In this document: piece by piece, positions 1-40,000 of the stretch
Layout of the letters: each line of letters begins with the position of its first letter
Numbering within the stretch: the stretch's first letter is position 1
Assembly: GCF_027922005.1 (NCBI RefSeq)
Contig: NZ_BSEV01000008.1
Location: 280,704-320,703 of the forward strand
DNA: 40,000 nt
Direction: 5' to 3'
From: Streptosporangium carneum
GTDB taxonomy: Bacteria; Actinomycetota; Actinomycetes; Streptosporangiales; Streptosporangiaceae
Made by a program: the position numbers and the translations under genes
Notes under the pieces: model-generated
What the model saw: the letters and a program-made list of their open reading frames with translations, nothing else
Databases searched by the model: none
What the model was told of the DNA's origin: nothing

Positions 1-2
1 CC

Positions 3-1796
3 GAGGAGATCGGCAGGAACCGCAAGCTGGTCCCCATGGGCAGGGCCGCCATCGAGATCGCCCACCACTGGTACTCCGCCCGCGACGACCTGTGGGCCCT
101 GATCTCCGCCTGGGAGGCGGCGGGCAAGGCCGCCAGGACCTTCGCCTACAACGAGAAGATGCAGCTGCTCGAGCGGGTGCTCACGCTGTGGAACAAGGTC
201 CCCGACGCCGCCGCGCGGATCGGCGTCGACCACACCACCGTCCTGGAACAGGCCTCCGAGGCCGCCTACGCCTGCGGTGAGATCGACCGGGGCATGAAGT
301 TCGTCAAGGCCGCGCTGAGCGAGCTGGACGAGAGCGCCGAACCCGAGCGGGTGGCCGAGCTGGTCGTGCGGCTGGCCCAGTTCAAGATGTCCAAGCGCAG
401 GCCAGGGGTGCTCGACGACCTGCGCTACGCCGCGCGGCTGGTCCCCGAGCCCGGGCCCGACCGCGCCCAGGTGCTGTCCAGGCTGGGCTCGTTCCTGATC
501 TTCAGCGGTGAGATAGCCGAAGGGGCCGCGCTCACCGAGGAGGCGCTGCGGATCGCCCGTGAACACAGCGACGAGTGCCTGGAGGCCGACCTCCTGCTCA
601 ACCTCGCCCTGTGCCCCTCGATCGAGGGACGCCTCGAGGAGACGATCGCCGTCAACTCGACCGCCCAGGCGATCGGCGAACGCAAGCAGTCGGGCCGCAT
701 CGTGCTGCGGGCCCTCAGCAACAACGTGGACGCGCTCAACAACATGGGGCGTTCGGCGGAGGCCATCGAGCTGGCGCTCGAAGGCGAACGACTGGCCAAG
801 AAGTACGGTCGCTACCGGATCTCGGGCACGTTCATCGCCAACAACCGGGCGGAGGCGCTGGAGGCGCTCGGGCGCTTCGAGGAGGCGGCCCAGCTGGTCG
901 AACAGGCGCTCACCATGGACCCGATCCCCCGCACCCGCCACCACCTGCGCCGGATCAGGGCGGACGTGGCGGTCGCGCGCGGCGAGGTCGACATCGTCAG
1001 ATCGGTGCTGAACGAGGTGGAGGCCTTCACCGTCCAGGAGGAGTTCACCCAGGAACGGACCGCCAACACCCGGCTCAGACTCGGCCTGCACCTGCTCTGC
1101 GGCGAGCCGCTGGCCGCGCTCGAACTGGCCGAGCGGTTCATCCGGGAGGCACAGCTCACCAGCAAGCCCATGCTCGGCTGGCGGGTGCTCGCCCTGCTGT
1201 CCGCGGTCTGCGAGGCCTCGGAGGCGCTCGCGCCCGAACGCGCGGCGGCGCTGCGCTCCCAGATCGAGGAGACCTGCGCCTCGATGGGCACGCACAGCCC
1301 GGTCGCCGAGGCCTACCGGCTCAGCGTCAACCGCGACCACGACGCCGCCGCCATCGCCTGGGAACGGCTCGACCGTCCCTTCTCCCGCGCCAAGTCGCTG
1401 CTCCACGCGGGGCGAGCGGCGGCGGGCGCGGGAGACCGCGAGGGCGCCGCCGTACGGCTGCGCACGGCCCACCCCATCGCCCTGGCGCTGTCGGCCAAGC
1501 CCCTGGCCACCGAGATCGAGACGCTGGCCCGCAGGATCGGGGTGTCCCTCAGCGGGGAGTCGCCGGCAGCGCTCTCCGCTCCCGCCTCGACGCCGCAGGC
1601 GCCGCTGCTCACCCCCCGTGAGCAGGAGGTCCTGCGACTGGTCGCCCAGGGACGGTCGAACCGCGACATCGCGGCCGAGCTGTTCATCTCGGCCAAGACC
1701 GTGAGCGTGCACGTCTCGAACATCCTGGGCAAGCTCAGCGTCTCGACCAGGGGCGAGGCCGCGGCGGCGGCGCACCGCCTCGCCCTGATCGGCTGA
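3..1796 (+). CDS. LuxR-family transcriptional regulator, 5'-partial (continues upstream of window)
   Basis: The frame is open from the window edge, with no stop before the first ATG at 36. The C-terminus LTPREQEVLRLVAQGRSNRDIAAELFISAKTVSVHVSNILGKL is a canonical LuxR/GerE HTH. The long Leu/Ala/Glu-rich helical region before it resembles the TPR-type sensor part of large LAL/AfsR-like regulators. Confidence 0.85.
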   Translation, partial: EEIGRNRKLVPMGRAAIEIAHHWYSARDDLWALISAWEAAGKAARTFAYNEKMQLLERVLTLWNKVPDAAARIGVDHTTVLEQASEAAYACGEIDRGMKFVKAALSELDESAEPERVAELVVRLAQFKMSKRRPGVLDDLRYAARLVPEPGPDRAQVLSRLGSFLIFSGEIAEGAALTEEALRIAREHSDECLEADLLLNLALCPSIEGRLEETIAVNSTAQAIGERKQSGRIVLRALSNNVDALNNMGRSAEAIELALEGERLAKKYGRYRISGTFIANNRAEALEALGRFEEAAQLVEQALTMDPIPRTRHHLRRIRADVAVARGEVDIVRSVLNEVEAFTVQEEFTQERTANTRLRLGLHLLCGEPLAALELAERFIREAQLTSKPMLGWRVLALLSAVCEASEALAPERAAALRSQIEETCASMGTHSPVAEAYRLSVNRDHDAAAIAWERLDRPFSRAKSLLHAGRAAAGAGDREGAAVRLRTAHPIALALSAKPLATEIETLARRIGVSLSGESPAALSAPASTPQAPLLTPREQEVLRLVAQGRSNRDIAAELFISAKTVSVHVSNILGKLSVSTRGEAAAAAHRLALIG

Positions 1797-1811
1797 CTTC
1801 CTGCATCATGG

Positions 1812-1971
1812 GATCGGTCGGGACACCGGGGCCGGTCGGGTGCTGGGACCGGTCGGGTGCTGGGACCGGTCGGGATGTGAAGACCGGTCAACGCGCGAAG
1901 ACCGGCCAGGGCGTGCGGACCGGTCGTGACACGGAGATCGGCCGGAGTGCGGGGATCGGTCGGAGTGGGAA
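1812..1971. repeat. Degenerate tandem array, 9 units of 17-18 bp, each starting with core G(A/G)(C/T)CGG(T/C)C (palindromic GACCGGTC in 4 units)
   Basis: Unit starts at 1812, 1830, 1847, 1864, 1882, 1900, 1918, 1936 and 1954 were read directly. Units 2 and 3 are near-identical (g[g/a]ccggtcgggtgctgg). The 17-nt units break any single reading frame, so the array is non-coding. It lies between the LuxR stop (1796) and the XRE-cupin start. Confidence 0.9.
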
Positions 1972-1985
1972 GAGGGGAAACGCGC

Positions 1986-2648
1986 ATGCGAAGCGAGAAC
2001 GGTGTCGCCTTCGGCATGACCCCGGTCTCGTCATCCGAGTCTCAGGGACCGCGCGGAACTCCCTCTGACGCTCCCGTGGTGCGCGACGCCCCCTCCGAGG
2101 CGGCCGGGATTCGTGACGCGATCGCCGCGAACCTGCGCCGTGCCCGCCTGGCGCGCGGTCTCAGCGTCCGTGAGCTGGCCGAGCTGACCGGGGTGAGCAA
2201 GGCGCTGATCTCCCAGGTGGAGCGCGGCGTCGCCAACCCCACGGTCGAGGTGCTGGCTCGGCTGTCGACCGCCCTGGAGCTGACCTTCGGCGAGCTGACC
2301 CGCATCCACCTGGTGGGCCCCGAGGTGATCCGCCGCAGCGAGAGCGTTCCGCTGCTGGTCGGCGACAGCGCGATCCGCACCCTGTTCGCCGCGCCTGACC
2401 GGCGTCGCTTCGAGCTGACGGAGGGCGACATCCCGGCCGGGACCCGCAGCGCCAAGAGCTCACACGGCCGGGGCTCGGTCGAGCACGCCTACGTGGTCTC
2501 CGGTGAGGTGACGGTGGAGACCGGCGAGTGGTCGGTGACGTTGGCGGCGGGCGACGCGCTGCGCTTCGCCTCCGAGTCCGACCACGTCTACGCCACCGGT
2601 GCGGTTCCGTGCCGGGTGCTGACTCTGATCTCCTTCTCCGAGGACTGA
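1986..2648 (+). CDS. XRE-family HTH regulator with C-terminal cupin domain
   Basis: LRRARLARGLSVRELAELTGVSKALISQVERGVANPTVEVLARLSTALELTFGEL is a typical HTH_3 (XRE) domain. The C-terminal part (GSVEHAYVVSGEVTVETGEWSVTLAAGDALRF) is cupin_2-like. The track ORF starts at 1926. ATG 1986 is preferred because of an upstream purine-rich stretch (gaagaggggaaa); ATG 2016 is also possible. Confidence 0.85.
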   Translation: MRSENGVAFGMTPVSSSESQGPRGTPSDAPVVRDAPSEAAGIRDAIAANLRRARLARGLSVRELAELTGVSKALISQVERGVANPTVEVLARLSTALELTFGELTRIHLVGPEVIRRSESVPLLVGDSAIRTLFAAPDRRRFELTEGDIPAGTRSAKSSHGRGSVEHAYVVSGEVTVETGEWSVTLAAGDALRFASESDHVYATGAVPCRVLTLISFSED

Positions 2649-2735
2649 CCGCGCTTCTCCGGGTTCCCCGTGGAGGCCGGGGTGGCTGACGGGCGCTCGT
2701 GCCGGTCGTCGCGGGGGCCGTCGCCGTGATCCTCC

Positions 2736-2758
2736 GTGGTCACCGCACCGGTGACCAC
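2736..2758. terminator. Candidate bidirectional terminator hairpin between convergent genes
   Basis: GTGGTCACCG-CAC-CGGTGACCAC is a perfect 10-bp stem with a 3-nt loop. It lies between the XRE-cupin stop (2648) and the RidA stop (2803). There is no U-tract, which is common in GC-rich actinobacteria. Confidence 0.4.
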
Positions 2759-2802
2759 GCGCAGGACCACGGCGTTGCCCGTGAGGGGGCCCGCACGGAC
2801 TC

Positions 2803-3207
2803 CTACGCCGCGGGCACCGCGGCGACGGCCTCGACCTCGATCAGGAGGTCGGGACGGAACAGGCCCGCGACCTGCACGAGTGAGCTTGTCGGAGGCCGTT
2901 CCAGGTTGACGAACTCGTCGCGTACGGCCCGCACGGTCGCCAGCGCGGAGGTGTCCACGACGAAGATCGTGAGCTTGAAGACGTCGTCCCAGGTCGCTCC
3001 GCCCGCTTCCAGGGCCGCGCCGACGTTCCGCATGACCTGCCGCGTCTGCGCCTCCCAGTCTCCGGCGGGAGCCGCCGTCCCGTCTGCGGCGATCGGGACC
3101 TGGCCGGAGGTCCACACGATTCTGCTACCCGGCGGAACGCTCGCGACGTGGCTGTAGCCGTTGGTCGGCGGCAGGGTCGAGGGCGTGCCGAACTCGATGG
3201 ATGTCAT
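2803..3207 (-). CDS. RidA/YjgF/TdcF-family (endoribonuclease L-PSP) protein
   Basis: 134 aa. NGYSHVASVPPGSRIVWTSGQVP ... DDVFKLTIFVVD ... TSSLVQVAGLFRPDLLIEVEAVA matches the RidA fold signature. GGAAGG SD lies upstream of the ATG. Confidence 0.9.
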   Translation of the reverse strand: MTSIEFGTPSTLPPTNGYSHVASVPPGSRIVWTSGQVPIAADGTAAPAGDWEAQTRQVMRNVGAALEAGGATWDDVFKLTIFVVDTSALATVRAVRDEFVNLERPPTSSLVQVAGLFRPDLLIEVEAVAAVPAA

Positions 3208-3220
3208 GTGTGCCTTCCTC

Positions 3221-3274
3221 GTGCTGTGCTGGCCACCCGAAAAGCTTGTGCTGTGCTGGCCATCCGAAATTCTG
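3221..3274. repeat. 27-bp direct repeat x2 immediately upstream of the RidA RBS
   Basis: gtgctgtgctggccaCccgaaa (3221-3242) and gtgctgtgctggccaTccgaaa (3248-3269) differ at one base in 22. Each contains the TGGCCA palindrome. They sit 14 nt upstream of the RidA start codon on the coding-strand side. Confidence 0.85.
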
Positions 3275-3453
3275 TCAGGCTTCCTTCGGGCTCCGAGCGG
3301 GCCCGCGCGACGGCCGGGACGCGCCGCTCGCCGTCGTCATCCGGGCCGGCCTGCCGCGGCAGGTGTCATGATCCGTCAGCTGTCCCGCCGACCGGTGATC
3401 ACCCAGGCGGCGCCCGAGAAGCCCCACGGGTTCCCTGTTGACGTGGAATTCCT

Positions 3454-4698
3454 TCATTCGTGGCGTGATGCGAGGCGTTTGCCCAGCCGCTGCGCGGGGG
3501 TCTCCACGAAACGCCATGTCAACGCGCTGAGCCCGAGGAGCAGCCCCACGACGCATGCGAGGATGACGAGCCGCAGCCCCAGCGGCACCCTCAGCGGCTC
3601 GGGCCAGAACCGCTGGACGCTTTCCAACAGCAGCGGGTGGAGCAGGTAGGTCGAGTAGCTGACCAGGCCCAGCCAGGCCAGAACTCGTGGAACCTTCCGG
3701 CGCCGCAGTGCCATCCCCACGGCGAAGGTGACCCAGGCGGCGACCATGGCCGTTTGCACGCCGGACTCACCCCGCGCCAGCCAGACTCCGGCGAGCGGCA
3801 CCAGGAACACCCATCCGGCTTGTCTCCAACGGATCTCGCGCTGCTCGGCCCGACGCAGTGCCGTGCCGGCGAACATGACGGCCATGATCACAAGCCCCTG
3901 CCATGGGCCGGGATAGCTCTGGTTGACCGTCAGCAGAGCGAGCACGGTACCCGCGATGACGACGGCGCCCGCTTGCCTCAGAACTCTCGAGCCCTTCAGC
4001 ACGGCCGCCAGACCTGCTGCCAGCAGCGTGATCACCAGTACTGTGACCGTCAGCATCCGTTCCGCCCCGCCGGCTGACAACAGGGCCGTCGGCAACGCGC
4101 CCGCTCCCACCACGGCCACCGCGGCGAAACCCAACGCGCCCAGGACGCTCCTCCGGTTCACCCCAAGGGTGAACATCGAGGTCAACAGCAGGTAGAAGGC
4201 CATTTCATACGACAACGTCCACAGCACGTTGATCAGGTTTGGCATGTGCAGCAAGTTCTGCAGCATCGTCAGATGCCCCAGCGTCAGGGAAACCAGCCGG
4301 GACCCCCACCAGACATGCGGGTCGTCCCAGCCCGCCGCCGTCAGCAGCACCATGCCCGCCACCGCCACGCCGAACAGCGGATACAGCCGGAAAAGACGGG
4401 AGATCCAGAAAGCCCGCACACCGCCCCGCCGCTCCAGCGATGCGGGCACGATGTAGCCGCTGACCAGAAAGAACACCATCACCCCGTACCAGCCGAGGTC
4501 GAAGCCCGCTTTGAACGACGGACGCGCCTCAGGCAGCAGCGGTTCGAGGGCGTGCTCGAACACCACCGTCAAAGCGGCGACGCCGCGCAGAGCGTCGAGC
4601 CATGCCAGGCGGCCAGGGGTTCGTTGGGGCACCTGTGGAGTTGTCGGCATCCGAAGTGACCGGACGGATTCCGGCGACCACTGCGGGATCAACGCCAC
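3454..4698 (-). CDS. Membrane acyltransferase (acyltransferase family 3)
   Basis: 414 aa and polytopic. The N-terminal [17 protein letters not shown] motif is typical of Acyl_transf_3 O-acyltransferases. A GTG start at 4698 would overlap the nadE 3' end by 10 nt; ATG at 4650 is an alternative start. Confidence 0.85.
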
Positions 4699-5528
4699 CA
4701 GTCGTCGAGTGGGGTGACCGGGACGGTCCGCTTGTGCCGGGTCGCGAGGTACACCGACTCCACCTTCGCCGCCACGTCCGGCGCGACGTCGACGCCTTCC
4801 AGATAGTCGTCGATCTGGGTGTACTTCAGGCCGAGTGCCACCTCGTCGGGCAGCGCGGGCCGGTCGTCCTCGAGGTCGGCGGTCGGCACCTTCTCCCAGG
4901 CGCTCGGCGGCGCGCCCAGCTCCTGCAGCAGGGCGGCGCCCTGGCGCTTGGTCAGTCCGGTCAGCGGGGTGACGTCGACGCCGCCGTCGCCGTACTTGGT
5001 GAAGAAGCCGGTCACCGCCTCGGCCGCGTGGTCGGTGCCCACGACGAGCAGGCCCAGCTGTCCGGCGATCGAGTACTGGATCACCATGCGTTCGCGGGCC
5101 TTGATGTTCCCGCGCACGAAGTCCCGCAGCTTGGGCTCATCGCCCAGCAGCTCCCGCAGGCCGAACGCCGCCTCGGCGGCGACGGCGTCCGCGCTCGGCT
5201 TGACGTTCACCGTGATCGACCGGTCGGGCCGGATGAACTCCAGCGCGATCTGCGCGTCGTGCTCGTCGGCCTGCACGCCGTAGGGCAGCCGCACCGCGAC
5301 GAAGGTGGCCTCATGCCCCTCGGCACGCAGCTCCTCGCCGGCGAGCTGGCACAACCTGCCGGCCAGCGTGCTGTCCTGGCCGCCGCTGATCCCGAGCACG
5401 TAGCCCCTGGCCGGGGTCGACCGCAGGTAGTCCTTGAGGAAGTCGACCCGTTGCCGGATCTCGATTTTGGGGACAATGGTCGCCTTGACGCCGAGCTCGG
5501 CGAGAATCTGCTTCCGTAGGTTCGCCAT
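4689..5528 (-). CDS. nadE: Ammonia-dependent NAD+ synthetase
   Basis: 279 aa. It has the PP-loop [10 protein letters not shown]. Length and overall sequence ([14 protein letters not shown]..., [20 protein letters not shown]) are typical of NadE. Confidence 0.93.
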
Positions 5529-5591
5529 CCCCGTACTGTACTGGCCGGAACGGAACCGCAGCTGTGGCCCCGCCTCTGCCGACCGGGCACC

Positions 5592-6413
5592 TCAGCCCTG
5601 CGGCCGCGCGGAGAGGGACGAGGGCAGGGCCGGCTGAGGACGTGGGTCGGCGAGATCGTGGGCGGAGCGGGCCAGCCAGACCATCGCCAGGGCGTCGACG
5701 GTCTCCACGACGGCGTAGTAGGCGTTGTCCGCGCCGATGAGCGCCCAGCCCACCAGCCAGAGAGCGACCGGCAGCAGTAGGGAGGCGACGCCGTACAGGA
5801 CGGTGGTCCGCCGCCAGCGGCCGTCCTGCCGCTGCGCCCGCAGGACCAGCACCGTCCAGAACAGGCCCGCCAGGCCGCAGACCAGGGACAACCCCCGGGG
5901 CACGGGCCTGCCGAGGACGTCCAGCACTTCGAGGGCGGCGACGCCTCCGTACGCCAGCACGCCCAGGGCCCGCGTGCGGTCGGCGTGCTTCGGGTCGCGT
6001 GCCAGCACCGGATGGAACAGCACCACGACCGCCCCCATCGCGGCGGCGTCGAGCACCGTCACCCACCAGGGCCAGGACGACATGAAGAAGTAGAACAGCC
6101 AGGACGCCACCGCGGCGTACAGCGCCACCCGCAGTCGTCGCACGTCCCGGTCCAGCTCGGGCGGCGGCCCCGCCAGCGGCCCGCGCAGGCTCTGCCACAG
6201 CGCCCAGGCCCACGCCGTGCCGGCCAGAACCAGGGCGAGCGCGTTCGGCCATGTCGGCGCGACGTCTTCGTCCATCTCGCTGAACAGCGTCAACCGCCAC
6301 AGCACGCCGAGGTCGCCGACGCTCGACGCGACTCCGGCGGCGACCGCCACCGCGACGACGTACGCGCTCATGACGAGCAGGGCGGGAACACCGAAACGGT
6401 GACGACGGAGCAC
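5592..6413 (-). CDS. Hypothetical polytopic membrane protein
   Basis: 273 aa with several hydrophobic, Trp-rich segments (WAWALW, WLFYFFMSSWPWWV, LFWTVLVL). No family was recognised. The start could be the internal MSAYVV. Confidence 0.6.
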   Translation of the reverse strand: MLRRHRFGVPALLVMSAYVVAVAVAAGVASSVGDLGVLWRLTLFSEMDEDVAPTWPNALALVLAGTAWAWALWQSLRGPLAGPPPELDRDVRRLRVALYAAVASWLFYFFMSSWPWWVTVLDAAAMGAVVVLFHPVLARDPKHADRTRALGVLAYGGVAALEVLDVLGRPVPRGLSLVCGLAGLFWTVLVLRAQRQDGRWRRTTVLYGVASLLLPVALWLVGWALIGADNAYYAVVETVDALAMVWLARSAHDLADPRPQPALPSSLSARPQG

Positions 6414-6626
6414 GCGACACTTCCTGGGGGAACGGGGCCGAAGGGCCTCACCCTAACGAGTCGTCACGACAGAACCGATCATGCGTTTCGGCGTCCGGCG
6501 CCTCACGGGCCGTACGGTCGCGGCGGGACCGCATGGACGGGTCTCCGCCCCGGTCTCCGGTGGTGCACGGCGGCCGCGTCGTCCTGTGACGCCTCCCTCA
6601 CGACGCCGTTCCCCCCAACCAGATAG

Positions 6627-6655
6627 CTGACAGCTAAAATATTTAGCGCTAAAGT
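6627..6655 (+). promoter_or_regulatory. Candidate promoter plus MarR-type operator upstream of the aldehyde dehydrogenase
   Basis: AT-rich island in GC-rich DNA. It reads CTGACA (-35-like, 6627-6632), then GCTAAA-ATA-TTTAGC-GCTAAA (6633-6653). This holds three GCTAAA half-sites, including the perfect 12-bp palindrome TTTAGCGCTAAA (6642-6653). TAAAGT (6650-6655) is spaced 17 nt from CTGACA as a -10 candidate. The same CTGACWGCTARA and GCTAAAGT blocks recur at 8723-8766. Confidence 0.55.
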
Positions 6656-6691
6656 TTATTGGCGAGGTCAGATCCATGGGAGGTTCAGGCA

Positions 6692-8143
6692 GTGGATGAG
6701 ATTCTGGTCGGCGGCGTCTGGCGTCGCGGCGGCGGAGCACCGATCGAGACCCGAGACCCGGCCACCGGCGACGTCATCGCCGTGCTCCACGGGGCGAGCG
6801 CGGACGACGTGGAGGACGCCGTGCGCTCCGCGCGGCGGGCGGCCGCCGACCCGTCATGGCGGGCCCTGCTGCCGCACGAGCGGGCCCGTCACCTGACGCG
6901 GATCGCCGACCTGATCAGCGAGCGGGCGGAGGACCTGGCCAGGCTCCAGACGGCCGACACCGGCAAGTCCATCAACGAGACCCGGGCTCTGGTGGCGAGC
7001 GCCTCGAGCACCTTCCGCTACTTCGCGGCGGCGCTGGAGACACTGGAGGGGGCGCTGACCCCGTCCAGGGGGCCGTACCTCACGATGAGCGTGCACGAGC
7101 CCATCGGGGTCGTGGGGGCGATCACCCCGTGGAACTCCCCCATCGCCAGCGACGCCCAGAAGCTCGCGCCCGCGCTCGCGGCCGGCAACGCGGTGGTGCT
7201 CAAACCTGCGGCGTGGACCCCTCTGGTCTCGCTCGCGCTCGGCAGGCTGATCACCGACTCCGGACTGCCGCCCGGCCTGCTGTCGGTGCTCCCCGGCCCC
7301 GGACGGGAGATCGGCGAGGCGATCGTCAGGCATCCGGGAGTCGGCAAGGTCTCCTTCACCGGCGGCACGGCCACGGGACGGACCATCGGGGCCGTCGCCG
7401 CGGAGAAGATCATGCCGGTCTCCCTGGAGCTGGGCGGGAAGTCGCCCACGATCGTCTTCTCCGACGCCGACCTCGACCAGGCGGTCGCGGGCGTCCTGTT
7501 CGGCGTCTTCTCCTCCTCCGGGCAGAGCTGCATCGCGGGGTCGCGGGTCTTCATCCAGGCCGACGTCTACGACGAGGTGCTCGACCGGCTGGTCAGGCAG
7601 ACCGAGAGGCTGCGGGTCGGCCCCGGCGGCGATCCCTCGACACAGGTCGCGCCGCTGGTGACGCACGCCCACCGGGACCGGGTCGCGGCCATGGTCGAGA
7701 CGGCGAGGAAGGAGGGAGCCCGCGTGCTGTGCGGGGGCCGCGCGCCCGAGGGACCGGGGGCGTACTACCTGCCGACCATCCTGGACGGCCTGCCGAACAG
7801 GTCGGCGACCTGCCAGGAGGAGATCTTCGGCCCGGTGCTGGTGGCGTTGCCGTTCACCGACGAGGAGGACCTGGTGGCCCAGGCCAACGACACGGTGTAC
7901 GGCCTGGCGTGCGGCATCTGGACCGCCGACTACCGCAGGGCCTGGCGGATCGCCGGGCGGATCGAGGCGGGCACGGTCTGGATCAACACCTACAAGCAGT
8001 TCAGCATCTCCACGCCCTTCGGCGGGATGAAGGAGAGCGGGATCGGCAGGGAGAAGGGACGCGAGGGCATCCTCGCCTACACCAGGCAGCGGAGCCTCTA
8101 CTGGGGTCTCAGCGAGGACCCGCTGCCCTGGGCCGCCTCCTGA
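6692..8143 (+). CDS. NAD(P)-dependent aldehyde dehydrogenase
   Basis: Catalytic motifs LELGGKSP (Glu) and SGQSCIAGSR (Cys), plus PWNSP and the family-typical length. GTG 6692 is preferred over the track start 6659 because GGGAGG (6678-6683) lies 8 nt upstream. Confidence 0.93.
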   Translation: MDEILVGGVWRRGGGAPIETRDPATGDVIAVLHGASADDVEDAVRSARRAAADPSWRALLPHERARHLTRIADLISERAEDLARLQTADTGKSINETRALVASASSTFRYFAAALETLEGALTPSRGPYLTMSVHEPIGVVGAITPWNSPIASDAQKLAPALAAGNAVVLKPAAWTPLVSLALGRLITDSGLPPGLLSVLPGPGREIGEAIVRHPGVGKVSFTGGTATGRTIGAVAAEKIMPVSLELGGKSPTIVFSDADLDQAVAGVLFGVFSSSGQSCIAGSRVFIQADVYDEVLDRLVRQTERLRVGPGGDPSTQVAPLVTHAHRDRVAAMVETARKEGARVLCGGRAPEGPGAYYLPTILDGLPNRSATCQEEIFGPVLVALPFTDEEDLVAQANDTVYGLACGIWTADYRRAWRIAGRIEAGTVWINTYKQFSISTPFGGMKESGIGREKGREGILAYTRQRSLYWGLSEDPLPWAAS

Positions 8144-8151
8144 CCTGAGGG

Positions 8152-8688
8152 TCAGACGACGGTGGGGCGGGTTCGCTCGGCGTTCTCGAGTGAGCGTTCC
8201 AGCTTGCTCAACAGCCTGCCCAGCCGCTCCTGCTCGACCTCGCTCAGCCCCTCGAGCATGCCCTTCTCGTTGGCGAAGTGGGCCTGCGCGACCCGTTCGA
8301 CGAGGTCGAGACCCTGCTCGGTGAGCCTGGCGTAGACGACCCTGCGGTCGTCCGCGTCGCGCTCGCGGACGACGAGCCCCGCGGCCTCGAGACGGTCGAC
8401 CCTGAGCGTGACGCCTCCCGAGGAGACCAGGGAGACGGCCGCCAGCTCACCCGACGTCCTGCGGTACGGCGGTCCCGAGCGGCGCAGCGCGGTGAGGACG
8501 TCGAAGGCCGCCATGTTGATGCCGTGCTGCTCGAACACCTCGTTGATCAGCGTCTGGTAGCGCATGAACGAGCGGTGCAGCCGCCCGAAGACCGCCATGG
8601 GCGTGGCGTCGACGCCGGGCAGCTCCTTTCGCCACTGCTCCAGGAACAGGTCGACGGCGTCGGGGTGCTCGGCGGGTCTGCGGGTCAT
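8152..8688 (-). CDS. MarR-family transcriptional regulator
   Basis: 178 aa. FDVLTALRRSGPPYRRTSGELAAVSLVSSGGVTLRVDRLEAAGLVVRERDADDRRVVYARLTEQG is a typical MarR winged-helix region. Convergent with the ALDH (8-bp gap) and divergent from the cupin operon. Confidence 0.92.
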   Translation of the reverse strand: MTRRPAEHPDAVDLFLEQWRKELPGVDATPMAVFGRLHRSFMRYQTLINEVFEQHGINMAAFDVLTALRRSGPPYRRTSGELAAVSLVSSGGVTLRVDRLEAAGLVVRERDADDRRVVYARLTEQGLDLVERVAQAHFANEKGMLEGLSEVEQERLGRLLSKLERSLENAERTRPTVV

Positions 8689-8722
8689 GGGAAAAGCCTA
8701 AGGGGGCTTGCGAGCCCTGTGC

Positions 8723-8766
8723 CTGACTGCTAGAAATCTTATAGCCAAACATCTTGGTGCTAAAGT
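8723..8766. promoter_or_regulatory. Candidate MarR operator / divergent promoter region
   Basis: CTGACT-GCTAGA-aatct-TATAGC (8723-8745) is followed by GCTAAAGT (8759-8766), with TAAAGT preceded by TGC (extended -10 like). Block order and half-site consensus GCTA(A/G/T)A mirror the site at 6627-6655. Confidence 0.55.
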
Positions 8767-8797
8767 AAATAAGCCAGGTGGAAGGGATGATGAAGCC

Positions 8798-9298
8798 ATG
8801 AGCGAAGCTCTGGAAGCCCTGATCGACTCGTGCATCGCCACACGCGAGGGACGGTACGAGGACTGGGACGCCCTGGGGTTCCAGGCCAAGGCGGGCGACG
8901 AGTTCCGGCGGGCCCAGATCCGTTACATCGGCTCGGGGGCGACCGGCGACCACGAGAACGACAGCCGCATCCTCCAGGCGGAGCACTTCACGTTCTCGAA
9001 CATGCGCCTGCCCGCCGGAGCCGTCGGCCCCGAGCACACCCACCACGACGCCGAGGAGGCGTTCTTCGTCCTGGAGGGCGCCCTCGAGGTCACCGTCCAC
9101 GACGTGCGGGACGGCTCCAAGACCGCCTCCCGGATCCTCGGCTACCGCGACCTGATCCGGGTGCCCGCGGGAGTGCCCCGCAGCCTGCGCAACATCGGCG
9201 AGGAGGACGCGCTCTTCTGCGTGATCATCGGCGCCGCCAGGCCGCAGGTTCCGACCTATCCGGCCACCTCCGCGATGCACGGCGTCACCCGCGACTGA
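8798..9298 (+). CDS. Cupin-domain protein
   Basis: The cupin metal motif GPEHTHHDAEEAFFVLEG is followed by RVPAGVPRSLRN. ATG 8798 was chosen because the upstream part of the track ORF is AT-rich promoter DNA and GGTGGAAGGG lies just upstream. Confidence 0.85.
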   Translation: MSEALEALIDSCIATREGRYEDWDALGFQAKAGDEFRRAQIRYIGSGATGDHENDSRILQAEHFTFSNMRLPAGAVGPEHTHHDAEEAFFVLEGALEVTVHDVRDGSKTASRILGYRDLIRVPAGVPRSLRNIGEEDALFCVIIGAARPQVPTYPATSAMHGVTRD

Positions 9299-9303
9299 CC
9301 GAC

Positions 9304-10221
9304 ATGCCCACGCTGCGGCTTCACCAGATGACCTGGCTCGCGGAGGGCGTCGTGCGCCTCGACCTCGTCGACCCCGCCGGAGCCGCGCTGCCGGCCTGGG
9401 AGCCGGGGGCGCACCTGTCCTTCAGGCTCACCGACGGCCTGGTCAGGGAGTACTCCCTCTGCGGGGATCCCGCCGACCGCTCCCGCTACGCGGTGGCCGT
9501 ACAGCGGGAGCGGAACTCCCGGGGCGGCTCCGCGCACGTGCACGAGCGGCTGCGGGCAGGAGACCTCCTGGAGGTCGACGGGCCGCGCAACCACTTCGCG
9601 CTGGTGGAAGCCCCGGCCTACCTGCTGGTCGCGGGCGGGATCGGGATCACCCCGATCAGGGCCATGGTCGGCGCGCTCGGCGCGAAGGCGTGGCGACTGT
9701 TCTACTGCGGCCAGAGCAGGGCGCGGATGGCCTTCGCCGAGGAACTGTCGGGCCGTCCGAACGTCACCCTGCACGCCGACGACGAGGCCGGACGCCCGCC
9801 CGACCTGGCGGCGGTGCTGGCGGGCGCGCCGAAGGACGCCCTGGTCTACTGCTGCGGCCCCGAACCGCTGATCCAGGCCGTCGAGCGGGCGCTGGACGAC
9901 CCGGCGCGGCTGCGCGTCGAGCGCTTCCGCGCCGCCGAACGGCCCAGGACCGGAGCCGACTCCCCGTTCACCGTGGTCTGCTCGGGCCGCGAGTTCGCCG
10001 TCGAGCCCGGCGTCTCCATCCTGGAGACGCTGCGCGCGGGCGGCCTCGACGTCCCCTCGTCCTGCGAGGAGGGCATCTGCGGCACCTGCGAGACCGGGGT
10101 CCTGGCGGGCGAGCCCGACCACCGCGACTTCCTCCTCACCGAGGAGGAGAAGGCCGCGAACCAGTCGATGATGCTCTGCGTCTCGCGTTCCCGCACTCCC
10201 CGACTGGTCCTTGACCTGTAG
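9304..10221 (+). CDS. PDR-type oxygenase reductase (FMN/FAD-NAD-binding domain plus C-terminal plant-type 2Fe-2S)
   Basis: RxYS motif (VREYSLC), NAD-binding GGIGITP, and C-terminal CEEGICGTCETGV...MLCVS (Cys-x4-Cys-x2-Cys...Cys). The real start MPTLRL is internal to the track ORF 8830..10221. Confidence 0.9.
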   Translation: MPTLRLHQMTWLAEGVVRLDLVDPAGAALPAWEPGAHLSFRLTDGLVREYSLCGDPADRSRYAVAVQRERNSRGGSAHVHERLRAGDLLEVDGPRNHFALVEAPAYLLVAGGIGITPIRAMVGALGAKAWRLFYCGQSRARMAFAEELSGRPNVTLHADDEAGRPPDLAAVLAGAPKDALVYCCGPEPLIQAVERALDDPARLRVERFRAAERPRTGADSPFTVVCSGREFAVEPGVSILETLRAGGLDVPSSCEEGICGTCETGVLAGEPDHRDFLLTEEEKAANQSMMLCVSRSRTPRLVLDL

Positions 10222-10245
10222 CACCCCCCAACCGCTAGGAGAGAC

Positions 10246-10467
10246 ATGTCCCTGCGCCTTCAGCCGGTGCAGTCCCGCGCACACGAGCTGACCAGCTACG
10301 AGCACGCGCTCGCCGACGAACTCGAAGCGATCTACGGCCGTGGCGTCCACGAGCTCGCCCCGCTGGTCGACGCCCTCAACGAGACCGGCATCCGCCCTCC
10401 CGGCGGCGTCGACTGGACCGAGTCCTCCCTCACCTCGGAGCTGGCGCGGCTGGGGGCGAAGGAATGA
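10246..10467 (+). CDS. Small 73-aa protein, possibly recombinase-like HTH domain protein
   Basis: A good SD (AGGAGAG) lies 4 nt upstream of the ATG. The stop overlaps the Rieske oxygenase ATG (ATGA at 10464-10467). The segment LVDALNETGIRPPGGVDWTESSLTSELARLG resembles the small HTH segment seen in serine-recombinase accessory domains. There are no Cys residues, so it is not a ferredoxin. Confidence 0.6.
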   Translation: MSLRLQPVQSRAHELTSYEHALADELEAIYGRGVHELAPLVDALNETGIRPPGGVDWTESSLTSELARLGAKE

Positions 10468-11498
10468 GGCACCCCTCGGGCAACCCGTCGCTGGACACCG
10501 TCGACGGCCTGCTCAGGCTGGGCCTGCGCGACCGGTGGTACGCCCTGTGCCCCGCCGGCCAGGTCAGGCGCGGCGAGCTGGTCCGCCTCGACCGCGTCGG
10601 CGAGGAACTGCTGATCTGGCGCGACGCCGCCGGAACCGTGCACGTCCAGGAGGACCGCTGCCCGCACCGTGGCGCGCGGCTCTCGCAGGGCGTGCACATG
10701 GGCGACCGGATCGCCTGCAACTACCACGGCCTGCAGATCGACGACGAGGGCGTCGTGGTGTCCGTGCCCGGGGTCCCCGGCTGCGCGCTCGAGGGGAAGC
10801 GGGCCCTGCGCACCTTCCCCGCCCTCGAGCACGCCGGCGCCGTCTTCGCCTGGTTCGGCGACCAGGAGGACGCGGAACCCGCCCCGTTCCAGCCGCCCGA
10901 GCAGCTCGTCGACCCCGAATGGGACGGCTTCCTGGCCTACGTCGAGTGGGACGCCCCCTGGGTCTACTCCCTCGACAACCTCATGGACCCGATGCACGGG
11001 GCGTTCCTGCACCGCAAGTCGCACACCATGTCCACCGGCAAACGCGAGGCCCTGTTCCAGATCCGCGACACCCCGACCGGCTTCGTCTTCGAGAAGACCG
11101 ACCAGGCAGGGGTGAACTTCGACTGGTCGGAGTGGATCGACACCGACATGCACTGGGTGCGCCTGTCCATCCCCTACCCGGCGACGGCGGGCCCCGGCGG
11201 CCCCTTCACCATCGTGTGCACCGCCACACCGATCAACGAGACCCAGCACGCCGCGTTCTTCTGGCGCACCCGCAAGGTGACCGGATGGCAGCGCGACTCG
11301 TGGCGCTTCCTCTACAAGGCCCGTCTCGAACCGCGCCACTGGGAGGTGCTGGAGCAGGACCGGGTCATGGAGGAGGCCATGCCGCTCGACGCCTGGTCAC
11401 GGGAGAACCTCTACCAGCACGACCTCGCCATCGTACGGCTGCGCCGCATGCTCGGCGGCGAGGCCAGGCGGCAGCTCAGGGCCAGGGAGGCACGATGA
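10464..11498 (+). CDS. Rieske [2Fe-2S] non-heme iron oxygenase, alpha-only (class IA / phthalate-family type)
   Basis: Rieske motif CPHRGARL...CNYHGLQ and mononuclear iron motif NLMDPMHGAFLHRKSH. 344 aa with no adjacent beta subunit, and paired with a PDR-type reductase. Confidence 0.92.
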   Translation: MRHPSGNPSLDTVDGLLRLGLRDRWYALCPAGQVRRGELVRLDRVGEELLIWRDAAGTVHVQEDRCPHRGARLSQGVHMGDRIACNYHGLQIDDEGVVVSVPGVPGCALEGKRALRTFPALEHAGAVFAWFGDQEDAEPAPFQPPEQLVDPEWDGFLAYVEWDAPWVYSLDNLMDPMHGAFLHRKSHTMSTGKREALFQIRDTPTGFVFEKTDQAGVNFDWSEWIDTDMHWVRLSIPYPATAGPGGPFTIVCTATPINETQHAAFFWRTRKVTGWQRDSWRFLYKARLEPRHWEVLEQDRVMEEAMPLDAWSRENLYQHDLAIVRLRRMLGGEARRQLRAREAR

Positions 11499-12406
11499 GC
11501 GTCGCCCGCCTGAGAAGCCTCCGCAGCGTGGCGCTGCGGACCCCGAACGTCTCGGAGGCCGCCGAGTTCTACCGGGAGGTCTGGGGCCTGTCCGAGGTCG
11601 AGGGCGACAACGGGGTCTCCTGGCTGCGCGGCGCCGGCGCCGAGCACCACATCCTGGAGGTGCGGCGGGCCGAGCGGAACGCCCTCGGGAAGATCGCCTT
11701 CTCCGTCGGCTCGCCCGCCGAGGTCGACGACGCCGCCCGCGCGCTCGCCGAGCTGGGCGTCCCCCTCGTCGCCGAGCCGGGACGTCTCGACCAGGCGGGC
11801 GGCGGCTACGGCCTGCGCTTCGCCGACCCCGAGGGCCGCCTGGTCGAGCTGTCGACCGAGGTCGAGGCCGTCGTGCCGATGGAGCCGCAGGGCAGGCGGG
11901 CCGCGCCCCGCAAACTCGCCCACGTCGTGCTCAACACCGTCGACATCGACGCCGCCGTCGCCTTCTACCGGAACGTGCTCGGCATGCGGGTCTCCGACTG
12001 GTCGGAGCACCAGATGGCGTTCCTGCGCTGCAACGCCGACCACCACGTGATCGCCTTCAACCAGGCGGAGTGGACCTCGGTCAACCACGTGGCCTACGAG
12101 ATGCCGTCGATCGACCACTTCATGCGGGGCGTCGGGCACCTGAGGCACCAGGGCGTCACCCCGCTGTGGGGCCCCGGCCGCCACGGCCCGGGCAACAACA
12201 CCTTCTCCTACTTCGCCGACCCCGCGGGACTGGTCTGCGAGTACACCTCAGAGGTCGAGCAGGTCCAGGAGGACGCCTGGCTGTGCCGGGTGTGGCGGCG
12301 CGTGCCCGAGCTGTCCGACCTGTGGGGGACGGCGGGCCCGCCCTCGAAGGACGTGCGCTCGCACATGGCTGGCGTCCCCGACCCCGGCCGGTGGTGGGAA
12401 CGGTGA
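11495..12406 (+). CDS. Extradiol ring-cleavage dioxygenase (two-domain VOC/glyoxalase fold, catechol 2,3-dioxygenase-like)
   Basis: Two tandem VOC modules (SVALRTPNVSEAAEFYREVWGL... and LAHVVLNTVDIDAAVAFYRNVLGM...), plus HHVIAF, VNHVAYE and FSYFADPAGLVCEY. The ATG overlaps the upstream stop (ATGA at 11495). Confidence 0.88.
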   Translation: MSVARLRSLRSVALRTPNVSEAAEFYREVWGLSEVEGDNGVSWLRGAGAEHHILEVRRAERNALGKIAFSVGSPAEVDDAARALAELGVPLVAEPGRLDQAGGGYGLRFADPEGRLVELSTEVEAVVPMEPQGRRAAPRKLAHVVLNTVDIDAAVAFYRNVLGMRVSDWSEHQMAFLRCNADHHVIAFNQAEWTSVNHVAYEMPSIDHFMRGVGHLRHQGVTPLWGPGRHGPGNNTFSYFADPAGLVCEYTSEVEQVQEDAWLCRVWRRVPELSDLWGTAGPPSKDVRSHMAGVPDPGRWWER

Positions 12407-13119
12407 TCCGCGTCGCCGTCGTCGGCCGGGGAGCCATCGGCGCCGTCGTGATCGGAGAACTGGAGAGAGGGCGGGTGCCGGGGGCGCGGCTCGTGGCGAC
12501 CGTGGACCTCGGTGACTCCCTCGCCGACGCGATCGAGGCCGCCGACCTGGTCGTCGAGTGCGCGGGACAGCGGGCGCTGGCCGAGATCGGCCCGGCCGTC
12601 GTCGACGCGGGCCGGGACCTGCTGGTCGTCTCGATCGGCGCGTTCACCGACGACGCGCTGCTGGCGCGGCTGCGGCGCGGCCCCGGCAGGGTGCACCTGA
12701 CCTCGGGCGCGATCGGCGGCCTCGACCTGCTGCGGGCCGCCGCCCGGACGGGCCCCCTGGAGAAGGTGCTCATCGTCACCACCAAGAAGCCCGCCACGCT
12801 CGGCGTCGCCGAGACGGACGGGCCCCTGGAGATCATGCGGGGACCGGCGCGCGAGATCGCCGCCGCCTTCCCCCGCTCGACCAACGTGGCCGCCGCCGTG
12901 GCGCTCGCGGTCGGCTCCTTCGACGCCGTCGAGGCCGTGGTCGTCGCCGACCCCGCCGCCACGCTGACCTCCCACGTGATCATCGCGTCCGGGCCCTCCG
13001 GCGACTACCGGTTCGAGATCCGCAACCGCCCCTCGGCGGACAACCCCGCCAGCAGCCAGGTCGTGCCGTACGCGGTGCTGTCCGCCATCGAGGAACTGGC
13101 CCGATGCGCCTCCACCTGA
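12403..13119 (+). CDS. Aspartate-dehydrogenase-fold NAD(P)-binding dehydrogenase
   Basis: N-terminal Rossmann motif VAVVGRGAIGAVV. The C-terminal half (GAIGGLDLLRAA..., TSHVIIASGPSGDYRFEIRNRPSADNPASSQVVPYAVLSAI) resembles L-aspartate dehydrogenase (NadX/DUF108). The GTG start overlaps the upstream stop (GTGA at 12403). Confidence 0.75.
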   Translation: MIRVAVVGRGAIGAVVIGELERGRVPGARLVATVDLGDSLADAIEAADLVVECAGQRALAEIGPAVVDAGRDLLVVSIGAFTDDALLARLRRGPGRVHLTSGAIGGLDLLRAAARTGPLEKVLIVTTKKPATLGVAETDGPLEIMRGPAREIAAAFPRSTNVAAAVALAVGSFDAVEAVVVADPAATLTSHVIIASGPSGDYRFEIRNRPSADNPASSQVVPYAVLSAIEELARCAST

Positions 13120-13883
13120 TCGACACCCTGAACGAGGCCCCGGGCGGCCCCGTACTGCTGCTGCACGGCATCGGCGGGAGCTCCGGCTCCTTCGCCGCCC
13201 AGATCCCCGCGCTGTCCACGCGGCACCGCGTGCTGGCCTGGGACGCCCCCGGCTACGGCCGCTCCGGCGATCCTTCGACGCCACCCGGCATGTCCGGGTA
13301 CGCGGCCCTCGCCGCGTCGCTCCTGCCGGGACCCGCCCACGTGGTGGGCGTCTCCTGGGGCGGGGTCGTCGCCACCCGCCTCGCCCTGGAACACCCGGGG
13401 CTGGTGCGCTCGCTCGTGCTCGCCGACTCCACCCGCGGCTCGGGCCGTACTCCGGAGCAGGCGGCGGCGATGCGCGGGCGGGCGGCCGAGCTGGAAAGGC
13501 TCGGCGGCTCGGCGTTCGCCGCGGCCAGAGGCCCCCGGCTGCTGTCCCCGCAGGCCCCGCAGGAACTCGTGGACCGGGTGGTGACCGCGATGGAGCGGTC
13601 GATCCGCCTGCCCGGTTACACGTACGCGGCCTCCGCGATGGCCGGAACCGACCACAACGACGTGCTCGGCTCCCTCTCCGTCCCCGTCCTGGTCGTCGTC
13701 GGCGACCAGGACCGCGTCACCGGGGTCGCGGAGAGCCAGGCCATCGCGGCGGCCGTGCCCGGCGCGCGGCTCGCCGTCGTCCCCGGCGCGGGACACCTGG
13801 CGAACCAGGAACGCCCGGAGGAGTTCAACCGGCTGGTCCTGGACTTCCTCGCGTCGGTCCCGTCCCCCGTAGCGGAGGCCTGA
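13104..13883 (+). CDS. Alpha/beta-fold hydrolase (meta-cleavage-product hydrolase-like)
   Basis: Oxyanion LLLHGIGGS, nucleophile elbow GVSWGG and C-terminal GAGHLANQERPEEF. The start lies 16 nt inside the upstream gene. Confidence 0.88.
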   Translation: MRLHLIDTLNEAPGGPVLLLHGIGGSSGSFAAQIPALSTRHRVLAWDAPGYGRSGDPSTPPGMSGYAALAASLLPGPAHVVGVSWGGVVATRLALEHPGLVRSLVLADSTRGSGRTPEQAAAMRGRAAELERLGGSAFAAARGPRLLSPQAPQELVDRVVTAMERSIRLPGYTYAASAMAGTDHNDVLGSLSVPVLVVVGDQDRVTGVAESQAIAAAVPGARLAVVPGAGHLANQERPEEFNRLVLDFLASVPSPVAEA

Positions 13884-13884
13884 A

Positions 13885-14667
13885 ATGGATCTCGACCTGG
13901 CAGGACGCTCCTACGTCGTCACCGGAGCCAGCTCCGGTGTCGGTCTGGCGACGGCGGCGCTGCTTCTCGGCGAGGGGGCGCACGTCGTCGCCTGCGCCCG
14001 CGACGGCGACCGGCTGGCCGCGGCCCTGAGGCCGCTGCCCCGCGCCCAGGGCGCGCGGGTGGTCGCCGGGGGGTGCGACGTCCTGGACGCCGACGGCGTC
14101 GCGGCGTTCGTCGCCTCGGCCGCCGAGGAGCTGGGCGGTCTGGACGGCGTGGTGAACAACGCGGGCAGGTCGCTGCTGGCCCCCGCCGCGGAGACCACCC
14201 GTGAGCAGTGGCACGAGGAGTTCGACCTCAAGATCTTCGGGGTGCTGAACACGGTCCGCGCCGCGGAGCCGTACCTGCGCCGTGCCGCCGCCCCCTCGGT
14301 CGTCAACGTCAACGCCATCCTGGCCCGCCAGCCGGAGTCCCGGCTGGCCGCCACCTCGGCCGCCCGCGCGGCGCTGCTGAACCTCACCAGGACCCTGTCC
14401 GCGGACCTCGCCCCGATCCGGGTGAACTCGGTCTGCCTGGGCCTGGTCGACACCGGCCAGTGGCGGCGTCGCCACGAGGCCGCGGGCGTCCCCGACTCCT
14501 ACGAGGAGTGGACCGGGGCGCTGGCGGCGGACCGGGGTGTCGCCCTCGGCCGCCTCGGCAGGGCCGAGGAGGTCGCCTATCCGATCGTCGCGCTGCTGTC
14601 GCCGCGCGCGTCCTACATCACCGGCGCGTCCATCGACGTCGGCGGAGGAGTCGCTCGATATGTCTAA
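13885..14667 (+). CDS. SDR-family oxidoreductase with non-canonical active-site residues
   Basis: Cofactor motif TGASSGVGLA and NNAG are present. By-eye alignment puts Ala144, Thr157 and Arg161 where the Ser-Tyr-Lys triad is expected (VVNVNAILA...ATSAARAAL). Confidence 0.85.
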   Translation: MDLDLAGRSYVVTGASSGVGLATAALLLGEGAHVVACARDGDRLAAALRPLPRAQGARVVAGGCDVLDADGVAAFVASAAEELGGLDGVVNNAGRSLLAPAAETTREQWHEEFDLKIFGVLNTVRAAEPYLRRAAAPSVVNVNAILARQPESRLAATSAARAALLNLTRTLSADLAPIRVNSVCLGLVDTGQWRRRHEAAGVPDSYEEWTGALAADRGVALGRLGRAEEVAYPIVALLSPRASYITGASIDVGGGVARYV

Positions 14668-16315
14668 CGGCGGTGACCTGCTCGTGCGGGTCCTTCGGGA
14701 GAACGGCGTCGAGGTGGTCTTCGGCGTCGTCAGCGTGCACAACCTGCCACTGGTCGAGGCCGTCGACCGGGACCTGCGTTTCGTCCCGGTGCGGCACGAG
14801 GCCGCCGCGGTCAACGCGGCCGACGGCTACGCGCGGGCGAGCGGCGGCCTCGGCTGCGCGCTGACCAGCACCGGCACCGGGGCGGGGAACGCGGCGGGGT
14901 CGCTCGTCGAGGCGCTCAGCGCGGGCAGCCGGGTGCTGCACGTCACAGGGCAGATCGACAGCGGCTACCTGGGCCTCGGCCGGGGGGTGATCCACGAGAC
15001 CAGGGACCAGCTCGGCATGCTGACCGCGGTCTCCAAGCACGCCGCGGGCATCCCCTCGGCCGGGAGCGCGGCCGAGGTGCTCAGGCAGGCGGCGCGGCGG
15101 GCGCTGGCCGCGCCGTACGGGCCGGCGAGCGTGGAGTGGCCGATCGACCTGCAGTACGCGGCGCAGGCCACCGGCCTGTCCCACGATCTGTCCCCCGACC
15201 TGTCCCCCGGCGCGCCCGCCGGCTCCGGGACCCGCCCGGTTCCCGGGGCGGGGCCGCTCGCGGAGGCCGTACGGCTCCTCGGGTCGGCGCGCCGCCCGCT
15301 CATCTGGGCGGGAGGCGGTGCGAAGGAGGCCGGAACGGAGCTGCGCGCGCTCGCGGAACGGCTGGACGCGCCGATCCTCACCTCGAACGCCGGGCGCGGC
15401 GCCGTTCCCGAGGACCACGAGCTGGTCGTCGGCAACTTCGCGGCCAACCCCGCGGCGGCCGCCCTGATCGCCGAGGCCGACCTGCTGCTCAGCGTCGGCA
15501 CGCACTTCCGGTCCAACGAGACCAGGCACTACAAACTCGTCCTGCCGGAACGGCACGTCCAGATCGACCTCGACCCCGAGGCGCTCGGCCGGGTGTATCC
15601 GGCGACGGTCGGCCTGCACGGCGACGCGGCGGAGACGCTGGCCGAGCTCCTGGCCGCCCTGCCGGTCGTCGCGGACGTGGAGGAGGGGTGGCGGGCGCGG
15701 GCCGTGCGGACCCGGGAGGCCGTGCGCGAGCGGCTCGGCTCCGACATCGGGAAGTACCGTGTCATCTGCGACGCTATGCGGGCCTGCCTGGACCGGCGCT
15801 CGCCGATCGCCAGGGACGTGACGATCCCGTCGAGCCAGTGGGGCAACCGGCTGCTGCCGATCTACGACCCCGCCACGAACGTCTTCCCGCTCGGCGGCGG
15901 CATCGGGCAGGGCCTGGCGATGGGCATCGGCGCGGCACTGGCCAGGCCCGACGTTCCGACGCTGGTCATGGCGGGCGACGGCGGCCTGGCCGTGCACCTG
16001 GGCGAGCTGGCCACGCTCGCGCAGGAACGGCCGTGGCTGGTGCTCGTGGTGTTCAACGACGGCGGCTACGGCGTGCTGCGCAACATGCAGGACGCCCACC
16101 TGGAACGGCGCTCCGGGGTCGACCTGCACACGCCGGACTTCGGGACGCTGGCCGCCTCGATGGGGCTGCCCCACGCCCTGGTGACCGACCCCGCCGACTT
16201 CGAGGCGGTGTTCGCCGCGGCCGTCGTGCGGCGGGAGCCGTACCTCCTGGAGGTCGACGTCACGGCGATCGGGCCCGCCCCCGCGCCGTTCATCCCCCCG
16301 GTGGAGATCCCGTGA
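14660..16315 (+). CDS. Thiamine-diphosphate-dependent enzyme (acetolactate synthase / benzoylformate decarboxylase superfamily)
   Basis: N-terminal PYR domain (GGDLLVRVLRENGVEVVFGV) and ThDP-binding motif GDGGLAVHLGELATLAQERPWLVLVVFNDGGYG. The start overlaps the SDR gene by 8 nt. Confidence 0.9.
   Translation: MSNGGDLLVRVLRENGVEVVFGVVSVHNLPLVEAVDRDLRFVPVRHEAAAVNAADGYARASGGLGCALTSTGTGAGNAAGSLVEALSAGSRVLHVTGQIDSGYLGLGRGVIHETRDQLGMLTAVSKHAAGIPSAGSAAEVLRQAARRALAAPYGPASVEWPIDLQYAAQATGLSHDLSPDLSPGAPAGSGTRPVPGAGPLAEAVRLLGSARRPLIWAGGGAKEAGTELRALAERLDAPILTSNAGRGAVPEDHELVVGNFAANPAAAALIAEADLLLSVGTHFRSNETRHYKLVLPERHVQIDLDPEALGRVYPATVGLHGDAAETLAELLAALPVVADVEEGWRARAVRTREAVRERLGSDIGKYRVICDAMRACLDRRSPIARDVTIPSSQWGNRLLPIYDPATNVFPLGGGIGQGLAMGIGAALARPDVPTLVMAGDGGLAVHLGELATLAQERPWLVLVVFNDGGYGVLRNMQDAHLERRSGVDLHTPDFGTLAASMGLPHALVTDPADFEAVFAAAVVRREPYLLEVDVTAIGPAPAPFIPPVEIP
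15176..15211 (+). repeat. 12-bp x3 in-frame tandem repeat inside the ThDP enzyme (LSHD-LSPD-LSPG)
   Basis: Three consecutive units read directly: ctgtcccacgat, ctgtcccccgac, ctgtcccccggc. They fall in the linker after the PYR domain. Confidence 0.85.
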
Positions 16316-16382
16316 GCGCGCGAACGGTCAGGCCGGTGAGGGGAGCGCCCGCCTCGACGGTCTCCCGGAAAGGCGGGACGGC

Positions 16383-17081
16383 ATGAGCGCGCACGCGCAC
16401 GGACCGGCGAACCGCGGCAGGCGGGTGCTCGACGCCGCCGCGCCGTTGTTCGTCTGCGAACCGGCCGGAAGACCCGTCGGAGGGGCGCTCGTCCTGCACG
16501 ACGTCTTCGGGGTCACCGACCACGCGGAGGAGGTCTGCCGCGCGCTGGCCCGCGAGGGAAGGCTCGCGGTCTCGTCCTACCTGTACCACGAGCGCGGCGG
16601 CCCGGCGTTCGCCGCCGACGAGCTGGCCAGGGCCAGGGCGCACATGACGGAGCTGACGGCGGCGGACCTCGCCGCCGACGTCGGCGCGGCGCTCGGCTAC
16701 CTCGAGGCCAGGCGGGCGGGTCCCGTGCTCGTCGTCGGCTTCAGCATGGGCGGCCACCTCGCCACCTGGGCGGCCGCCGACCACGTGGTCGAGGCCGCGG
16801 TCGCGGTCAGTCCCTCCGCGGGGCCGTGGCCGGGCGTGCCCGCGGTCGAGGCCCTGGTGGCCCGGCGGCGTTCGCCGTGGCTGGGAGTGGTCGGCGGGGC
16901 GGACGAGCGCGTCGACGCCGACCGGCTGCGCGCCGCGGCCGGGCGTCCCGGCCCTCCGGCCGCCGTCGAGGTGGTCGACGGCGCCGGGCACGGGTTCTAC
17001 CGGGCGGGCATGGCGGAGCACGACGGCGGGCTCTGGCCCCTGGTCCGGGATTTCCTGGGGAGGCGCGGACCGCTGGGATGA
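16383..17081 (+). CDS. Dienelactone hydrolase-family protein
   Basis: 232 aa. VLHDVFGVTDHAEEVCRALAREG, nucleophile elbow GFSMGG (Ser in place of the classical DLH Cys) and C-terminal GAGHGFYR. Confidence 0.8.
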   Translation: MSAHAHGPANRGRRVLDAAAPLFVCEPAGRPVGGALVLHDVFGVTDHAEEVCRALAREGRLAVSSYLYHERGGPAFAADELARARAHMTELTAADLAADVGAALGYLEARRAGPVLVVGFSMGGHLATWAAADHVVEAAVAVSPSAGPWPGVPAVEALVARRRSPWLGVVGGADERVDADRLRAAAGRPGPPAAVEVVDGAGHGFYRAGMAEHDGGLWPLVRDFLGRRGPLG

Positions 17082-17167
17082 CGCGCTGAGATGGCGCCCG
17101 CCGGGACGACACGCGCCGGGCCGGTCCAGGACGGAACGGCCCGGCGGCCCGCGCGGAGTCGTCGCGC

Positions 17168-17255
17168 CCCGGGTCGGCTCTCCAGCAGGCCCGACTCGGC
17201 TCTCCGACGGACCCGAGTCGCCTCTCCGGCAGACCCGGGTCAGCTCTCCGGCAGG
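17168..17255. repeat. 22-bp x4 tandem repeat spanning the GntR stop codon and the convergent intergenic region
   Basis: The four units are cccgggtcggctctccagcagg, cccgactcggctctccgacgga, cccgagtcgcctctccggcaga and cccgggtcagctctccggcagg, at 17168, 17190, 17212 and 17234. The last unit contains the GntR TGA (17240-17242, minus strand). Confidence 0.9.
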
Positions 17256-17938
17256 AGGGTCCGCAGGACGGCCAGGCTGCTCTCCCTGGTGCGGACGATC
17301 TGCGCGTACGCCACGGCCGCCGCCAGGTCCGGGTTGCCGCTGGCGATGGCGTCGCAGAGCTCCTGGTGCTTGAGCAGCTGAGAGTGCGGGTCGCGGCTGG
17401 GCAGCAGGTGGAACAGCCAGCGGACCCTGCCCTTGATCGGCTTCATGATCGACTGAAGGAGCGGGTTGTCGGAGAGCTTGAGGATCTCCCCGTGGAAGGC
17501 GGCGTTGGCCGCCTCGACACCGTGCCGGTCACCGGCCTCGGCGGCGGCCCTGCCCCGCTCGAGGCACTCGAGCAGGGCGACGGGCGGGGAGTGCCTGGCC
17601 TGGCGGGCGGCCAGCCGCGCCGCCAGGACCTCGAGCGACTCCCTGATGTCGTACAGGTTCTCGGCCTCGCGCAGCGTCAGCGTGGTGACCATCGCGCCGC
17701 GACGCGGGACCATCCTGACGAACCCCTCGGCCTCCAGCACGGGCAGCGCCTCGCGGACCGGAATGCGTGAGACGTTGAGCCGCTGGGCGAGGTCCCTCTC
17801 GCGGAGCCAGGTGCCCGCTTCCAGCGTCCCGTCGATGATCAGCTCACGGATGTGGTCGCAGATCTGCTCGGGAAGGGAACGGTTCGTCGTCCCGAGCGGC
17901 GCCGCGAAGTCGGGGGCCGCCACGCTTTTCTTGTCCAT
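17240..17938 (-). CDS. GntR-family transcriptional regulator (FadR subfamily, FCD domain)
   Basis: N-terminal winged helix (LPEQICDHIRELIIDGTLEAGTWLRERDLAQRLNVSRIPVREALPVLEAEGFV) plus an all-helical C-terminal FCD-like domain. Confidence 0.92.
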   Translation of the reverse strand: MDKKSVAAPDFAAPLGTTNRSLPEQICDHIRELIIDGTLEAGTWLRERDLAQRLNVSRIPVREALPVLEAEGFVRMVPRRGAMVTTLTLREAENLYDIRESLEVLAARLAARQARHSPPVALLECLERGRAAAEAGDRHGVEAANAAFHGEILKLSDNPLLQSIMKPIKGRVRWLFHLLPSRDPHSQLLKHQELCDAIASGNPDLAAAVAYAQIVRTRESSLAVLRTLLPES

Positions 17939-17956
17939 CTGTGCTGTCCCGCCCGG

Positions 17957-19192
17957 TCAGACCACGTTGAGGCGATTGCAGAGAGAGTTGAGCTCCTCGT
18001 GGCCGTCCTCTGTGACGAGCACTGTTCCCCCGAGGCACACTCGTTTGCGGTCCCGGCACGCGTTGGGCTCGAACGCGAATGCTACCCCAGGAACGATCAA
18101 GAAATCCCCGTCTCTCGGAGTTTCGTGGGGCAGCGGAAGCCCGGCCAGGCCCGGCTGGGAGTCGAGGCCCACGTGGGTCGCGCTGTTGAAGATCACCGGG
18201 GAGACCGTCTGCACCAGCGGCCCCATGTTCCAGCATCCGGCCTCGCGCAGCGGCGCCTCCATCGCCGCACACAACTCCGCGAAGGTGATCCCGGGCCTGA
18301 GCGTGTCCAGACCGGCACGGTAGGAGGCCTCGGTCACCTCGTGCAGGAACCTGTGGTCGGCGTCGGGCTCGCCGATCGAGATGTCGATCTGCTGCTGGGA
18401 CTCGAACCCGCCGTAGAAGGTGAACAGCTCCGCGCCGAAGGCGTCGCCCTTCTCCAGCACCCGGGAGCCGCCGCCCATCCAGATCCAGTCGGCTCCGGCC
18501 CAGCCGAGCCGTTCCGGGCCGCTGCGCTGCGGCCCGGTCAGCCACATGCCGCCGCGCCGGGTCACCTCGTTCATGCCCGCCGCGACGACCTCGCACTCGC
18601 GCACCCCGGCCCCTGCCGCCTCGATCATGGCGGCGCAGGCGTGCTCGCCGATCTGCGCGGACTTGCGAATCATGGCCAGTTCCTCGGCGCTGTGCACCAG
18701 CATGACCGTCTCGTAGCGGCCCGCGACGTCGACGAACTCCGCCTCCGGCAGCGCGTCCAGGATCCGCTTCCAGGTGTTGTGCGAAATGGTGCCCGCCGCG
18801 CTGGCGGGCGCCCTGCTGGTCAGGCCGACCACACCGATCCGCGCGCGGGCCAGGCCCAGCTCGGTGATCACGTCCGCCGGGCCGTACGAGCGGGAGGTCA
18901 GCCGCTGGTCCGGCACCCAGCGTTCGTAGGCCCGTCCCGGGATGTCGTGCCTGCCGAGGGTGACGTTGCCGCTGGCGACCATGGTGACCGGCTCGCCGGC
19001 GCGCGGCAGCAGGCACAGCCCCCGGGTCCCCTCGTTGGTGATGTAGCGGTCGAGCTGGTCGCGGCCCATCCCGGAGACGAGGAGCGCGTCCAGGCCGAGC
19101 TCGTCCATCAGCTCGCGCAACAGCCGTAGTCGGCGATCCCGTTCGGCGGTCGTGAGGGTGGGGAAGTCGGTGTCGGCCATGAGTCCGGTCAC
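17957..19192 (-). CDS. M24-family hydrolase (creatinase/prolidase fold), possibly non-peptidase
   Basis: Creatinase-type N-domain (RLRLLRELMDELGLDALLV) and a pita-bread C-domain (LEKGDAF..., AFAFEPN, VLVTEDGHEEL). Several canonical metal-ligand positions look substituted by eye. The GTG start has GGAAGG 9 nt upstream. Confidence 0.8.
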   Translation of the reverse strand: MTGLMADTDFPTLTTAERDRRLRLLRELMDELGLDALLVSGMGRDQLDRYITNEGTRGLCLLPRAGEPVTMVASGNVTLGRHDIPGRAYERWVPDQRLTSRSYGPADVITELGLARARIGVVGLTSRAPASAAGTISHNTWKRILDALPEAEFVDVAGRYETVMLVHSAEELAMIRKSAQIGEHACAAMIEAAGAGVRECEVVAAGMNEVTRRGGMWLTGPQRSGPERLGWAGADWIWMGGGSRVLEKGDAFGAELFTFYGGFESQQQIDISIGEPDADHRFLHEVTEASYRAGLDTLRPGITFAELCAAMEAPLREAGCWNMGPLVQTVSPVIFNSATHVGLDSQPGLAGLPLPHETPRDGDFLIVPGVAFAFEPNACRDRKRVCLGGTVLVTEDGHEELNSLCNRLNVV

Positions 19193-19219
19193 GGAGGCCT
19201 GCCTTCCAGAACAAGGGGG

Positions 19220-19231
19220 GTTGGTATGCCA
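19220..19231. promoter_or_regulatory. Candidate GntR operator 1 (TTGGTATGCCAA)
   Basis: One mismatch from the perfect palindrome TTGGTATACCAA. It lies 27 nt upstream of the M24 GTG, in the AT-rich divergent intergenic region. Confidence 0.5.
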
Positions 19232-19341
19232 AATATTATCGACTCGACCGCGCTGACGCGAGACCCCGAAGCTGACAGGAAACCAAACACCTACGTTTTA
19301 CCTGCTAGTTGACGAGCGAAAAAGCGGGTTCGGAATCACAG

Positions 19342-19353
19342 GTTGACGTCAAC
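19342..19353. promoter_or_regulatory. Perfect 12-bp palindrome GTTGACGTCAAC in the divergent promoter region
   Basis: Read directly. It contains TTGACG (-35-like) on both strands. The binding protein is unknown. Confidence 0.35.
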
Positions 19354-19383
19354 CCCTAGCGCTGAGGCTCGAAGGTCGGCAGA

Positions 19384-19395
19384 CTGTATACCAAT
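19384..19395. promoter_or_regulatory. Candidate GntR operator 2 (CTGTATACCAAT, contains GT-AT-AC core)
   Basis: The right half TATACCAA is identical to the ideal palindrome half of operator 1. It lies 26 nt upstream of the SBP GTG, mirroring the position of operator 1. Confidence 0.45.
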
Positions 19396-19421
19396 GTTCC
19401 CCCCGCCCCCCGGAGGACAAC

Positions 19422-21005
19422 GTGTACCTCGGTCGCTCTCTCACCGTGACCCGAGGCGCTGGGTTGGGCGCCGCCCTGCTCGCCTTCGCCACCCTCACCG
19501 CCTGCACCGCCGGAGGAACCGCCTCCCGAACGGGCGCCACCCCCGCCGCCCGCGACACCCTCACCTTCGGGGTCGACGGCACCCTGCCCAACCTCGACCC
19601 GATCCTCGCCAGCAACTCGACCGTGGACCAGGCCGTCGTGCCCGTCTACGACGCGCTGCTCGACTTCAGCCCGGCCAACGAGATCGTCGGCAGGCTCGCG
19701 GAGAAGTGGACCGTCGCCCCCGACGCCCGCTCCGTCGAGTTCACCCTGCGTCCGGGCGTCACCTTCCACGACGGCACCCCGGTCACCGCCAAGGACGTCG
19801 CCTACACCCTGGACCGGATCAAAAAACTCGGCGTCGGCGTCGCGGAGTCCGTCTCCGCCTACGAGAAGACCGAGATCTCCGACGACACCCACTTCACGAT
19901 CAGGCTCAGCACGCCCTCCTCGCTCTTCCTCGGCGCGCTCAGCAAGGTGTACGTCCTCAACTCGAAACTCGTCCAGGCCGGCGCCGGGTCCGACGACGGC
20001 CAGGCCTGGCTCGCCACCCACGTCGCGGGCAGCGGGCCGTACACCCTCGCCTCCTACACCCCCAACCAGCACATCAAGTACGTCCGCAACGACGCCTACG
20101 CGGGGGCGGACCCGCGCATCGCCAAGACGGTCGTCTACCGGCTGCTCCCGGAGAGCTCCACCCAGCGGGACGAGCTGGAGAACGGCAACATCGACGTCTC
20201 CGACGGCATCGACCCCATCGACGTGCCCGCCTTCGAGAACAACCCCCGCTTCGAGGCGGTCAGGCTCAAGAAACCCCAGGGCCTGTACGTCTTCTTCAAC
20301 ACCCAGAAGGGGGCCACCGCCGACAGGCGGATCCGCGAGGCCGTCCGGCTCGCCTACGACTACCAGGGCCACGCCAAGACGATCCTGCGCGGCTTCGGCA
20401 GCGTCGCGGCGGGCCCGCTGCCCGACACCATGGGCTGCCGCGCCGACATCCCGGACGCCAGACAGGACCTGGCCCGCGCCAGGGAACTGGTCGCCGAGTC
20501 CGGGCAGAAGGACCTCAAACTGACCATGGCATACCAGCAGATCTTCAGCGAGCACGCCGAGGCCGCCACCGCCCTGCAGTCGGCTCTCAAGCAGATCGGC
20601 ATCACCCTGGAGCTGAAGCCGACCGCCTACCCCAACTACCTCGAGTCGCTCAAGAGCGTCGACACGACCCCGCAACTGGCCCTGCTCTGGGACAACCCGC
20701 CCACCCCCGACGCGGGCTCGCTGCTGTACCGCACCTACAGCTCCAAGTTCCTCGGTTCGAGCACCAACTACGGCCAGTACAAGAACGCCGAGGTGGACGC
20801 GCTGCTGGACAAGGCCGTCTCCAGCGGAGACGAGACCGCCCGGTGCGCGGCCTACAAGAAGGCGCAGGAGCTCATCGAGGCCGACGCGGCCACGATGAAC
20901 ATCGCCGACCACGAGACCGTGATCATCGCTCCCAAGGGCGTGACCGGCATCGAGCTGTATCCCGCCCACGTCGGCTACGTGCCGCAGGCCTACAAGGTGA
21001 GCTGA
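19422..21005 (+). CDS. ABC transporter substrate-binding lipoprotein (family 5, peptide/nickel/opine type)
   Basis: 527 aa. Signal peptide with lipobox LAFATLTAC, and typical SBP_bac_5 features throughout (VTFHDGTPVTAKDVAYTLDR). GGAGGA lies upstream of the GTG. Confidence 0.92.
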   Translation: MYLGRSLTVTRGAGLGAALLAFATLTACTAGGTASRTGATPAARDTLTFGVDGTLPNLDPILASNSTVDQAVVPVYDALLDFSPANEIVGRLAEKWTVAPDARSVEFTLRPGVTFHDGTPVTAKDVAYTLDRIKKLGVGVAESVSAYEKTEISDDTHFTIRLSTPSSLFLGALSKVYVLNSKLVQAGAGSDDGQAWLATHVAGSGPYTLASYTPNQHIKYVRNDAYAGADPRIAKTVVYRLLPESSTQRDELENGNIDVSDGIDPIDVPAFENNPRFEAVRLKKPQGLYVFFNTQKGATADRRIREAVRLAYDYQGHAKTILRGFGSVAAGPLPDTMGCRADIPDARQDLARARELVAESGQKDLKLTMAYQQIFSEHAEAATALQSALKQIGITLELKPTAYPNYLESLKSVDTTPQLALLWDNPPTPDAGSLLYRTYSSKFLGSSTNYGQYKNAEVDALLDKAVSSGDETARCAAYKKAQELIEADAATMNIADHETVIIAPKGVTGIELYPAHVGYVPQAYKVS

Positions 21006-21010
21006 CCCGA

Positions 21011-22060
21011 ATGGACCGGCGCCTGACGCGTTACCTGCTGCGACGGCTGTGGCTCGTCGTCCTGGCGGTCTGGGGTCTCGCGACCCTCGTCTTCTTCATG
21101 ATCAAAGCCATCCCCGGCGACGAGGCGCAGAGCGCGGCGGGGATCACCGCGACCCCCGAACAGGTGGAGGTCGTCCGCGAACGGCTGGGACTGAACCTGC
21201 CGCTCTGGGGACAGTACCTCGCCTACCTGGGACGGCTGCTGCACGGTGACCTCGGCAGCTCGATCTTCACCTTCCGTCCCGTCACCGCCGACCTCGGCGG
21301 CGCGCTGCCGGCGACGGTCGAACTGGTCGCCGCGGCGGTGCTGCTCAACCTGCTGATCGGCGTCCCCGTCGGAATGCTGGCCGCGGCCTACGAGCGGCGC
21401 AGGCCCGACGCGGCCATCCGGCTGGGCGCCATCGCGGGCGGCGCGCTGCCGCTGTTCTGGCTGGGCCTGATCCTCCAGCACCTGTTCGGCGCGCGGCTCG
21501 GCATCCTGCCGATCTCCGGCACGCAGTCGATGGGCATGGAGGCGCCCCGGGTCACCGGCATGGCCACCGTGGACTCCCTGCTCGCCGGCGACCTCATGGG
21601 CTGGTGGGACGCGGTGCAGCACCTGGTGCTGCCCGCCGTGACCCTGTCGGTCCCGTTCATCGCGTTCGCGGTCAGACTCGTCCGCACCTCCATGATCACC
21701 GCTTTGGAGGCCGACCACGTGGTGATGGCCCGCGCCAAGGGCGCCTCCCCGCTGCGGGTGATGCTCCAGCACGGGCTGCGCACCTGCCTCGGCCCGATCG
21801 TCACCCTCATCGGCATGCAGACCGGCTGGATGATCGGCGCCGCCGTACTGATCGAGGGCGTCTTCGGCCGTCCCGGCGTCGGGGCCTACCTGACCGAGGC
21901 CGTCCAGCAGAAGGACACCTTCGCGGTGCTCGGCGTCGTGCTGTTCACCGGCGTCACGGTCACCCTGGTCAACCTCGCCGTCGACCTCGTCCAACTCGTC
22001 AGCGACCCCAGGGTCCGCGCCGCCCAACTCGGCGCGTCCCCGCTCGGAGCGAAGGCATGA
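21011..22060 (+). CDS. ABC transporter permease (DppB/OppB-like)
   Basis: N-terminus MDRRLTRYLLRRLWLVVLAVWGLATLVFFMIKAIPGD is typical of the family. The real start is internal to the artefactual track ORF 19343..22060. Confidence 0.92.
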   Translation: MDRRLTRYLLRRLWLVVLAVWGLATLVFFMIKAIPGDEAQSAAGITATPEQVEVVRERLGLNLPLWGQYLAYLGRLLHGDLGSSIFTFRPVTADLGGALPATVELVAAAVLLNLLIGVPVGMLAAAYERRRPDAAIRLGAIAGGALPLFWLGLILQHLFGARLGILPISGTQSMGMEAPRVTGMATVDSLLAGDLMGWWDAVQHLVLPAVTLSVPFIAFAVRLVRTSMITALEADHVVMARAKGASPLRVMLQHGLRTCLGPIVTLIGMQTGWMIGAAVLIEGVFGRPGVGAYLTEAVQQKDTFAVLGVVLFTGVTVTLVNLAVDLVQLVSDPRVRAAQLGASPLGAKA

Positions 22061-22917
22061 CCAGCATGACCACCTCCGCCCTGCTGCGCCGCCCGGTGCT
22101 CCGGCTGCGCCGCATGCCGAAACTGGACCGCGCCGCGTTCGCCATGGTCGGCCTGCTGCTGCTGACGGTCGCCTTCGGCCCGCTGCTCGCGCCGTACGAC
22201 CCCTACCACGTCGACCTCGGGCAGGCCATGCTGCCGCCGGGCGCCGAACACTGGCTCGGCACGGACTCCTCGGGACGCGACGTCCTCAGCCGCGTCCTGT
22301 ACGGCGCGCGGCCCACGATCCTCGGCTCGCTGTGCGCCGTCGGGCTGTCGGCGCTGATCGGGGTCACCGTCGCCTCGCTGGCCGCGCTCGCCCCCCGATG
22401 GGTCGACGACGCGATCATGCGGATCTGCGACATCGCGCTGTCCCTGCCGATCATGGTGATGGCGCTGGGCATCTCCGTCGCCCTCGGCCCGAGCCTGCGC
22501 TCGGCGATCATCGCGATGGTGCTGTCGTGGTGGCCCAGCTTCACCCGGCTGGCCCGCGCGGAGATCCGTACCACGATGACCTCCACCTACGTGGAGTCGG
22601 CCGTGATCACCGGGGTCTCCCGCTGGCGGCTGATGACCCGGCACGTGCTGCCCAACTCGCTGGACAGCGTGTACGTGCAGGTCACGCTGGAGATCGGCGG
22701 CGCCACCCTGATCATGGCGGGCCTGTCGTTCATCGGCGCGGGAGCCCAGCCGCCGAGCGCCGAATGGGGCGCCATGGTCGAGAGCGGCTCCCGTTTCCTC
22801 ACCAGCGCCTGGTGGACCGCCGTCGTCCCCGGCGCCGTCATAACGCTCACCGCGCTCGCGTTCGCCCTGGCGGGCGACGCGCTGCGGGCCAGGACCAGCG
22901 GCCGGGAGGTCATGTGA
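22057..22917 (+). CDS. ABC transporter permease (DppC/OppC-like)
   Basis: [32 protein letters not shown], and an EAA-loop region. The ATG overlaps the upstream stop (ATGA at 22057). Confidence 0.92.
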
Positions 22918-23951
22918 GAACGCCGCGGAACACCCCGGCGAGCGACAGCTCGGCGGACGGAGAAGCGCTGCTCGACGTGCGCGGGCTCAGCGTGGACTTC
23001 CCGGTCGCGGGCGGCCGGGGGCGCACGCTGCGGATCGTCCGCGAGCTCGACCTGACCGTCGCCCCGGGAGAGCGGGTCGCCCTCGTCGGCGAATCCGGTT
23101 CGGGGAAGTCGGTGACCGCCCGCGCGCTGCTCAGGCTGGACCGGCACGCCGTGATCGGCGGCCAGATCCTGTTCGAGGGCCGCGACCTGGTGACGCTGAC
23201 CGAACGCGAGCTGCGCAGGATACGCGGCACGCGGATCGCGATGGTGCTCCAGGACCCGCAGACCACGCTCAACCCGGTGCTCAGCATCGGCGACCAGCTC
23301 GCCGAAACCCTCACCATCCGCGGCGTTCCTCGCAAGGCGGCGCTGGTCAGGGCACGGGAGGCGCTCGACAGGCTCGGCGTGGCACGCGCCGGGGAACGGC
23401 TGCGCGCCTACCCGCACGAGTTCTCCGGCGGCATGCGGCAGCGGGTCTGCCTGGCCATGGCCATCATCGGCGACCCCGCCGTGCTGATCGCCGACGAGCC
23501 GACGACCGCGCTGGACGTCCGGGTGCAGCAGCAGGTGCTCGAGCTCATCGACGAGCTCGCCGCGGAGAGCGGGATGGCCGTGCTGCTGATCACCCACGAC
23601 CTGGGCGTCGTCGCCGGATACGCCGACCGCGTCGCCGTCATGTACGCCGGACGCAAGATCGAGGGAAGCGGGGTCGAGGACTTCTTCGCCGCCCCCCGGC
23701 ACCCCTACGCGCAGGGCCTGCTGCGCTCGGTGCCCCGCGTCGACCGCGACGTCAGCACCGACCTCGACCTGATCCCCGGCACTCCGCCCAACCCGGCGGA
23801 ACCGCCGAGCGGCTGCGCCTTCCACCCCCGGTGCGACCGGTGGGTCGAGCGCTGCCTCACCGAGATCCCGGAGCTGCGGGTGCTCCAGGACGAGGAGCGG
23901 GCGGTGGCCTGCCACCGCGCCCTCCCCGAGCGGGAGGAGGTCGTCGCGTGA
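22914..23951 (+). CDS. ABC transporter ATP-binding protein (DppD/OppD-like)
   Basis: Walker A GESGSGKS, signature FSGGMRQR, Walker [12 protein letters not shown], and a C-terminal oligopeptide-type extension with CAFHPRC. GTGA overlap at 22914. Confidence 0.92.
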
Positions 23952-24772
23952 GCCGTACCCTGCTGGCCGTCGACGGACTCGGCAAGACCTTCGCCTCGCG
24001 GGACCGGGGCGAACCGGTGAAGGCCGTCGACGACGTCTCCTTCACCCTGGACCAGGGCGAGACCCTCGGCCTGGTCGGCGAGTCAGGCTCGGGGAAGTCC
24101 ACGATCACCCGCTGCCTCGTCGGCCTGGAACGCCCCGACACGGGCACCGTCACCTACGACGGCTTCGACGTGCTGCGCGCGGGCCGTGACGAGCGACGCC
24201 GCTTCCGCCGCGAGGTGCAGCTGGTGTTCCAGAACCCGTACGCCAGCCTCAACCCGCGGATGACCGTGGAGGACCTGGTCGGCGAGCAGCTGCTGGTGCA
24301 CCAGGGCCGCCGCTCCCGCGAAGGCCGCCGCGAACGGGTCGTCGAGGTGCTGGAGATGGTCGGGCTGACCGGGGCCCACCTGCCCCGCTACCCCGCCCAG
24401 TTCTCCGGCGGGCAGCGGCAGCGCATCGCCATCGCCCGTGCCCTGGTCTCCGAACCGAAGGTGCTGATCTGCGACGAGCCCGTCTCGGCCCTGGACGTCT
24501 CGGTCCAGGCCCAGGTGATCAACCTGCTGCGCGCCATGCGCAGGGAACTGGGGCTCACCGTCCTGTTCATCGCGCACGACCTGGCCGTGGTCCGCCAGCT
24601 CTGCGACCGGCTGCTCGTCCTCAAGGACGGCAGGGTCGTCGAGGAGGGCAGCCGCGAACAGGTGTACGGCGCGCCCGCCCACGAATACACCCGGGCGCTG
24701 CTCGCCGCGGTGCCCATCCCCGACCCGGCGGCCGACCGCGCCCGCCGCCGTCACTACCAGGAGAGCCGTTGA
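23948..24772 (+). CDS. ABC transporter ATP-binding protein (DppF/OppF-like)
   Basis: Walker [10 protein letters not shown], signature FSGGQRQR, Walker B LICDEPVSALD. GTGA overlap at 23948. Confidence 0.92.
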   Translation: MSRTLLAVDGLGKTFASRDRGEPVKAVDDVSFTLDQGETLGLVGESGSGKSTITRCLVGLERPDTGTVTYDGFDVLRAGRDERRRFRREVQLVFQNPYASLNPRMTVEDLVGEQLLVHQGRRSREGRRERVVEVLEMVGLTGAHLPRYPAQFSGGQRQRIAIARALVSEPKVLICDEPVSALDVSVQAQVINLLRAMRRELGLTVLFIAHDLAVVRQLCDRLLVLKDGRVVEEGSREQVYGAPAHEYTRALLAAVPIPDPAADRARRRHYQESR

Positions 24773-25863
24773 CCAGGATCGGGCTTGACGTCAAGCTGCC
24801 CTCCGCGTTGCGCCCGGTCAAGGGCGCCGTCGCCGACCCGCCGCTCGAGGTGCTCGGGCAGGTCGCCGCCGCCGGGCTCGACGGGGTGCTGCTGCGCACC
24901 ATGGCCGAACTCTCGCCGACCCTGGACCCCGGATTCCTGCGCGAGCTGCGGGAACGCGCCGACGAGCTCGGCCTGTACCTCGAACTCGGCGCGGGCAAGG
25001 TCAACCCGTACATGACCGCCGAGCTGCCCGAGGTGCGCGAGCTGGGCGGCGGCAGCTACCTGGCCGGGATGGAACGCATGATCGAGGCGGCGGCCGCGAT
25101 CGGCTGCCTCGACCTGTGGACCGCCACCGGCAACTACAAGGCGCACCTGCCCGGGGTGCACGCCACCGACCGTTACCGGGGCGAGGCGCCCTGGCCCGAC
25201 CAGCTCGCCGCGACCGAGCGTTTCCTGCGCAGGCTCGCCCCGTGCCTGCGTGCCAACGGGGTACGGCTCAACCTGGAGACCCACGAGGAGATCACCACCT
25301 TCGAGGTGGTGCGGCTGGTCGAGTCCGTCGGCCCCGACGTGCTCGGCGTCACCTTCGACACCGCCAACGTCTACGTGCACGGCGAGGACGTGCTCGCGGC
25401 GGCGCGCAGGGTCGCGCCGTACGTCCGGATGGCCCACCTGCGCGACGTCGCGCTCTTTCCCTGCCCCGACGGGGTGAGCCGCTACCTGGTGCCGTGCGGC
25501 GTGGGAGTGATCGACTGGCCCGCGCTGCTGGAGATCCTCGGCGGTCTGACGAACCTGACCGTCGAGCCCGCGGGCAGCGGCCAGCGCGACATGACCATGC
25601 ACCTCGCCCTGCCCGAGTGGCGGGCCTCCCATCCCGACCTGGACGAGCGCGAGCTCGCCGAGATCGACCGCCAGGTCGGGGCCTACGCAGGGCTGGTCGC
25701 CGAAGGCGCCGCCCCCGGGCGGGACGCCTGGCGCGACGGCAGCCCCTACACCCGCGACGAGTTCGCCGGCCGCAGCGCCCGTCACCTGCGTGACCTCCTC
25801 GGCGTCCCCCAGCCGGAGAGCGCCACGCCGCTGAGCGGCTTCGCCGCAGGCCAGTACAACTGA
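24769..25863 (+). CDS. Sugar-phosphate isomerase/epimerase-type TIM-barrel protein (xylose isomerase-like), paralog 1
   Basis: NLETHEEITTFEVVRLVESVGPDVLGVTFDTANV and related motifs are typical of the AP_endonuc_2 / xylose-isomerase-like TIM barrel. The TTG start overlaps the upstream stop (TTGA at 24769). Confidence 0.85.
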   Translation: MTRIGLDVKLPSALRPVKGAVADPPLEVLGQVAAAGLDGVLLRTMAELSPTLDPGFLRELRERADELGLYLELGAGKVNPYMTAELPEVRELGGGSYLAGMERMIEAAAAIGCLDLWTATGNYKAHLPGVHATDRYRGEAPWPDQLAATERFLRRLAPCLRANGVRLNLETHEEITTFEVVRLVESVGPDVLGVTFDTANVYVHGEDVLAAARRVAPYVRMAHLRDVALFPCPDGVSRYLVPCGVGVIDWPALLEILGGLTNLTVEPAGSGQRDMTMHLALPEWRASHPDLDERELAEIDRQVGAYAGLVAEGAAPGRDAWRDGSPYTRDEFAGRSARHLRDLLGVPQPESATPLSGFAAGQYN

Positions 25864-25908
25864 CCGCCCTCCTGTGGGCCGGTACGACCTTTTGTGAAAG
25901 GACCTCAC

Positions 25909-27342
25909 GTGAGCATCACCGAGACGCCGACCGCCGCCCAGCTGCGCTCCGTCGTCGACTGTCCGGTCATCCTGCCCGGCGACAAGGGATACGACGTGGC
26001 CCGGCACGTGTGGAACGCCGACATCGACCGGCGTCCGGCGGCGATCGTGCGCTGCCGCGACGCCCAGGACGTGTCGCGGGCGCTGACCTGGTGCCTGGAC
26101 CACGACCTGGAGATCACCGTGCGCGGCGGCGGCCACAACCTCGCCGGGACCTCGGTCGACGACGGCGCGGTGCTGCTGGACACCGGCGGCATGCGGGACG
26201 TCGTGTTCGACCGCGAGGCCGGGACTGTGCGGGTCGGCGCGGGCTGCAGGCTGGGCAACCTGGACCGGGCCTGTGCCGACGAGGGCGTCGTCGTGCCCGC
26301 GGGCACGGTCTCGCACACCGGTGTCGCCGGGCTCACCCTGGGCGGCGGCAACGGCTACCTGTCCCGCATGTACGGCCTGACCGTGGACCACCTGCTCTCG
26401 GTCGAGCTGGTGCTGGCCGACGGACGGATCATCACCGCCTCGGCCGACGAGCACCCCGACCTCTTCTGGGCGCTGCGCGGCGCGGGCCACAACTTCGGCG
26501 TCGCGATCTCCTTCACCTTCAGGTACCTGCCGTTCACCCGGCTCGCCAACGTCCGTCAGGCGTTCTTCGCCACCGACGACCGGCGCGAGGTGCTGCGCTT
26601 CTTCCGCGACTGGGCCTACGACGCGCCCGACAACGTGGTGACCTACGCCCGCACCGTCGAGGTGCCCGAATACTGGACCCTGGTGCCCACCGCGCACCGC
26701 GGCACCCAGATCGTCAGCGTCGCCACCGTCCAGTGGGGCGACGACGAGCCCGAGGTCACCCAGCCGATGTTCGCCCAGGCCACCCCGGTCTGGGAGACCT
26801 CCTACACCGTGCCGCACATGGAGCTCCAGCGGGCCTGCGACGACGACTTCCGCTACGGCGTCCGCCGCTACTGGCGCAACGGCAACCTGCGGGACTTCCC
26901 CGACGAGGCCATCGACACCGTGCTCCACTGGTCCGACCGCTACCCCGGCAGGCCGCTGCAGGCGGGCTCCACCATCGCCCCGCACTTCGCGTGCCCGTTC
27001 CAGCTCTTCCCGCGCGGCGGCCAGGCGGCCCGCGTCGACCCGTGGGACACCGCGGTCGGCGACCGCGTCGAGGCCCGCTGGATGTCCAGCGCCGGAGCCG
27101 AGTGGGAGTTCCCCTCCGAGGCCCCCGAGCTGATCGAATGGACCCGCGCCTTCGACGCCGACATGGACAGGTTCAAGGCCGGCTCCTACGTCAACTTCAC
27201 CACCGAGATCGTCAACGCGATGGAGGCGCGCGACATCTACGGCGAGAAGTACGACCGGCTCGTCAAGGTGAAGCGGGTCTACGACCCGGCGAACGTCTTC
27301 AGGCGCGGGCTGGTGGACCTGTCGGGTGGGACCGATGCCTGA
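25909..27342 (+). CDS. FAD-linked oxidase (VAO/PCMH fold, FAD_binding_4 plus BBE-like C-terminus)
   Basis: ITVRGGGHNLAG (candidate His for covalent FAD), GGGNGYLSRMYGLTVDHLLSVELVLADGRIITAS, and C-terminal YDPANVFRRG (BBE-like). GTG 25909 is preferred over 25894 because GAAAGGA lies 6 nt upstream. Confidence 0.9.
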   Translation: MSITETPTAAQLRSVVDCPVILPGDKGYDVARHVWNADIDRRPAAIVRCRDAQDVSRALTWCLDHDLEITVRGGGHNLAGTSVDDGAVLLDTGGMRDVVFDREAGTVRVGAGCRLGNLDRACADEGVVVPAGTVSHTGVAGLTLGGGNGYLSRMYGLTVDHLLSVELVLADGRIITASADEHPDLFWALRGAGHNFGVAISFTFRYLPFTRLANVRQAFFATDDRREVLRFFRDWAYDAPDNVVTYARTVEVPEYWTLVPTAHRGTQIVSVATVQWGDDEPEVTQPMFAQATPVWETSYTVPHMELQRACDDDFRYGVRRYWRNGNLRDFPDEAIDTVLHWSDRYPGRPLQAGSTIAPHFACPFQLFPRGGQAARVDPWDTAVGDRVEARWMSSAGAEWEFPSEAPELIEWTRAFDADMDRFKAGSYVNFTTEIVNAMEARDIYGEKYDRLVKVKRVYDPANVFRRGLVDLSGGTDA

Positions 27343-28516
27343 GGCTTTCACACCCGGGGCTTTCACACCCGGGGCTTTCACACCCGGGGCTTTGACGCGT
27401 GAGGCTTCGGCGCGTGAGGCGACTTCGGAGCATGAGACGGCCGCGCGTGAGACGGCTCCGGCGCGTGAGGTGCGGGTCGGCACCGACAGCAGCAAGTTCC
27501 CCGGCGCTCCGGAGAACGGCGCGGAGTGGACGCTGCGCGAGGTTCACCGGCTCGGCCTTGAGGGCGTGTTCTTCCGTTCGGTCCTGGAGCTGAGCCCCAC
27601 CCTGGACCCCGGCGAGCTACGGGCCGTGGTCCAGCTCGCCGAGGACCTCGGCCTGTACGTCGAGGTCGGCACCGCCAAGGTCAACCCGTTCGCCGCGCCC
27701 GAGGCCCCCGAGGTGCGGGAACTCGGCGGCGGCGACTACCTTCGCGGCCTGGAGAGGCTCGTCGTCGCCTGCGCGGAGGCGGGGGTGCGCGAGCTGTGGA
27801 GCGCCACCGCCAACTACAAGTTCGGCATCCCCGGGCGACTCGGCTGCGACCGGTTCCGCACCGACGTCACCTGGCCGGAGCAACTGGAGGCGACCGGCAA
27901 GGTGCTGGCCGGACTGGGGCCGCTGCTGCGCGACCTGGGCTGTCATCTCAACCTCGAGACCCACGAGGAGATCACCACCTTCGAGCTGGTGCGCCTGGTC
28001 GAGGAGGCGGGGCCCGACGCGTTCGGGATCACCTTCGACACCGCCAACGTGCTGCTGCGCTGCGAGGACCCGGTGGCGGCGGCTCATCGCGTCGCCCCCT
28101 ACGTACGGCAGAGCCACGTGCGCGACGCGGCGCTGTTCCTGACCGAGGACGGCGTCCGGCGCTTCCTCGCGCCGTGCGGCCGGGGCGTCATCGACTGGCC
28201 CGCGCTGCTGCGGCCGCTGCTGGCGCACGCGCCCCGGCTGACGTTGTCCATCGAGGGCGTCATGGGGCGGCGGTTCCCGCTGCCGGTGTCCATCTACGAC
28301 CCCGAGTGGCACGGGGGGCACCCGGACCTGACCACGGTGGAGCTGGCCGAGATCGTCCGGCTGGCCGACGGCTACCGGCGCAGGGCCGAACGGGGTGAGG
28401 TTCCCGACAGGGAGACGCTCTCCCAGCCGGTTCCGGTGTCCGAACGGCTGGCTTTCGTCACCGAGAGCGCCGCCCACCTGCGCGCCGTACTGGTCGACCT
28501 GGCCCGTCCCGCCTGA
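27335..28516 (+). CDS. Sugar-phosphate isomerase/epimerase-type TIM-barrel protein, paralog 2, with possible repeat-encoded N-terminal extension
   Basis: The core aligns end to end with paralog 1 (NLETHEEITTFELVRLVEEAGPDAFGITFDTANV). Homology starts near VRVGTDSS (GTG 27470). ATG 27335 overlaps the oxidase stop (ATGCCTGA), and repeat periods divisible by 3 favour the long form. The start remains uncertain. Confidence 0.8.
   Translation: MPEAFTPGAFTPGAFTPGALTREASAREATSEHETAARETAPAREVRVGTDSSKFPGAPENGAEWTLREVHRLGLEGVFFRSVLELSPTLDPGELRAVVQLAEDLGLYVEVGTAKVNPFAAPEAPEVRELGGGDYLRGLERLVVACAEAGVRELWSATANYKFGIPGRLGCDRFRTDVTWPEQLEATGKVLAGLGPLLRDLGCHLNLETHEEITTFELVRLVEEAGPDAFGITFDTANVLLRCEDPVAAAHRVAPYVRQSHVRDAALFLTEDGVRRFLAPCGRGVIDWPALLRPLLAHAPRLTLSIEGVMGRRFPLPVSIYDPEWHGGHPDLTTVELAEIVRLADGYRRRAERGEVPDRETLSQPVPVSERLAFVTESAAHLRAVLVDLARPA
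27343..27469 (+). repeat. 15-bp tandem repeat (ggctttcacacccgg x3 perfect plus 1 degenerate), then five G(C/A)(G/T)TGAG-type motifs spaced 15/18 nt
   Basis: Units at 27343, 27358, 27373 and 27388. GCGTGAG/GCATGAG occurs at 27397, 27412, 27430, 27445 and 27463. All spacings are multiples of 3. The array would encode EAFTP-GAFTP-GAFTP-GALTREASAREATSEHETAARETAPARE if translated. Confidence 0.9.
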
Positions 28517-28595
28517 GGAGCCGGTGTTCTTGCGGATCGCCCGTCCGCGATGAACGCCCGCGTCGTTCGGGAGCGCGCTTCACCGGCTCATGTCA

Positions 28596-29148
28596 TCACG
28601 GCGTGTCGCCGGTGCGGCCGGTGCGGTCGATCTCGTCGACAAAGGCGAGGACCCGGGCGTTGACGCGCTCGGGGAACTCGCCGTTGATGGCGTGGGAGGC
28701 GTCCGGCCACAGTTCGACGACGCCACGGGCGAGCAGGCGGCGGGCGCGCAGGGTGGCCTTGCGCGGATCGTGGATGATGCTGCGCCCGGCGATCAGGGCG
28801 AGCACCGGCACGTCGACTCCGGCCACCTGGTCGTCCGTGGGGTACGTCGGTGGCGGCAGGAAGGTGGCGAAGTCTCGCATCCCTGCCGATATCAGGTTGG
28901 CGACGGGTTCGTCGTCGGAGGCGTCGGCTCCGCCGGAGATCCAGCTCAGCAGCCCTCGGCGCCACGACTCGGGGAAGAACGGCACCACCGAGCCCAGCGA
29001 GAAGACGACGACCTTCCAGGTGATCCGGCCGAAAAGGCCGGCGGGGTCGAGCAGGCTCACCGAGGCGATCTTCTCCGGGGCGTGCAGGGCGAGGTGAAAA
29101 GCGTTCCACCCGCCGATGGACACTCCGACGAGGTGCACTCGGTCGTGG
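28596..29148 (-). pseudogene. Alpha/beta hydrolase remnant lacking its N-terminal ~third
   Basis: Hydrolase-like sequence begins abruptly at DRVHLVGVSIGGWNAFHLA (nucleophile elbow) and runs to the stop. There is no HG oxyanion region. The in-frame upstream part of the track ORF is Ala/Ser/Arg-rich antisense of the TetR fragment. Confidence 0.7.
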
Positions 29149-29481
29149 CGCATCGGGCAGGTCGCACAGGAGGCCGGCGTCTCCAAGGGGCTCGTGCAGC
29201 ACTGTTTCGCGGCGAAGGCCGACCTGCTGCGCGCGAGCGCACACCTGCTCAGGCAGGAGATCGAACGCCACGTTCGCGCGGCGCTGCGGGACGCCGACGG
29301 CCCGGCCGACACGCTGCGGCGCGCGCTGCTCGCCGTCGTCGAGTTGGGTGCGCGCGCTCCCGTGCTCCTGCTCGCGCGCGGCCTGGCCGACGGCGTGCTG
29401 GTCGGGGAACCGGGCGTCACGGAGGCGGCCGCGCTCCTCGACCACCAGCTCGGCCGGATCGGCCTGCCGGCGTTCTCTTAG
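29149..29481 (+). pseudogene. TetR-family regulator remnant lacking the start of its HTH domain
   Basis: RIGQVAQEAGVSKGLVQHCFAAKADLL is the second and third helix of a TetR HTH. The ~20-25 residues normally preceding it are missing, because that DNA encodes the hydrolase remnant on the other strand. The C-terminal domain is also short (~85 aa). Confidence 0.65.
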
Positions 29482-29500
29482 ACCGCTCACCCCGCCTGGG

Positions 29501-29953
29501 TCACACGGCCGCGCCGGGGCCTGGCAGCAGGTCGACGTCACCCGCGTGCATCGGCCGGCCGCAGTGGGCGCAGCGCAGGTCGACACCGCTGATCTCACCG
29601 CACGCGTGATGGCGGTAGAGCACCGGCGGGCCGGCCTCGCCCGCGAGCCACCTGTCCCCCCAGCCGGCCATGACCATGAGCAGGTCGACGAGCTCGGCGC
29701 CCTTCTGTGTCAGGTGGTACTCGTGGCGCGGCCGCTGGTCGTAGGGGCGGCGTTCGAGCACGCCGTGGTCGACGAGGTGGTTCAGCCGCTCGGTCAGCAC
29801 CTTGCGCGAGATCCCGAGGTCGGCCTGGAGCTGGTCGAACCGTCTCACCCCGGCCCACACGTCACGCAGGATCAGCGGCGACCACGGCTCCCCGATCACG
29901 TCGAGGGTGCGCGCGATGGAGCAGGCCAGCTTCCCGAAGTCCGTGCGTTGCAT
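29501..29953 (-). CDS. HxlR-family transcriptional regulator with Cys/His-rich C-terminal tail
   Basis: CSIARTLDVIGEPWSPLILRDVWAGVRRFDQLQADLGISRKVLTERLNHLVDHGVLERRPY...EYHLTQKG is a typical HxlR winged helix. There is an extra C-terminal tail YRHHACGEISGVDLRCAHCGRPMH. Confidence 0.9.
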   Translation of the reverse strand: MQRTDFGKLACSIARTLDVIGEPWSPLILRDVWAGVRRFDQLQADLGISRKVLTERLNHLVDHGVLERRPYDQRPRHEYHLTQKGAELVDLLMVMAGWGDRWLAGEAGPPVLYRHHACGEISGVDLRCAHCGRPMHAGDVDLLPGPGAAV

Positions 29954-29972
29954 GGAAGGAGTCTAGCAATTT

Positions 29973-29991
29973 GAGTTCCCTCAGGGAACTC
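29973..29991. promoter_or_regulatory. Perfect inverted repeat GAGTTCCCT-C-AGGGAACTC, candidate HxlR operator
   Basis: Two 9-bp arms with a 1-nt spacer, located 20 nt upstream of the HxlR start and 54 nt upstream of the DHFR-like gene. A related half-site AGGAACTTC follows at about 30020. Confidence 0.55.
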
Positions 29992-30044
29992 CGAATGCTA
30001 CGGTCATGGAGTCTCTTGAAGGAACTTCGGGAAGGAGCACGGAG

Positions 30045-30638
30045 ATGGGCAAGGTCTTCAGCGCCCACGCGGTGTCGGTCGACGGGTACATCACCGGTCG
30101 CGGTCCCGGCACCGGGCGCGGACTCGGCGACGGGACGACGCTCTTCGACTGGTACGCCGACGGCGACACGCCCAGCCGGGTCTTCGACGGATTCAGACTG
30201 AGCGAGCCCAGCGCCCGGGTCTTCGACGCCCTCGCCGGACGCGTGGGCGCGGTCGTGGCGGGACGCAACACCTACGAGGACTCCGACCACTTCGGAGGCG
30301 GCAGCCCCCACCCGACGGCCCGGCTGTTCGTCCTCAGCCGTCGGCCGGCGCCAGAGATGACCGAGCGGCAGACCCTCGTCACCACCGGCGTCGAGGACGC
30401 GGTCGCGGCGGCCCGCGAGGCCGCCGGCGACCTCGACGTCGGTCTCATGGGCGGCGGCGTCGTGACCGAGGCGTTGAAGGCGGGGCTCGTCGACGAGGTG
30501 ATCCTCCACCAGGTGCCCGTCCTGCTCGGCGGCGGCCGTCCCTTCTTCCAGGCGCTCCCCGAGCACGTACGCCTCCGCCTCGTCGAAGCCGTCCCGGCGC
30601 CGGGCGTCACCCACCTGCGCTACGAGGTCGAGCGATGA
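30045..30638 (+). CDS. Dihydrofolate-reductase-family protein (RibD C-terminal domain type)
   Basis: MGKVFSAHAVSVDGYITG..., VAGRNTYE, LMGGGVVTEALKAGLVDEVILHQVPVLLGGGRPFF. GAAGGAG lies 7 nt upstream of ATG 30045. Confidence 0.85.
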   Translation: MGKVFSAHAVSVDGYITGRGPGTGRGLGDGTTLFDWYADGDTPSRVFDGFRLSEPSARVFDALAGRVGAVVAGRNTYEDSDHFGGGSPHPTARLFVLSRRPAPEMTERQTLVTTGVEDAVAAAREAAGDLDVGLMGGGVVTEALKAGLVDEVILHQVPVLLGGGRPFFQALPEHVRLRLVEAVPAPGVTHLRYEVER

Positions 30639-30799
30639 GCCTCGCCGTCGGCGGCCCCACGGCGACCGGCGCCCACGCCGCCCAGGCACCGCTCGACCCG
30701 GGCGGGGAGGCCTTCCTCATCCGGCGCGGCGGAAACGCACTCGCCGACCCCCGCCAGAAGCCCACCCGGCACCATCACGGAACCCGGACCAGGAGATGA
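30635..30799 (+). CDS. Candidate 54-codon bridging ORF (below the ORF-track length cutoff)
   Basis: The ATG overlaps the DHFR-like stop (ATGA 30635-30638) and its TGA overlaps the PPOX ATG (ATGA 30796-30799). Third-codon positions are almost all G/C. It encodes MSLAVGGPTATGAHAAQAPLDPGGEAFLIRRGGNALADPRQKPTRHHHGTRTRR. No family was recognised. Confidence 0.35.
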   Translation: MSLAVGGPTATGAHAAQAPLDPGGEAFLIRRGGNALADPRQKPTRHHHGTRTRR

Positions 30800-31182
30800 C
30801 CACGATGCTCGACCCCGACGTGCGCCGCGTGCTCGACGGCGCCTCGATCGCCCACCTCGCCAGCGTCCTCCCCGACGGCGCTCCCCACTCCGTCCCGGTC
30901 TGGATCGGCACGGACGGCGACCATGTCGTGATCCTCACCGGTCCGCACTCCCGCAAGGCCCGCAACCTGCGGCGCGACCCGCGGGTCGCGATCTCCCTGA
31001 CGCCGGCCGACAACCCGTTCCAGCCGGTCATCGTCCGCGGCAGGGTCGTCGAGTGGGTCGAGGGCGACGCCGCCTGGGAGATCGTCGACCGGATCTCGAC
31101 GAAGTACATCGGCGGCCCCTACTCACGTGACGAGGAACGGGTCGTCGCGCTCATCGAGCCCGATCGACAGAGCGTGGGTTGA
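30796..31182 (+). CDS. PPOX-class (pyridoxamine 5'-phosphate oxidase fold) probable F420-dependent protein
   Basis: VRRVLDGASIAHLASVLPDGAPHSVPVWIGTDGDHVVILTGPHSRKARNLRRDPRVAISL is typical of the family. The alternative start ATG 30805 has better spacing to AGGAG (30791-30795). Confidence 0.85.
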   Translation: MTTMLDPDVRRVLDGASIAHLASVLPDGAPHSVPVWIGTDGDHVVILTGPHSRKARNLRRDPRVAISLTPADNPFQPVIVRGRVVEWVEGDAAWEIVDRISTKYIGGPYSRDEERVVALIEPDRQSVG

Positions 31183-31553
31183 CGCCTCGCCGGGGCGTCG
31201 TCACCACTCGTGTCACGAGGCGCACGCGATCGCGTCGCCCCTGGTGAAAGCTCCGCCGGTCGAACCGGGGAAGACGCGGAAGGCCGATCCCGGCATCACC
31301 GGACGGTAGCGTCGAGTTCGGCCGGGTCTCGCCGGGTTCGGGAGTTAAACCGGTTGCTTCCGGCATGGGGGCTTGTTTGACTTGGCTCCGAGCAGACAAG
31401 GGGGGATGTTGATGGCCGTGGGCACCGAGGACGCCGTCGTGCGCCCTCGAGCGGGTCGACGTCCCCACCGGAGGCTCCGGCGGGGGTGATCCCGCGTGGG
31501 TTGCGACGGCACAGTCAGCCGACTCGTCACCCATTTCGTTTGGAGCTCCTCCA

Positions 31554-31907
31554 TTGCCACGCCATCGCGCCCGCATCGGTTCCTTCCGTTGCGTCAACTG
31601 CCGTCTCGACGTGCCCACCGACGCGCCGGGCACCGCACACCGCAACCACTGCCCCACCTGCCTGTGGTCCAGGCACCTGGACAACACTCCGGGCGACAGA
31701 GCCGCCGACTGCGCCTCAGGCATGGCGCCGATCGCCATCCACGCGCGTCAGGACGGCGAGTGGGCGATCATCCACCGCTGTACGGCGTGCGGCACGCTCA
31801 ACGCCAACCGCGTCGCCGGTGACGACAATCCGCTCACTCTGATGCGGCTGGCCGTCGCGCCACTGGCACGCCCGCCGTTCCCGCTGGACTACTTCGCCCA
31901 GCTCTGA
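31554..31907 (+). CDS. RNHCP-domain zinc-ribbon protein
   Basis: Contains the eponymous HRNHCPTCLWSRH motif plus CVNC and CTAC pairs. The TTG start has GGAG 8 nt upstream. Confidence 0.8.
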   Translation: MPRHRARIGSFRCVNCRLDVPTDAPGTAHRNHCPTCLWSRHLDNTPGDRAADCASGMAPIAIHARQDGEWAIIHRCTACGTLNANRVAGDDNPLTLMRLAVAPLARPPFPLDYFAQL

Positions 31908-31924
31908 GACGGCTTCCCCGAGTC

Positions 31925-31961
31925 CGCCGGGCGGTCGTGATCGCGGTGGAACCGCCCGGCG
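31925..31961. terminator. Candidate bidirectional terminator hairpin
   Basis: CGCCGGGCGG (31925-31934) pairs perfectly with CCGCCCGGCG (31952-31961), giving a 10-bp stem with a 17-nt loop. It sits between the convergent RNHCP and AraC genes. Confidence 0.4.
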
Positions 31962-31964
31962 TCT

Positions 31965-32942
31965 TCAGCGGAAGGAGCGGCGGTAGGCGGCCGGGGTGGT
32001 GCGCAGGGCGGTGTGGAAGCGGCGGCGGAGGTTGACCGCCGAGGAGAGGCCGACGCGGGTGGCGATGGTCTCGACGGGCAGGTCGGTCTCCTCCAGCAGG
32101 GCGCGGGTGGCGGCCAGGCGGCGTTCCAGCAGCCAGCGGGCGGGCGGGACGCCGAGCTGGTCGGCGAACTGCCGGGTGAGGGTGCGGGGGGAGACGCCCG
32201 AGTAGGCGGCCATGTCCTCGACGGTGACCTGGTCGGGCAGATGTGAGAGGAGCCATTCGAGCAGGGGGGCCAGGGAGTCCGGCATGGGGCCGGTGGTGGG
32301 GAGGGAAGGGTACTGGCGCTGGCAGCCCTCGCGGTGCGGACCGGCGGCGAGCTGGCGGCCGATGCGCATGGCGTGGGCCGCGCCGTACTCCTGGAGGACC
32401 TGGTGAAGGCAGAGGTCGAGGGTGGCCGCCGAGGCTCCGGCGGTGGCGACGTCACCGTGGTCGACGTAGATGACGGTGTCGTCGAGGATGACGCGGGGGT
32501 GACGGGCGGCGAGTTCGCCGGAGAGTTCCCAGTGGACGGAGGCGCGGCGGCCGTCCAGGAGGCCCAGGGCGGCGGGGACGAAGATCCCGGCGCAGACGGC
32601 GGCGATGCGGGCGCCCCGGGCGTGGGCTCGGGACACCGCCTGGAGTACGGCGGGCGAGGGGGTGAGGGTCCAGCTCCAGCCCGCGATGACCACGGTGTCG
32701 GCGTCGTCGAGGGCTTCGAGGCCGTTGTCCACCTGGATGGGGACGCCGAGGGTGGTGGGGAGGGAGCCGGGCTGTTCGGCGCACAGGTCGAAGCTGTAGT
32801 GCTGGGGGATGTCGGGGCCGTGGTAGCCGAAGACGGCTGAGGCGGAGGTGACCGGGTAGAGCTCCTGCTTCGGGGCGACCAGGGCGACCACGCGATGCGG
32901 GCCGGAGGGCGTCGGGGGCGTTTCCGGGCAGTGCAGGGTCAT
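31965..32942 (-). CDS. GlxA-type AraC-family regulator (DJ-1/PfpI-like N-domain plus AraC HTH)
   Basis: N-domain with AAVCAGIFVPAALGLLDGRRASVHW, and C-terminal dual HTH (VTVEDMAAYSGVSPRTLTRQFADQLGVPPARWLLERRLAATRALLEETDLPVETIATRVGLSS). Only the 3' third of track ORF 31965..34238 is real. Confidence 0.9.
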   Translation of the reverse strand: MTLHCPETPPTPSGPHRVVALVAPKQELYPVTSASAVFGYHGPDIPQHYSFDLCAEQPGSLPTTLGVPIQVDNGLEALDDADTVVIAGWSWTLTPSPAVLQAVSRAHARGARIAAVCAGIFVPAALGLLDGRRASVHWELSGELAARHPRVILDDTVIYVDHGDVATAGASAATLDLCLHQVLQEYGAAHAMRIGRQLAAGPHREGCQRQYPSLPTTGPMPDSLAPLLEWLLSHLPDQVTVEDMAAYSGVSPRTLTRQFADQLGVPPARWLLERRLAATRALLEETDLPVETIATRVGLSSAVNLRRRFHTALRTTPAAYRRSFR

Positions 32943-32954
32943 GGCGCAAATGTA

Positions 32955-32973
32955 CCCAATGATGTCATTTGGG
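32955..32973. promoter_or_regulatory. Imperfect inverted repeat CCCAATGA-TG-TCATTTGGG in the AraC/MFS divergent region
   Basis: Read directly. A related CCCAGAATTGGG lies at 32999-33010, and both carry CCCA...TGGG half-sites in AT-rich intergenic DNA. Confidence 0.4.
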
Positions 32974-33014
32974 ACACCGGCGCTCTGATCTGGAAAAACC
33001 CAGAATTGGGGCTC

Positions 33015-34220
33015 ATGTGGACGAGGAACTTCACCCTCTACTTCGGGGCCCGCACAATCTCTCTGCTCGGTGACGCGATGATGCCCGTCGCCTCGGCGCT
33101 GGCGATCGGGAAAGTCTATGGGATCGCGGGCGTCGGCTACGTGCTCGCGATCTGGACCACGTCGGCCGTGCTGGTCATGTTGTTCGGCGGGGTTTTCGCC
33201 GATCGGATCGGCGCCCGGCGCTTGATGATCGGCGCGGACCTGCTCAGGGTCGTCACCCAGGGGTGTGTGGCCGTCGCCTTCCTGGACGGCGCTCCGCCGC
33301 TCGCCCTGTTGCTGGCGATGGCGTTCTTGTCGGGCATAGGCGCGGGGACGTTCGAACCGTGCGTCAACGGCATGGTCCCCCTGGTCGCCAAGGATCCGCA
33401 GCGGGCCAACGCGACGCTGAAGATCGCCGAGGCGGTCACCCAGCTGGCGGGTCCCGCAGTGGCCGGGGTCCTCATCGTCGTCGCCGGGCCGGTCTTCGTC
33501 TACACGGTGGACGCCGCGACGTTCCTGGTCAGCGGGCTGTTCCTGCTGCTGGTCCGGGTCACCGTGCCCAGGCCGGAGCCCTCCAACGTGCTGAGCGACC
33601 TGCGCAGGGGCTGGGAGGAGTTCAAGGCCAGGAGCTGGATGTGGTCGGTCATCCTGGTCTGGGTGTTCTGGGGTGTTCTGGTGGTCGGGCCGTACGTGCC
33701 GCTGTCGTCGCAGGTCATCGGGGCCGACTACGGCTGGGTGATGGCGGCGCTCGGCCTCGGCACCGTGCTGGGCGGGCTGGTGGCGATCAGGCTCAGGCCG
33801 CGCAGGCCGCTGACGGCTGGGGCGGTGGCGCTGAGCGGGTACGTGGCGGTGCCGCTGACGGTCGCGCTCGGGCTGCCGCTGCCGCTGCTGATGGCCGGGC
33901 ACCTGCTCGGAGGGGGCGCGTTGGCGTTCTGGTCGGTGATGTGGTCGACCAGCGTGCAGACGCAGGTCGCGCCGGACGTGGTGAACCGGGTCAACGCCTA
34001 CCAGGTGGCCGGGTCGGTCTCGGGCATGGCGGTCGGGCAGGCGCTGGCCGGTCCGGTCACCGCGCTGGTCGAACCGCGCGCCTTCATGCTGGGGTCGGCC
34101 CTGGTGACGGTCGGCGTGGTGGCGGCGCTGCTGTTGATCAAGCCGGTCAGGCGGCTGGGCCGGGAGCCTCAGGAGACCGGAGGCCCGTCGATCCCGGTCT
34201 CGGCCGGCGTGTTGACGTAG
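33015..34220 (+). CDS. MFS transporter
   Basis: About 12 predicted hydrophobic segments. The N-terminus WTRNFTLYFGARTISLLGDAMMPVA is typical of the MFS_3/EntS-like group. ATG 33015 was chosen; TTG 33006 is possible. Confidence 0.88.
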   Translation: MWTRNFTLYFGARTISLLGDAMMPVASALAIGKVYGIAGVGYVLAIWTTSAVLVMLFGGVFADRIGARRLMIGADLLRVVTQGCVAVAFLDGAPPLALLLAMAFLSGIGAGTFEPCVNGMVPLVAKDPQRANATLKIAEAVTQLAGPAVAGVLIVVAGPVFVYTVDAATFLVSGLFLLLVRVTVPRPEPSNVLSDLRRGWEEFKARSWMWSVILVWVFWGVLVVGPYVPLSSQVIGADYGWVMAALGLGTVLGGLVAIRLRPRRPLTAGAVALSGYVAVPLTVALGLPLPLLMAGHLLGGGALAFWSVMWSTSVQTQVAPDVVNRVNAYQVAGSVSGMAVGQALAGPVTALVEPRAFMLGSALVTVGVVAALLLIKPVRRLGREPQETGGPSIPVSAGVLT

Positions 34221-34259
34221 TCGGTCATCGCGGATCATCGAACGTCGCCTGACGCGGCG

Positions 34260-36191
34260 CTAGCCGAGCCAGCCCGCGGAGCCGTCGGGGACGCTGGCCA
34301 GCAACGCCCGGGTGTAGGGGTGGGCGGGGGCGTCAAGGACCTGGTCCGCGGAGCCCGTCTCCACGCACCGGCCCGCCTCCAGCACGTAGAGCCGGTCGGC
34401 GATCTGGCGGACCACGGCCAGGTCGTGGGTGATGAACAGCATCGCCATGGACAGCCGTTCGCGCAGCTCGGCCAGCAGGCCCAGGATCTGCGCCTGGACC
34501 GAGACGTCGAGGGCGGACACCGGTTCGTCGCAGATCAGCAGCCGGGGCTCGCCCGCGACGGCACGGGCGATCGCGACCCGCTGTCGTTCCCCGCCCGACA
34601 GCCCGGCGGGACGCATCCCGGCCATGTCGCGGCCCAGACCGACCGACTCCAGCAGCCGGGCGACGTCTCCCGAAGCCGCGGGACGGCCGTCCGCGCGCAG
34701 GGCCTCGGCGAGGGCCGCCCCGATCGTGCGGGCCGGGTTGAGCGTCGAGTAGGGGTCCTGGAAGATCATCTGTGCGGTGCGGCGCGCCTGGCGCACCGCC
34801 GTACGGCTCAGCCTGCCGTAGTCGGAACAGTCGACGCCGTCGAGCAGGATCGTGCCCGCGTCCGGGCGTTCCAGTCCGGCGACGCAGCGGGCGAGCGTGG
34901 TCTTGCCCGACCCGGACTCACCGACCACACCGACGACCTCGCCGGAGGCGATGGACAGACTCACCCCGGCCAGCGCGGGACGGCCGGCCCCGGCGAACGT
35001 CCTTCGCAGGTCACGAACGTCGAGCACCGCGTCGGCCAGGCCTCTGAACGGAAGCGTGACACCCGGCGCGGGCGCGGGCTGGGCGGGCAGCTCCGTGGCG
35101 CGCAGGCAGGCGGACTCACGGCCCGGCCGTACGGCCTTCGGCACCGGCCCCACGGCCAGGCACTCGGCCACGGCGAGGGAGCACCGCTCCGCGAAGGCGC
35201 ACCGGTCGGCCACGGCGTCATGGGCGGGCACGGAGCCGGGAACCGCGGGGATGACGGCCAGACGCCGGTCCGCGGGCGGCTCGGCGGCCAGCAGGGCCCG
35301 GGTGTAGGGGTGGAGCTGCTCGTTCCGTACGGCCGCCGCCCCGCCGGTCTCCATGATCCGGCCCGCGTACATCACCACGACCCGGTCGCAGGTGGAGAAC
35401 GCCAGGCGCAGGTCATGGGTGATGAGCACGAACGCCATGTCCCGCTCACGCTGGATGCGCCTGACGAGGGCGAGCACCTCGCGCTGCGTGGTGGCGTCGA
35501 GCGCGGTCGTCGGCTCGTCGGCGACGAGCACCCGCGGCCCGCCCGCGAGCGCGGCGGCCAGCCCGACGCGCTGCCGCATGCCGCCGGACAGCTGGAAGGG
35601 GTGACGTCCCGCGACGTCCTCCGGCAGGCCGACCTCGGCCAGCAGCCGAGGCACCTCGACCTTCGGGTCCGCCCCCTTCGGCAGCCCGTCCGCGATCTGC
35701 CGCCCCACCCTGCGCAACGGGTTGAGCAGGGTGAACGGGTCCTGCATGAGGAGGGAGACCACGCCGCCGCGCTGCCGGGCGCGGGTGCGCGGGTCGTCGT
35801 CGACGCGCACGCCGTCGACGTCCACCCGCCCGGTGGCCTCAAGCCCCCGGGGCAGCAGACCAAGCATCGCCCTGACCGTGAGCGACTTGCCCGAGCCCGA
35901 CTCGCCGACGATCGCGACGGACTCGCCGGGCGCGACCTCGAAGGAGACCCCGGACAGCAGGGTCCGTCCCGTGGCGGGCTGGCGCACGGCGAGCCCCTCG
36001 ACCCGGACGCCCCCGGAGAGCCCGGCGTTCCGGACGTCTCCTGAGAGACCAGCGCCCCGGACGTCTCCTGAAAGCCCGGCGTCCCGGATGCCCCCGGAGA
36101 GCCCGGCGGCCTCGGGACGTCCCGCTCCGCCCCCTCCCGTCCCTGGCCCGCCCGCGTTCCCCGCCCCCGGCCCGTCCGCTCTCGATGCCAT
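34260..36191 (-). CDS. Fused double-NBD ABC transporter ATP-binding protein (DppD-DppF fusion type)
   Basis: Two full NBDs: GESGSGKS / LSGGMRQR / [11 protein letters not shown] and GESGSGKTT / LSGGERQR / LICDEPVSALD. The N-terminus carries a Gly-rich segment and four 9-aa repeats. The ATG follows the permease stop by 1 nt (TGAgATG). Confidence 0.9.
   Translation of the reverse strand: MASRADGPGAGNAGGPGTGGGGAGRPEAAGLSGGIRDAGLSGDVRGAGLSGDVRNAGLSGGVRVEGLAVRQPATGRTLLSGVSFEVAPGESVAIVGESGSGKSLTVRAMLGLLPRGLEATGRVDVDGVRVDDDPRTRARQRGGVVSLLMQDPFTLLNPLRRVGRQIADGLPKGADPKVEVPRLLAEVGLPEDVAGRHPFQLSGGMRQRVGLAAALAGGPRVLVADEPTTALDATTQREVLALVRRIQRERDMAFVLITHDLRLAFSTCDRVVVMYAGRIMETGGAAAVRNEQLHPYTRALLAAEPPADRRLAVIPAVPGSVPAHDAVADRCAFAERCSLAVAECLAVGPVPKAVRPGRESACLRATELPAQPAPAPGVTLPFRGLADAVLDVRDLRRTFAGAGRPALAGVSLSIASGEVVGVVGESGSGKTTLARCVAGLERPDAGTILLDGVDCSDYGRLSRTAVRQARRTAQMIFQDPYSTLNPARTIGAALAEALRADGRPAASGDVARLLESVGLGRDMAGMRPAGLSGGERQRVAIARAVAGEPRLLICDEPVSALDVSVQAQILGLLAELRERLSMAMLFITHDLAVVRQIADRLYVLEAGRCVETGSADQVLDAPAHPYTRALLASVPDGSAGWLG
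36000..36107 (-). repeat. 27-bp x4 in-frame tandem repeat at the 5' end of the ATPase gene (AGLSGGIRD/AGLSGDVRG/AGLSGDVRN/AGLSGGVRV)
   Basis: Units at 36000-36026, 36027-36053, 36054-36080 and 36081-36107 were read directly. The promoter-distal unit merges into the genuine NBD N-terminus (VRVEGLAVRQP). Confidence 0.9.
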
Positions 36192-36192
36192 C

Positions 36193-37041
36193 TCAGCGTG
36201 CCCTTCCGCGCCGGTCGACGCGTTCGTACAGCCAGTCGCCCACGATGTTGAGCGCGGCGGCCGTGGCGATGATGGCCAGGCCCGGAGCGATCACCGTCCA
36301 GGGGTTGGTGAGGAACTGGGTGCGGTTGTCCGACAGCGTGCGCCCCCAGTCGGGAGAGCCCGCGGGCACCCCCAGGCCGAGGAAGGACAGCGACGCCAGC
36401 GAGACCAGCGCGTAGGCGAAGTTGAGGAAGACGTTGGCCAGCGCGACCGGGGCGATGTTCGGCCAGACGTGCCTGGTCATGATCCGCCATGCGGAGAGGT
36501 TCTTCAGCTGCGCGGCCTCCACGTAGGGGCGGTGCCGCTGTTCGAGCACGGCTCCGCGCACCACCCGCGTGTCGGTCGGCGCGAACAGCACGACCAGCAC
36601 GGCGATCGCCAGGCCGTACCCGCCGCCCAGGACGCCTGCGACGACGATCGCCACCAGGAGCGCGGGCAGGGAGAACACCAGGTCCGCCCAGCGCATGGCC
36701 AGCGCGTCGACCCAGCCGCCGAGGTATCCGGCGGGCAGGCCCACGAGGTTGCCGATGAGCATCGACCCGGCGGCGACGCACAGCGCTCCCGGCACCGCCG
36801 TACGGGCTCCGGCGACCAGGAGCTCCAGCACGTCGCGGCCGAGATCGTCGGTGCCGAGCGGGTGACCGGGGCCTGGGCCCGTGATGCCCAGCATCAGGTC
36901 CTGCGCGGTCGCGTCCGGCACGATCCAGGGGGCGAAGACGGTGGCCACCGCCACCGCGACGAGGACGGCCAGCGCGACGGCCACGCTGATCGGGGGACGA
37001 CGCCTCGTCTCCCGGGCAAGCCCGGCCCGCGGGTGCTTCAT
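36193..37041 (-). CDS. ABC transporter permease (DppC/OppC-like)
   Basis: FAPWIVPD, HPLGTDDLGRDVLELLVAGAR, and a typical BPD_transp_1 core. Confidence 0.9.
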   Translation of the reverse strand: MKHPRAGLARETRRRPPISVAVALAVLVAVAVATVFAPWIVPDATAQDLMLGITGPGPGHPLGTDDLGRDVLELLVAGARTAVPGALCVAAGSMLIGNLVGLPAGYLGGWVDALAMRWADLVFSLPALLVAIVVAGVLGGGYGLAIAVLVVLFAPTDTRVVRGAVLEQRHRPYVEAAQLKNLSAWRIMTRHVWPNIAPVALANVFLNFAYALVSLASLSFLGLGVPAGSPDWGRTLSDNRTQFLTNPWTVIAPGLAIIATAAALNIVGDWLYERVDRRGRAR

Positions 37042-37079
37042 GGCGTCCTCCCGCCGGACTCGGTCCGTGAGCGTGTCAT
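37038..37079 (-). other. Candidate relay mini-ORF 2 (MTRSRTESGGRTP*)
   Basis: The ATG overlaps the mini-ORF 1 stop and its TGA overlaps the DppC-like ATG at 37041. It has its own GGGAGGA SD. Confidence 0.35.
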
Positions 37080-37138
37080 GACGTCCTCCCGCCGGGCCTG
37101 GTCCGTGGATGCGTCATGACGTCCTCCCGCCGAGCCTG
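37039..37138 (-). repeat. 38-bp tandem repeat, about 3 copies, each carrying SD (GGGAGGA) plus ATGA
   Basis: On the minus strand, CGGCGGGAGGACG(T/C)CATGA occurs three times with ATGs at 37117, 37079 and 37041, an exact 38-nt period. Flanking unit sequence is more diverged. Confidence 0.92.
37076..37117 (-). other. Candidate relay mini-ORF 1 (MTHPRTRPGGRTS*)
   Basis: The ATG overlaps the DppB-like stop (ATGA) and its TGA overlaps the next ATG. It has its own GGGAGGA SD. Confidence 0.35.
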
Positions 37139-38076
37139 ACCCGGGGGTCCACCACCGAGTAGCCGACGTCGACCAGGAGGTTGACGACGGCGATGAGCAG
37201 GGTGAGCAGCAGCGCGAGCGCCTGGACCGCCGGGACGTCCTTGAAGGTGACCGAGTCGACGAGCAGGGAGCCGAGGCCCGGCAGCGCGAAGGTCACCTCG
37301 ACCAGCACGGTCCCGGCCAGCATGCCGGTCACGATGAGCCCGGCCGCGGTGAGGATCGGGACGAGCGAGTTGCGCAGCGCGTAGCCGAGGACGGCGGCGG
37401 AGCTCAGGCCGCGTGCTCTGGCGAACACCACGTAGTCCTGGTCCAGCTCGCGGATCAGCGCGGCCCTGCTGAAGCGGACGAGCATGCCGACGGCTCCGAC
37501 GGCCAGCGCGGCGGCGGGCAGCGTCAGGTGCCAGATCTGGTCGGCGAGGCCCTCACCGGTGCCGTAGACGGGGAACCAGCCGAGCCAGGCGGCGAAGACC
37601 ACGAGCAGCAGCAGTCCGACGGCGAACGGCGGGGCGCTCAGCCCGACCACTCCGGCGGTGACCACGAGCCTGTCGGTCGCCCTGCCCCGGCGCAGGGCTC
37701 CCGCCACGCCCAGCGGGATGCCGGCGAGCAGCGACAACAGCGTGCCGTACCCGGTGAGCGCCAGGGTGAGCGGGAGCCGGTCGCCGATCATGTCGGCGAC
37801 CGGTGAGCCGGTCCTGATGGAGACGCCGAGGTCCCCGCGGAGGACGCCGCCGAGCCAGCTCAGGTACTGCACCGGCAGCGGGTCGTCGAGGTGGTAGCGG
37901 GCCTGGATCGCGGCGATCGTCTCCGGGGTCGCCGGACGGGTGCCGAGCAGGGTCTGCTGCACCGACCCCGGGGCGAGGTAGAGCAGGCCGAACACGCCGA
38001 TCGACAGCAGCACGACGACGACGGCGGTGCCGGCGAACCTGCGCAGCAGAAACGCGCCCCAGCTCCGCCACGCCAT
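37114..38076 (-). CDS. ABC transporter permease (DppB/OppB-like)
   Basis: WGAFLLRRFAGTAVVVVLLSIGVFGLLYLAPGS is a typical N-terminus. ATG 38076 was chosen because it overlaps the upstream S9 peptidase stop by 1 nt (TGATG). The track start 38103 would overlap by 28 nt. Confidence 0.9.
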   Translation of the reverse strand: MAWRSWGAFLLRRFAGTAVVVVLLSIGVFGLLYLAPGSVQQTLLGTRPATPETIAAIQARYHLDDPLPVQYLSWLGGVLRGDLGVSIRTGSPVADMIGDRLPLTLALTGYGTLLSLLAGIPLGVAGALRRGRATDRLVVTAGVVGLSAPPFAVGLLLLVVFAAWLGWFPVYGTGEGLADQIWHLTLPAAALAVGAVGMLVRFSRAALIRELDQDYVVFARARGLSSAAVLGYALRNSLVPILTAAGLIVTGMLAGTVLVEVTFALPGLGSLLVDSVTFKDVPAVQALALLLTLLIAVVNLLVDVGYSVVDPRVRLGGRTS

Positions 38077-39998
38077 CACAGCACCCCGTTCCCCGCCAGC
38101 CACGCGACCACCCGTTCCGCCGCGTCACGGCGGTGCTCCGGCTCGGTCAGCTCGTGGCCCTCCCGAGGGTAGACGACGAGTTGAGTCCTCACGCCAGCCG
38201 CTGACCAGGCACGATAGAGCTGTTCCGCCTGACCGACGGGGGTCGTGCGGTCCTCCGCGCCGTGCAGGATCAGCGTCGGGGTGGTGACGGCGGCGGCGTG
38301 GCACACCGGGGAGCGGGCGGCGAGGAACTCCCTGCCCTCGGTCGTGGCGACGTCGGCTCCCCGGTGGTAGAGCGGGTCGTAGCCTCCGGCGAGGTTGCTG
38401 GCGGTGGCGAAGCTGAGCCAGTCGGCGACGCCGGACATCACCACCGCGGCCGCGAACCGGTCGGTGCGGGTCACCGCCCACGCGCTGAGGTAGCCGCCGT
38501 AGCTCAGCCCGAGCACGGCCATGCGCCCGGGGTCGGCGATCCCGCGCTCGACGAGGCGGTCGACTCCGGCGAGGACGTCGCCGAGATCCTCCTCGCCGAC
38601 GCGGCCGATGACGCGACGCGCGTAGTCCTGCCCGCGCCCGCTGCTCCCCCTGGGGTTGGGCAGCAGCACGGCGGCGCCCGCGTGCACCAGCGGCAGCGCG
38701 AGCTGGTCGGACTCGGCGGGCGCGAAGGTGCTCGACCACAGCCAGGTGGGGCCGCCGTGCGCGATGACGACGAGCGGCCTGGCCCGCCCCCCGTCGCCGT
38801 CCGGGACGGGAGCGTCGTCCGGAATGAGAGCGCCGTCCATGGCTGGAACGGCGTCCAGAGCGGGAGCGGCGTCCAGAGCGGGAGCGGCGTCCAGAGCGGG
38901 AGCGCCGTCCAAGGCTGGAGCATCGTCCAGGGCCGGAGCGGCGTCCAAGGCTGGAGCATCGTCCAGGGCCGGAGCGGCGTCGGGGGCGTCGCGGTCCATG
39001 GGGGTCAGCAGAAGGCCCTGGACGGTGAGCCCGTCAGGTCCGGTCCAGCTCACCTCCTCCTGGCGTACGGCCAGCCGGGCGAGATCCTCGTTGAGGCCGG
39101 TGACCTGACGCCACTCACCCTCGCCCACCCCGGCCACCGCGATCTCCGGAGGCCGTTCCGCCGTCTCCCAGACGGCCGCGGCGAGCGTGCCCGCGCGGTC
39201 GACGGACAGGGACGGCTGCCCGTCCCGCCCGCCCAGGGTGCCCCAGGCGGTCCACCGGGTCAGCAGGCGACCGTCGGCGGTCAGCGTGCCGCCGTGCGTG
39301 CCGGTGCCGGACCAGCCGGTGAACCACAGGGTGTGCTCGTCCAGCCAGCCCAGGTCGGTGACGTCGTCCACGGCGGTCAGCCGCGTCACCTCGCCGCTGT
39401 CCAGGTCGACGTGGACGATCCGCCCGGAGACGATGGACAGCCCCTCGACGACGACGACGGCGCGTCCCCCGGGGGCCAGCCGGGGGCGGTTGAGCTGCCA
39501 GGAGGTGCTCATGAGGGTCCTGGTCCCGCCGGTCTCGCGGTCGATCAGGTCGAGACGGGGCCGGTAGTACCCAGCGGGCGTCTCGTCCGCCGAGGTCACG
39601 GCCAGCGCGACGCCGTCACGCCAGTCGGCGTCCCACACGGTCAGGCCCGTCAGGGGGATGGGCCGCGGGGCCGCGTCGCCGACCTCGGCCCAGGCGAGCC
39701 GCCGCAGCCGCCCTCCGGGGGTCCTGACGAAGGGGTCGGAGGGATCGGCGACCCGCAGGCCGAGGTGGCTGCCGTCGCGTTCGCTGCCGGGGTCGGCGAG
39801 CCGTACGAGCACGGTGCCGTCGTTCCCGGCGACCAGGTCCTCGATCTCCCCGTCCACCCTGACCCGCCAGGTGAGGGTGAGGTCGTCCGCCGAGCGGACC
39901 TCGACGTGGTCGAGGTCCTGCCCCTCACCGGAGGCGAACAGCAGCCGCCCGTCGGGCAGCCACCGGGTGAGCGCGTGCCAGCGCCCGGACGCCTCAGC
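38076..39998 (-). CDS. S9-family serine peptidase (prolyl oligopeptidase / acylaminoacyl-peptidase type), 5'-partial
   Basis: C-terminal catalytic domain with GLSYGGYLSAW (Ser), HGAEDRTTP (Asp) and PREGHEL (His), and an N-terminal beta-propeller. The frame stays open to the window edge (..WLPDGRLLFASGEGQDL.. upstream of the track start 39857), so the gene continues beyond 40000. Confidence 0.88.
   Translation of the reverse strand, partial: AEASGRWHALTRWLPDGRLLFASGEGQDLDHVEVRSADDLTLTWRVRVDGEIEDLVAGNDGTVLVRLADPGSERDGSHLGLRVADPSDPFVRTPGGRLRRLAWAEVGDAAPRPIPLTGLTVWDADWRDGVALAVTSADETPAGYYRPRLDLIDRETGGTRTLMSTSWQLNRPRLAPGGRAVVVVEGLSIVSGRIVHVDLDSGEVTRLTAVDDVTDLGWLDEHTLWFTGWSGTGTHGGTLTADGRLLTRWTAWGTLGGRDGQPSLSVDRAGTLAAAVWETAERPPEIAVAGVGEGEWRQVTGLNEDLARLAVRQEEVSWTGPDGLTVQGLLLTPMDRDAPDAAPALDDAPALDAAPALDDAPALDGAPALDAAPALDAAPALDAVPAMDGALIPDDAPVPDGDGGRARPLVVIAHGGPTWLWSSTFAPAESDQLALPLVHAGAAVLLPNPRGSSGRGQDYARRVIGRVGEEDLGDVLAGVDRLVERGIADPGRMAVLGLSYGGYLSAWAVTRTDRFAAAVVMSGVADWLSFATASNLAGGYDPLYHRGADVATTEGREFLAARSPVCHAAAVTTPTLILHGAEDRTTPVGQAEQLYRAWSAAGVRTQLVVYPREGHELTEPEHRRDAAERVVAWLAGNGVL
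38832..38993 (-). repeat. 18-bp x ~9 in-frame tandem repeat encoding (A/V)PALD(A/D/G) hexapeptides inside the S9 peptidase
   Basis: Units start at 38832, 38850, 38868, 38886, 38904, 38922, 38940, 38958 and 38976 (the last is degenerate). Three consecutive units are identical (ggcgtccagagcgggagc). There is also a 36-bp higher-order repeat x2. Confidence 0.92.
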
Positions 39999-40000
39999 CG

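Follow-up and report, generated by a model that had tools for sequence, protein, structure and literature searches.

Tandem triplication of an ATGA stop-start junction between two permease genes of Streptosporangium carneum, in a phase suited to translational coupling

Introduction

At the boundary between two permease genes of Streptosporangium carneum, the overlap of stop and start codon that joins one gene to the next is found three times in a row. This raises the question of how the array arose and whether ribosomes leaving the first gene could still be handed over to the second. In E. coli, the last 15 nt of an upstream gene are enough for termination-reinitiation (PMC10666635), while an untranslated spacer of about 20 nt nearly abolishes the process (PMC10666635). 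Among the overlapping gene pairs tested, 13 of 14 were strictly coupled (PMC6728339). A preliminary description of the locus regarded the array as a preserved relay of termination and reinitiation. Here, the array was analysed within a stretch of 40,000 nt (the window) and compared with orthologous loci. The reading favoured below, to which we assign a probability of roughly 0.6, is that the native -4 (ATGA) junction was triplicated in tandem in this species alone, and that the duplication was tolerated as its phase suits coupling.

Results

The genes concerned form an operon on the minus strand with the order peptidase-B-C-ATPase, and this gene order is the same across all orthologous loci.

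38076..40000, minus strand: S9-family peptidase gene, directly upstream of B (Pfam Peptidase_S9 1e-44; 736 aa in the source record, the gene being cut by the window end)
37114..38076, minus strand: B, OppB/DppB-like ABC permease, 320 aa (Pfam BPD_transp_1 2.9e-33, BPD_transp_1_N 6.4e-15)
36193..37041, minus strand: C, OppC/DppC-like ABC permease, 282 aa (Pfam BPD_transp_1 4.7e-33)
34260..36191, minus strand: fused double ATPase of the same transporter, 643 aa, next operon gene (two Pfam ABC_tran and two oligo_HPY domains)

The peptidase gene is the first operon gene visible in the window. B, named ABC transporter permease [Streptosporangium carneum] by NCBI, is an open frame over 37114..38103(-), which the gene caller, like the source assembly, starts at 38076 to give 320 aa; its C-terminus ...VRLGGRTS is followed by TGA at 37116-37114. 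The two BPD_transp_1 permeases and the oligo_HPY ATPase are the components by which an Opp/Dpp-type (peptide/nickel) ABC importer is recognized in Pfam. Since BPD_transp_1 is present in both permeases, BPD_transp_1_N in B and oligo_HPY in the ATPase, the DppB/DppC-like identity proposed earlier for the pair is right, and the JGI name for homologues is likewise 'peptide/nickel transport system permease protein'. Within the window, no gene for a substrate-binding protein was seen beside the operon. So far the array is known only from S. carneum, in two assemblies that probably represent one type strain and are also the only ones in which the exact B and C proteins were found.

In the reverse complement of 36900..37260, the block CGGCGGGAGGACG(T/C)CATGA occurs three times with an exact period of 38 nt, in full agreement with the preliminary description. 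Each copy carries GGGAGG (SD) 5 nt ahead of its own ATG, and each ATG is overlapped by a TGA.

37019..37138, minus strand: 38-nt tandem array (TRF: 3.2 copies, 77% matches, score 147)
37114..37132, minus strand: block copy 1, CGGCGGGAGGACGTCATGA, native junction context; SD 37128-37123, ATG 37117-37115, TGA (B stop) 37116-37114, ATGA overlap 37117-37114
37076..37094, minus strand: block copy 2, CGGCGGGAGGACGTCATGA, 19/19 identical to copy 1; SD 37090-37085, ATG 37079-37077, TGA 37078-37076, ATGA overlap 37079-37076
37038..37056, minus strand: block copy 3, CGGCGGGAGGACGCCATGA; SD 37052-37047, ATG 37041-37039, TGA 37040-37038, ATGA overlap 37041-37038
37076..37117, minus strand: putative mini-ORF 1, MTHPRTRPGGRTS, 13 codons plus TGA, the stop overlapping the second ATG
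37038..37079, minus strand: putative mini-ORF 2, MTRSRTESGGRTP, 13 codons plus TGA, the stop overlapping the start of C
37006..37017, minus strand: degenerate fourth block, GCCCGGGAGACG, inside codons 9-12 of C

TRF recovered the 38-nt array again on the oriented junction sequence, and an independent repeat search gave start-to-start spacings of 38 and 38. The 19-nt block CGGCGGGAGGACGYCATGA has 3 matches in the window, compared with a mean of 0.01 in dinucleotide shuffles, and 0 of 100 shuffles reached 3. Outside the array, no copy was found in the 40-kb window with up to 2 mismatches allowed, and the exact block is absent from 210 loci of other origin. Each unit begins with some 15 nt from the 3' end of B, in which the SD GGGAGG lies, continues through the ATGA and ends with about six codons from the head of C; the insertion totals 76 nt.

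As 38 equals 3n+2, the phase turned either extra copy into an ORF of 13 codons that is preceded by a strong SD and whose TGA lies over the next ATG. A script that links each stop to the overlapping start recovered exactly this chain, MTHPRTRPGGRTS and MTRSRTESGGRTP followed by MKHPRAGLARETRRRPPISV... (282 aa), and thereby bore out both the phasing arithmetic (2 mod 3) and the mini-ORF sequences given before. All three junctions join co-directional ORFs by an RTGA stop/start, that is, by a -4 overlap. Both mini-ORFs would be translated in vivo if these junctions operate as their sequence suggests. Block copy 3, where the gene caller places the start of C, is by this assignment the working ribosome-binding site of C.

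That SD, ATG and TGA are intact while the rest of the unit has diverged was borne out by the distribution of variable columns, which amount to 1/19 in the block and 11/19 in the remaining half of the unit (Fisher p=0.001). Ordinary constraint on copy 1 (the tail of B) and copy 3 (the ribosome-binding site of C) probably explains part of this conservation. In copy 2 the block is the same as in copy 1 at 19/19 positions, yet the other half of the unit differs at 7/19. Unlike copies 1 and 3, the block of copy 2 lacks a classical job. The degenerate fourth block, up to which the reference copy of the repeat search extends (37006), appears to be what an earlier in-frame duplication of this type has left behind; in the sister species (L001), a similarly degenerate block, CAGGAGCATCGTG, is recognizable by eye at equal distance from the start.

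Further tandem arrays in the window show a like relation of period to setting as the 38-nt junction array, with periods of 15, 18, 27 and 18 nt inside genes and of 22 nt between convergent genes. Three of these minisatellites adjoin gene starts, and the genome is rich in such arrays.

Searches for RNA elements at the junction gave negative results. Rfam yielded no match above noise (best E=0.13, an archaeal snoRNA), the C-rich insert has no special RNA structure (fold z = -0.64), and neither an intrinsic terminator nor a promoter-like site is present in 36700..37500. A leader-peptide or attenuator uORF was rejected as a candidate, alternative structure and terminator being lacking in these same searches.

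Among 33 orthologous loci, 28 display a single RTGA overlap, including the sister species. The single RTGA is found in all 17 close orthologues (at least 80% identical) outside the genus and in every orthologue from Nonomuraea, Acrocarpospora, Actinocorallia and Micromonospora. The -4 overlap as such (RTGA at the B stop) is kept in 32/33 loci, down to 46% protein identity, which suggests that coupling has been conserved in the B-C pair. The sister species, with 93% nucleotide identity, has one junction. Its single block, CGGCGGGAGGACCTCATGA, differs from block copy 1 at one base, and the context of the first ATG (-15 to +4) matches this single-copy junction at 18/19 bases. Moreover, the mini-ORF tails GGRTS/GGRTP are copies of the B C-terminus, and the heads MTHPR and MTRSR are copies of the ancestral C N-terminus (MTRP/MTRS/MRRSR in relatives). 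In particular, the head of mini-ORF 2 (MTRS.., CGCTCACGG) resembles the C N-terminus of relatives, which reads MRRSRS in the sister species and MTRS/MTRP in others. The unit is thus a copy of the coupling junction, as had been proposed, with the C-terminus of B and the N-terminus of C recurring in the mini-ORFs. At the sequence level, these comparisons demonstrate a duplication origin of the array and its restriction to one species.

The spacer between SD and start is the same in all copies of the array, yet it varies freely between species. Homogenisation or young age would account for this uniformity at least as well as selection would. Shared derived states suggest the grouping ((copy 1, copy 3), copy 2), in which the second copy is nearest to the N-terminus of the sister species. 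Simple serial slippage does not fit this grouping.

Inserts of another kind, 32, 79 or 98 nt long, separate B and C in four further Streptosporangium species. In L002 and L009 the insert is 32 nt long with one 11-codon ORF, in L008 it comprises 47+32 nt with ORFs of 16 and 11 codons, and in L006 it measures 98 nt with one 33-codon ORF. At all four inserted junctions the mini-ORFs are unbroken from the B stop into the start and frame of C. The preliminary description had suggested comparing the junction in related genomes; over the 33 loci, variable inserts were found and broken ATG/TGA phasing was not. Clear in-frame duplications of the start region are 3n (21 nt in S. roseum/canum, 12 nt in Acrocarpospora), and among the junction and start-region events compared, all of which are 3n or 3n+2, no 3n+1 insert or duplication occurs. 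Judged from these events, the B-C junction together with the head of C is a duplication hot spot in Streptosporangium. TRF on the orthologous junctions confirms only the window array and the 12-nt duplication in L015. Stretches of 36 nt (L001) and 39 nt (L004/L091), picked out by eye, are candidate in-frame copies, and the 32-, 47- and 66-nt inserts may likewise be junction copies by origin.

The phase statistic is rough, with p about 0.05 from ~4 independent inserts; inclusion of the in-frame events found by eye, some of them only putative, gives (2/3)^9 = 0.03. Selection on phase may be suspected from this pattern, with which the intact chains in all inserts are consistent, without amounting to a demonstration of an adaptive device. 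A scan for RTGA chains over about 763 kb with ORFs of at least 200 codons returned dozens of matches, mostly spurious ORFs in alternative frames. SD-less RTGA chains are hence common by chance in GC-rich DNA, which makes those of L002, L006, L008 and L009 less compelling, and as evidence on their own they were ruled out.

For similar arrays elsewhere, metagenomes (at least 120 rows) and viral sequences (43 stretches) were scanned with the pattern GGAGGN5RTGA, three times, at gaps of 15-45 nt. The period class (0,0) accounts for 166 of the 237 metagenome matches listed and 88 of the 90 viral matches, mostly in-frame coding repeats or satellites. A 3n+2 array between two long ORFs is not among the matches listed from either scan. 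The nearest of these are L101, with 41-nt units after a 306-389-codon ORF and without a long downstream ORF, and L224, with 47-nt units ahead of a 138-codon ORF. Nothing firm on the frequency of the triplicated arrangement follows from the two scans, which say little in this respect.

Discussion

According to the favoured reading, a 38-bp junction unit was copied two more times. Ribosomes ending B would reinitiate at the first ATG as at the ancestral junction, which is to be expected because positions -15 to +4 match the single junction of the sister species so closely. After translating 13 codons they would terminate on the next ATGA and reinitiate, and following two hops they would arrive at the start of C. 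Chained in this way, the mini-ORFs would allow the 76-nt insertion to keep the ancestral coupling, as no untranslated gap arises. The duplication would have survived through its coupling-compatible phase, as a tolerated change and not as an evolved regulator. By analogy, ribosomes would reach C by reinitiation rather than by de novo SD-driven initiation, and translation of C may depend on that of B as in other overlapping pairs. The preliminary view of a preserved relay, as opposed to a slippage scar, stands in part. A relay is mechanistically plausible and the phase is kept in the four other inserts; however, the duplication is species-specific, and the sister species and 27 other loci have a single junction. 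Comparison between loci supports the relay weakly.

The strong SD in each copy implies that C could arise wholly by de novo initiation at 37041, with the mini-ORFs perhaps irrelevant. On this basis the array could be a neutral slippage scar, tolerated for the plain reason that the first stop still serves B and that C retains an SD and an ATG of its own; the mini-ORFs would then go untranslated or be incidental, and 3n+2 would be a one-in-three accident. We consider this possible, if on the unlikely side. It agrees with the occurrence of the array in S. carneum only, with its absence from the sister species, with the wealth of minisatellites in the genome (three others lie beside gene starts in the window) and with the strong ribosome-binding site of C (GGGAGG, 5-nt spacing, ATG); the weak phase statistics and the chance RTGA chains of GC-rich DNA also leave room for it. 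However, ribosomes are unlikely to ignore a first ATG whose context is 18/19 like that of the working sister junction, and the chain is kept in all four other inserted junctions. The -4 overlap in 32/33 loci implies that coupling matters, and coupling should be lost across 76 nt of untranslated sequence (PMC10666635).

A benefit could also lie in the mRNA, with unbroken translation shielding the operon from Rho-dependent termination or decay; phase would then be selected on this account and not for the delivery of ribosomes. This is compatible with a relay, and stop/start overlaps of 1 and 4 nt have been proposed to suppress Rho-dependent termination in M. tuberculosis (bioRxiv 10.1101/2022.06.01.494293). 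The C-rich insert without special structure (z = -0.64) and the lack of an intrinsic terminator or promoter-like site in 36700..37500 would suit such a role. Nevertheless, 76 nt are short for a Rho loading site and nothing specific to the locus supports the idea, which makes it quite unlikely.

Very doubtful and unsupported is an adaptive tuner of permease stoichiometry, as the preliminary description had suggested, in which the C:B translation ratio would follow from how many steps the relay has, or C would be partly released from its dependence on B, with selection acting on the ratio. Differential translation within operons has been proposed for MIRU-VNTRs (PMC2734929, citing Supply 1997). 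In addition, copy number and insert length vary between species, and each hop may load ribosomes through the extra SD or lose them, so that the ratio would depend on the steps. However, one junction suffices in most orthologues, including the closest. The permeases of Opp/Dpp-type transporters form a 1:1 heterodimer, and there is no obvious need for a shifted ratio. Variants that stay in frame and merely lengthen the N-terminus of C occur no less often within the genus, which suggests mutation pressure rather than design.

It is highly improbable that a mobile MIRU-like element was inserted or that the array is an assembly artefact: MIRUs do insert at start codons and build tandem arrays with coupled ORFs (PMC12548453), and tandem repeats are prone to mis-assembly, but the element was rejected because the unit is composed of the tail of B and the head of C with no further copy in the 40-kb window or the 210 other loci, while the artefact is contradicted by copies differing at 12 columns, so that reads are placed unambiguously, and by identical B and C proteins in two assemblies.

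Returning to the favoured triplication, a working relay would provide a natural series of one, two and three steps for studying reinitiation efficiency after very short ORFs and subunit dependence; versions with a single copy, one mini-ORF and two mini-ORFs are present across the sister species. The locus illustrates how purely local sequence can give rise, outside mycobacteria, to a coupled intercistronic repeat resembling a MIRU, and which minisatellites survive seems to be settled by whether they fit the reading frame (3n+2 at a -4 junction, 3n inside genes). For annotation, an 'intergenic gap' of 70-100 nt within an operon may be translated throughout. A broader generalization, which we regard as unlikely, would make junction duplication a recurrent, frame-filtered route to MIRU-like 'relay' minisatellites in actinobacterial operons, where only 3n+2 (relay) or 3n (N-terminal extension) persist and copy number sets the dependence of the C-type subunit on upstream translation. 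If so, the S. carneum locus would be a young, traceable stage in the origin of MIRU-type elements.

Comparison with known systems

Each S. carneum junction taken singly is a canonical -4 ATGA/GTGA pair, with the SD in the upstream 3' end and the stop over the start, and two subunits of one complex belong to the class enriched for such overlaps (PMC10666635; PMC6728339). In contrast to ordinary pairs, three such junctions follow one another, and at two of them the place of the upstream gene is taken by a 13-codon ORF that is unlikely to encode a functional protein. Mycobacterial uORFs with NUGA overlaps are likewise short ORFs that solely hand the ribosome to the next start (PMC12548453), and in M. 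tuberculosis the downstream neighbour that they overlap is either an annotated ORF or a further uORF (bioRxiv 10.1101/2022.06.01.494293). However, these uORFs lie in 5' leaders and are often linked to conditional termination, whereas the S. carneum mini-ORFs are junction repeats between two cistrons, where no terminator or attenuator structure was found.

The closest parallel is provided by MIRUs. In M. tuberculosis operons, tandem MIRU arrays contain ORFs that are coupled to their flanking gene through a -4 overlap (PMC12548453; PMC3184786), and the array of senX3-regX3 consists of three 77-bp units, or of two of 77 bp and one of 53 bp (PMC4213456). The earlier statement that no iterated coupling junction had been described therefore does not hold (PMC12548453; PMC3184786; PMC4213456). 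Both unit lengths are 3n+2, as is 38. Like MIRUs, the S. carneum array is a tandem intercistronic repeat within an operon of an actinobacterium, its unit holds a small co-oriented ORF overlapping its neighbours at -4 (here two 13-codon ORFs whose ends overlap the neighbouring stop or start by ATGA), and copy number varies between lineages. The suggested roles also correspond: relaying ribosomes is the presumed job of MIRU ORFs (PMC12548453), and an insertion tolerated without breaking translation, or differential translation, has been put forward (PMC2734929). In contrast, MIRUs form a dispersed family at about 41 loci, are considered mobile and are confined to mycobacteria (PMC3184786; PMC2734929), whereas the S. 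carneum unit is a local copy of its own operon junction, with no other copy in the 40-kb window and 210 loci. It is also shorter, its 38 bp falling marginally below the published MIRU range of about 40-100 bp (PMC3184786) while being tandem and intercistronic, and it carries a full canonical SD in each unit. Derivation from the tail of B and the head of C makes sequence kinship to MIRUs very unlikely. In conclusion, the array is a local curiosity with a mycobacterial counterpart and suggests no new principle or expression mechanism: with Streptosporangium as its host it is not classed as a MIRU, but by analogy it would work like one.

Architecture of the permease junction

The junction lies in an operon on the minus strand (34260..40000) composed of an S9 peptidase gene, an OppB/DppB-type permease gene (B; Pfam BPD_transp_1 and BPD_transp_1_N), an OppC/DppC-type permease gene (C; BPD_transp_1) and a gene whose product is a fused double ATPase carrying oligo_HPY regions. 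It is a peptidase gene, not a binding protein gene, that precedes B, and no substrate-binding protein gene is visible with this operon. A convergent MFS transporter gene is located downstream. The window is from Streptosporangium carneum, and proteins identical to B and C are recorded in two assemblies of this species.

A 38-nt unit is present in three copies at the B/C junction, counted here from B to C. Each copy contains a 19-nt block, CGGCGGGAGGACG(T/C)CATGA, which comprises a Shine-Dalgarno (SD) motif and an ATGA stop/start overlap and was located by direct reading of 37140..37020:

Blocks of the junction array
37132-37114, minus strand, block of copy 1
37094-37076, minus strand, block of copy 2
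37056-37038, minus strand, block of copy 3

The blocks are spaced 38 and 38 nt apart in a repeat search of the window, and TRF reports an array at 37019..37138 with a period of 38 nt, 3.2 copies, 77% matches and a score of 147. Dinucleotide-preserving shuffles of the window gave a mean of 0.01 block matches, versus three in the actual sequence. The reading frame of B closes with ...VRLGGRTS* at 37114 and the ORF of C opens at ATG 37041; between them a script following each stop to its overlapping start returned the chain B, MTHPRTRPGGRTS, MTRSRTESGGRTP, C, with two mini-ORFs of 13 codons. The junction set out in the preliminary description, with three blocks, a 38-nt period and chained mini-ORFs, is therefore reproduced in every detail by the minus-strand reading, TRF and the script. 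In addition, the repeat search revealed a degenerate fourth block, GCCCGGGAGACG, at 37006-37017, within codons 9-12 of C.

In each unit, about 15 nt from the end of B are followed by ATGA and then by roughly six codons similar to the head of C. The segment derived from B (GGC GGG AGG ACG TCA) doubles as the Shine-Dalgarno GGGAGG, 5 nt ahead of the ATG. Since 2 x 38 - 1 equals 75, B and C now share one reading frame (37041..37116, minus strand), in which nothing but the TGA of B (context TGA-C) and a stretch of 24 sense codons, RIHGPGPAGGRHDTLTDRVRREDA, stands between them. Were this TGA read through, a fused B-C permease would result; the shared frame probably follows incidentally from the arithmetic.

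The single junction in orthologous loci

In a scan of species-representative genomes, Streptosporangium, Nonomuraea, Acrocarpospora, Actinocorallia and Micromonospora together supplied 25 loci with close orthologues (75-97% identity), besides more distant ones, and look-ups of near-identical proteins contributed S. canum/roseum-type and further Streptosporangium loci. An ATG or GTG overlaps the stop of B in 32 of the 33 loci examined. The junction is single in 28 of them, among which are the 17 close orthologues (>=80% identical) from genera other than Streptosporangium, without exception, and the locus of the sister species, L001, which shares 93.2% nucleotide identity with S. carneum over the core of B and C (83.7% at third codon positions). 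By this distribution, the single -4 overlap (RTGA) is the ancestral, strongly conserved state and the triplication is confined to S. carneum.

Inserts of other kinds separate the stop of B from the start of C in four species of the S. amethystogenes/vulgare clade:

Inserts between B and C in the S. amethystogenes/vulgare clade
L002 and L009, 32 nt, one 11-codon ORF
L008, 47+32 nt, two ORFs of 16 and 11 codons
L006, 98 nt, one 33-codon ORF

The ORF or ORFs opened at the stop of B finish exactly on the GTGA start of C in each of these species. The phasing that had been proposed to be preserved is thus maintained in these inserts as well; a search for orthologues in which copies vary and the phasing is broken found none. 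At the C/ATPase junction of the same loci (~4811-4818), a TTG overlapping the stop of C opens a 2-codon ORF, TTGAGATGA, which terminates on the start codon (ATG) of the ATPase gene and may be due to chance.

Origin of the array and filtering by reading frame

The array is securely explained as a tandem duplication of the B/C junction itself. The mini-ORF tails, GGRTS and GGRTP, repeat the C-terminus of B, and the mini-ORF heads, MTHPR and MTRSR, echo the N-termini of C in close relatives (MTRPPVSV, MTRPSRV-VTRPPVSV, MTRSPAG-MTSPRADA-..., MRRSRSDA...).

In other relatives, duplications in the same region are in frame and merely lengthen the N-terminus of C: a 21-nt repeat, GTCGTGACGCGTCC, in S. 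canum/roseum, a 12-nt repeat, CTCATGAGGCGG, in Acrocarpospora, and a 285-aa C with two MT(R/S)(S/P) heads. Among proteins more than 90% identical, C measures 270 to 295 aa. Together with the expanded junctions, these repeats mark the junction and the head of C as a duplication hot spot. The first ~100 nt of C in L091 and L004 contain a 10-nt x2.9 repeat, CCGCGGGAGG, with three successive SD-like GGGAGG motifs; in L091, C has 295 aa and B 359 aa.

All events found at the junction or the head of C belong to the length classes 3n or 3n+2, and none to 3n+1. After a 3n+1 duplication, reinitiating ribosomes would cross the start of C out of frame. The phase statistics are modest, with a rough p of ~0.05 from about four independent inserts; when in-frame events are counted too, the value is (2/3)^9, about 0.03, although several of these events are by-eye calls unconfirmed by TRF.

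The window is rich in minisatellite arrays (TRF):

Other tandem arrays in the window
35987..36108, minus strand, 27-nt x4.5 repeat, AGLSG(G/D)(I/V)R-type nonamers in the N-terminal extension of the fused ATPase
38798..38981, minus strand, 18-nt x10.2 repeat, (APALDA)n in the S9 peptidase, directly ahead of the matched catalytic domain
27338..27469, plus strand, 15-nt and 18-nt arrays, head of a xylose-isomerase-like TIM-barrel gene
17168..17254, 22-nt x4 repeat CCCGAGTCGGCTCTCCGGCAGA, between convergent dienelactone-hydrolase and GntR/FCD regulator genes, extending into the 3' end of the latter
1809..1889, 17-nt x3.8 repeat TGGGACCGGTCGGGTGC, apparently intergenic, between ORFs 36..1796 and 1926..2648

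Within verified genes all periods are divisible by three. Two of the encoded proteins also vary in length, the ATPase from 588-667 aa among Streptosporangium orthologues and the S9 peptidase from 637-736 aa among orthologues. The ATPase repeat looks like a copy of the beginning of the ABC domain (..GGVRVEGLAV). A FAD/BBE oxidase gene (25894..27342) overlaps ATG 27335, the putative start of the TIM-barrel gene, via ATGCCTGA. Two arrays directly follow this second gene junction with tandem repeats: a perfect one of 15 nt x3.4, GGCTTTCACACCCGG, and one of 18 nt x3.9 in which the junction's TGAGGCTT recurs. They keep the frame of the TIM-barrel gene, as (AFTPG)3 and (..ARE..)4, and add five TGAs in the frame of the oxidase gene. 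The period is 22 between convergent genes and 38 on the -4 junction. The genus therefore produces tandem duplications freely, above all beside gene starts, and which of them persist appears to depend on constraints of the local reading frame.

Conservation of the block

Among the copies, 1 of 19 columns varies in the block versus 11 of 19 in the other half of the unit (Fisher p=0.001), and 10 of these 11 are transitions. Copy 1 is constrained as the tail of B and copy 3 as the ribosome-binding site of C, so that only copy 2 is informative on selection. Compared with copy 1, its block is identical at 19 of 19 positions, versus seven differences in the 19 positions of the other half (p=0.008). 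However, these differences are mostly ancestral states common to L001, and the 6-nt SD-start spacer, freely variable between species, is the same in all copies. The case for selection is therefore weakened, and short-patch homogenisation or staggered ages could explain the pattern equally well.

A putative relay of ribosomes from B to C

The block of copy 1 differs from the L001 junction block by one base, and positions -15..+4 around the first ATG (37117) are those of the ancestral junction. Termination-reinitiation in E. coli needs no more than the final 15 nt of the upstream gene and is nearly lost with an untranslated spacer of about 20 nt (PMC10666635), and coupling was strict in 13 of 14 overlapping pairs tested (PMC6728339). 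The ancestral context and these data make a relay of ribosomes from B through the mini-ORFs to C a well-founded reading, to which we assign a probability of roughly 0.6. Ribosomes finishing B would reinitiate at 37117, stop after 13 codons on the second ATGA, restart, and terminate on the third ATGA, where C begins; each GGGAGG could also recruit ribosomes de novo. Coupling and unbroken ribosome cover would thereby survive the 76-nt insertion. With hops below full efficiency, the dependence of C on B would loosen somewhat and its own SD would matter more. For M. tuberculosis, a proposed role of tight stop/start overlaps is to prevent Rho-dependent termination (bioRxiv 10.1101/2022.06.01.494293), which may be a second, non-exclusive reason for a translated gap. 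Folding, Rfam and promoter/terminator scans linked the array to neither an RNA structure nor a known RNA family, and to no promoter or terminator. The idea of adaptive tuning is unsupported and unlikely.

Comparison with known systems

The array is an iterated version of the usual coupled junction with a -4 overlap, and also of ribosome-delivering uORFs. The preliminary description knew of no iterated coupling junction; mycobacterial MIRU arrays, however, provide a precedent. MIRUs (mycobacterial interspersed repetitive units) occur as tandem repeats of 40-100 bp between the genes of operons, and their ORFs overlap adjacent genes at the ends (PMC3184786). The senX3-regX3 spacer contains three 77-bp units in H37Rv, and two of 77 bp plus one of 53 bp in CDC1551 (PMC4213456); 77 and 53 are both of the 3n+2 class. 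The functions first proposed for MIRUs include differential translation within operons (PMC2734929). By analogy of arrangement, the S. carneum array would work like a MIRU array. Filing it as a MIRU was rejected: it is made from the ends of its own flanking genes, has no further copy in the 40-kb window or the 210 other loci searched, and belongs to a different genus. Its main value would lie in offering a natural series of copy numbers in which reinitiation after very short ORFs could be tested, and a visible case of frame-filtered minisatellite evolution. What is new compared with the mycobacterial arrays is a self-derived, MIRU-like coupling array outside mycobacteria, acting as a putative ribosome relay.
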